This document shows, piece by piece, positions 1 through 64,000 of a stretch of DNA of 64,000 nt (its first letter is position 1; each line of letters starts with the position of its first letter). The notes under the pieces were generated by a model, which did not search any database, was not told the DNA's origin, and saw only the letters and a list, made by a program, of their open reading frames with translations. Source of the stretch: Octopus vulgaris. Its lineage: Eukaryota. Position numbers and translations under genes: made by a program. The DNA lies in the NCBI GenBank assembly GCA_951406725.2, contig OX597824.1, positions 69,936,001 through 70,000,000 of the forward strand. The letters run 5' to 3'.

Positions 1-546
1 CTTTGTTCGGCCCGAGGCTATAGCAGAAGACACTTGCCCAAGGTAAGGTTCCACGCAGTGGAACTGAACCCGGAACAATGTGGTTGGTAAGCAAGCTACT
101 TACCACACAACCTCTCCTGTGTGTGTGAGTGTCTTTCTGTTTGCTTGTCTCCAATCGCCGCTTGAGAACCGGTGTTGGTGTGTTTGTGTTCCCGTAGCTT
201 AGCGGTTTAACAAAACGGACCGATAGAATAAGTACTAGGCTTAAGAAATAATAAGTCCTAGTGTTGATTTGTTCGACAAAAGAAAATTGAAGGCTGTGCC
301 CCAGCATGGCCGCAGTCTAATGACTGAAACAAGTAAAATGTAAATATCTATCCATTCATGCATTCTTATACCCAGCCTCCCAGCCAGCCAGTCAACCATT
401 CGTCTCTCCATCTAAACCATCCGTCCGTTCATTTAGTCATCCATACATTCCGACATCCGTCCATACATCCAAATGTCTGCCCTGCCCAATTATCGTAGCT
501 TAGCCAATGCAGTCAACGAAACTCTTTGTGGAAATGAAAGATAGAA

Positions 547-589
<43 letters not shown>

Positions 590-770
590 GGGATCGTGAA
601 AGAGAGAGATTGGGGAATAGAAGGGAGAGGAACAGGGAAAGAGAGAGTAAAGGAGTTAAGTTAAATAAAGAGAAAGACACAGAGACACAATGCGATAGAG
701 GGAAAGAGAGAGTGAGAGAGAAAGAGAGGGAGAGAGAGATCAGAAATGAAATAAATGACAAGAGATCAAG

Positions 771-827
<57 letters not shown>

Positions 828-831
828 ATAG

Positions 832-862
<31 letters not shown>

Positions 863-1488
863 CAAACATATATATATACATACATATATATATATATACA
901 TACATATATATATATATATATATACATACATATATATACAAACATACATATATATACAAACATATATATATATACAAACATATATATATATACAAACATA
1001 TATATATACATACATATATATATATAGAGAGAGAGAGGGGGAGGGTGAGAGAGACAAGGGGCAGGGATAAAGAGCGGTAGAGTGGGAAGAGGGATGAGGT
1101 GGTGTACCAAGAGGAGGCGACAATCTAAAGCTAAAGCTAAAAACAAGCTCATCTATTAAAGTAAAACTCTACTGTTTCTTGTCTTTGCGCTTTGCTATTC
1201 ATGGTGTATGTTTATTGTATGTTGTACGTTTGTTGTTGCTGTTGTTGTTATGCTAGTGGTGGTGGTGATGGTGGTAGTGGTGGTGGGGACAAGTGTGGGG
1301 GGGACGGTGGTGGCCGCTGCATTCATTCGTTATTGATAAAATAATGATGAGGCTTTATGTGAAAGAGCGGGCAATATTTTTAATTCACTTAAGTCATCAT
1401 TAAGGAAAGTGGTATGGTGCTAACATAGTTCTGTCTTTGTATCGCGATAACTCATTCTCGCTCCACCTATCTCTGTCTCTTTCTTTCC

Positions 1489-1548
<60 letters not shown>

Positions 1549-1591
1549 ATATATATGTGTGTGTGTGTGGGTGTACACATATTTCTGTCTT

Positions 1592-1622
<31 letters not shown>

Positions 1623-1711
1623 TGCTTTGTCATATTCTGTCGTTGCTGCATGTTTTTGTCTTAGCATGTTTGCCTGTCTGTGCACATCGGTTTCTTCATA
1701 CACGTGTGCGC

Positions 1712-1758
<47 letters not shown>

Positions 1759-1868
1759 AGTGCGTGTGTATATTTCATTTCCCTATCTCTCCCATGCACG
1801 CTCTCTCTTCCTCTGTGTCTCTTTCCCATCCTCTTTCTCTCTCTCTCTCTCTCTCTCTCCCTCTCTCG

Positions 1869-1900
<32 letters not shown>

Positions 1901-1974
1901 ATCAATCAAAGAATCTATCTAGCTATCTAATTATCACTCTATATCTATCAATCTATCTATCTGTCTATCAACCA

Positions 1975-2058
<84 letters not shown>

Positions 2059-2123
2059 ATCTATCTCTCACTCACACTCACATACTCTCTCTCTCTCTCT
2101 CTCTCTCTCACTCTTTAAGTGTG

Positions 2124-2165
<42 letters not shown>

Positions 2166-2375
2166 TATGTGAATATATATATATATATTAGTCATCTGAT
2201 TGCGGCCTTACTAGAGCACTACTTTAAATGGTTAGTCGAAGAAATCGATCCCAGGACCTATTCTTTGTAAGCCTAGCACTTATTCTGTCGTTCTCTTTTG
2301 CCGAACCGCTAGTTATGGGGATTTAACCACACCAGCATCAGTTGTCAAGCGATGGCGGTGGGACAAACACAGATA

Positions 2376-2435
<60 letters not shown>

Positions 2436-2442
2436 GTATATA

Positions 2443-2995
2443 TTGAGGAGAGTAATAAATTTCTCGATGCAAAGCCAACGCCATGTTGACGAGGTTCTTC
2501 TGGATCGCTTCCCTGCCAAAAGAAGGTGAAATCCTGCTCTTTGAGTTTGCTGTTTGAGGGAAGTCTTGTCTCCTGTAGCCCAGCAATGTCTATGTTGAGC
2601 CTCTTTAGTTCACGGTCAATGATGGCCGTTTTCCTTGTGTCTTCAACCCTGAGTAGATCATCAGATATTCCAGGGCACATGGTCCTGACATTCCAGCTTT
2701 CCAACCGCAGGACTGGTGGTTTCTTGTCTTTTAGTTGTTTGCCTCGTGCAGAGGTTGTAGGCCGCTTTTCAAGTCATACTCTTAGCTCCAAGCACCCAAT
2801 GAAGCAGGCGGCCTGTGGCGGGTCAGCACCTTATTAACTGGGGGCTGCCCAGCTTGAGGTAACCCGTCAGAGGTAACTCGTAGCGCCCATATTTTACGCC
2901 AATCTGAATGGACTTATCACTCGTGACTGTTACCTCCCGTGTTGTTTCTGCAGCTTTTTACAGCAGCACTGAAGTGTCCTCTCCAGTTTTGCGCA
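2443..2995 (-). mobile_element. RTE-clade LINE 5' fragment (5' UTR + AP endonuclease N-terminus)
   Basis: SWNVRTM...DRELKRLNIDIAGLQETRL...FFWQG...HGVGFA. Confidence 0.85.
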
Positions 2996-3103
2996 GGCTA
3001 CACAGCCACAGCAGGAAATGTATCAGGACATGAAATGTAAAAACCGGACTAGACTATTTTATGCGCAACTCCATTGTCTCCCGAGACAAAAAGGATGCCA
3101 ACA

Positions 3104-3163
<60 letters not shown>

Positions 3164-3874
3164 GAAATATGTTACAAAAAGAAAATAGAAACTATATGTG
3201 TAAGAGGAAAATGTATAAACACACACACACGATGGGCTTCTTCCAGTTTCCGCCTACCAAATCCACTCACAAGGCTTCGGTCGGCCTGAGGTTACCGTAG
3301 AAGACAGTTGCCCAAGATGCCACTCAGTGGGACTGAACCCGAAACCATGTGGTTGGGAAGCAAGCTTTTTACCACACAACCACTCCAGATTTATGTGTAC
3401 GCACATAAATCGCTGAATTTCCTCTTGCAATGTATGCGTGCGTGTGCGTATGTGCTTATGTATGCGTGACGTGTGTGCGTGTGTGTGTGTGTGTGTCTGT
3501 GTGTCTGTGTATGTATCACGATGTGAGATATGTGAATTTCTGTATACGTATGAATGTGCATCTATGTGGCGGAGATATGCATGAGTTTGTGCGTAATGTA
3601 AGTCATTATACATGTATGTATATATGAGTGTGTATATGTGAATTTGTTGTTGTTGATGTTGTTGTTGTCTATACTCGGTGAACAGTAAATGAGCAGACCT
3701 TAAGATCAAAGGCAGTCCAACCATGACCTTCCCCTCTTTCCAAGTGCTGTAGGACAACGGCACCTAATGTGTCATGCCGTTATATGAGTTATTAGTGGAT
3801 GATTAAGGGGGAATTATGTGATTAATGGTTACCACACAGTCTTGGGAAGTTGTGAAACTGTAAATACATAGGAA

Positions 3875-4393
3875 ATGTGTGTGTGTGTGTGTGTCTTTCT
3901 CTCTGTCTCTCTATTTGTCCATGTCTGTCTGTTTGTCTTTCTCTCTATGTCTTTCTCTTTGTCGGTCTGTCTCTCTCTCATTCTCTCTCTCTCTTTCTCT
4001 CTCTCTCTTTGTCTCTCTCTGTCTTGCTCTCTCTCTCTGCTTTTCTCTCTGAGTCTCTCTCTTCTGTCTTTGTCTCTGTCTCTGCCTCCCTGTCTCTCTG
4101 CCCGTCTGTCTCTCTCTCTCTCGGTCTCTCTGTTTCTCTGTCTCTCTGTCTGTCTGTCTCTCTGTGTCTCTCTCTCTTTCTCTCTGTGTCTCTTTCTTTC
4201 TCTCTCTTTGTTTCTCTCTCTCTCTCTTGCTCTCTCTCTCAGCTTTTCTCTCTGATTCTCTCTCTTCTGTCTTTCTCTCTGTCTCTGCCTCTCTGTCTCT
4301 CTGTTCGTCTGTCAGCCTCTCTCTGTCTCTGTCTCTGTCTATCTCTCTGTGTCTCTGTCTCTCGGCCTCTCTGTTTCTCTGTCTCTCTGTCTG

Positions 4394-4455
<62 letters not shown>
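3875..4455. repeat. Degenerate (CT)n/(CTGT)n low-complexity tract; representative of dozens of microsatellites in the window
   Basis: Directly visible. Such tracts explain the poly-SL, -YI, -HT, -CV and -SIYL ORFs in the track. Confidence 0.95.
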
Positions 4456-4459
<4 letters not shown>

Positions 4460-4760
4460 TTTTACAATACATATCGCTATAGATAAGTTCAAAAAGCTTC
4501 TTCAAAATCTTCAGCATTGAAATTACAATACCAAAACACCTAAAATTCGTAAACAACCTTGACAATGGAGTATTCCTAAACTCATAAAAGTAACACCGCT
4601 GCTAAAAATCAAACGTAAAACATGCGATATGCATAAATTAACTCTAATTATCCTCCCACCATATTAAAACATCTCGTCGATGATATAAGCAGAGTAAAAA
4701 TCTCATCTTTAAACAAGGAAATAGTTCAATACAGCCGCCTTCGTTAATATGTGGTTTTAG

Positions 4761-5130
4761 TGAAAAATGAAAACAATTGCAGCGTGGAAGGTGTTTGTAA
4801 GCCATTTAAGAAATACACAAAAGCCGTTCGATTCACTTCAACATTTAAGTTTAATTTGTCAAAATATTTTCGTCGCTTTAAGACCGCGACCTGTTCACTG
4901 ACAAAAATCCGTGCTAAAAATCCGTGATGCTGCACGGATTTTTGTCAGTGAACAGGTCGCGGTCTTAAAGCGACGAAAATATTTTGACAAATTAAACTGA
5001 AATATTGAAGTGAATCGAACGGCTTTTGTGTGTTTCTTAAATGGCTTACAAACACCTTCCACGCTGCAATTGTTTTCGTTTCAGCACACGATCTCAGATC
5101 AAATCACTTGCTATGCAAGTACATCTCAGT
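4761..5130. mobile_element. Palindromic MITE / fold-back element with ~146-bp arms
   Basis: 4769-4914 is the reverse complement of 4932-5077 with few mismatches. The right side continues ~50 nt to a TA with no left counterpart. Confidence 0.85.
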
Positions 5131-7629
5131 AAAAAATGACTTTAGCGAAAATATTATAAGCATTGAACTCAGAAAAATGCATTAAACCTATCAATAGGAA
5201 AGCAATCCAGTGCAATCGTTCATACTGCGTGAAATAAATATATAGCTGAGATTGTTCTGTTCTTAATAAGCATAAACGTCTCTTAGCATTCAAGTTTCCT
5301 GTGGTGTTTAATAGCGTTACCGTAAAAATCAGCTAGTTGCAGTTATCTAGAAAATTTATATTTCCGAATCTTCCGCTATAACGAAAACTTCAGAAGTGCA
5401 ACACAACGCTTATGGAGAAATGTACTGTATTGAACAACAGTAAATATATTAAAGAGTTTTAAATGAGATTTATGGTATTAACAGAAAGCAACTTCAATAC
5501 ACTATAGTGCATATGTACTTTCATTCAAATCCAGAAGTATAATGAACATCATTGTCCGAATATATCTGGAAGCTTAAATATAGTGGAAGGATCAACGCGT
5601 CTAAGTACCACCACTCTTATCAACGTATTCCTCCGTCACAATAACATGACAATACTATCCTATCTCCTAGCTTCTCCATCATTACACTTGACACTGGCAT
5701 CATCAAATTCCCTGAAAAGAGGGGAGACGTCGCGATATTTCGTTAAGGGTTGTTTGGAGATCATCCAGAAAAGAGGCGGGCGGGTGGCGACTAAACCAGC
5801 AACCTCACCAAGCATGCTCGGTGATGATGGTGCATCTTTTACTTGAACACCCTGCAGGAGAGAAAAAAACAAAACCCGTCCAAATCCTGATTAATTCAGT
5901 AGACTCAACAGCAATCCAAATAATGCCTATGTGATAATTGCCCGTTGTTACTAACACAAGTAGAATGAAATACAGAAAACTTTTCTCTCGGCTGGTGGTT
6001 ATAAATAATAATGATGATTAACCCAAAACCATAAAGTACGATGTTGACACTTATTAGGACTGGGCCTTTCACATGGGGAGGAGAACCCTGTTAGCATGGC
6101 ACTGAATAAAAATACTGGTGGTGACAACACGTTTAAACTTTTCATGAGACAACATTATACCGAGTTGGCATCTGGTGGAGTTAAGTATATCACATGGCAA
6201 AGAAGCCCCTCGTTAGTTTTGGTTGGTAATCTTCGTAGGGATGAAGTCTCGATATAATTTCCTGGTGGTAGTGTCTTATCAAAACACTAGCCGCATCACA
6301 AGTGGGTATATCAACTAATAAGATTACAGATAAACCCAAAACTGGAAGTAGAGGCTATAGAGTTGAAGATGTCGGGATTGTTAAGCAGGGGGTGCAGAGG
6401 CAGGTCTGTGCCGGTCATCATCCAGTTTCTAGAAATAAGACTCCGAGATTAGTTAAAAGCAAATCAAATAACTCTATGACGGTACAGAATTTCAACATGC
6501 TAGAAAGACGAGAGAAGCCAGTTAAAACTACTCAGATAAAAGATACCCGCAACGAGGAGACATATTGGATAGATGAAGTAGATAATAAACTAAGAAGAAT
6601 AAAACTACAGATCGATATTGTAATCATACAGAAGATCGCTGTGAAACAAGCTAGTAAAGAAATGTTACTTTATGATCGAACCGAGTAATAACGAGTATAG
6701 GCGAAGAATGTCAGCAATTTGGAAGGAGATAGGCGTGTTTGCTGTGAAAAACAAAAACAGACAGGGCAGGCACGCACTATAAAGCATTATGGCTATCTAT
6801 AAAAACCTAGAATTAGGAGATATTAAAGAGGAAGGAGAAAACCCAACGAGGGAGAGCGATGAAGATTAAGGTAGTGTAGGTGAAGGATATACAAAGATAA
6901 AGCGTTTAAACTATCACAGTGAAGATGGTGTTGAGCTGGATAAAGATGAAATAAAGTTGAGAATGTGGTAGGACGGTCGGAATGAGAAGGAGACCGAGTT
7001 AATATAAAATATTAAACCAATTTGAACGAAATAATAATGGAAAGATTGCTAACCCCAGAGGGTATTGATAGAAATACGATAAAGCAACAAAAAAAAACGA
7101 GAGAAATCGAAAATATAGAATACATGCCAATTACTTTTCTCCTGGAGGTAAATAATGTATACAAGACTCTGGCAAAAATATTAGCAAAACGAGATTGGTT
7201 ATAGGGTATATAAATCAAGACCGCACAAAAACCTTGGTGGAAAAGACGAAGAGCGGAGAACATCGTGAATTTGAGCGGAGAAGTTAACTACAGCTCCGTA
7301 AAGAAGGTGCACTAAGGAAAGATAAGGGTTGTTAAGAAAGGAGTTACAATGTGAAGAAGGAAAAGTGAGGAATAAATGTTGAAATAATAGAAGAATTGAA
7401 GCAAAAGAATTGCAGCAAAGAAAGCTAAGATAAATCTGAATGACAAACTAGGCAAGACAAAATAGATCGAAATAAATAGAAGAGATTATTTGAGGGAGTA
7501 GAATGACATAATGATCAAGTACAGATGTAGAGAAAAGCAGCAAGTTTTAGAGTGATATACGGAGCCAGAAAGATATCTATCTCGTGGTGGCAGGTGAACA
7601 TAAGTAGATAATGAACCAAAAGGTATAAA

Positions 7630-8018
7630 TGGATGGAAGCACTCCGTCGGTTACGACGACGAGGGTTCCGGTTGATCCGATCAACGGAACAGCCTGCTCG
7701 TGAAATTAACGTGTAAGTGGCTGAGCACTCCACAGACACGTGTACCTTTAACGTAGTTCTCGGGGGATATTCAGCGTGACAAGAGAGTGACAAGGCCGGC
7801 CCTTTGAAATACAGGTACAACAGAAACAGGAAGTAAGAGTGAGAGAAAGTTGTGGTGAAAGAGTACAGCAGGGATCACCACCATCCCCTGCCGGAGCCTC
7901 GTGGAGCTTTAGGTGTTTTCGCTCAATAAACACTCACAACGCCCGGTCTGGGAATCGAAACTGCAATCCTACGACCGCGAATCCGCTGCCCTAACCACTG
8001 GGCCATTGCGCCTCCACT
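7630..8018 (-). mobile_element. tRNA-derived SINE (family C), TSD AAAAGGTATAAA
   Basis: A/B-box-like head (tggcccagtggttagg...ggtttcgattccc-type). TSD at 7618-7629 and 8019-8030. Confidence 0.9.
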
Positions 8019-8154
8019 AAAAGGTATAAAACAACAAGTCGACATAGATCACAACGGATCTTATTGCAAGACGAGCTTCCAAAGTACCTAACTGAAAGGT
8101 ACTCAAGCCAGACTGACTACAATGTTTCTTATTAAATATCACTAATACACCTAG

Positions 8155-8417
8155 GAGTGGAGGCGCGTGGCTTAGTGGTTAGGGTGTCAGCACCATGATC
8201 GTAAGATTATGGTTTCGATTCCTGGACCGTGCGATGCGTTGTGTTCTTGAGCAAAACACTTCATTTCACGTTGCTCTAGTCCACTTAGCTGGTAAAAATG
8301 GGTAACGCTGCGATGGACTGTCGTCCTATCCAGCTGGGGAACACATAGGCCACAGAAACCGGGAAACCGGGCCCATGAGCCTAGCTAGGCTTTAAAAGGG
8401 CGCATTTATTTTATTAT
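8155..8417 (+). mobile_element. tRNA-derived SINE (family C variant), TSD TAATACACCTAG
   Basis: tRNA-like head. TSD at 8143-8154 and 8418-8429. Confidence 0.9.
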
Positions 8418-8486
8418 TAATACACCTAGACCAGTACTAACTACAGCAAATTGGATGACTTTCGATAAGACAATACTTTTGAAAGA

Positions 8487-8877
8487 GTGGAGGCGCAATG
8501 GCTCAGTGGTTAGGGCAGCGGACTCGCGGTCATAGGATCGCGGTTTCGATTCCCAGACCGGGCGTTGTGAGTTTTTATTGAGCGAAAACACATAAAAGCT
8601 CCACGAGGCTCCGGCAGGGATGGTGGTGATCCCTGCTGTACTCTTTCACCACAACTTTCTCTCACTCTTACTTCCTGTTTCTGTTGTACCTGTATTTCAA
8701 AGGGCCGGCCTTGTCACTCTCTGTGTCACGCTGAATATCCCCGAGAACTACGTTAAGGGTACACGTGTCTGTGGAGTGCTCAGCCACTTACACGTTAATT
8801 TCACGAGCAGGCTGTTCCGTTGATTCGGATCAACCGGAACCCTCATCGTCGTAACCGACGGAATGCTTCCTTACTTA
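8487..8877 (+). mobile_element. tRNA-derived SINE (family C), TSD TGAAAGA
   Basis: Near-identical to the reverse complement of 7630-8018. Confidence 0.9.
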
Positions 8878-9011
8878 TGAAAGAGAAACCGAAAAGTGCT
8901 TCGCTCTCAAACAACAGATCGATCAAAAGAAAGTTGTTAATGAATATGTTGACGAATAAGAGATTTATGCTCATATAGAGGAAGATAATCTATTCCCTAA
9001 AGAACAGAAAG

Positions 9012-9293
9012 TTGTTTGTTCCTTCTCGATCCACGCCTGGCTCATAGGGCCGGTTTCCCGGTTTCCTAGGCGTATAGGTTCCTCACCTGGTCGGGACGCC
9101 GGTCCGTCGCAGGTGAGCTGCAAGAGGAAAGAGTTAGAGAAAGTTGTGGCAAAAGAGTCAGCAGAAGTTCGCCATTACCTTCTCCCGGAGCTGCGTGGAG
9201 CTTAGGTGTTTCGCTCATAAACGCACACATCGCCCGGTCTGAGATTCGAACCCGCGAGTCCGCTGCTCTAACCACTAGGCCATGTGCCTCCAC
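9012..9293 (-). mobile_element. tRNA-derived SINE (family C variant), TSD AAAGAACAGAAAG
   Basis: TSD at 8999-9011 and 9294-9306. Confidence 0.9.
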
Positions 9294-11695
9294 AAAGAAC
9301 AGAAAGAGTGTCGTAGAAATTCATGAAGAATAAAAAGAATAACTAATAATTGACAATATTATTTTCGGTAACTGCAAGAGAAGATGGATTGGCGGCTCAA
9401 TAGGATGGATCGATTACAAAATGGTTTTTGACATGGTCCCTTATTTTTGAATATTGAAATTCAAAAATTATCGAAATTACTAATAACATCACAACTGACA
9501 CGAGTTTGTGTAGGAAATTTGGAAACGGAACTACAAGCGAGTGGAACTTGGAGAAGTCAAAACAGACCGGGATATCTTCCAGGTTGATAGCTTATCACCT
9601 CTAGTGCCTGTCGTTGTTTTATCCCTTCTCTCTCTCTAGAACTAGAAATGTAAAAATAGGACAGTTTTAAAAGCAAAAGACTGGGAAATAGTTATTCATT
9701 TGCAGTTCATTGATGATCTAAAGTTATTCAGGAAGAATAAGAGGGAATTGGAAGGTCCTGTAGACACTGAGATTGTTTAGCAATGACATCAAAATGGAAT
9801 TTAGCTATTTCTAAGTGCGCAACCCTTTGGAGAAATGGATAATCCATAGAAGTGAGGAAATAACTCTACCGGGAGAAGAGAAAATACGGGAGACTAGTAC
9901 AGATGATGACTGTAAATATCTAGATTTCTTGGAAGCTGATGGCATAAAGAATAAAACAATAAAGGATTAACTCAAATAAGAATATTTCCAAAGAGTAAGA
10001 ACAATACTAAAATGGTATAGATACCATCTAGATATCGTCACTCCCTTAAACTCAAGAGCCGTACTTATCACTAAATACTGTGTCTGGACAATCAAAAAAA
10101 CAAAGAAGACTTTGAGAAGGTGCATAGATAAATGAATTGCTGACAATCTAACGGCCCCGACGCCCATAGGGTGATGTTGACAGACTGTATTTCATCGAAA
10201 AAAGTGGAAGAAGGGGATTCATAAGAGTATAATTCTGTATGGAAGTAGAAGTAGAGAGGTTAAGGAATTAGGTTTCTGACGAAGAGACGTTTTTGATTGT
10301 AGTATGAAAAAGGGATATGTTTGATGAAGGATAAGAAAAAGTGAAGATCTTGGCAACGATATGAAGAGAGAGGTTTCCATGGCAAGATTTAATTTTTTTT
10401 TTTTTTTTTCAATTATTGAAGGTATAGAGATCAGAAGTTATTTCACAGGTTAAAGATGGAACTTAGATATAGAGATAGAGCTCCATTTTATCTGCGCATG
10501 ACCAAACAATTAGAACAAGATGCAACAATAAGAGTATAGACAAGGAAATCGAAATGGCTAAATGCAAGAATTTGTGGGGAAAGAGAAGACATAAGTATGC
10601 ATTTAGTCTGTAAAATGCATGCTCAGAGGGTCCATAAGAAGTAGAGATAGGGGACGGTTGCTACAATAGAACTTTGGTAAATTAATAAAACTATGAAATT
10701 GAGTATGTGGGGAAACAGTATGACCGCAAAGCAGAACCCATCTTTGAAAAACTCCCTGTGAAAAGGGCTATGGGATATGAAGCTTCAAATAAATAAGCAT
10801 TTAGAATATTCACAACAGTATATAGTTGTACTCAATACGGAAGAAAGAGCATGTTGCTTGATCGATGTTGCATGCCTATTTGCCACAAGAGTAAGCAGAA
10901 AATGAATGTGATGAGACTGCAAAATAACAGGGTCGAAAATAGCATCCTCAAATAATTTAATCTGGAATTGCCGTAAAGTTGTCATTGTCGCACTTGTAAT
11001 AGGAACCTTAGGAACATTTGCAAGAAATTTGAATGGCTAGTTGGGGATAGTCAGAAAGCCATTTTGATTGGCGTACCAAGGACAATAAGAAAGCTTGACA
11101 TTGAGCAGGACAACAATGAAATGTTGGGCCCACTTTTCCTTTTCATTCGTCCCCTCTTCGTGCTCGTCCCCATATTCCTCTTCTTCTTCTTCTCCTTTCC
11201 CTTCTACGTTTCTACCCTCTTCATCCTATTTTCCTCTACTACTCCATCTCCTACCCTCCTTCTCCTCCTCCTCCAACACTTCTTCCGCTTCATCTTCCCT
11301 TGTCTTTTGGTTCTTTCCGGGTCAATAAAATAAAGTACCAGTCAAGTACTGAGGTCGGCGTGTAATCGACTATCCCCCCCACCTCGTCCCCCTCCCCACC
11401 AACGTTGCTGACCTTGTGCCAAAATTTGAAACAATTATTATTGTTGTTGTTGTTGTTATTGTTGCTGCTGTTGCTCCTTTCAAGACTGTTATTGTTGTTA
11501 TTAAAGTCACTTATGAGCGAATAAATGACATTTATTGTTCTTTTTGTTCACACAACACTTGTTCAAGGTTAAACACAGTACTAAATGACAACAATAACAA
11601 CAACAACAACAACAACATCATAATTAGACAATAGGAAAACAATAACAAAAAATGACAAAACGAAACAAACACACACACATACACACACACACATA

Positions 11696-11738
<43 letters not shown>

Positions 11739-11980
11739 CAATAACAACAACTAAGGCAAAAAACAAGAATCTTAAAAAGCAAAATAAAAAAAAAGACCCT
11801 CTGAAACGGATCTTTCAGGAGATTCTCCTCACCCTACCACTCCTATAATTGCAAGCTCCTATCATCATCTGTATGAAGGCAATTTGGAGGAGAGGAGGGT
11901 GGTGTATGATAGTGGAGTGGGGGGATTTTCTTCCTGTCGTTAAACGTACATTATCTCAAGTTTACTGTACTTACCTTACC

Positions 11981-12083
<103 letters not shown>

Positions 12084-12175
12084 GCACGCGCGCGCGCATA
12101 AAATTTATGTATGTGTGTGTAAAAATAAATACATAAATGTAAAAAAATTATGTATGTATATATACATATACATAG

Positions 12176-12223
<48 letters not shown>

Positions 12224-13006
12224 GCGCGCGTGCGTAAACATAAGCAAACTCACGCACGTACGCACACACATACACATACACGCACACACACACACACATA
12301 CATATATAGTGAGTCAGGGTATATAACATGAAACACTTCCACCGACATCGGCTATCAGAAAATTGAAAATTGATGCTCTCTTCTCTAGTATTCGAATCAT
12401 CCAAAAATTCACAAATGCATTATGTATGATGACAACTGGATTTACTGGGACTTACTGGGTCAGTTTAATGCTTTGTTTGCAATCGTTTCATCATACTTCA
12501 GTTAAACCAATCTTGCGCTATGCTGTAACCATTTCAGCAACTATTGACTGATTTTCATGTCCTACGTAACATTTCCTTTATAACGCATATTGAACATGGA
12601 TTAAATCCACAGCACAAATACATGTTGTTTTTCAATTTTTGAATCAAATCTTTCATACTCTCTAATTTAAAGGAGCCCCCGCTGGTTGGGAGCCCCCGAG
12701 CTTGGAGGACATGTTAAGAATGTTGACCCATACATAAATTTGACCCTGTTAGCAGATCCTCGGTTTCCTGTTGTATGTAATTGAGTGATTTTGTTCTCTA
12801 TAGTGCAGTGCAGAAGTGATCAAACGATGACATCCGATATGACCTTTTGTTCTGCACCATAACAGTTGGCAACAAAGTCTAAAATTACATTGAGCTACGA
12901 TAGTAGAGATAATTAATAATGTGTTTATAAATTTCCTCTCTGGTTGTCCTCACACCATTAGATATTTTGGGTCCTTATGAGAAGCCTAGTCTACAAATCA
13001 TTAACA

Positions 13007-13170
13007 GAGGCGTAGGAGTGGCTGTCTGGGATGTAGCTTGCTTACGAACCACATGGTTCCGGGTTCAGTCCCACTGCGTGGCACCTTGGGCAAGTGTCTT
13101 CTACTATAGCCTCGGTCCGACCAAAGCCTTGTGAGTGGATTTGGTAGACGGAAACTGAAAGAAGCCCTTC

Positions 13171-13213
<43 letters not shown>

Positions 13214-13428
13214 TGAGTGTTTGTGTGTCTGTGTTTGTCTCCCCAACATCGCTTGACAACTGATGCTAGTGTGTTTAGGTCACCGTAACTTAGTGGTTCG
13301 GCAAAAGATACCGATAGAATAAGTACTAGGCTTACAAAGAATAAGTCCTGGGTGTCGATTTGCTCGACTAAAGGCGGTGCTCCAGCATGGCCGCAGTCAA
13401 ATGATTGAAACAAGTAAAAGAGTAAAGA
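13007..13428 (+). mobile_element. SINE family A (tRNA-like head, internal TA/TG microsatellite, conserved tail); representative copy
   Basis: Head ggttccgggttcagtccc...ggcaccttgggcaagtgtctt; tail ...ccagcatggccgcagtcaaatga(c/t)tgaaacaagtaaaagag. Other full or partial copies lie near 1-337, 2190-3385, 13468-13880, 16128-17057, 19855-20058, 28862-29673, 31439-31813, 42980-43195, 52350-52765, 56145-56370 and 60390-60580. Confidence 0.9.
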
Positions 13429-14360
13429 GAGGTCTTGAAACTCTTTCCTTGTTGTGTGTATCTGCGCAGGCATTGCTGTGTGGTTAAGAATTTCGATTTG
13501 CAACGATATGGTTTCAGGTTCAGACCCTTGAGCAAGTGTTTCCTATCATAGCCCCCACCACCCGGAGCCGAACATTGCACGGGAACCGTGTGAAAGCTTA
13601 TTGTGTGTATGCATGTGAATGTGCATGTGTATTTGTGTATGTGTGTGCATACGCGCGTGATGAGTGTGTGCATCTTTCTCTTCGCTTTTTCCCGGCCCCA
13701 GAGCTTGACAACCGGTTTGTGTCTGTTTACGTCTCCATAGGTTAACAGTCTTGTGAGGGAGCTCAAAGGAATGGAAGTACGAGACTTAGAAATAAATCTT
13801 GGGGTCGAATTTATTAGACTAAACCCATCTAAGGCGCATGCCCAGTAATGGCCGCAATTCAATGATTGAAAGATAAAAAAAACAAGGTTTGCTGTGATGG
13901 TCATGACTGGAAACATCTTTTTCATACAACTGCTCTATCACAGCTGGCTTGCAATTTGACACCACCAACAGTAGCTTCTGCCTTTTCGCTTTGCCTAATA
14001 GAAATAGCAGCTAAAACTACCTCAGTCATATTCAATTCTATTTTTAAACGAGAAACAAGACGAGCAGAATATTCGTGGATATGTACAAAAAAAAAAGACA
14101 GGGTGGCTACGTCTGGAATGTCTTTAACCATAAATCTACTGGATCAGGACTCAGCTGGGACCAAACACTAACAACAACACTAACAACATTAACTGTTTTA
14201 AATCTTTACCTCTTATTAACACCATCACTCTCCCTTCTCCTCTTCCTCCTCCTCCATCACCATCAACAACACCACCAACACCAACACCAACACCACTATA
14301 AGCACCGTCACCAATACTCCCCCACACTAACATAATTACTACTACTACTACTACAACTAT

Positions 14361-14419
<59 letters not shown>

Positions 14420-15070
14420 TTACTACTACTACTACTACTACTACTACTACGGCCATGACATCTACAACCACCATCACCACTATCGCCGCCACCCTAACCG
14501 ATATCTCATTATCATTCACAACACAACCGCCACCAACACCGCCTAATACATACAAGCACCACCACTACCACCACCGCAGCACGACCATTATGACCAATGT
14601 CACACAGAACCATAAATACGTTCATACACACATTTATACATACATGCGTACATGCACGCACCCGTTCATACATACATGAATATATAAAATATATACAAAG
14701 TATATATGTGTGTACGTTCTTAAACGTATTACTTCCATTACTTCTATGCATACGTTCTTACACACACACACACAAACACGCGCGCGAGCACACACACACA
14801 AACACGCGCGCGAGCACACACACACAAACACGCGCGCGAGCACACACACACACGCACACACACACACATACGCACACTCATATACACATATCTTGATCTA
14901 CCATCATCACCACTACCACCACAATGCTGTATGTATGTATGTATGTATGTATGTATGTATATATATATATATGCATGCTTGTATGCATGTATGTATATAC
15001 GTACGTCTGCTTACAAGAATTTGTGAATGTAGGCAAATATAAGCGTGTGTGTCTGTGCGTGTATATGTAG

Positions 15071-15129
<59 letters not shown>

Positions 15130-15170
15130 GGGGGTGTTATGTATATATGTGCATGTTTATATATATATAC

Positions 15171-15209
<39 letters not shown>

Positions 15210-15217
15210 AGCACACA

Positions 15218-15260
<43 letters not shown>

Positions 15261-15337
15261 ACACATCGTAAATCATCTGTATTCTGTTGAATTTCAGACA
15301 CCCGGACATTCACAAACACATCTATATACCTACACAT

Positions 15338-15407
<70 letters not shown>

Positions 15408-15521
15408 ACACACACTCACCCATACACACACTGGTCCCACTCACTCCTCACTTCCCATCATTCACTCACCACCTTCAATCACACACACACACCCTCCCTC
15501 GCACCCACTTTCACTCTTTCC

Positions 15522-15572
<51 letters not shown>

Positions 15573-16069
15573 ATTAACCAATTTACTCTGACCTCTGTCG
15601 TCTCCGGCTGTGGAGGAAGAAACAAACAGTCTGCCGTGGGAACAATTGCTGCCCGAACCAGTCAACGACGGAGCCTGTAAGTGACAGACCAGTCTGCTAG
15701 ATATAGCAGCCAAGTCTCCCTCAAATATCATACTTTTGTCTTAAGAAATTCAAAAAGAAATATTGGAAAATCTAGATATTCATTGGAATTTCTGAAAAAA
15801 AATATGGCGTCTGTCACAAGTGGGACGCTGACGGTCATATGTCTGCTCTATGAGAGCTCATTTAGGACTAATAACAAGAATACTTTGGTGCCGCCAATAC
15901 ATGGACGTTGAATAGTGGGCGTTGTACAAGTAAAAAGACGGAAGGTGAGGGTGTGGTGACGGCACAATTGCTAAACTGACATGTTAGATGTGTGTGTACA
16001 TGTGTATATGCAAATATGCGTGTATGTGTGTATATATTTATTGCATGCATGTGTGTGTGTGAGTGTGTA

Positions 16070-16107
<38 letters not shown>

Positions 16108-16418
16108 TGTAAGTGTATTTTTTTATTCTTTTATTTGTTTCTGTCATTTGAATGTGGGCATGCTGGAGCACTGCCTTTAGTTGGACAAATCGACCTCAGG
16201 ACTTATTTTATTGCCGAACCGCTATTTTACGGGGACGTAAACAAACCAACATCGGTGTCAAGTGATGGTGGGAGGGCTAACAGAGAACACAAATAAATAC
16301 GTATATATACATATATATAAATATATACATATATATATACATATATATATGCTTTCAACATGTGATCTCTTGAGCACCACCAGCAAAAAATTTTTTTCCT
16401 CTGTCTTTCCTTCTCCTT

Positions 16419-16453
16419 GTTTCCGACGAAGAGCTCCGCTCGAAACGTTAAAC
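16419..16453 (+). ncRNA. Minimal hammerhead ribozyme, variant core CCGACGA, in a short PLE 3'-end insertion (16351-16553)
   Basis: GTTT-CCGACGA-A-GAGC-TCC-GCTC-GAAA-CG-TT-AAAC. Downstream tttcctgagcg...taatac...aattgttc resembles the 3' end of the large PLE. Confidence 0.72.
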
Positions 16454-16553
16454 CCTCCTTCCCTTCTTTCCTGAGCGTCAAATAATACTTTAATTGTTCC
16501 ACGTCCTCGCGTTGCTGTGTTTTTTTCTGTGTTTTCTTGTTTGGATTAACTAC

Positions 16554-16584
<31 letters not shown>

Positions 16585-16595
16585 CATATATATTT

Positions 16596-16648
<53 letters not shown>

Positions 16649-16668
16649 AAAATAAGAATGGATCCGGC

Positions 16669-16760
16669 AATTTAGTACAAATGTTTCATACTATAACATT
16701 TTATTAAAAGCTGTAAATATTACAGCAGATATAATATGTCAAGTAATCTTCAGCTAATTT
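16669..16760 (-). ncRNA. Type I hammerhead ribozyme with extended stem II
   Basis: Minus strand: AATTAG-CTGAAGA-TTACTTGACAT...ATGTTATAGTAT-GAAA-CA-TT-TG-TA-CTAAATT. Complete core and GUA site, with an internal hairpin GCTGTAA/TTACAGC. Confidence 0.7.
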
Positions 16761-16918
16761 CATATAGGTTTTCCAATAATATAAAGTTCTCAAATCAATT
16801 AGTAACATCCTAGAGAAGGTAAATATACAGATAAAGATGTAGATGGGTAATACCATAAAAAATTCTGGTGCATCTAAATTAAGTACCATATTCATTTGAA
16901 TCTAAATTGTTTGCTAAA

Positions 16919-16973
<55 letters not shown>

Positions 16974-17086
16974 GACGGGCTTCTTTCAGTTTCCGTCTAC
17001 CAAATCCACTCAGATGAATTTAGTTGGCTCGAGGCTATAGTAGAAGACACTTGCCCATGAGTGCCATGGCAAAAACATCACGAAAA

Positions 17087-17128
17087 AACTGCAACTCAGA
17101 GTCTCACATTCCCGCTCATCGGGTAGTT
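17087..17128 (-). ncRNA. Degenerate hammerhead ribozyme
   Basis: Minus strand: AACTAC-CCGATGA-GCGGGAATGT-GAGA-CTC-T-GAG-TT-GCAGTT. Two core changes. Stem III ACTC-N-GAGT is as in 29283-29343. Confidence 0.5.
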
Positions 17129-17191
<63 letters not shown>

Positions 17192-17739
17192 GTGTTTGGG
17201 GAGAGTCACTTTCTTATATATATATATATAAGAAATACAAAATGAGACAAGAACGCAAAACATCCAGACAGGTGATACAAAAAAGGGCCAACAAAACATC
17301 CATATAGACGATACAAAGAAAACAAGGGACTGGTCATTCGGAGTCGAGTACCAGATTATCGTTGCAATTTCGGCTGGTTATACTCGAGATTTCCCCAATC
17401 TGGCCAGCCCCAAGGAAAAACTAAGCTAAGAGCATTAGATTCCTTGGAAGAAAGCAGCGAATGTATGGGAAAACAAGGACAAAAAAAATCGGAGAATGTT
17501 ACACAAGAACAAATAACAGTACATAACAACAGGTATCTTTCGACTAAGGACGAATTAAATTAAACTGGCGTGTGTTGAAGAGATTAAACTCAGAACTAGC
17601 TTAAACGAACATAGCTAAATATTAAAAAATAGGTTTTTCGTAATTTTTTTGTATTTATGGACCTTAAACTTCTAATAAGTGGTGAAGATGACGTTATGAT
17701 GAAAGCATCCCATTTCCTGGGATCTACTTCCTAGTTGAT

Positions 17740-17985
17740 AGGCGCAGGGGTTCGTGGATGAGCTAGTTCAATTGATTCTTATTGAATTGAACAGATGAGT
17801 CGGAGCGCAGAGAATGTGTGACTTCGATTTTCCATTGCTTCAAGCGTGACAAACCATTTCTAAACTGTTCTTTCAGTAATAGCGTCTTCTCTGTACGCAA
17901 CACAAATAACTCGAGCAACTTCATAGCTTTGGAAATTTGATTGAAAGCAAAGGGAAACAGGTGTCGAAAATGCCGTTTTTTCCCT
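17740..17985 (-). pseudogene. mariner transposase N-terminal relic
   Basis: Across frameshifts: HFRHL.FAFNQ.SKA.EVARVICVAYREDAITERTV*KWF...RS....FNKNQLN*LIHE, a mariner HTH-region pattern. Confidence 0.7.
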
Positions 17986-18689
17986 TCTTTCTTTTTCTGC
18001 TTGGCACCCAATCGTTATATGTCTGAAAAGAGACAAAGATTTATTCAGATTTCTAAAATAAGAGACAAAAGTTGCAGAATATTATAGAAGTACAAAACAG
18101 CCAAAAAACACCGCAAAAGTAATATATTTCGTGTTACTTCAAACAGTTCTTTTTACTATTGACACAAGGTCAAAAATTCTTGTAGAGGAGAGGCTACTCG
18201 GATTACTTTGACCCCAGTGCTTAACTGGTACTTATTTCATCAACCCCGAAAAGATGAATGGTAATGTTGACGTCAGCGACATTTGAGCTCAAAACGTAAA
18301 GAGCAGAAATAAATGCCGCAAAACATTTTGTCCGGAGCGGTAATGATTCTGATAGATTGCCACCTTCCATGTTATTTTGGATAATGGTTTCAAATTTTGG
18401 CACCAGGCCAGTAGTTTCGGTGGTGTGGGTTTAAGCCGATTAGATCCACCCCAGTGTTTCAACTGTTGCTTATTTTATTGGCCCCCGAAAGGATGAGAGG
18501 CAAAGTCGACCTCGGCAGATTTTGAACATAACGTAAAGACGGACGAAAAACCGCTAATGATTTTTTTTTCCCCGGGGGTGCTAACGATTCGGCCATCTTG
18601 CCGCCTTCACGTTTTTGTTCCAGATAATACTGGAACAAAACAAAACAAAAATAGAAAAAAACAAGACCCAACGAATTTATCTAACGGCT

Positions 18690-18987
18690 CAATTGCAGTA
18701 GGCCATGAGGTGATAAAGTCTGAGAAATTGTCCGAGGCACACTGTAATATGATTCCAATGATCAGAGTAAAAAGGGAGAGATTAGAAAGTTTGGTGAGTA
18801 AGTATAAGAAGCTAGCTGTAGGGGCGCAATGTTTGAAGGGAAGGCAGTGTCACCACTGAAACCCTTGTTGATTTGAAGTAACGAGAAGTGCTGTCGCCCT
18901 GGGTATGTATGTGTGTGTAGGTAATAGGTAATAGTATACATAGTTGGTAATACGTGTAGGTAATAGGTAATAGTATACGTAGTTGTG
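18690..18987 (+). repeat. Unclassified ~260-nt interspersed repeat, copy 1 (with ~41-nt internal duplication)
   Basis: Near-identical to the reverse complement of 21628-21886. Confidence 0.9.
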
Positions 18988-19769
18988 CTCAAGCATGCAG
19001 GCCACTACATCACCAGCATCAACAATACTTGGTTTACTTCAAAATTGTTTAATTCTTAAATTCATGTCAGCGTCACTCAACAAACCTTTTCCCGCCAATC
19101 TTATTCGGTAGTTTCTGTTAAACTCACATCATAAGTGGCATTGTCTAATTAAACTTAATTACAATGTCATTAGGACATTATACGATGTATTTTCACAATT
19201 AATTCTTTCTCTTCTCTTTTCATTTTCTTTTTTATTTATCGTTTTCCCTCTCTTGTTTGTTTAGTATATGTGTAGATATGTATTTTGTGTATATCTGTGT
19301 GGGGTGTGTGTGTGTATATATATGTGTGTGTGTGTGTGTGTGTTTTCGTGTGTGTGTGTGTGTGTGTGTGTGTATAAGTGTGTGTGTTTGTCCTTTGGGT
19401 ACAAAATTTAGTGTTCTCTCTAAGAAAAGGTTCAGAAACATCTACACACATGCACGCACACACACATACATACACGCGCCATACACACACGCGTTCACAC
19501 ACATACAAATATGTGTGTCATACATGCGTGTGTGTCTGTGCATGTGTATATTTCATGTATATACTATACATGTAATATAATATATCATACATATATGTGT
19601 GTGTGTGAGAGAGAGAGAGAGAGTGTGTATATATACATATGCATACATATATAAATACGAATATATATATATAAATATATATATACACACATATATGTAT
19701 GTATATGTATTTACATTCATATATATATACATACATACACGCGCGCGCATACACACACACACTCGCATG

Positions 19770-19815
<46 letters not shown>

Positions 19816-20149
19816 TATATATATGTGTATGTATCTACTATATGTGTGTGTGTGTATGTTTGTGTGTGTGTTTGTCACCCCCAACATCGCTTGACGACCG
19901 ATGCTGGTGTGCTTATGTCCCCGTGACTTAGCGGCTCGGCAAGAGAGACCGATAGAATAAGTGCTAGGGTTACAAAGAATAAGTCCTGGGGGTCAATTTG
20001 CTCGACTAAAGGCGGTACTCCAGCATGGCCGCAGTCAAATGACTGAAACAAGTGAAAGAACATACAAACATATATATATATATATATATATATATACATG
20101 CATACATATATATATAGAGAGAGACACACAGACAGACAGGTAGACCAAC

Positions 20150-20237
<88 letters not shown>

Positions 20238-20266
20238 GGACGGACGGACGGACGGACGGACGGACG

Positions 20267-20312
<46 letters not shown>

Positions 20313-20328
20313 TAGTAGATAGATAGAT

Positions 20329-20367
<39 letters not shown>

Positions 20368-20393
20368 TAGATAGATAGATAAATGGATGGATG

Positions 20394-20457
<64 letters not shown>

Positions 20458-20682
20458 TGCAGTCATACACTAACATCGATTCTTTCACTTGACCTTCTCA
20501 CTAACAGACCGACAGACACTTTGTTATTATTGTTATGCCACACAAGAGGAAGGCGGCGGTGACGACGGTAAGGGTAGCGGCGGTGGTGGTGACGTTGGTG
20601 GTAGTGGGCGTTGGTGATGGTAGGGGTAGGATAGTTAGTGTGCATTAAGATAGTGGAAGTAGTAGTGGTGATCGTTAGCAGC

Positions 20683-20760
<78 letters not shown>

Positions 20761-21376
20761 GGTGGTGGCAGTAGTAGTTGCTATGTCTTCCGCTTTTCTT
20801 TCTCTTTATTCATTCATGTCGAGTAAAAAGTGGACCACTAATGTCCCTAACACTCACATAGAGCAACGTGCTGAAGAAAACCACATAGGCACATATACAC
20901 ACCACACGGCCATACACGAATATAACACAAACGCATACACACATATGCATGCATAGATACATATAGATCCCATTGACATGGACAGAGAAACACGCATGCG
21001 CATATACATATCTATGCATATACACCCATGTAAAATATATTCCACTCATCCGTACACTTGCACGTACACAGGACTACACGCATGATCTGTGCACGTAAAC
21101 ACACACTCACACACACATACGCACACATAAACATATACATAATCCATACATACATATACACAATTGTGTATACACACACATACACAATCATTTACGCACA
21201 GAATTACACATGACACAGAAGTATACACAGGCATATACGCATGCATATACATGTCCAGATATATGCAAGCATTTGCACATGTACACACACACATATACAT
21301 ACACGTATGTAAATACATATGTTACACATCCATACATATATGCATACACATACATATAAACACTCACATATACGTT

Positions 21377-21432
<56 letters not shown>

Positions 21433-21627
21433 CACAGACATACAGGCAGATACACATACATAGACACACGCAAACATACACACGCAGTTTTATATACCTA
21501 TTTTTCTCAGCCCTTTTCAACAATGATGGTTCCCAAATCAGTTTTCTTGCAGAGAATCACCGCTTCGCATTCTATGACCACACTGCACTTAAATGTGAAT
21601 CTTTTTTTTAGTTATGGCCCCTTTCTA

Positions 21628-21886
21628 CACAACTACGTATACTATTACCTATTACCTACACATACATACATACCCAGGGCGACAGCACTTCTCGTTACTT
21701 CAAATCAACAAGGGTTTCAGCGGTGACACAGCCTTCACTTCAAACATTGCGCCCCTACAGCTAGCTTCTTATACTTACTCACCAAACTTTCTAATCTCTC
21801 CCTTTTTACTCTGATCATTGGAATCATATTACAGTGTGCCCCGGTCAATTTCTCAGACTTTATCACCTCCTGGCCTACTGCAATTG
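21628..21886 (-). repeat. Unclassified ~260-nt interspersed repeat, copy 2 (inverted)
   Basis: Near-identical to the reverse complement of 18690-18987. Confidence 0.9.
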
Positions 21887-21899
21887 TTTCGAATATCTC

Positions 21900-22308
21900 A
21901 AAAGCACAGGTTGTAGCCACTATTTTCAAATTTTGGCACAAACCCCAACAATTTCCGGGAAGGGCCTAAGTTGATTTTCTCGACACCATTGCTCAACTAG
22001 TATCGACGCCAAAAGGATGAACGGCAAAGTCGACCTCGGCGGAATTTGAACTCAGAACCTAAAGACGGACGAAATACTTATTTCTTTACTACCCACAAGG
22101 GGCTAATCACAGAGAGGACAAACAAGGACAGACAAATGGATTAAGTCGATTATATCGACCCCAGTGCGTAACTGGTACTTATTTAATCGACCCCGAAAGG
22201 ATGAAAAGCAAAGTCGACCTCGGCGGAATTGGAACTCAGAACGTAACGGCAGACGAAATACTGCTAAGCATTTCGCCCGGCGTGCTAACGATTCTGCCAG
22301 CTCGCCAC
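21900..22308 (-). mobile_element. SINE family B, tandem or nested pair
   Basis: Two consecutive cores aaagtcgacctcggcggaatt. Confidence 0.85.
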
Positions 22309-23078
22309 TTTTACAGAAAACAGCCATTAACAACGACTGTCTGTTGCATCTTGAGTCTTTTTTCTGTCCTTTAACTCCCACATGTACAACTTCCATGAAA
22401 CCACACCCGTTTAATATCTAACTTCTCATAACATTCAATAACATGTTCTCTCTCTCTCTCTCCCTCTCTCCTCCAATAAACACCATAATACCCTAAATAC
22501 CAATAACCGCATGAATAACCTTCAGTTTCCTTCAAGTGGCATTTTTACAAAGAAATATAAAATAGTTTATAATAAAAATAGTTTTCCTCGTAGGAATTCT
22601 GCTTCACAACAGAACAGTAACATCTGGAAAATCGGAGCCTTTGTGTGGTTGCTAACACTGCTAGAAATAGCAGAGTAGTGAGGATCATCATTCTGAAATC
22701 ACATGATAGCGTATTTTCAAAGAAAAGGTGAAGTTAAGTAGGAGAATATGCTCCAAAATCAACCGAAAAGATCTAACACGGAATGATCATGATTGCAAAG
22801 TCTTTGATCATTGATCTGTTAAATCAATGCTGATCTGAGTCCAACAGCAAAAACGCCTACTACAACAATAACAACAGCAAATTTTGGAAAACCTGGAGAA
22901 AACCACGAATCGGTTTGGTGACAAATATTTGGAACTGTATACTGAATATATGTAGCCCTATGGACATATATATATATATAACGGGAAGCTTTATGAAAAT
23001 AAACAAAAGACGAAGGCAGGTGGAAAACAAACGAACAATTGTATTAGTATGGCGCTCAGGAAATATAAATAAAACAAG

Positions 23079-23116
23079 TCTTTAACGTTTCGAGCCTACG
23101 CTCTTCAACAGAAAGA
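23079..23116 (-). ncRNA. Minimal type I hammerhead ribozyme (PLE 3' repeat), variant core CUGUUGA
   Basis: Minus strand reads TCTTT-CTGTTGA-A-GAGC-GTAG-GCTC-GAAA-CG-TT-AAAGA. Stem I is TCTTT/AAAGA, stem II is GAGC/GCTC, stem III is the palindrome ACGT, and the cleavage triplet is GUU. Confidence 0.8.
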
Positions 23117-23289
23117 TACACAGAGAGAGAAAAACACCGAAAGAAGGAGAGAAAAAAATGCGTGCAGTAGCTAACGAATCAACATGGCGATCTGATTTCG
23201 GCCAGAGGTCAAAGATCAAACATGAGACGCGAGAGCGAAATAAGGGGAGATAATAGGGTTGAGGGACCAGCTAAAAGTGCGTGGGAGGG

Positions 23290-23587
23290 GTCTGGATGTG
23301 TATGTATAGGGTTGGTGTATGTATTAGTATGTATAAGGGTGTGTGTGTGTGTGTGTATGAGAGAGTATCAGTGTGTGGGATTGGTCTGGACGTGCGTATG
23401 TATGGGGTTGGTGTATGTATTAGTATGTATTAGTATGTATTAGTACGTATTGGTATGTATAGGTGTGTGTGTGTGTGTGTGAGAGAGTATAAGTGCGTAT
23501 GCGGGGTCTGGACGTGTGTATGTATAGGGTTGGTGTAAGTATTAGTATGTACTAGTATGTATTAGTACGTATTAGTATGTATTAGTT
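23290..23587. repeat. Three imperfect ~95-122-nt tandem units in the PLE 3' UTR with nested GTATTAGTAT 10-mers
   Basis: Each unit starts gtctgga(c/t)gtg...gggttggtgta. Repeated in the pseudo-LTR at ~27782-28080. Confidence 0.8.
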
Positions 23588-23634
23588 GGTGAGTGTATTA
23601 GTATGGCACATCATATGTGATGTGATGTGTAAAG

Positions 23635-26600
23635 TCATGTGGTGTAGTGAGGAGAAGAGGGGGAGGGGAGAAGAGGGGGGAGAAGGGGAGGGGAAGAAGA
23701 GGGGGAGGGGAGGGTGAAGAGGAGAGGATGGGGAGAAGGAAGGGGAGGAGAGGGATGAAGGAGGAAAGAGGGAGAGGGGGAGAGAGAAGGGGAGAGAGGG
23801 AGTGAGGGAGCAGAGGGAAGAGGAAGAGGGAGGGAGAAAGAGGGAAGAAGGGAAGGGGAGTAGGGGTGAAAGGATGAAGGACTGAAGAAGTGGGGGTCGG
23901 GGGGAGAAAGGATAGGTGAGGAGGGGGAGAGGGGGGTTAGATGAGGAGGGGGAGAGTTGAGACCAAATGGCGTATAAGAGCGAAGAGAGAAGATTAATTC
24001 CTGTTCACGGCGCAAACGGGAATCCGGATGGCCTCTGTGTAAGGACAAACCGAACACAGATAGGTGTTGCAAGGAGTGACCGGTGGAGCGGAAATGGCGT
24101 GAGACCGGTGTGTCGTTCGCAAGGTGGATGTCACGAAGGTGTTCCGCGAACCGGTCAGCCAAGCGGCGTCCCGTTTGTCCGATGTACAAGGAATTGCAGA
24201 GAGAGCAAGAGATGCAATAGATAATATTGCTGGAGGTGCAGGTGAAGGAGTGGATGATGGGATAGGGTCGATGGTGGGTGCTAGTGAGGCGGGTGGTGTT
24301 GGAGAGGTAAGGGCAAGTGCGGCAACGTGGGCGGGAGCAGGTGAACGAGCCGGGTTGGGAGGTAGGGTCAGGGAAGGAGCTATGGACCAAAAGGTCTCGA
24401 AGGTTGTGGGCTCGTTTGAAAGAGGGGAGGGGTCGGTTAGGGAAGAGGTGTGAAGTGGACGGGTCGGACTGGAGACGACGGAAAGCTCGAAGAATGGTGC
24501 GTTGGAGACGTAGGGTCGTGGGGTGGTAAGTGAGGGGAAAAGGGAGGCGGGAGACTACAGGGCGGGTTCGGGGAGAGAGAGCAGATACACGGTCCACGGA
24601 CCGTGCTCTGGCAAGGGCGGTGTGGATAGTGGTGAGGGGGTATCCACGTAGGGTGAAGTGGTGAGCCATACGTTGAGACTGAGTCTCAAAGTCATGGTCG
24701 TCACTACAGAGCCTACGTAGACGGAGGAATTGGGAATAGGGGATGGAAAGCTTGGTGTGTTCTGGGTGGGAGGAAGAGAAGTTGAGGTATGAGTGTGAGT
24801 CTGTGTGTTTGTAGTGAATGGAGGTGGTAAGAGTGGAGTCAAGAATGCTAACCGAAATGTCGAGGAAGGAGACAGAGGTGTTGGAGATAGTGGAAGTGAA
24901 GTGGAGGGCTGGATGGAAAGATTGGACGAAAGAGAGGAAGGAATCTAGATGTTCGCGGGAGAGTGAGGTGGCACCGATAATGTCGTCAATATAACGACCA
25001 TATAGTTCAGGAGTGGGACCAGTGAAAGTAGAGAATATTTGGGCCTCAACATAGCCAACGAACAGGTTCGCATAGTTGGGGCCCATTCGCGTTCCCATGG
25101 CCACTCCCGAGACCTGATGGTAGAACTCGCCCGCGAACGAGAAGCAGTTCAGAGTAAGGACAAGTTCGGCCAGACGAATGAGTGTGGAGGTGTCAGGTAC
25201 AGGGTTAGAGCGGAGGTCAAGAAAGTGTCGAAGGGCCTGCAGTCCTTCGTGGTGAGGGATAACAGTATAGAGGCTTTGGATGTCCATAGTAAAAAGGATT
25301 TTGGAGGAGCCGGGAGGAAAGGAGAAAGAGTTGAAAAGCCGGAGAGCATGGTTGGTATCGTGGATGTGGGAGGGAAGAGATGCCACTAGGGGGGCAAGGA
25401 CACGGTCGAGGTATTTAGAGATGAGCTCCGTGGGGCAGTTACAGGCGGAGACGATGGGGCGGCCAGGGTTGTTGGGTTTGTGGATTTTGGGGAGGAAGTA
25501 AATGGTGGGGGTACGTGGGGTTCGCACAATTAGGTTGGATGCGGTGCGGGGGAGACGGGAGGACGAGATGAGGTCTTGGACCGTAGAGGATACCGTCTGT
25601 TGGTAGCTACGTGTGGGGTTAGAGGGCAGAGGGGAATAGAAGGAGGTGTCATTGAGTTGGCGGAAAGCCTCGGCCCTATAGAGGTCCGCGCGCCACACCA
25701 CTACAGCTCCACCCTTGTCAGCCGGTTTGATGATAATGTCAGCGCGCCGTTGGAGGGAACGAAGAGCCAAGAGCTCAGCCGGGGAGATGTTGAGGCGGCG
25801 TTGGCGCCTGGAGAAGTTGAACCGCTCCAATGCACGCTGACAAGCGCCCGCGAAAAGATCCACTGCTAGGATCTGGCCAGGGGCAGGCGTCCACGGGGAT
25901 GGTCGGCGGCCCAGGCCAGTGAAGCAGTCGTCCTCTTCGTTGGGTGTGGGTGGCGAGTCGTGGTAATGCGCACCCAACCGGACACGGCGCACAAAGCTGT
26001 GGACATCAACTCGCGTCTGGAATTCCTTACAGGATGGAGTGAGGGGGATGAAACGCAGACCCCTACCAAGGACGGAGCGTTCAGCCGCAGAGAGGGGAAG
26101 ATCGGGGGGAATGGTAACAACAGACGGAAGTGAAGAAGGGGTGGGTGGAATAGAAGTAGGAGGGGTGGTAGGTCTCGTGGAGGTCTGAGGGGGAGGGATT
26201 GGGGAGGTGTGTGGGGGGTGGTTGGGCGGGGCAGTAGGGTTAGGTGTAGGTGGATGGAGCCTAACGGGAGGGGAGAAGGGGTTGTAGGGAGGGGCAGTGG
26301 GGTTAGGTGTGGGTGGATGGAGCCTATCGGGAGGGGAGAAGGGTGGTGGAGGAGTTGGGGTAGTGGCGTCGGGTAGGGTGGAATGGAAGAGTGATTGGAG
26401 TTTACGAAGTTTGGTATCAGAAAGAAATTGATGGAAGAGTTGATTCAAATGGATAATGAAGCGTAGCGTGTTTGGAGCATAGAGAGGCGGCAGAGAGGAG
26501 AAGAAGGTGGAGAAAGCAGGAGGAAGAAGGCGGTTGATGGCTTGTAGTTTGGAGAGATTGGAGCGAATGGTGGCCCGCATAAGGCGGTAAGATGTGGTGC

Positions 26601-26844
26601 GGAGTATGGGTAAGATGGAAGAATCCGAGTGGAGAGCAGGGTGGAAGTGGAGGCGGAAACCTTTAGGGATGAGTCGGTGATGTAGGCAGCGGCTTAGGAA
26701 AGAAACATGGCTAGAGAAGCGGGTTTTTTTAAAAAGAAGTAGAGAGAGATTAACGGACGGCTGAAGGCGATATACAGGAAGCGAACGTAGATGATCCTTC
26801 AAACGGTGATTGAGGGTGAGGAGGTAGGACCTAGGATCCGGCAT
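23635..26844 (-). CDS. PLE polyprotein: N-terminal domain, reverse transcriptase, Cys-rich linker, GIY-YIG endonuclease (~1069 aa from first ATG)
   Basis: Uninterrupted ORF; first in-frame ATG at 26844 (MPDPRSY). Motifs: FLSRCLHHRLIPKGF, KPADKGGAVVV, YFLPKIHKPNNPGRPIVS, TMDIQSLYT, GVAMGTRMGPNYANLF, RYIDD, CSRPRCRTC, NIIYCISCSLCNSLYIGQT..RFAEH, PFGLN. Confidence 0.93.
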   Translation of the reverse strand: MPDPRSYLLTLNHRLKDHLRSLPVYRLQPSVNLSLLLFKKTRFSSHVSFLSRCLHHRLIPKGFRLHFHPALHSDSSILPILRTTSYRLMRATIRSNLSKLQAINRLLPPAFSTFFSSLPPLYAPNTLRFIIHLNQLFHQFLSDTKLRKLQSLFHSTLPDATTPTPPPPFSPPDRLHPPTPNPTAPPYNPFSPPVRLHPPTPNPTAPPNHPPHTSPIPPPQTSTRPTTPPTSIPPTPSSLPSVVTIPPDLPLSAAERSVLGRGLRFIPLTPSCKEFQTRVDVHSFVRRVRLGAHYHDSPPTPNEEDDCFTGLGRRPSPWTPAPGQILAVDLFAGACQRALERFNFSRRQRRLNISPAELLALRSLQRRADIIIKPADKGGAVVVWRADLYRAEAFRQLNDTSFYSPLPSNPTRSYQQTVSSTVQDLISSSRLPRTASNLIVRTPRTPTIYFLPKIHKPNNPGRPIVSACNCPTELISKYLDRVLAPLVASLPSHIHDTNHALRLFNSFSFPPGSSKILFTMDIQSLYTVIPHHEGLQALRHFLDLRSNPVPDTSTLIRLAELVLTLNCFSFAGEFYHQVSGVAMGTRMGPNYANLFVGYVEAQIFSTFTGPTPELYGRYIDDIIGATSLSREHLDSFLSFVQSFHPALHFTSTISNTSVSFLDISVSILDSTLTTSIHYKHTDSHSYLNFSSSHPEHTKLSIPYSQFLRLRRLCSDDHDFETQSQRMAHHFTLRGYPLTTIHTALARARSVDRVSALSPRTRPVVSRLPFPLTYHPTTLRLQRTILRAFRRLQSDPSTSHLFPNRPLPSFKRAHNLRDLLVHSSFPDPTSQPGSFTCSRPRCRTCPYLSNTTRLTSTHHRPYPIIHSFTCTSSNIIYCISCSLCNSLYIGQTGRRLADRFAEHLRDIHLANDTPVSRHFRSTGHSLQHLSVFGLSLHRGHPDSRLRREQELIFSLRSYTPFGLNSPPPHLTPLSPSSPILSPPDPHFFSPSSFHPYSPSLLPSFSLPLPLPSAPSLPLSPSLSPSPSFLLHPSPPLPSPHPLLFTLPSPSSSPPLLPPLLPSPSSPHYTT

Positions 26845-27471
26845 GATGGGATAGCGGAAAAAAAACGTTCGAAAAAACAAAAAAAACAAAAAACAAAAAT
26901 TATCGTATGAAAAAAATAGAAAAAAAGGGGAAAAAACAAACGTTCAAAAAAGCAAAAAAAATAATAAAAAAATAAAAAAATAATAATCGTATGAAAAAAC
27001 TAGATAAGTAAGCGATAGGGGCAGAAAAGACGGGGCAAACGGAAAAGGGAAAGAAAGAAGGGAAGCAGAGAGAGGGGGAGGCAAAAAAAGGGGGGTGCAG
27101 GCAGAGGAAACGGAGTATGGACATCCAGAGAGGGAAGAAAGACGGAAAGGAGAACAAAAATTCAGGAAAATGTGGAAAGCATGAAATGAATGTAAAAAAA
27201 GTGGTAATATAAGAGAAAATAAAAATACAACAAACGGGACAGTTTATGCGAACAAGTTCAAGGTTGAAAGTTCAAGGTGAGAAATGTGTAGACGTCGTGG
27301 TATATTTTTTAAGGATTTCACATCAATGCAAAGTCACTTTGATCCGCGAAAGAGAGGTGCAGCCGATGGTAAGTATCCAAGAGGTAAAGAAAATCCAAGG
27401 TAGAGGTAAGTGTTGATAGTGGTATTGGTAGAATATAGGATGAAAGTGAGACCACGTGAGCGCATAATATA

Positions 27472-28823
27472 TAACGGGAAGCTTTATGAAAATAAACAAA
27501 AGACGAAGGCAGGTGGAAAACAAACGAACAATTGTATTAGTATGGCGCTCAGGAAATATAAATAAAACAAGTCTTTAACGTTTCGAGCCTACGCTCTTCA
27601 ACAGAAAGATACACAGAGAGAGAAAAACACAGAAAGAAGGAGAGAAAAAAATGCGTGCAGTAGCTAACGAATCAACATGGCGATCTGATTTCGGCCAGAG
27701 GTCAAAGATCAAACATGAGACGCGAGAGCGAAATAAGGGGAGATAATAGGGTTGAGGGACCAGCTAAAAGTGCGTGGGAGGGTCTGGATGTGTATGTATA
27801 GGGTTGGTGTATGTATTAGTATGTATAAGGGTGTGTGTGTGTGTGTGTATGAGAGAGTATCAGTGTGTGGGATTGGTCTGGACGTGCGTATGTATGGGGT
27901 TGGTGTATGTATTAGTATGTATTAGTATGTATTAGTACGTATTGGTATGTATAGGTGTGTGTGTGTGTGTGTGAGAGAGTATAAGTGCGTATGCGGGGTC
28001 TGGACGTGTGTATGTATAGGGTTGGTGTAAGTATTAGTATGTACTAGTATGTATTAGTACGTATTAGTATGTATTAGTTGGTGAGTGTATTAGTATGGCA
28101 CATCATATGTGATGTGATGTGTAAAGTCATGTGGTGTAGTGAGGAGAAGAGGGGGAGGGGAGAAGAGGGGGAGAAGGGGAGGGGAAGAAGAGGGGGAGGG
28201 GAGGGTGAAGAGGAGAGGATGGGGAGAAGGAAGGGGAGGAGAGGGATGAAGGAGGAAAGAGGGAGAGGGGGAGAGAGAAGGGGAGAGAGGGAGTGAGGGA
28301 GCAGAGGGAAGAGGAAGAGGGAGGGAGAAAGAGGGAAGAAGGGAAGGGGAGTAGGGGTGAAAGGATGAAGGACTGAAGAAGTGGGGGTCGGGGGGAGAAA
28401 GGATAGGTGAGGAGGGGGAGAGGGGGTTAGATGAGGAGGGGGGAGAGTTGAGACCAAATGGCGTATAAGAGCGAAGAGAGAAGATTAATTCCTGTTCACG
28501 GCGCAAACGGGAATCCGGATGGCCTCTGTGTAAGGACAAACCGAACACAGATAGGTGTTGCAAGGAGTGACCGGTGGAGCGGAAATGGCGTGAGACCGGT
28601 GTGTCGTTCGCAAGGTGGATGTCACGAAGGTGTTCCGCGAACCGGTCAGCCAAGCGGCGTCCCGTTTGTCCGATGTACAAGGAATTGCAGAGAGAGCAAG
28701 AGATGCAATAGATAATATTGCTGGAGGTGCAGGTGAAGGAGTGGATGATGGGATAGGGTCGATGGTGGGTGCTAGTGAGGCGGGTGGTGTTGGAGAGGTA
28801 AGGGCAAGTGCGGCAACGTGGGC

Positions 28824-28827
<4 letters not shown>
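27472..28827 (-). repeat. Upstream pseudo-LTR: 5'-truncated copy of the PLE 3' end (GIY-YIG coding part + 3' UTR)
   Basis: Matches 22979-24336 with offset 4493 shrinking to 4491. By eye the only differences are four G-run length changes and one substitution (caccgaa vs cacagaa). Confidence 0.95.
27572..27609 (-). ncRNA. Second copy of the minimal hammerhead ribozyme (pseudo-LTR)
   Basis: Identical to 23079-23116. Confidence 0.8.
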
Positions 28828-28860
<33 letters not shown>

Positions 28861-29093
28861 TCTCTTTACTCTTTTAATCTTTTACTTGTTTCAGTCATTT
28901 GACTGCGGCCATGCTGGAGCACTGCCTTTAGTCGAGCAAATCGGACTCCAGGACTTATTCTTTGTAAGCCTAGTACTTATTCTATCGGTCTCTTTTGCCG
29001 AACAGTTAAGTTACGGGGGACGTAAACACACCAGCATCGGTTGTCAAGCGATGTTGGGGGAGGGGACAAACACAGACACACAAACATATGCAC

Positions 29094-29125
<32 letters not shown>

Positions 29126-29132
29126 GCACGCA

Positions 29133-29184
<52 letters not shown>

Positions 29185-29185
29185 A

Positions 29186-29224
<39 letters not shown>

Positions 29225-29282
29225 CGTATATATATATATGTATGTATGTAAATGTAATATGTGACAATTATTCGGTAGTCAA

Positions 29283-29343
29283 GATAAAACTCCGAGTTTC
29301 GGATGCCGAGGTGGAAATTCACGCCGCTATCTCTTCAGTTATC
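29283..29343 (-). ncRNA. Type I hammerhead ribozyme, complete core
   Basis: Minus strand: GATAA-CTGAAGA-GATAGCGGCGTG-AATTT-CCACCTCGGCATCC-GAAA-CTC-G-GAG-TT-TTATC. Stem I is GATAA/TTATC and the site is GUU. Confidence 0.75.
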
Positions 29344-29457
29344 CGGCCATCGGAAAAACGCAAGGAAAAAATTTTTGGCTACATATTACATTTACAGATA
29401 ATTTCCACAATTTACATCGAGGTCTCTTTCTTTCTTTTGCTATCTTACGGTTTTTAT

Positions 29458-29512
<55 letters not shown>

Positions 29513-29682
29513 CATACGACGGGCTTCTTTCAGTTTCCGTCTACCAAATCCACTCACAAGGCTTTGGTCGACCCGAGGCTGTAGTAGAAGACACTTGCCC
29601 AAGGTGCCACGCAGTGGAACTGAACTCAGAACCATGTAGTTGGTAAGCAAGCTACTTAGCACACAGCTACTCCTTATATTCC

Positions 29683-30073
29683 TTTTCTTGTTTCAGTCAT
29701 TTGACTGCAGCTATGCTGGAGCACTGCCTTGAAGGATTTTTAGTCAAACAAATCGACACTTATGTTTTAAACTTACTATTTATTCTATCGGCATCTTTTT
29801 CCCGAACCGCTAGGTCACAGGGATGTAAACACACCAACACCGGTCGCCAAGCGGTGATAGGGGGACAAGCATAGACACAAAGACACACGCACACAAACAT
29901 ATATATATATATATATACGACAGGCTTCCTTCAGTTTCCATCAAGCAAATCCACTCACAAGGCTTTGGCCAGCCAGAAGCTATAGTAGAAGACACTTGCT
30001 GAAGGTGCCACGCAGTGAGACTGAACCCGGAACCATGTTGTTGGGAAACAAGCTTCTTACCACACAGCCACGG
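29683..30073 (-). mobile_element. SINE family A
   Basis: Reverse-complement similarity to 13007-13428. Confidence 0.85.
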
Positions 30074-30133
30074 CTTAGTAGCCGTCTTACTGTTCTAACT
30101 AGATACATATTGAAATATTTCCATCATTATATC

Positions 30134-30588
<455 letters not shown>

Positions 30589-30602
30589 ATATATATATAG
30601 TG

Positions 30603-30800
30603 TAGCAGTTCCGTCTATACACCATTAAACAGAAACAATTGTTCATATACTCACGGTATTAGTGAGTGTCCACATAGATATAAAGCATTCTACAGTCACA
30701 TCTCTTCTTAGAGGAGCTTTAAAATATCCATCTACTGAAGAAGCTTTACATAATGAAATATCACATATAAAGCAAACATTAGATAATAAAGTGTATCCTA
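30603..30800 (+). pseudogene. Decayed PLE reverse transcriptase C-terminal (thumb) fragment from a different family
   Basis: With one frameshift it reads SECPHRYK/HSTVTSLLRGALKYPSTEEALHNEISHIKQTLDNKVYP, matching the PLE pattern S.HP..K.....SL..RA....S......E...I...L..N.YP. Starts right after a TA tract. Confidence 0.65.
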
Positions 30801-31188
30801 TACATAAATAGATAGCTCAGAGAAAAATACAATAACAAATTCACTCAGAATGAAACAACAGATGCACCACCCACAATCCACAGAAATGCATAAAATACAA
30901 ATATCGTATGCCATACGAACAAAATGCACTCAAGATACAAAATGGATATGTCATTAAAAATTTCATAAAACAGATGATATATACCATTCGGTAGCTTTCT
31001 TTTAATCATAGTGGAATAAAGTTAATGCGTGAAACTGTATTTGTTATTAGTTAAAGCCAGCAGCGGCGCTAATAGCCACAGGAAGAATATTCCGCCAAAT
31101 AATATAACAATAGAATCCTAGTAAAGTTGTGTTGTTCTGCATTGGCAGAAAGTAGTACCTTGAATGTGAACACGACAAAATAAGCCTA

Positions 31189-31234
<46 letters not shown>

Positions 31235-31296
31235 GTTTAAATATTTGTTGTGCAAGATTTTTTGGCTAAACTGGCAATATGACCATTCCGAAATAT

Positions 31297-31366
<70 letters not shown>

Positions 31367-31396
31367 TGTATGTATATATATATATATATATATTTG

Positions 31397-31437
<41 letters not shown>

Positions 31438-31590
31438 GACCTTGGGCAAGTGTCTTCTACTATAGCCTCGGGCCGACCAAAGCCTTATGAGTGGATTTGG
31501 TAAACGGAAACTGAAAGAAGTCCGTCGTATATATGTATATGTGTGTGTGTGTGTGTGTGTGCGTGTGTGTGTATGTGTGTGTATGTGTGT

Positions 31591-31631
<41 letters not shown>

Positions 31632-32180
31632 TGCGATTGTACCCCCAACATCACTTGACAACCGATGCTGGTGTGTTTACGTCCCCGTTACATAGCGGTT
31701 CCGCAAAAGAGGCCGATAGAATAAGTACTAGGCTTACAAAGTATAAGTCCTTGGGTCCATTTGCTTGACTAAAGGCGGTGCTCCAGCATGGCCACAGTCA
31801 ACTGACTGAAACAAGTAAACGAGTAAAAGAGTAATATATTAGCACATTATAGTGCCAAAAATCCCGTTGCCATCAGCAACCAGATCCAGATACTGCAGCA
31901 GCATCGGCATTAATGTCACACAACTCTTTATTATCTTCTGAAAAAGCCTGGCAGATCTACATGGGTTGGATGTAGGTATCTTCAAAACAACTGGATTTCC
32001 TCTTGTCAAGTGCTCCGGATGAACCTACCTCGCGACAGGAAACACAGATGAGGGCAACAACATCAAACTCCCTCATTCACCAAATGCCACATATCAGAAG
32101 TAGTGAAGGTGTAGGAAAGCTAATGGCGGTGCCCACAGCCCTCGAGCTAAAACTAACAAAGGATATATATATATATATAT

Positions 32181-32358
32181 AGGCGCAGGAGTGGCTAAGT
32201 AGGAGTGGTAAGTAGCGTGCTAACCAACCACATGGTTCCGGGTTCAGTCCCACTGCGTGGCACCTTGGGCAAGTGTCTTCTACTATAGCCTCGGGCCGAC
32301 CAAAGCCTTGTGAGTGGATTTGGTAGACGGAAACTGAAGGAAGTCCGTCGTATATATG

Positions 32359-32389
<31 letters not shown>

Positions 32390-32585
32390 TTGTGTCTGTG
32401 TTTGTCCCCCTAGCATTGCTTGACAACCGATGCTGGTGTGTTTACGTCCCCGTAACTTAGCGGTTCGGCAAAAGAGACCGATAGAATAAGTACTGGGCTT
32501 ACAAAGAATAAGTCCAGGGGTCGATTTGCTCGACTAAAGGCGGTGCTCCAGCATGGCCGCAGTCAAATGACTGAAACAAGTAAAA
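32181..32585 (+). mobile_element. SINE family A
   Basis: Similarity to 13007-13428. Confidence 0.9.
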
Positions 32586-33027
32586 AAAAAAAAGAGTATA
32601 TGTATATACATATATAAATGCGTCTGTGTGTGTGTGTGCGTACTTTGCAATCGTTTCCCAGCTACCTCCCCGAAGCTGTTTCTGGTGGAATAGCGAGTTG
32701 GACTGAATTTGCTCTTCTTTGTGGATCCTGTCGCGATGTGAGTTTATCTGAAGCCTCAGATACAATTTTCTTCAAATGTGTCTTTGAACACATCCTCATC
32801 AGGTGTTTGCGTTGAATTGTTATACTACTGAATACGTATTATTATTCCTTTAGCTTATTTTACAGACATGAAAGATTTTCTCCGGCCACCTACTTGGCGA
32901 CACAGTTGTGTAAAAAAGCATCTTATTTTGTTCAGCATCCTTTAAATCTTAAGAAGGTGTTGCATGATTTCATAGTGCCTATTATTGTGATCCTTTTTAC
33001 AATTACAGATTTGTACAATTATGGAGT

Positions 33028-33077
<50 letters not shown>

Positions 33078-33254
33078 CAATTTTAGCCATACTTTGCTCC
33101 AGACGGATTGATATGTACCTTGTATGTATGTATGTATGTATGTATGTATGTATGTATGTATGTATGTATGTATGTATGTATGTATGTATGTATGCATACA
33201 TGCATGCATGAATGTATGTATGTATGTATGTATGTATGTATGTATGTATGTATG

Positions 33255-33596
33255 TATGCCATTATTCAGTTACATTTCAAAATTTCTTGCCAATAGAAAA
33301 AGAGCCGGTTTCTAACCTAGATCAAAGGCTCCTTCAATAGAATTTCAATAATATCAACAGGTTACTTTTGTATGTATGTACGTATACGAGCAGAATCGTA
33401 TGTTTTGTTCATGTATGTATTCTCATTCATATAGTTGCATATCTAGACATGCGCATATATACTTAAATGATAAACTTCTGGAAAGTTTTACAGATTTTTA
33501 TAGCTCCAGTGATGGATTGGATCTGTAGTCTTTGAATCAGTTTCGTCCTTTCTGGTTTTGAGAAGCCTAATTTCTCAAGATTGGTAGTTAGCCAGT
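33255..33596 (-). mobile_element. Probable 3' end of an RLE-type non-LTR retrotransposon
   Basis: Reads WLTTNLEKLGFSKPERTKLIQRLQIQSITGAIKICKTFQKFII* followed by a UTR-like segment. Flanked by (CATA)n on both sides. Confidence 0.55.
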
Positions 33597-33737
33597 GTAT
33601 GTATGTATGTATGTATCTATGTATGTATGTATGTATGTATGTATGTATGTATGTATGTATGTATGTATGTATGTATGCATGCATGAATGTATGTATGCAT
33701 GTATGCATGTATGTATGTATGTATGTATGTATATATG

Positions 33738-33798
<61 letters not shown>

Positions 33799-33883
33799 GT
33801 ATGTATTATGTATGTATGTATGTACGTATGTACGTATGCATATATATATGTATGTATGTATGTAAGCATGTATGTATTTGTAT

Positions 33884-34219
33884 GTGAAGGCGCATGGCTC
33901 AGTGGTTAGAGCGTTGAGCTTATGATCGTGAGGTTGTGAGTTCAAATCCTGGACCGGGTTGCGTGTTGTGTTCTTGAGCAAGACACTTTATTTCACGTTG
34001 CTCCAGCTCACTCAGCTGTAGAATTGCGTTGCAACGTCACTGGTGCCAAGCTGTATCGGCCTTTGCCTTTCCCTTGGATAACACTGGTGACGTTGAGAGG
34101 GGTGGCCGGTATGCATGGGCGACTGCTGGTCTTCCATAAACAACCTTGCCCAGAATTGTGCCTGGGAGAGTAACTTTCAAGGTGCAATCCCACGGTCAGT
34201 CATGATCGAAGTGGGTCTC
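33884..34219 (+). mobile_element. tRNA-derived SINE (family C variant)
   Basis: Head ggctcagtggttagagcg...gagttcaaatcc. Similar to 62194-62538. Confidence 0.85.
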
Positions 34220-35199
34220 AATGTATCTGTATGTATGTATTTATATTTATATGTGTACATGTGTGTTCGTATAATGAATATGCGTGGGCGCGTCGAGTAA
34301 TGTACGTAGGCATTTGGGTTGTCTATATATATTATGTTGGCCTGTATATTTATCTGAGTACCTCTCTATCTACCAAACTAACTTTCCGACCCTCATCCTT
34401 CATCCCTCACCCTCATCCCAAACCTTCTCTGTCCCCACCTCTTTTATGGATATAAACATTGTCATCAATGACAATACATATTTAGCCCTTCAATTTAGTC
34501 GTCTACCATACAAAGTTGACAATTTCTCACGGTTATTACGATGCACTGACAACGCGAGACAATTTGTTTATGTTAATATTCACATAGATGAGCGCTCTTC
34601 TCGCTAAGGAGACCTGTTTTTCTGTCTTCGCTATTATGTCTTCGTCGCGCTCACACCCCACCACACACACACACACACACATACACACACATACACACAT
34701 ACATACCTCTGCTTCATCATCTGCTCCCTGGCCTCGTCCTTCCTACCGCTCTTTTTGCTCATTCATATACAAGAGACGAGTCCTATATAGATGTACTATT
34801 AAACATACACACACATACACATACACATACACATGCACATACACATACACAGATACACAGGCACACACACAAATACATACACAGATACACAGGCACACAC
34901 AAACACACACACACACAAATACATGCATATATTCACATACATTCATACAAGAATATACTCTGTTTTGGACGTACACATATTTACAGAGCGTTCACAAATA
35001 CGAGTGTGTGTCAAAAAAAATGTGCATTTGTGTGCGAGTGGGCGTGTGGAGGAGTTATGTTGATATATATGTGTGTCTACCAGAATATATGTATGTGTGT
35101 GTAAGTATCTACACGTACATGTATATGCATGTATATGTGCGTGTATGTGTGTATCTGAGTGTGTACGCTCATATACGTATATGCATATACCTGTATACG

Positions 35200-35245
<46 letters not shown>

Positions 35246-35396
35246 GAGTTAGGCAAAAGAATTTGCTTCACCACACACCGAACTTTAGAAATAGCAGCAA
35301 ATAAAAAACTAGCTATTTCTTCTACTGTAAGAAACAACTCCCAGACAATATATGCTCAAAAACATCACGTAGGCAGAGAAAGAAAACAACGAAATT

Positions 35397-35712
35397 CCGC
35401 GTGGCTTGGTGGTTAGCGCTTTCGGCTTACGATCGTAAGGTCAAGAGTTCAATTCCCGGCGACGTGTTCTATCCTTGAGCAATACACTTTATATCACGGT
35501 GCTCCAATCCATTCAGCTGGCAAAAATGAGTTGAACCTCTGTTTCAAAAGGCCAGCCGTGTCACTCTGTGTCACGCTGCATCTCTCCCTGAGAACTATTA
35601 AGGGTTCATGTGTCTGTGGAGTGCTCAACCACCTGCACGTTAATTTCACAAACAGGTTGCTCCGTTGATCGGATCAACTTGAACCCTCGTTGTCGTAACC
35701 TACGCAGAGCCT
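35397..35712 (+). mobile_element. tRNA-derived SINE (family C, older)
   Basis: Shares head and 3' part with 8487-8877. Confidence 0.8.
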
Positions 35713-36058
35713 TTTTTTTTTTCTAGAAATATTTATATATATATATATCTTATACATAACTGGTACTTTCTGGCTGTCGATCTGTTTGTTACCATCTTGC
35801 TGTCTACACCAGTGAACCCAGTCTTGACGAAACCTTTGCATAGATGTTCAACTAACATCCAGTTCAATTATAGGCTAACTGGATTCCAATAAAAAATATA
35901 TGATGGGCTCCCTAGTGGGGTTGGGCAATTTGATAAAATGAGAAGGGTGCAAATAATGTTAGTGTGATGGAAATGTGGTGGCATAGTGAATGTAAAAATT
36001 GCCCAACAACGACGGGCTATTCAGCTAGTATATATAAGTATATATGTATATATGTATG

Positions 36059-36113
<55 letters not shown>

Positions 36114-36185
36114 ATATATTTATATATATATTATATATATATTATATATATATATACACGTATACGTATATGTATATATGCTTAT

Positions 36186-36966
36186 CAGAGGCAACTCCAC
36201 AACTCCAGGCCATCAGTGTCACTCGGCTCATTATAGACTTCGCGTAAGACATATGCCTACTTGAAGAATTCCACGCTTTTCCGATTTATTTCTAGCCCCT
36301 AATATCTTATTTTTATATCTAGCATTGTCTTTCTCCATTTCTAAGTTAAGGGTAAAAGTAAAGCAACCCTGCAAAACACAAATGATCTTTACATACGGAT
36401 GCACAGAATAACACCAATGAAATAACGACAGTAGAATGCACAACAAACATCAGCGATCTGACTGCCACCTGCACTCTTGACAGGAGATGCTAGGTAGTCT
36501 TTTACACCTACCAGGCTCGTTCTTATTAGCCCGAGTTGCTGGATACTTTTTCGTTCGTATAAGAATATTGTAGAAAGGAAACTTTCCCTAGATTGGAATT
36601 TAAATCCTAATCTCTATAGAAATTAATTGTTTCAAGAAAACATTTCATTTGAATTACTTTTAAATTTTTACAAATATAGATAACAACTCGGACAGTAATT
36701 TCTGAGCCCGAGTTAGTCGCGTGTAAACGATGACGAGAAAACGTCTGCTACGAATGATATTTTTTGACACTATGATGACGCCAAACGCTGAACGAAAATA
36801 AATGAACTGCGACCAGGCTCTATAAAAGTAGCCCGAGTTATTGGCTGAAATTACATACTTGAAGTCACTGTTGGCAGAAAAAAACCCAGTTTACAAATAT
36901 ACGTTCACTTTATTAAATTTATACTGAGGCTAAGCCCGAACAACCCGTGTGCCGGAGTCGCCACTA
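36186..36966. mobile_element. Possible hAT-like non-autonomous DNA transposon
   Basis: Imperfect 13-bp TIRs CAGAGGCAACTCC / GGAGTCGCCACTA and four internal AGCCCGA motifs. No 8-bp TSD seen. Confidence 0.45.
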
Positions 36967-36977
36967 TACATACATAC

Positions 36978-37045
<68 letters not shown>

Positions 37046-37093
37046 TTAATCACATACAGAAAACAGGTATGGTATTCAATGCTTTATACAACA

Positions 37094-37177
37094 TACATAC
37101 GTTTCACCATATTCCCGGGACAATTACATAACAGTTGTAGAGACATTTTATAATCTTGCAAATACCTCGTCAGTATT
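37094..37177 (-). ncRNA. Candidate degenerate hammerhead ribozyme
   Basis: Minus strand: AATA-CTGACGA-(~61 nt)-GAAA-CG-TA-TGT. The core is intact but stems I and II are weak. Confidence 0.4.
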
Positions 37178-37312
37178 CCGCAATAAATACGACAGATATT
37201 GAAGACTCAGATTATATTGTTTCCGTTATCGAATGAATATACATACATATACATATACATTCATAACATATACATATATAGACATTCATATATGTGAGTG
37301 TGTAAGGAATAA

Positions 37313-37348
<36 letters not shown>

Positions 37349-37357
37349 CTAGCTAGC

Positions 37358-37415
<58 letters not shown>

Positions 37416-38674
37416 TTTAAGTATGTGTGTAGCTACGTATGATTATACATAATGAGAAAAAGAGAAAGAGGGGAGAGAGAAAGAGAGGCAGAAAGGGAGA
37501 TTTAATCATTACCAATGTATAACTGATATAGAATGGAAGTCTCTGGACCTGGAAATATTAACAACCAAAGATCTTCTGCTCTAAACTGCCTGCAGTCTGT
37601 TCGTGGCGCCAAATATTGTTTTTGCAGAGGGAAAGATTTAACGATGCAGTGCAAAATATTTTGCAATATCCGACTGTAGATGTAACTGTCATCACAATTT
37701 CTGCTTAGAAGGATTTTTTATTTAGCCCATGTGTGACCTGAAGGAGCAAAATTAAGATTAAATCCTTTCCAGCCATAAGCGTCACAATAATGTTTGCTTC
37801 TAGACAGTTCCGGATTAACCGTTGTGATTAGGTGTGCTTAAACACGGGGCTCCGTTTCACTAGGGTGGTGGAACTCATCTTGTTCAAAAAACTTTTTACG
37901 ATGAATTTCTTGAGCATGTATGCCTGATTGTCCAAGTAAGCGGCCTCATAACTTAACCAGCGCAGGGCCTCATTTGTCCTAAATCCAGCACTGGTTCTAA
38001 GCTTCGGTACGATACTGCGTTTCCTAACAATTAATATATCCGATTACGGTTGAGATATTTCCTTAAGTTAAATAAGTTAAGCTGTTTTGCTTGTTATACA
38101 AAATGGCATTAACTGTAACATAAGACGTCCGCATGACTGTATGCTAAAGAATTTGTTCTCCACTGAAACCATTTCTGTAAAGGGAGGCTGTTTTAATACT
38201 AAAATTATTCCACCAAGCCTTACCGTGTTTCTTGGCTTTTTTTCTCATACGTTTCCGTCCAAATGGAACAATCAAGTCACCGAAGACAGACGTAATCGGT
38301 GACTTCCTATTTTACAATTTGATACATTAACGTTTCATTTACTTGTTAGCTTGTTTATATTAAAGCGGGGAATTTCGTCTGTCGTTACGTTCTGAGTTCA
38401 AATTCCGCCGAGGTCGACTTTGCCTTTCATCCTTTCGGGGTCGATAAATAAAGTACCAGTTACGCGCTGGGGTCGATATAATCGACTTAATCCGTTTGTC
38501 TGTCCTTGTTTGTCCCCTCTATGTTTAGCCCCTTGTGGGTAGTAAAGAAATATATATTAAAGCGGGGAGACATATATAACTGTTGGAATGATAATACATT
38601 TTTTTTACCATTGATGCACCACGTGATTGTTGTTGTTGTTGTTGTTGCTGTTGTTGTTGTTGTTGCTGTTGTTG

Positions 38675-38706
<32 letters not shown>

Positions 38707-39175
38707 GGTATTTGTCGTTATTATAGTGGTTACGGTTTTGGTTGATGGAAGTGATAGCAATTGTAATGGTGGTGGTTAAGATGATTGTGGGGATAGTAGT
38801 AATGGTGGAGATGATGGTGGTGGGTGTGACGACGGTGGCGATGGTGATAATGGCGGAGATGCTGCTGATGATGATGATGATAGCCGTAATGATGTTGATG
38901 TTAATGAAGATGGTGATGACACTAGTATTAAGGTCACAAACAACATTAGTTGTGGTATTTATCATTAAACAAGAGTTACAAATGACAATTACAACAACAA
39001 CAACAACAACAACAGCAATAACAAAACAAAAACAAAAGCAATAATAATGACATCTAATAGTTTTGGGAGCTGCTCTGTCAGAAATGCTCTGTTTGTATCT
39101 ATGTGTGTGTATGTGCGTATGTGTGTAGACTATAGTTGCATCCATATAAATGCATCTGTCTATCTATCTATCTAC

Positions 39176-39208
<33 letters not shown>

Positions 39209-39271
39209 AGTCTGTCTGTCTGTCTATCTAACTATCTATCTATCTATCTATCTATCTATCTGTCTGTCTAT

Positions 39272-42150
39272 CTTAGAGGGTGAGCTAGTTAAGAAGCTAG
39301 AAGAGGCAATTAGAAGCGGCATCGCATCCGACGTTTTGGCGGCGAGGTTGGCCCTCGACCATCACTTCAACGCCAAACACGAAGGGTGTGCTGTCAGAGC
39401 TAAGATGCGTGCTCTAAGGAACGAAGGTGTTGGAGCCGCGAGAGAGGCTCGGGTGGCAGAGGCGCAACAGGGCACCAAAGCCACCATTCGGTCTCCGGTA
39501 GATGAACAGGGGCGCGAATTGATCGAGCCAAGTAAAATGTGTGAGGCCTTTCAACAGCATTTTGCCCGACTGTTCGAGACGAGTGGCGGGCAAGAACGTA
39601 GGGTGGACTTCAGTGCCTACCTACACAGCCTACCACGACTCTCAACAAGAGAGACAGGGTGCTGCGAAGGTGCCATCACGGCGGCGGAAGTGCAGAACGC
39701 GATGGCAGAATGCTCGAGGGACAAATCGCCGGGTTTGGATGGTCTACACTACGAGCTTTACAATTGTATGCCAGACTTGTTTGGAAACGTCTTGGTAGCG
39801 GTGTACTGCAACTGGCAGCAAAACGGGAGCATTCCTGGTTTTGTGAGCCGAGGAGCCGTAACACTGCTGAAGAAGGATCAAAACAAGGGAAATGTAATAG
39901 ATAACTTTAGGCCCATCACTCTGCTTAATGCAGACTTGAAAATTTTGGCCAAGGTGTTAGCCAAGAGGTTGGCGCTTGTCATCGAGAAACTGGTCGACAA
40001 CGCACAAAGGTGCGCCGTGCCGGGCCGGACCATCCATGACAACCTCCACCTGATGCGCTACATCATAGACAGGGTAGTTAACGAACCTGGCATTGATGGG
40101 GCGCTGATCAATTTGGATCAATCGAAAGCTTTCGATAGGGTATACCATCGATACTTAAAGGCAGTCCTCAAGCGGTTGGCTTCGGTCCCGTCTTCCGCGG
40201 CTGGATTGCCGCTTTGTACAGAGGCATCCGTTCGGTAATTCGAGTAAATTCGAGACCTTTCGACATCGCTTCTATACGTATTGACTCTCGAGCCACTATT
40301 GCGGAAGCTGGCAACTCTGAGGGGCATCCCGCGAGAACTGGGATGCGGGACGAGCGTGTCTGCATACGCGGACGACGTTACCGTCATAGTGTCTAGCCAC
40401 GAGCACATCGAGCAGGTCGGCGAGACACTAAAAAACTACGAAGCGGTGACAGGAGCAAAAATCAACCGGGAAAAGTCAGTGGGCTTGCGACTAGGCACCT
40501 GGAAAAGCAAGCCCATGCCGTCCACCAGCGCCTCCGTTGTGGGACGCTGGACCGACGGTCCGGTCGAGTTGCTCGGGGTCTGGTCGGTCCGGACCTCCAA
40601 ATGGAGAAGAACTGGAACGAAATAACGAGTAGGGTGGTCCCTCTCGCCCGGCAATGGGCCGAGAGGAAACTGTTCCTAAAAGGTCGGGCGGAGGTGGCGA
40701 ACACGTACTTCGCGTCCGTCATCTACTACCGCCTGACCGTCGTGCCTTGTTCCGACCCTACCATCACCAAACTAGAACGCATTCTCTTTTGCTTCTTGTG
40801 GAAAGGATGCGTCCCGATGGTCAGGCGATCCATTTGCTGTCAACACCCGTTAAAAGGAGGACTGGGCATGCCGTGGTTGATGGTGCGCAGACACGCGCTG
40901 AGACTGCGACATCTCAGGCTCTTCGTAGACGACGGTGAACAGGTGTGGTCGCCGTTTGTGAGGCACGCTTTCTCGCAGCTCGTCTCCATGACCGAACTGC
41001 AATCGTGGATCAAAAAGAGGCCGAGGAAGGGCGAATGGCACCGCGAGTGTCGCGTTGCTCTCAAGCAACTCTGCCGTCCTGGGTCAACCAAAGCATTCTA
41101 TAGGGGATTAGTGGAGGGGAGGTACGACGACGATCTTGGGGCGAACCTGGACGTCGACGAGGAATATCTGACCCGCCTGTTCGGGACGACTTTCGGGCCA
41201 GGGCCCATGGAAAACTTTCAGAGATCCCTGGCCTGGCAGTGCTACCGAGAAGCGCTACCCGTTCGGGATAAGCTCTACAGACACGGCTCGAGAAACACGG
41301 GGCCGACCTGCCCGAGATGCGGTCAGAGCGACGAAACCGTTCAGCACGCCTCGTGCAGTGTCCAACAATTTCCGACCTGTGGGCTTATGTCGAACAACTG
41401 CTGTCACGTGTGGGACGAGTCAGTTTATCAGCTGAGTCTATCGTCAATATTGTCACGCCTCCTTCCTTCAAACGGGAAGGAAGAGCTATTTTCATCATCC
41501 TTGTGGCTATAGCGAAAGAATGTATCTGGTGGACGCGTCTGAAAGGATTGGAGACAAACACTTTCCTCTCTGGTCAACCTCTCATCAACTTCTTCAAGTA
41601 CCGCTTGAAAAGGAAAGTGAGAGTAGAGAGGCAAGTTTTGTCTAGCGAACGCTTTAAAAAAAGATGGGTGAATGTAGCAAGGATGGCACGTATGAATGAC
41701 GAAACCACCTTGAGCATAATCCTATGAACCCACAAATTGAAAAGAGAGGGTTACCCACTTGCAAACAAATGTGGTAACATATAACAATATTGACCAAGGT
41801 TACCGTGGTCTTTTTCGTAGGCTTTTCTTCCCACAGATAGACCTTACTTGCTTTCCCCTTTACACCACACATCATGACACTGTGATACACGATCCCTATT
41901 GATCGTTTTTTTTGCCTCTTCCCCTTTTTTCTTCTTTTTCATTCTTCTTTTCTTTTGTTCCTTTTCCCTTTTTCTTTTTTTTCTTTTCCTTTTTTTTTCT
42001 TTTTTTCTTTTTTTTGTTCTTTTTTCCCTTTTACGATCCCTTTTGATCGAAAACCTACGCCACCTTTTTTTTTTCTCCCCCAAAAGAAAAGCTCTACCTT
42101 GTAACTTGTCCCAACTGTGTGCAAGCCTGTGTGGCCAATAAAGAAACTTA
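39272..42150 (+). mobile_element. 5'-truncated Tx1/L1-clade non-LTR retrotransposon (frameshifted RT + zinc finger, 3' UTR)
   Basis: KSPGLDGL, NFRPITLLNADLKILAKVLAKRL, AVPGRTIHDNL, LDQSKAFDRV, AYADDVTV, GAKINREKS, GGLGMP and CPRCGQSDETVQH are spread over several frames. AATAAA at ~42137. (TCTA)n on both sides. Confidence 0.92.
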
Positions 42151-42215
42151 TCTATCTGTCTGTCTGTCTGTCTATCTATCTATCGATTGATCGATCTATC
42201 TGTCTGTCTGTCTGA

Positions 42216-42277
<62 letters not shown>

Positions 42278-42313
42278 GTCTGTCAACCTGTCTGACTGCC
42301 TATTTATCTCTCC

Positions 42314-42462
<149 letters not shown>

Positions 42463-42575
42463 ACTATCTATCTATCTTTCTGACTGTCTATTTGTCTATC
42501 TATCTATCTACCTATCTATCTATATCTATGCATGTGTATGTGTGCACACGCGCGTGTGTATGTATGTATGCAGAC

Positions 42576-42751
<176 letters not shown>

Positions 42752-42893
42752 TAAGCAATAAAGGGTTTGGCAACGAATTGCCTTACCACATACCGAATTT
42801 AGAAATAGCAGTCAAAGAGTTATAGCTATTTCTTCTACTAAAAAGGGAGATCTCAGTAAAAACAGCAATTGGAAGGCAGACACAAACAGGTAA

Positions 42894-42961
<68 letters not shown>

Positions 42962-43194
42962 TCTTCTTTCTTTTCTTCTGCTCTTTTACTTGTTTCAGTC
43001 ATTTAACTGCAACCATGCTGGAGCACCGCTTTGAACGGTTCCAGTTGAGTAAATTGACCCATAGGTGTTTTTTTAAGCTTAGTACTTATTCTATCGGTCT
43101 CTTTCGCTGAACAGCAAAGTTACAGGGCCGTAAGCGCACCAACACTGGTTGTCAAGCAGTAATGGGGCAACAAACACGCAGAAAAAGACACGTG

Positions 43195-43243
<49 letters not shown>

Positions 43244-43244
43244 C

Positions 43245-43318
<74 letters not shown>

Positions 43319-44406
43319 TGGTGGTAGTCGTCATGTTTGAGGTGGTGGCAGTGGTAATGGTGGTCTGGTCATATGACTGTGATGAGAGAGATGCCGTCTG
43401 ATGATCGTGGCCAAATATCTATATCCAAGTACCTACCGTCGTTGTCATTGCCATATTTTCTACAATTTTTTTTTTCTTTTTGTTTTGTTTTCTCAATTCC
43501 TTAACTTTTTCCTGGTCGAAATATTGGTATATTTTCCATTGGACATTACTGCAGACTTTTCTTATGTCCGAAAATGATACATTCGATTTTACCAGAACTA
43601 AGATAACAAGTTTATCAAAAGCTGTGGGCAAATGTGTTTTTGCAACTAGTAGTCAGAGTCGATGTTCGCACAGATATTAATGGGTACTCAAAATGTTAAT
43701 TATCTAAAATAATGTTGTAATTAATAATCATATTTATTATATAGTCGGTACACAAATATTTTGTGAAAAGAAAATATTTACACAAGATTTCTCCGCATAT
43801 TGACTATCAAAAATTACAAACAACATTGCTGGGAAGCCAGACAAGATACTAACAATTGCATCATTATACTGTTTGTAGTGTCTGCACTTAATCGTAAACT
43901 GTTTTTCTTTTTTTTTTTTTTGCCATTATTTACTTCATAGAAGGCAGTGAGCCGCCAGAATCGTCAGCACGCCGGTCGAAATGCTTAGCGGCATTTCGTC
44001 CGTCTTTACGTTCTGAGTTCAAATTCCGCCGAGGTCGAATTCGCCCTTAATCCTTTTGGAGTCAATAAATTGAGTACCAGTGAAAAACTAGGGTCGATGT
44101 AATCGGCTAGTCCCTTCCCCCGCAAAGTTCAGGTCTAGCGTCCTTAGTAGAAAGGATTATTTACTTCAGAGAAAGCAGCGAGCTGACAGCCGGACAAAAT
44201 GCTTAGTAATTTTTTGTCTTTATATTCTGAGTTCAAATTCTGCCGAGATTGACTTTGTTTTCAACCTTTTTGGAGTCGATAAAATACGGACTAGTTGAGC
44301 AATGGGGCCGATGTAATCGACCGGGACCCTCTTGTCAAATTGTGCCTACACTGAAGAGGATTATTTGCTTCATAGAAGAGTAGTAGGGTGGTGGGGAGAT
44401 GCATTC

Positions 44407-44929
44407 TACACAGTGTTCCAAAAGTCACTGACGGGTTTCAATTTTTAATAACTTTCTTAACTTTACAAATTAATGCATGAAATTTGATTTAATATAAAAG
44501 ACATAATGTAAATTAATATGTACAAGTAAAATTTTGCTGCACCACATTATCACATGTGAAAAATGACATCGCTTAAATGGCAGCCATTTTCAGCTTCGCA
44601 CACCCGTCCTCTTTCCAAAACTTGCACCATAAGACCCTCAAGAGTTTCTGACCCCACTTCTCTGATTTCTCTGCTGATGTTTTCCAGGGTCTCCGGTTTG
44701 TTGATGTAAACCCTCTCTTTCAGGTATCACCATAAGAAAAATCCAGGCTAGTTAAGTCTGGGGAACGTGAAGGCAATTCAAAGTAGATCTCACACGTGTT
44801 TCCAGCAAGATGGGACAACTGCTCATACCGCAAGAGAAACAATGCAGTTGCTACGGCAGTGCTTTGGCGAGAGAATAATCTCCCGTTACGGCAATGTCAA
44901 CTGGCCTTCGAGTATCATTCACCCTGTAT
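44407..44929. mobile_element. Tc1/mariner (DD41D-like) transposon relic with internal inversion
   Basis: Plus strand ~44799-44910: FQQDGTTAHTARETMQLLRQCFGERIISRYGNVNWPS. Minus strand from 44773: PSRSPDLTSLDFFLW*YLKERVYINKPETLE...ENGCHL. TIR-like ends tacacagtgttcc and caccctgta. Confidence 0.8.
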
Positions 44930-44936
44930 CATTTAA

Positions 44937-45330
44937 CCAGCAGTATCGCCCGGCGTTGCTCGGGGTTGTTTCGACCCTTTAGAATTGGAATCTTTGAAAA
45001 GTAAAATGTTTACATTATGTAGCTTGTTATTCTCTTTGAGTGAACATTTTTCTGGTTGAAATACACCGAAAAATGGCGACACAGCAGTCGAAAAATCGTA
45101 AAAAATAAGGCTTTTCATAGAAAAAAAAAGCACCTTTTTGATGTAAATACTTTTTGGTGTTAACATGGTCCGATTGGAATATTTTCTTCTACGGAAGAAA
45201 GAGCAAGTCTTCTTCTATCATACTCTCAATTTTGGTCAACTTGCGCCGCAGAGTCTCGGAGGAGATAGTGTTAGTTGAAGGCTACCAAACCTGCCATATA
45301 CAGACAACTTCGGCTTTATATATAGAGAGA
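44937..45330 (-). mobile_element. Non-autonomous Helitron
   Basis: Minus strand begins A|TCTCTCTATATATAAAG and ends with hairpin CCCGAGC-AAC-GCCGGG followed by CTGG|T. This fits 5'-TC, 3'-CTRR and insertion between A and T. Confidence 0.7.
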
Positions 45331-46130
45331 TAACAAACATTACCGAATTTTTTCTGTCTCTTTATGTCCTTCCGAGGTTAATTTTTATTTTGCTCAATTC
45401 GTAATCAATAAGATAAAGTACCAGTCAAATAATGGAGTGGCCGAAATCTTGTTCTAGCGATTTTGCTAGCTCGGTCCCTTAACTAAGTGAATAATAAACT
45501 TTTCTATTATTGGTATAAGGACTGAAATTTTGCGGGTGGGAGCTAGTCGATTACGTCAACCCAAATACTCAACAGGTACTCAACCGCAAAAGGATGAATA
45601 GCAAAGTCAACCTCGACGGAATATGAGCACAGAATATAAAACAGACGAAATGCCGCAGAGCATTTTTGTCTGGCATGCTAAGGATTCTGCGAGTAGACCG
45701 GGTTCGTTAAAGCTATAGAATAATAGCGTATAAATATCGGGCTTTCAAAAAGCAAATGCCTTGGATGGAGAAGAGTGTATATTTATGTTCTCGATTAAAG
45801 ATGGAAGGGTGCCCTTCCTTAACACAATATTTGAATGCTATCATTTATAGCTTTATCTATTTCGAATTACACACTGTTAAAAAACAGGCCTCTCGAAGTT
45901 CCTTCATTTTATCAAGCTATCTAATTATCCATCGATCTATCGATCTATCAACCTATATGTGTGTGTATGTATGTGTGTGTTTCATTCTTCCCGACCGTTA
46001 AACTAATACACCTGCTTGTTGCTCCGTCACCTGTCTTCATTTTGTTGTTTTCTGTAAATTTGAACTATATATATATATATATATAAATGTTCTGAAATCT
46101 TTCACAGCCTTCGATTTTTATTTCATTCTG

Positions 46131-46170
<40 letters not shown>

Positions 46171-46239
46171 TACATATATATACAATAGTGGTAGAATCAA
46201 CACAGAAGTACATCATCCAACTGAGAGATAAATGTCTGC

Positions 46240-46559
<320 letters not shown>

Positions 46560-46566
46560 TTCTACT

Positions 46567-46790
46567 AGGCGACGAGCTGGCAGTAGCACGCCGGGCGAAA
46601 TGCGAAGCCGTATTTCGTCTGCCGAACGTTCTGAGTTCAAATTCCGCCGAGGTCGACTTTGCCTTTCATCCTTTCGGGGTCGATAAATTAAGTACCAGTT
46701 ACGCACTGGGGTCGATATAATCGACTAAATCCGTTTGCCTGTCCTTGTTTGTCCTCTCTGTGTTTAGCCCCTTGTGGGTAGTAAAGAAAT
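46567..46790 (+). mobile_element. SINE family B; representative copy
   Basis: gagctggcag...gagttcaaattccgccgaggtcgactttgcctttcatcctttcggggtcgataaattaagtacc. Other copies lie near 18160-18605(-), 38365-38551(+), 43940-44360(+), 45500-45700(-) and 49455-49580(+). Confidence 0.88.
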
Positions 46791-46802
46791 GCATATTCTT
46801 CT

Positions 46803-47134
46803 ACTCTTTTACTTGTTTCAGTCATTTGACTGCGGCCATTCTGGAACACCGCCTTTAGTCGAGCAAAGTGACCCCAGCACTTATTCTTTTTTAGCTTAGT
46901 ACTTATTCTATCGGTCTTTTGCTGAACCGCTAGGTTACGGGGACGTAAACTCACCAACATCGGTTGTCAAGCAATGTTGGGCAGACAAACACAGACATAC
47001 AAACATATACACACACGTACATATATATACATACATATATACGACGGGCTTCTTTCATTTTCCATCAATCAAATCCACTCACAAGGCTTTGGTCGGCCCG
47101 AGGCTATAGTTGAAGATACTTGCCCAAGGTGCCA
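46803..47134 (-). mobile_element. SINE family A (head truncated)
   Basis: Reverse-complement similarity to 13007-13428. Confidence 0.85.
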
Positions 47135-47311
<177 letters not shown>

Positions 47312-47377
47312 TAAATTTACTCTGCTATGTATTGAGTACCTTATTTACTGTGGTTAACCCCGACTCAACCCAGGACC

Positions 47378-47437
<60 letters not shown>

Positions 47438-47485
47438 TATATATTTATTTCTATATACATGTCCATGTGTGTGTGTTTGTTTGAT

Positions 47486-47548
<63 letters not shown>

Positions 47549-47705
47549 TCGTGTATCTGTTTTTACAAGCACGTTAATGAGAGAGAGACGGACAAACATA
47601 AAGACTGAAAGAAAAATCATTTCTACTAAACTTCAATTGGAAGTACACCCTTTATGCTTATCTTTTTCAGTTTTTTAATGTTTACTGCAAATATGAATAC
47701 ATATG

Positions 47706-47799
<94 letters not shown>

Positions 47800-48120
47800 T
47801 ATTCGTATATATATGTATTATAGATTATACATATGAGTACACGTATATATATATATATGTGTATGTTGTTTGTGTGTGGGGTGTATGTATAGTCTTTAAT
47901 TAATACAAACGCGTATCCACCGACTCTTAAGAACAAGATTAGGCAATATTCTAATTAAGTAATCCTTCGTCTTTAATCAAGGACTATATTCCCCCACACC
48001 CACCCACAAAACCCACAAGCTCCCACAATCCTCACAAAATGAAAACAACTATATTGTATCTTCTTTGCAAAATTATATTCTTTAAATATTTACTAATTTA
48101 TTTCATGTAGATATATACAC

Positions 48121-48175
<55 letters not shown>

Positions 48176-48386
48176 TGTGTGTATGTATGTTTTATACGCA
48201 TACGCGTAATTATAAGCATGCATACATATATAGGTATGTATATATTTATATATATATGAATATCCATATGTGTATGCATGTTTGTATACATATATAAGTG
48301 TGTCAGTGTGTGTATACATACTTACATACATATGCATATATATATATACATACATACATATATATATATATACTTATATATATACA

Positions 48387-48433
<47 letters not shown>

Positions 48434-48442
48434 TATGCATAT

Positions 48443-48523
<81 letters not shown>

Positions 48524-49384
48524 TATATACAGATCTCACATACACTCATTCGAGTGCTCGTATAACTATGTATAAATGTATGTGTCTTTATGTCAGTATG
48601 TGTGCGTGTATGTATGTATGTATGTGTCTGTGTCTGTGTCAGTGTGTGTGCGTGTGTTTATGTGTACGTGTGTGTTATGTAAAGGATTAAGTTCGTTTTA
48701 AGATATTAAACGAAAAGATTACAAAGACACTAGTCTGCCAACCTAATTGGTTTGCAGTATTTTCATTGGTTTATAATCTTTTGTTGCAGTTTCAAATCGC
48801 ATCTCGGCAAAATCTGTTTAATCAATATAATTTTCATACCTGTAATATACTACGGCATACTAAACTGACTTCTTTGTTTTTACTTTTTATTGTTGTTTAA
48901 CCGCAAGTTTGATGTGATCAGGCCGTCCTATGAACTAACGTCTTTTTAATTGCGACTATCTCGTCTTTTTGTATATCAGAGATCACATGACGCAATCAGT
49001 TATAATGGTAATGATGTTGCTGTCGACGCTCCTTTCGGCCCAAGCTCTAATCAAACTAAGGCGTTCCATCTGTAGCCGTTTCCTATCTCGTGTTTCCTTC
49101 AGTTGTATTATCATTCGATCCTATGTATGCTATTGGACGTCGTACAATCGATCATTTTATAGAATCATCTACACATCCGACCTCCCTGAATGTCGCAATT
49201 TTTTTTTTTACAGGAACGTACTACTACCCTTATCTTCGAATTTGAAGCTGTCAATATGGTTACGTAAGCGGACCTTAAAAATTGTTGCTTGATCCACCTA
49301 CGTAAACATAATTTGATAGCCTTGTAGAAATCACACATTTGAAGACAATATTGCAAATTAAACGTCTATAATATACGCTTAACC

Positions 49385-49436
<52 letters not shown>

Positions 49437-49806
49437 GCACACTCACACACACAGTGGCATATCGTCCGTCTTTGCGTCCTGAGTTCAAATCCCCGCGAGG
49501 TCGATATTGCCTTTCATCTTTTCAACATTGATGAAATAACTACCAGTTGAACACTGCGATCGCTGTAATCGACTATCCCCATATATATAGCGAAATGCTC
49601 CATGCACGCTTCTATTCTTGAAACAGCTGTAAGGATCTCTCTGCACTCCTTGCTTCCTGATTTCTTATGCCCTACTCTATTTTGACAACTCAACAATTAC
49701 GTTTATATATATGTCTTGACCTAAAACGACACCAGTTGTTTACGTGTTAATGCTTTCATTTTATCGTACACATACATACATACATGCATACATACATATA
49801 TAATGG

Positions 49807-49889
<83 letters not shown>

Positions 49890-50258
49890 TATGTGTGTGT
49901 GTGTGTGTGTGTGTGCCTGCGTGTGTGTGTGTAAAATGGATTTGTCAATTTTACATTCTTATGGCAATAGAAAGCGCTATCTTATTACTCTGGTACCCCT
50001 TTACATGGATTGCAGAAGGTAATTTTGACGGAATTATGATATTTAACTTTTAACCACGGACCGAACACAGTGATGCTAAGAGGTTGGATACGAACCACCA
50101 GCCTCTGGCTTGACTGTGGATTTGCTAACCACTGGGTCAAATACGTTCTCTCGCAACTACTCAGAATCCGTTGTCATTTACTGAATCGACGACGGAGCCT
50201 GGAGATAGAAACTTCAAATTCTTCAGTTTACTAAAATTAGTTGCTATAATGCCCTCAA

Positions 50259-50326
50259 ATCCTAGTCCAACCAACTTCGTTCTCATCATCATCATCATCG
50301 TCATAATAATGATAATAATAATAATG

Positions 50327-50373
<47 letters not shown>

Positions 50374-50751
50374 TAAATAATAATAATTAGATAATAATAA
50401 TAATATCGTCGTCGTTATCATGGCAATCTTTATGTTCATCTTCCTTTATGTTCATCCTCCTTCTCCTTCAACTTATGTTCATCGTTATAATCATCATCGT
50501 CATTATCATCATCATCATCCTAGTCCAACTAGCTTCGTTCTCATCATCATTTTCGTCGTCGTCATCATCATCCTCATCATCATCATCATCATCATCGTTA
50601 TTATCAATATCGTCGTCGTCGTAGCAATCTGTGTTCATCTTCCTTTATGTTCATCCTTCAACTTACCTTCATCGTTATAATCATCATCGTGATTATCATC
50701 ATCATCATCCTAGTCCAACCAGCTTCATTCTCATCATCATTTTCGTCGTCG

Positions 50752-50792
<41 letters not shown>

Positions 50793-50905
50793 GTTATCAT
50801 CAATATCGTCGTCGTCGTCGTCGTGGCAATCTTCGTGTTCATCTTCCTCCTCCTTCTCCTTCAACTTACCTTCATCGTTATAATCATCATCATCGTCATT
50901 ATCCT
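50259..50905. repeat. Compound minisatellite: three ~190-260-nt units with variable (ATC)n/(ATA)n/(GTC)n cores
   Basis: tcctagtccaac...ttctcatcatcat recurs at ~50260, 50518 and 50708. Confidence 0.8.
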
Positions 50906-51082
50906 CTTAATTATTACCATCGTCATAATCGCTGTCATCGTTGTCGTCGCCGTCGTTGTCAACGTTAGTGTAGCCGTCCTCCACTTCCTCTTCCTCATAC
51001 CACTCCTGCTCCACCCCCTCCTTAACATTATTATTGTCATTAAAGTCGTCTCGTCGTCGTCCTCCTCCTCCTCACCCTCCTC

Positions 51083-51169
<87 letters not shown>

Positions 51170-51864
51170 GTGAACAACAACTATCATCGTCGTCAACTAT
51201 CGCGTTCTCATTGTCATTGCCATCGTAATTGTCATCAACACCTCCACCACCACTACCACCACCACCACCAATACCACCACTAAGAGCGACAACAACAACA
51301 ACACTGCTTGTCAGGGAAGTGATCAGAAACTCGTGTTGAAGATTGATTGTCTCACCCATAGCGATGGGCGTTCATCATGCACCATTAATTTGGTTCATTG
51401 CACCACCGCCACCGCCACCGCCACCACCACCAACACTAACACTACCACTCACAGTACAACCAACAACACCACTACCACCACCACCACCACCACCACCACC
51501 ACCGCCGCCGCCGCCGCCACTAACATCTGTGTTAAGATCGTCATCAACACTGCCACCACCAACAACAACAACAGTTGTAGCATCACAATTCACACACCAC
51601 CAATAGGCCACCGACACACGCCACCACCATTTTCACCGCGTGTATATGTGTGTTATACTCATTAACACTTCATCTAAACAGCGAAGTGCTTTCCTTCTCC
51701 TTTCCTCCGTTCTCCTTCTCTTCATTCCTTTAAATTATCACACCCTCTTTATTTTATATATTTATTAATTTTCTCCTTACTGCTTCCATTCATTAATCAT
51801 TTATTCATCAATCGTTTTTATCACTTATTCATTAATCCCATTCTACCATTTCTTCGATCTCCTC

Positions 51865-52100
51865 TCGAACGATTCGGCAAACACCTCGACCATGTCCTGG
51901 GAGGGTATAGGGTGCATGGTTACCCGTTTCTGGCTCCACATGGAGACAGCACAATGCCAAAGCAAAACTGACCTTAGGAACTTGGAACGTGAGAACCCTT
52001 TTGGACACTGACAACTCTGGCAAACCCGAAAGACAAACTATCCTCATCTCGAAAGAACTCGCCCGGCTCCACGTCGACATTGCTGCACTGAATGAAACGA
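51865..52100 (+). mobile_element. RTE/BovB-like LINE AP endonuclease N-terminal fragment
   Basis: LTLGTWNVRTLLDTDNSGKPERQTILISKELARLHVDIAALNET. Confidence 0.8.
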
Positions 52101-52568
52101 TTAAGTATTATCCTTTATATATTTTCATTCCTTCATTGACAACTTATTCCCGTTTCTTCTGTTATGCAATAAATTTCTGTCATGCATTCAATCAATCATT
52201 ATTCGTTGACTCATTCAATCACTCACCAAATTTATGCTGGGATCTAACCATTTCTGATTATCATTACTCAAGAAGTAATACAACATATCACAAGGCCTCT
52301 GTGCTTTGTTGAGAGGAAGGCCGGAAGTTGTCTTTTATCTTTTACCTTTCATCTTCTATTTGCTTCAGTGATTAGACTGCGCCCTTGCTGGGGCACTACC
52401 TTGAAGAATTTTTAGCGCATTGAATCGGCCCCAGTACTTATATTTTGTTAAGACTAGTGCTTATTTTAACGGGATCTTTTGCCGAACCGCTAAGTTTACG
52501 GGACGTAAACACTCCGACACCAGCTATCGATCGGTGGTGGCGAAGAAAGACGCACACACTACATACGA

Positions 52569-52604
<36 letters not shown>

Positions 52605-53439
52605 CGGACTTCTTTCAGCTTCCATCTACCAAGTCCACTCACAAAGCTTGGGTTGACCCGGAGCTATAGTAGAAGACATTTCCCAAGGTGCCATGCAGTG
52701 GGACTCAATGGGAAACTATGTGGTTGTGAAGCAAGCTTCTTACCACACAACCACGCCAGCGCCTACATGATCCCGAAGCTATTCAAGAAAGCCGACTCCG
52801 CCGCAGACATCGAAAGTAGTCAGGTGGTAGTGTAGAGTGTGCATTTATAAATATATATATATATTCACATTCATATTCGTATGTATATATGTATGTATAT
52901 ATCGTTTTATATACTTTAGAGACAAAGACAAAATTTGTTTAATATGGGGAAATTTCATTGTTCCTAAAATGGCTCAGTATAATTGTAATCCTACTCAATT
53001 GAACAGGCATAGTCCAAAGTCCAGTGCAAAGTAAGACAGATAGCTTGAATGGCAGGCTAGCCGACCATTTATTCTGGAACGCTGAGGCGTGGTAGTCATA
53101 GAGAGGGGAGTGAAGGAAGGTTGTAATGAAAGCAATGAGGAGAAGGACTTTGGTGAGGTAGCAGGAGGATTTTTTGTGTTTTTTTTTATCAATATAATTC
53201 CTTGTTGAACATATTTCTAGCCTTCCCACTTCTGAGAAAAACAGCATTAACCCAGACGATTAAAAATGAACACGCTTCATTAAATCATTTTGTCCCGGAT
53301 AGAGATTTATATCCATCCTCTCGTAGCTTTCTGCTAAATGTTAACTGGTCGCAGTGAGTATCGCTTTTCAAGATGGACTGGGAAAGTAAATGATCGCAAA
53401 GCAAATGCTACTCGTAAAAAAGACTACGATATAGTACTA

Positions 53440-53638
53440 TTCGAGGGGTGTTGAAAAGTTTCCGGCTTTGGGTAATGAATTATGATTTTATTCAGCGTAT
53501 CCCACTCTCAGATTCACTCACTTATTTCAGTGGTCCTTTACATTTTCTAAGCCCTGTAAAAGAACTCGGAAGTTTGGGTCTCTAACCAGGCCTTTCGCGA
53601 TACCCTTAAAACCAAGAAATTTTCAGTATCCACTCGTA
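53440..53638. mobile_element. mariner-derived MITE
   Basis: Imperfect TIRs cgaggggtgttgaaaagtttccggcttt / aaaaccaagaaattttcagtatccactcg-ta. Confidence 0.65.
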
Positions 53639-54185
53639 TACGTATTCTTTATACAGAGCACTCCCAAGAATTAAAGAAACAAACTTCTTTTATATCATTA
53701 TTTTCATTGTGTCCTGACACTAAAAGAAAAGAAATTATTATAGACCATTGGAACACACGGGCGCAATTTATGTTCAACTGAGAAATACAATATCTAGATT
53801 CGAAGCTTCAATGAAAAGGCAGACAATTTTGTCGACGTGCAGGTATAGACACAAACTTTTTCCGAAACTGGGCTTTAGTATGTGGGTGTATGTGCGTGTG
53901 TATTTGTGTGTGTGTGTATGTGCGTGTGTGTGTGTGTATGTTTGTATGTGTGTGAGTATGTTTGTGTGCGTTTATCATTAGACTATCGTAGAAAACATTG
54001 TAGAACAAATGGCGTGCAGAGCGCTGGAATAGAAACCAATACCATGCAAATAAAGTGCGTTGTATGTGCACATATAAAAGTACAAAGTTACAAGCATTCG
54101 CAAATGTGTACATGTACATACATATTTACATACATACCGATTCATACATACAGACGTACATGTATATATAAGTGTGTATATGCAC

Positions 54186-54257
<72 letters not shown>

Positions 54258-54262
54258 TAAAG

Positions 54263-54579
54263 ACTCCGCCGGTTACGACGACGAGGGTCCCAGCTGATAC
54301 GATCAATGGAACAGCTTGCTCGTGAAATTAACGTGCAAATGGCTGAGCATTCCACAGACCCGTGTACCCTTAACGTAGTTCTCGGGGATAATCAGCGTGA
54401 CACAGAGAGTGACAAGGCTGACCCTTTGAAATACAAGTACAACTCATTTTTGCCAGCTGAGTGGACTGGAACAACGTGAAATAAAGTGTCTTGCTCAAGG
54501 ACACAACGCGTCGCCGGGAATCGAACTCACAACCTTACGATCATGAGCCGAATGCCCTAACCACTAAGCCACGCGCCCT

Positions 54580-54581
<2 letters not shown>
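54263..54581 (-). mobile_element. tRNA-derived SINE (family C)
   Basis: Similar to 7630-8018 and 35397-35712. Confidence 0.85.
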
Positions 54582-54622
<41 letters not shown>

Positions 54623-55099
54623 ACTAACATAAATGCATGCATAAATATATACAATCAAACTTATGATGGTGCTTATTAAACTAACATCCTTAATCAATGT
54701 TTAAAAGACAGAAAGCACTAATTATTAAGATCTCATGGTATTAACTTAATCTTAATCCCTCATCAAGACGTTTATAAATGCGTGCGTACGTACGTCTGTA
54801 TATAAGTGAATATGAGTGAATATGTTAGTATGCGCAATTGTTTTGTGTGTGTTGTTGCTGTTGAGTTGCGTTGTGTGCGTGTGCGTATTTTTAACTTATT
54901 CCTACGATTAATTTTATTTTTTGTCATCGAGGAGAGCAAGTCTGTTTCATTCATCAGGGAATTAATTTTCAAAGCGAAGACAAAAAAAAAATCGAAATGA
55001 AAAAGATTATTTTGTACGTGTATATGAGTGGGTATGTATGTTTATATGAATGTATATACATACATACACATATATATATGTGGTGTGTGTGTGTATGTG

Positions 55100-55177
<78 letters not shown>

Positions 55178-55560
55178 CATTCATGTTCGTATGTATATTT
55201 CTATATAAGTATGTATTTGTACGAATGCGTCTATTTGTATGTGTATGCATGCTCAAAACATATTCAGATCGTTCATTTTTCTACACTGTATGAGTACATA
55301 TATATATATACACACACATACACATATATGTATATGTGTGTGTGTGTACGCACGTACATACGTACACACATACATGCATGCATACATATAAAAATTTCTG
55401 TTCATAATCCTAATCCCTCACGTTCATTAGACTCAAATAATTGTTTACAGCATTTGTTATATCTGCAGAAAATTTACCAACACACACACACACACACACA
55501 TGCATACACATACATACCATAATCAGGCATACATGCATGTAAATGCATACATATTTATGC

Positions 55561-55595
<35 letters not shown>

Positions 55596-55610
55596 CACAT
55601 ACATACACAT

Positions 55611-55845
55611 GGTAGAGGCACGCAGCTTAGTGGTTCGGGGGTGTTGGACTCATGATCGTAAGATTGTGGTCTCGATTCCTGGAACCAGCGACGCGTTGTT
55701 TTCTTTATCAAAAGACTTCATTTCACGTTGTTCCAATCTACTCAGCTGACAAAAATGAGTAATCCTTCGATGGGCCTACGTCACGTCCAGGTGAGGAATT
55801 TATACGCCACGGAAAATGGGAAACCGGCCCTTCTGAATCGTCATG
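55611..55845 (+). mobile_element. tRNA-derived SINE (family C variant)
   Basis: Similar to 8155-8417. Confidence 0.75.
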
Positions 55846-55934
55846 ACTCTAGAATGTAACTGTGTATTAACTTAAGTCATCTGGCATTATGTTCTGTTTT
55901 GTGAGAAGTTCTAATTTTTAATTCTTACCTGTAT

Positions 55935-56018
55935 TCACTTGATGAAAACGGTTTTTGCGCATCAAGTAAGACTTTTATTCATCAATAAAAAAAAACACGT
56001 CTGAAACAGCTGTAATGA
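55935..56018 (+). ncRNA. Degenerate hammerhead ribozyme with long stem II
   Basis: TCAC-TTGATGA-AAACGGTTTTT...AAAAACACGTCT-GAAA-CAGCTG-TA-ATGA. Palindromic stem III ACAGCTGT. Followed by a TA-rich tract. Confidence 0.55.
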
Positions 56019-56064
56019 TCTGCAACCCATCTGTGTTATTATATATTATATATTAAATTATATA

Positions 56065-56100
<36 letters not shown>

Positions 56101-57306
56101 TGTATGTATGTATGTATGTATGTATGTATGTATGTATGTGTGTGTATGTGTTTGTTCCTGTGTCTTTGCTTGGCCCCCACCAACGTTTGACAACAATTGT
56201 GATTTGTTTACGTGCGTATAACTTAGTATTTTAGTAAAAAGATACCATAAGAGCATGTACCAGGCTTTTCTTTTGAAAAAAAAGTAGCACTGCGTTCGAT
56301 TTGTTCGACTAAACCCTTTAAGGCGGTGCTCCAGCATGGCTGCAATCTAAGGACTGAGAGAAGGAAAATATTATAGATATTACTGTCACTGCTGGAACTT
56401 GTTCTTATTAGAGTTGATCAGGTTTGACCTGGGGCTAAACGTTACCTACAAAGTATAAACTCTGACCTATAAAACACAAAGTTTAAGTCAACTAGGAAGT
56501 ATATACTTAGACATTAATTGCTGGAAATAACAGCCAAAGCTTCCTCAAATTAAGCCATTCATCATTTTAAGTATTTAATTACTGTTTGTAATAACCACGT
56601 GTATCTGATATCGGCGGAATTCTGGTTAAAGCACCCCATATAACCTCACGTAACTTTTTTTCTTTTTATTTAGTTTTTAGAATTTTCAGAAAATGCTTGT
56701 GACTTTGTGTTCTACGCACGGTAATTATACGGTTATATAAAAAAGAATTAAAAGAAATTTTTAAAACCCTCCTCCACCTATAAATCCTAAGATTTCCACT
56801 TATTTTAGAATTTTTTTTTAAAATCAGAGTTTAAAATGTGAACAGGCCGAAATTTTTGCTTAAATTCCAGTAGTGGACAACCCTTCGGTTCATCATCATT
56901 CCATCAAGTGTTTTGATGAGAAGAAAAATATTGAAAAACATCGATACCTGTCAGAGTGGCAAAGAAACGAGTAGAGTATCGAGTGGTTGAGAGATATGCT
57001 AAAAGCAACAGTCAAATCGCCCATAAATCATACACACACAAAATAAAACATTCTGGTGCTGGTGGGCTTACGACCCCTTAACTTACCGATCCGGCATAAG
57101 ACGCGGATAGAATAAGTACCGGAGTTTAAAAAATAAATAAGTACAGGGGTCGATTCTTTGGATTAAAACTTCTTCAAGGCGGAGCCCCAGCATGGCCGCA
57201 GTCTAATGACTGAAAGAAGTACAAGATAAAAGATGTCAGGCAGAACACTGTGCCTGTAATCTTATGCAGAGTCTCCGTGACGTCAATTACTATTTTTTGT
57301 TTAAGA

Positions 57307-57706
57307 CAGCGAGCTGGCAGACACGTCAGCACGACGGGCGAAATGCGTAGCCGTATTTCGTCTGCCGTTACGTTCTGAGTTCAAATTCCGCCGAGGATGA
57401 CTTTGCCTTTCATCCTTTCGGGGTCGATAAATTAAGTACCAGTTACACACTGGGGTAGATGTAATCGACCTAATCCGTTTGTCTGTCCTTGTTTGTCCTT
57501 TCTTGTGGGTAGTAAAGAAATAGGTATTTCATCTGCCGCAACGTTCTGAGTTCAAATTCCCCCGAGGTCGACTTTGCCTTTCATCCTTTCGGGGTCGATA
57601 AATTAAATACCAGTTACGCACTGGGGTCGATGTAATCGACTTAATCCGTTTGTCTGTCCTTCTTTGTCTCCTCTATTTTAGCCCCTTATGGGCAATAAAG
57701 AAATAA
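57307..57706 (+). mobile_element. SINE family B, partial tandem dimer
   Basis: The unit gtatttc..ctgccg...gtaaagaaata is present twice. Confidence 0.88.
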
Positions 57707-58821
57707 GTCACCATTTTTTGTTTAATCTGCTATTGTCGTTGTTGATGATGATGATGATGATGCTAGTGTAGTTGTTAGCATCGTTGCTATTATGATTATT
57801 GTTGTTGATGCTATTGTTTTTGTTTTTGTTGTGTTGTGATTGTTGTTTTTGTTTTGTTATTGTTTGTACCTGCAGTTGTTCGTGCACTTGTTGTTGTTGT
57901 TGTCGTGCCATTTTAGGGGGCTTTTTGGTTTATTTTTTATTTATTTTTATTTTTATTTATTTATTTATTTATTTTTTTGCTTATTTCTTTGCTCGGTACT
58001 TGGCGCCAAATCGACCTTGATCAAGCGAACAACTTTAACAAAAAACAATCATTCTTACAAATACCATCTCTCTTTTTACTTAAGCGTAGTGTATCTAGGA
58101 CTACGTCATTCAATGCAATACAGCGTGACTTTTAGGGAGTGTTTAGCTCCTAATTTTCTAGCAAAACGATAGATTCACTCGGGGGGTCACTTAGGGGCTA
58201 CAGTCATGAATAATATACATACTGTTCCACAAGAATATTATAGGATGTCACGGTTGGAATGTCTTTGGCTGTAGGTCGTATTCTGTTTGAACAAACCAGA
58301 GGTTTAAACAACAATAACAACAGTACATTGCATGTGACAAGGTACGAACCGGTGACCTTTTCCTTGTACGTTTATCGACTCGGCCACCTGTGTGCCAGCA
58401 GCGACCTCTTCCTCCATAACCCCCTCTATTTCTTTCTCTCTCTATCTCTAATCCCCCCTCCCCTCTCTCTTTCTCTTTCTTACTATCCCCCCCTCTCTCT
58501 CTCTCAGTAAACATGATACATTTTCCATCAATCAAAATTTAGTTGTCTCATGGAAACATCGCGGTTAGAAACAATTGCTTGACATTTCCTGGGTCAGAAG
58601 TATCCAACGAATCAAATACACTTGAGGAGTAGTGCATGTGAGGTGAGGGGGTTATATGGTCGGGTGGAGGGGACATTTGATGTTAGACAAGCATCCACTT
58701 TCTTAATTCCGTCGATGCACTGTAAAACTATGAGGACAAGTCCACCAAGGCACTATAAATAGCTCTTAGTACAAATCCATTGATATCGCACTCACATACA
58801 TACACATATACACATATTTAA

Positions 58822-58906
<85 letters not shown>

Positions 58907-59119
58907 CAGGCAGAGAGACGAACGGACGGACGGGCGGATGGACGGACAGACGGACAGACGGATAGATAATATACAGAAAGATGGATAGATAGACAGGCAG
59001 ACTGACTGATAGACAGACAGACAGACAGACAGACGGACGGGCGGACGGACAGATGGACGGATAGATAATATACAGAAAGATGGATAGCTAGACAGACTGA
59101 CTGATAGGTAGATAGATAA

Positions 59120-59224
<105 letters not shown>

Positions 59225-59524
59225 CTTTTCATATACATAGACATGATAACAAACTACCAAGCTATTTGTCTCGCAAACCAATCAACAACAGCAGTCACCC
59301 GAATGAAAGGAATTCTTCCACGATAATAATTCCGCCATACGAATCAAGCTCAACTAATTCTCGTCTCGATCTTGTCTGTTAAACAATTATCATCCCTCGT
59401 CGCCTCGGGAAAGCACCAATACTGCATTTCGTTTGGTGTCTGTTTTGTCAATTTTTATTAGAAGCATTGTGTAAAATGCAAAAGAAAAAATAAATAAAAT
59501 ATGAGTTGAAAAGTTGTCGACGTG

Positions 59525-59556
<32 letters not shown>

Positions 59557-59598
59557 TGTATGTATGTATGTATGTATGTATGTATGTATGTATGTATA

Positions 59599-59661
<63 letters not shown>

Positions 59662-59895
59662 TTGTAAAGAATATGAGGGGTTTAGCTCACTTGAGATCTA
59701 AAGGAATAGATGGGTAAGTGCTATAGTTGGTTGGAGCATTAGGTTCCAAGAATACAGCTAAGGTTGGATCTAGGGATCCATGTTAGGGTTCCCTTATAGC
59801 ATGTATATATTATATTGAAGGAAAACCCATAACCAAGGCAGGACGAGTATCTCAAGCCATTTAGAATAATTTCATTAGGTTAAGGTGAATTTGAA

Positions 59896-59971
59896 GTCTT
59901 ACACCTGCTTCCGAGATAACCCAAGTAGTTGGTTAGCATATCCGTGCACTGGATAATCCGTCATCAAAGAC
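59896..59971 (-). ncRNA. Degenerate hammerhead ribozyme
   Basis: Minus strand: GTCT-TTGATGA-CGGATTATCC...GGTTATCTCG-GAAG-CAGGTG-TA-AGAC. Stem I is GTCT/AGAC and stem III is one change from CAGCTG. Confidence 0.5.
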
Positions 59972-60300
59972 AAGGCATGTGTCTTTAAGTCGGGGAAAAT
60001 ATACAGTTTACAGGGAATAAAATTTACAGATTATAAGGAATAAAATAGAAGAATAAAGAGTAAAAGTAGTTAGAAGAATATAAGCAGGAGAATAATGTTC
60101 GCAATTAATCATTTTCCAGAGGGTATGGACGTTAGTCGGTTCTTTCATGACGGTACAGGAATTTAGTTAAAATTCCAGGTATATCCAGGCAATATTTTGG
60201 TAGTGTTCTGAATAATGTATTCATATTGTAAAGGTGGATATAGAGCAGGAAAGTATGGCGGATATAACAGGTTTCTCCTCTCTCTCTCTCTCTTTCTCTC

Positions 60301-60349
<49 letters not shown>

Positions 60350-60585
60350 CACCTACTCACAAATCCCATTTATGTCCATCATACTTTTATTCTTTTATTT
60401 GTTTCAGTCATTTGACTGCGACCATGCTGGGGCACTGCCTTTAGTCGAACAAATCGAACCCAGGAGTTATTCTTTGTTAGCCTAGTACTTATTCTATCGG
60501 TCGCTTTTGCCGAACCGCTAAGTTACGGGAACGTAAACGCACCAGCATAAGTTGTCAAGCAATGTTGGGGGGGACAGACACTCAC

Positions 60586-60706
<121 letters not shown>

Positions 60707-60797
60707 ACATATTTGTAGTCTGAATCAGTTTTTAAATATTAGATTACTCTGGTGTCTGAGAAAACCTATAACTATTATATTATTGTGATGTCTGGAA

Positions 60798-60846
<49 letters not shown>

Positions 60847-61405
60847 GTTCGGGTGTTTGGCCCTCACCTTCAATATGTACTTAGATATAGACGTTGCGTT
60901 CCTTCAACGTTCATAAACGAATGTAATTGTTGCGTATATCAGGATTTAAACAGCCTTCTTGCTTCGTACTATTTTTTTATTTATGCTTTTTACGTAGTTT
61001 TCTTTGCATCTTTTTTTTTATTCTGTGCTATTGCTGTCGAGATATAAAGTTTTCATAGCTCGTATATTGCATATTACATTTTTATGTCGCTTGTACAACA
61101 GTAACTACAATTTATGCTGTTTTATTGAATAACTTTTTGTATCTACACTTGATTGCCCATTTATGTAATGAGATCTATTTCTTATCAAGTTCCTTTCTGC
61201 ATTTAGGTTGCATAGAGGATTAAAATAAGTGATATTTTTCTCATTTTGCTTCGTTTATGATTCAGTTGGGATTTTTTGTGTCATACGCAGTAATATGGTG
61301 TCTGGTTGTAGCTTGTTTTGAACAAGTGCATAAGAAAATCTCGCCATCAAAACTGTAAGCAACCATGCACACATACGTAAACATACATCAATATACACAC
61401 ACATT

Positions 61406-61474
<69 letters not shown>

Positions 61475-61478
<4 letters not shown>

Positions 61479-61532
61479 GTTTCTTTATTGGCCACACAGG
61501 GCTGCACACAGATGGGACAAGTTACAAGGTAG

Positions 61533-61534
<2 letters not shown>
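61475..61534 (-). mobile_element. ~60-nt 3'-terminal fragment of the same Tx1-like family
   Basis: Reverse complement ctctaccttgtaacttgtcccatctgtgtgcagccctgtgtggccaataaagaaactta matches 42092-42150. Embedded in (GATA)n. Confidence 0.9.
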
Positions 61535-61608
<74 letters not shown>

Positions 61609-61631
61609 TGATTGATTGATTGATTGGTTGG

Positions 61632-61668
<37 letters not shown>

Positions 61669-61835
61669 CGAGCGATTGATTGATAGATAGACATACATAC
61701 ATACATACAGACAGACAGACAGACAGAGAGGTAGGCAGATAGATAGATAGATATACATATTTATGCATATATCCACACCCTATCTATCTGTCTATCAATT
61801 TATCTATCTTCCATTCAGTATACGCTATGTAGTTT

Positions 61836-61890
<55 letters not shown>

Positions 61891-61936
61891 CACACATACA
61901 TACATACATACATACATACATACATACATACATACA

Positions 61937-61972
<36 letters not shown>

Positions 61973-62005
61973 TAGTATTTCTAAGCTTGGAATAATATTC
62001 CCTCA

Positions 62006-62080
<75 letters not shown>

Positions 62081-62193
62081 GAAATTTCACACATCACGCA
62101 CTTGACACTGGATTCCAGCTAAAGTATCAGCCGAAACCAACCTTTAGATTGCCAAATCCATAATTTTGCATTAGCCACAATTACTTTTAGCGC

Positions 62194-62538
62194 GTGAAGG
62201 CGCGTGGCTCAGTGGTTAGAGCGTCGAGCTTACGATCGTGAGGTTGTGAGCTCGAATTCCGGACCGGGCTGCGTGTTGTGTTCTTGAGCAAGACACTTTA
62301 TTTCGCGTTGCTCCAGTTCACTTAGCTGTAGAAATGAGTTCCGACGTCACAGGTGCCAAGCTGTATCGGCCCTTGCCTTTCCCTTGGACAACATCGGTGA
62401 CGTGGAGAGGGGAGGCCGGTGTGCATGGGCAACTGCTGGTCTTCCATAAAACAACCTTGCCCAGACTTGTGCCTCAGAGGGTAACTCTCTAGGTGCAAAC
62501 CCATGGTCAGTGTCTGACCGAAGGGGGTTACCACCACC
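62194..62538 (+). mobile_element. tRNA-derived SINE (family C variant), TSD ACTTTTAGCGC
   Basis: TSD at 62183-62193 and 62539-62549. Confidence 0.9.
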
Positions 62539-62867
62539 ACTTTTAGCGCAGGGCTAATTGCATATATATTTAATATAGGATTACTATTTTATACTCAAAA
62601 ATAAATGCTTATACGTATGTAGGCATATATAGAGAGATGTATACAATTATGTATTAATATATGTACTAAGTATATATGTTTATATGTATGCACCTTTCAT
62701 GCATGTATGTATGGATGCATACATGTATGTGTATGTACGTACGTATGTATATATGCATGTATTTATGTATGTATGTAAGTGTATGCATGTATGTAGGTAT
62801 ATATGTACGTACGTACGAAGCTAAGTACATATTTACATATGCGTGTATGAGTATGTGCGTGTGTGTA

Positions 62868-62967
<100 letters not shown>

Positions 62968-63506
62968 TTTGTTGTATCCAAGTTTCCTTATAACTGTAGA
63001 CTTGACCAAATAAATCCCGAAAACATGAAGAGATCGACATTGAACCGCGTTCCCTCTCTGTATTCTGCACATGACTGACATCAAAGTGTATTTCTTTGAT
63101 CAAGTACACATATGTACACAGACGCAAACACCTAAATACATACATAAATGGCTACATTCACAAACATCCACCACATATTTACATACGTAACATATATTTC
63201 TGTATTTCTATGTACACATCGTAATATATATGTAATATATACAATATGAAAGTATATATAAATGCGTGTGTATATGTATATATATATATATAATTATATA
63301 TACTAATATGTATATACATATATATACATATATATGCATTTATATATATAATTATATATACTAATATGTATATACATATATATATATATATATATACACA
63401 TATATATGCATTTATATATATATATACAATTATATATACTAATATGTATATACATATATATATCTATATATGCATTTATAAATATATATATATATATATA
63501 TGCATT

Positions 63507-63553
<47 letters not shown>

Positions 63554-63608
63554 AGATATATATTTAGATATATGTATATGTAGCAATAAATGTATATACA
63601 TGTATGTA

Positions 63609-63677
<69 letters not shown>

Positions 63678-64000
63678 GCTCGTAACAAAGATTTTGCCAT
63701 TACTTATAAGAAGTACAGAAATTTTAAATGGCCGCACAGGGTAGATAAATGCTTGAACGTATTTCGTTTTGATAGTTTCTTTACCTTTTCTTTTCTGTTT
63801 TTTTTTTTTTACTCTTTTTCTCTTTTCTACATTTTTCTCTCTCTTCCTTTTAGAGCTGCTTAATGTCTGTTTGTTGCTTCGGTGTCAAAGGTTACTGATA
63901 AAACAACAAAGCAAAAAAACTACAAGCGACGGAGTAGGGCAGAATATATATGATTAGATCGTACTGAAGTTTTCTCAGATATTCTAAGAGGTCGAGAACA

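Follow-up and report, generated by a model that had tools for sequence, protein, structure and literature searches.

The Penelope-like elements (PLEs) of Octopus vulgaris include 31 recently active families (PMC13282606). In the accessible text of PMC8557442 the function of the PLE ribozyme is called unclear. A circle model was proposed in PMC4209133, and RNA circles have been shown for retrozymes in the available part of PMC7229834. For PAc of Anolis, a Poseidon element, the accessible portion of PMC11167929 shows internal initiation, reports that ribozyme mutants were without effect on insertion in vitro and that the cut site was not an end point of any read, and leaves later insertion steps unvalidated; neither a template jump nor a circle is shown for PAc in that portion. 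Hammerhead activity drops with changes at A6 (PMC3088659), and cleavage by an A6C variant is >10,000-fold slower in 0.3 mM Mg2+ than in Mn2+ (PMC7151607).

The window, a 64,000 nt stretch of O. vulgaris contig OX597824.1, contains an insertion on the minus strand (22974..28827) made up of a 4,493-nt unit and a 1,361-nt upstream repeat, or 1.3 units; all features of the element given below are on this strand. A 622-nt 5′ UTR (26845..27466) and a 1,069-aa ORF (23635..26844) lead into the downstream repeat (22974..24336), which holds the endonuclease (EN) end, a Pro/Ser tail, the 3′ UTR, a hammerhead and the 3′ end. The upstream repeat, or pseudo-LTR (27467..28827), is 5′-truncated at 28827 and abuts host (TA)n. 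The (TA)n target at the 3′ end (22966..22980) overlaps the terminal TATATA, and with the (TA)n at the 5′ junction (28827..28858) a target-site duplication is not discernible. Over 1.36 kb the direct repeats differ at one substituted base (23138/27631) and by 4 single-G indels in G-runs, as had been claimed from the sequence for two near-identical repeats of ~1.35 kb. The junction of repeat and body (27460..27485) matches the 3′ end at 22974 and is the putative start point of reverse transcription (RT). It has the same sequence in 28 of 28 displayed copies, barring single-base or (TA) variants, and computational folding of the region gave a stability that is not unusual (z +1.7). Contigs of four public runs, compared over 26400-27790, cover most of that stretch, contain no intron-like joints and carry majority-family alleles at 26542, 26704, 26769 and 26811; their source is only guessed to be RNA, and they are uninformative on expression. 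The sequence-only reading had described the other coding elements in the window as decayed, and a scan of 15 other ORFs bears this out in part, its sole retroelement matches being a LINE RT and a zf-RVT split over two frames (39150-41512).

The open ORF of ~1069 aa with YIDD, a Cys-rich linker and GIY-YIG, read earlier from the sequence, is present. It extends from stop to stop over 23635-26943, with the ATG at 26844, and predicts a helical N-terminus, a Pro-rich spacer, RT, Cys linker, GIY-YIG and a low-complexity C-terminal tail whose reading frame varies between copies. The RT includes the motif ADKGG and the catalytic YIDD (aa 618-621; 24982..24993), the linker is of the CX4CX2C form (CSRPRCRTC, aa 836-844; 24313..24339), and the GIY-YIG endonuclease (aa 874-963; 23956..24225) has the CCHH motif and conserved R, H, E and N; the motif IIYCISCSLC...YIG, two His, Arg, Glu and Asn are aligned in homologues. 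Pfam RVT_1 is above the cut-off (E 1.4e-7) and Pfam GIY-YIG under it (E 0.006, 17.3 vs 22.6 bits needed). A PDB sequence search with the protein gave no match, and the top 9 Foldseek matches of a predicted model are all TERTs (E 4e-11 to 7e-9). A single ORF, a telomerase-related RT, a CCHH GIY-YIG domain, a pseudo-LTR and a hammerhead motif in the repeat identify an EN+ PLE. By the criteria in the available text of PMC8557442, the position of EN C-terminal to RT excludes Naiad and Chlamys, the CX2-5CxxC linker excludes Penelope/Poseidon, and DKG with CCHH excludes Hydra. The 3′ end is fixed in (TA)n in 27 of the 28 displayed ORF-selected copies and most 5′ junctions are likewise in (TA)n, a microsatellite bias as in Neptune. 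In a quick tree of 39 rows, corals (Acropora, Oculina) and sharks/rays come beyond the closest rows. PMC8557442, in the text available, lists Neptune, Naiad and Hydra for A. millepora and gives Neptune as paraphyletic; the A. millepora listing indirectly favours Neptune. Named invertebrate and shark rows are 48-60% identical to the element protein, one fragment outside these rows is 81% identical, and no sign of horizontal transfer was seen with the best named relatives at this level. The element is thus of an already known kind, a Neptune-type PLE by these features, and its description as young, intact and pseudo-LTR-bearing is supported.

This single locus is by itself ordinary, and the family data carry more information. 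The genome has 5,593 matches to the 3′ end of the element and 164 to the repeat/body junction. Of the 86 full-length copies that were examined, 20 retain the ORF (19 when L009 and its duplicate L010 are taken as one), and among ORF variants synonymous changes are commoner in the shared than in the private class (43:49 vs 153:289, p 0.03). The family, an A6U PLE hammerhead and a copy-level test of pLTR formation were not found described in the literature, where older papers or supplements may list the family or the core variant.

In all 30 top copies the upstream repeat is fused at the same junction. It is 38 to 2,116 nt long, with a median of 808 nt over 85 copies, and in 83 of the 85 it extends beyond the hammerhead; a gap in length below 480 nt, suggested by the 30 best copies, shrank in a wider junction sample. 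At family-polymorphic sites the paired repeats disagree in 2 of 988 within-copy comparisons, vs 208 expected if they were independent. Across 70 copies, 23 variants occur in a single copy each but in its upstream and downstream repeats alike. Changes confined to one repeat are evenly distributed (43 vs 35), and no allele specific to one repeat is shared by >2 copies. The fixed junction and the agreement of repeats within copies therefore indicate that the two repeats share a template and were made in a single insertion. The partial tandem noted in the sequence-only reading is the product of a single copying event and not of two adjacent insertions. Differences between repeats, mapped by zone, stay at 0.9-1.7 per kb throughout the non-repetitive parts and did not locate a jump point.

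The 5′ ends of single-pass copies were taken from BLAST local alignments in the first 28.6 Mb of one chromosome, a sample in which older and younger subfamilies are mixed (L073 left out, one count per insertion for L033). Of the 40 copies at risk on the first pass, 25 end in 23178-23202, ~10x the neighbouring rate, and 6 of these 25 are young copies; on the second pass 1 of 81 ends in that zone (Fisher p 2e-14 vs the first). There is no excess of 5′ ends at the ribozyme cut (4/53; 0.0033 vs 0.0022 per nt). The twin zone in the upstream repeat (27671..27695) is the probable transcription start, and includes what we take to be an Inr-like TCAGAT and a YY1-like CGCCATGTT. Common short copies are ~220 nt long and point to a second, linear RNA that would start ~100-115 nt upstream of the ribozyme cut; alternatively, they may belong to a non-autonomous family that propagates itself, in which case they would not be run-off products. 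No poly(A) was present at 156 ends examined. A second, rare 3′ end at 27322, with a 145-nt tail, is found in 2 head-to-head two-armed insertions.

Identical minimal type I hammerheads are located in the upstream (27572..27609) and downstream (23079..23116) repeats, with predicted cuts at 27577/27576 and 23084/23083, 4,493 nt apart. They were detected by pattern, with core numbering after PMC7151607; an Rfam search gave nothing at gathering score. The stems are UCUUU/AAAGA, GAGC/GCUC and a palindromic stem III AACGUU, the NUH site is GUU (GUA in older copies), and an extra base lies between 9 and 10.1, a layout as in PMC4209133. The core, CUGUUGA, departs from the canonical CUGANGA by A6U (23108 in the downstream repeat). 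U6 is present in 5,119 copies vs A6 in 13, and U6 looks derived because the A6 loci fetched are all (12/12) older relatives of 73-87% identity. Template-borne variants hit the hammerhead once in 33 (the permitted H17 U>A), vs 14 of 72 post-insertion changes (Fisher p 0.03). The hammerhead thus appears to avoid inherited changes, a modest constraint (p 0.02-0.03) that could instead reflect a protein-binding or structural role. The ~4.5-kb RNA from hammerhead to hammerhead that had been proposed fits the long copies, but the many ~220-nt copies suggest the second, linear RNA, and the ribozyme core is non-canonical.

Deletion derivatives of 470-580 nt were found at 16 loci with 15 different breakpoint pairs, one of these mini-elements being a 492-nt tandem array 99.0-99.7% identical to the window element. 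Tandem or partial-tandem derivatives with a type I hammerhead per unit are L150 (492-nt units), L115, L103, L119, L144 and L166; with short, non-coding tandem units and a hammerhead in each, such derivatives have the predicted make-up of non-LTR retrozymes. The first 208-303 nt of the 5′ UTR (27164-27466) are retained in 16/16 mini-elements and are likely a cis element for RT. The right breakpoints of 7 of the 16 are at unit positions 4283-4288, inside the 5′-end pile-up zone.

We favour, at rather better than even chances, a reading in which a single insertion of this young, ORF-intact Neptune-type PLE into (TA)n likely produced both repeats from the same RNA segment, probably a circle of 4,493 nt predicted to be released by the paired hammerheads. 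The RT likely goes round a single RNA more than once, the template probably being circular, as was earlier proposed, though not shown, for such elements. Judging from the 5′-end pile-up, transcription is likely to start near 27686 in the upstream repeat. The endonuclease would then nick (TA)n, the observed target, a likely step that we infer from the accessible text of PMC11167929 and PMC8557442. RT would begin inside the RNA, always at the repeat/body junction, consistent with the fixed 3′ end observed. On a linear RNA template it would run off after ~220 nt and give the common short copies; on a seamless unit-length template it would re-pass the start point and stop at random, giving copies of 1.01-1.5 units and rare full arrays. 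Each insertion would remake the promoter-bearing pseudo-LTR, and internal deletions sparing the ribozyme, the start site and the first ~210-300 nt of the 5′ UTR would give rise to 470-580-nt retrozyme-like repeats, presumably parasites. A more elaborate version, to which we give somewhat less than an even chance, is an autonomous PLE with rolling-circle RT of a 4.5-kb RNA circle released by A6U hammerheads (perhaps protein- or Mn2+-gated), in which the promoter repeat is remade per insertion, a competing linear transcript leads to ~220-nt dead ends, and repeated RT jumps from the RNA 5′ end produce retrozymes.

A template jump would yield the same DNA product as a circle. In the main alternative, to which we give well under an even chance, the template is linear: RT would proceed from the upstream junction to the RNA 5′ end and jump, once or more, to the homologous 3′ repeat in a retroviral-type strand transfer, the hammerhead being dispensable or structural. 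Repeat identity and the 5′-end pile-up are accounted for, and the clustered right breakpoints of mini-elements look as if RT leaves the template there; the A6U core is also in its favour, as is a ribozyme unneeded in vitro in the part of PMC11167929 available. However, on such a template RT should halt at the RNA 5′ end no less often on the second pass than on the first, which the single second-pass end contradicts, and the avoidance of the hammerhead by template-borne variants also counts against this alternative.

The proposal that the window copy is a candidate active source element holds in that it is intact and young, but the copy is not singled out, given the proportion of ORF-intact copies in the family and the lack of progeny among the fetched loci. 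It belongs to the youngest subfamily (L001-L007, L112, L174), whose node is occupied by L002 and L003, with the window copy placed on a terminal branch. Its 5 private substitutions (4 in the ORF, 1 in the 3′ repeat) are absent from all other fetched loci, so no daughter copy was found in this part of the family. As a source element it is possible but unproven. That it is the family's main current source is improbable: the intact ORF, two ribozymes and youngest-subfamily membership would suit this role, but the private substitutions, the terminal branch and 19 further ORF-intact copies among the 86 argue against it.

Still less probable, and already largely refuted, is an origin of the partial tandem in two separate insertions or in read-through of a long-repeat or multi-unit master locus. 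A 3.3-unit array does exist on C6, its units 0-3 substitutions apart over 3.6 kb, and multi-copy transcripts and nicking inside the element's own pLTR are proposed in the accessible portion of PMC11167929. However, random pairing of repeats predicts about a hundredfold more discordance than was seen, read-through would transmit upstream/downstream differences of the kind that fail to recur, and the lone full-unit array among 100 junctions listed is of a subfamily other than that of the window copy. An assembly artefact behind the duplication or the open frame is barely credible, since, although homopolymer indels between copies are many and some are perhaps sequencing error, the 164 junction matches and a contig of an independent public run that spans the junction (27097-27512) show that the duplication is not artefactual, and the left flank has a single occurrence in the genome.

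The octopus family provides copy-level evidence for a single-template origin of both PLE repeats, exact coordinates for the inferred start site, RT start points and predicted cut site, and an element from which retrozyme-like repeats descend directly, and it makes the question of circle or jump testable for PLEs. Structurally the predicted model is best matched by telomerase RTs (PDB 6zdq, 3du5, 7trd), which is to be expected of a PLE, but these are only 9-14% identical to the octopus protein, which is that of an endonuclease-bearing mobile element. With Neptune EN+ PLEs, as described in the available text of PMC8557442, the family shares a single ORF with RT then C-terminal GIY-YIG, the CX2-5CxxC linker, CCHH and DKG, as well as a partial-tandem pseudo-LTR, a hammerhead in the repeat, a microsatellite target and an occasional inverted 5′ copy. 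It differs from Neptune in a fixed A6U ribozyme core and in a 3′ tail that is rare and of 145 nt, vs 30-40 nt in the source text available; 21 homologues are without its Pro-rich spacer and 100-aa Pro/Ser tail. PAc, in the portion of PMC11167929 available, is similar in its AT-rich target, minimal hammerhead, two start sites, RT start internal to the RNA and need for RNA downstream of that start. However, the PAc clade is without the Cys linker in the accessible text of PMC8557442, and the PAc ribozyme overlaps the start codon with start sites in the ORF, as far as the available account goes, whereas the octopus sites are 622 and 477 nt upstream of the ATG. Like the metazoan non-LTR retrozymes in the available text of PMC7229834 and bioRxiv 10.64898/2026.07.22.740005, the 470-580-nt octopus derivatives are non-coding and tandem or partial-tandem, with one type I hammerhead per unit. 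The link between retrozymes and PLEs in the accessible parts of both sources consists of co-occurrence and pLTR similarity, whereas the octopus derivatives arose by internal deletion, with 15 separate breakpoint pairs, from an autonomous element that is identified and to which they are up to 99.7% identical.

The Penelope-like element at 22974-28827 of the window lies on the minus strand, with (TA)n adjoining both ends. Its 1,069 aa ORF (26844 to 23635, minus strand) includes ADKGG and YIDD motifs, a CX4CX2C linker and a CCHH GIY-YIG domain, bearing out the sequence-only reading of an ORF with YIDD, a Cys-rich linker and GIY-YIG. RVT_1 scores above the Pfam cut-off and GIY-YIG under its own, and the top 9 PDB matches of the AlphaFold model (mean pLDDT 77.7) are telomerase RTs. 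The two repeats, previously described as differing in G-runs and one base, align with 1 substitution and 4 one-base G-run indels between the downstream copy (22974-24336) and the upstream copy, or pseudo-LTR (27467-28827). Unit positions are given here as q = 27467 - window position, and the unit is 4,493 nt. A broken LINE, with RT and zf-RVT split over two frames, is present at 39150-41512.

In all 30 best copies the upstream repeat runs to q4493 and is followed directly by q1. It measures between 38 and 2,116 nt (n=85), and the 5' end is mostly joined to host (TA)n. Repeats within one copy are discordant in 2 of 988 comparisons over family-polymorphic sites, against 208 expected if they were independent (82 copies). 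A set of 70 copies holds 23 variants that are unique to a single copy yet found in both its repeats, and an allele specific to the upstream or the downstream repeat is seen in 2 copies at most; therefore, one RNA segment was copied twice to give both repeats. Read-through of a parent's two repeats is unlikely in view of the same private variants and lack of recurrent repeat-specific alleles, and of the even split of one-repeat changes (43 upstream, 35 downstream; 70 copies). Two independent insertions are ruled out by the within-copy agreement. Copying of one segment for longer would fit a tandem array of 3.3 full units on contig C6 [G000:C6:117390700-117405400; L148, L149], in which units differ by 0-3 substitutions and none of the three has an intact ORF.

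In a 5'-end sample pooling several subfamilies (65 3'-end matches, 60 loci, from the first 28.6 Mb of C1, with L073 left out as a duplicate), 25 of 40 copies reaching q4289 stop in q4265-4289, or 0.025 per nt versus 0.002 nearby. Stops at the ribozyme cut (q4374-4396) account for 4/53, or 0.0033 per nt. Genome-wide, (TA)4 is joined exactly at q4276 in 351 copies, and 1,880 are intact through that point. On the second pass of the RT over the unit, a stop within the q4265-4289 zone is seen in just 1 of 81 upstream repeats (Fisher p 2e-14 against the first pass). Because these stops are frequent on the first pass and rare on the second, we read this as two templates. RT would run off a linear RNA starting near q4274 after ~220 nt, giving short copies, and long copies would be made on a seamless unit-length template, of which an RNA circle is the simplest form. 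Repeated homologous RT jumps are a rival to the circle, and the pile-up itself could come from a separate short non-autonomous family.

Each repeat has one minimal type I hammerhead motif. U6 is found in 5,119 copies versus A6 in 13, and every one of the 12 A6 loci fetched is an older relative (73-87% identity). Because variants present in both repeats fall within the hammerhead in 1/33 cases (the permitted H17 U>A), versus 14/72 for post-insertion changes (p 0.03), the motif is likely constrained in templates yielding more-than-unit copies, whether or not it acts in cutting.

Mini-elements, internal-deletion derivatives of 470-580 nt, join q208-303 to q4205-4331 at sixteen loci with 15 different breakpoint pairs, and retain the ribozyme, the junction and at least the first 208 nt of the 5' UTR. 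L150 [G000:C8:18601400-18603700] is a tandem array of 492-nt hammerhead units derived from the element and 99.0-99.7% identical. The 3'-end motif (CATAAA..CCCGTT) recurs in degenerate form at 27229-27250, unit position ~217-238, adjoining the left breakpoints. Two head-to-head two-armed insertions both end at one second site, q145. On the element's strand, the 5' UTR at 26990-27060 contains a pyrimidine tract, a branch-point-like CTTAC and TAG, which we take to resemble a 3' splice site; no splice joint in the 5' UTR was seen in the contigs of the four runs examined. Several GTAAG donor-like words at 27365-27415 are on the opposite strand.

The T5A7 run at 26726-26737 (codons 38-41) is altered in 35 of 81 scored copies, to T5A6 in 20. 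The changes are scattered across the family tree, and the three C6 units carry three different states; no indel in the run is listed in the contigs of those four runs. RT slippage or assembly error may be responsible.

The 2.80 Gb assembly contains 5,593 exact matches to a 3'-end 23-mer and 164 to the repeat/body junction. Of 74 junction loci taken in list order from C1-C9 (L091-L147, L160-L176), the full-length type accounts for 56, mini-elements for 15 and copies with 3' tails for 3; the C6 and C8 arrays were added by deliberate choice, outside this sampling. The ORF is kept through the endonuclease in 20/86 full-length copies, 18 of them within the 30 best BLAST hits. Locus pairs L009/L010 and L072/L073, each sharing one insertion and its flanks, probably reflect segment duplication or haplotigs. 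Over the ORF core, most copies are 0.1-1.8% distant from the window copy, itself a member of the youngest subfamily (L001-L007, L112, L174). At the rate implied in PMC13282606 (JC 0.09 = 25 My), the single inter-repeat difference dates it to ~0.1 My (95% 0.003-0.57) and its 5 private changes (4 in the ORF, 1 in the 3' repeat) to ~0.24 My (0.08-0.55), estimates that any RT or sequencing errors would lower. Variants common to several copies are synonymous more often than private ones (43:49 versus 153:289 synonymous to non-synonymous, p 0.03). The family has thus been active very recently, as proposed for a candidate active source, but the window locus is no more than a possible source, its private alleles being absent from every other fetched locus. 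All 7 ORF changes marking the youngest subfamily (26811, 26769, 26542, 25028, 24840, 24476 and 23892) are non-synonymous, only a hint at about p 0.1 under neutrality. An ORF stretch is present at 88-92% of sampled words in 20 runs from 13 studies with 7 coded organism labels, for which close species, labels or recent transfer may each account.

The window locus itself is ordinary; what the family offers is testable and uncommonly clean evidence on how pseudo-LTRs form and retrozymes arise. Judged from its sequence, the architecture is that of EN+ PLEs and Neptune as delimited in the relevant passages of PMC8557442, which exclude Poseidon, Hydra, Naiad and Chlamys, with Nematis outside that exclusion. 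The named relatives, at 48-60% RT identity, belong to corals, sharks, rays, snails and echinoderms. Active Neptune families (PMC12602865) and transposition-competent partial tandems (PMC3846280) are already described in passages of those papers. The hammerhead matches the minimal type I layout described in PMC4209133, but its core, CUGUUGA, departs from it; changes at A6 reduce activity in the passages of PMC3088659 and PMC7151607 on such changes, which make no mention of A6U. In the sections of PMC11167929 on these steps, hammerhead cleavage is protein-assisted and dispensable for insertion in vitro, and RNA downstream of the RT start is required, to which the 5' UTR piece kept in mini-elements may be parallel. 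Mini-elements fit retrozymes as described in part of PMC7229834, and show directly the origin from such elements that the corresponding text of bioRxiv 10.64898/2026.07.22.740005 argued from similarity.
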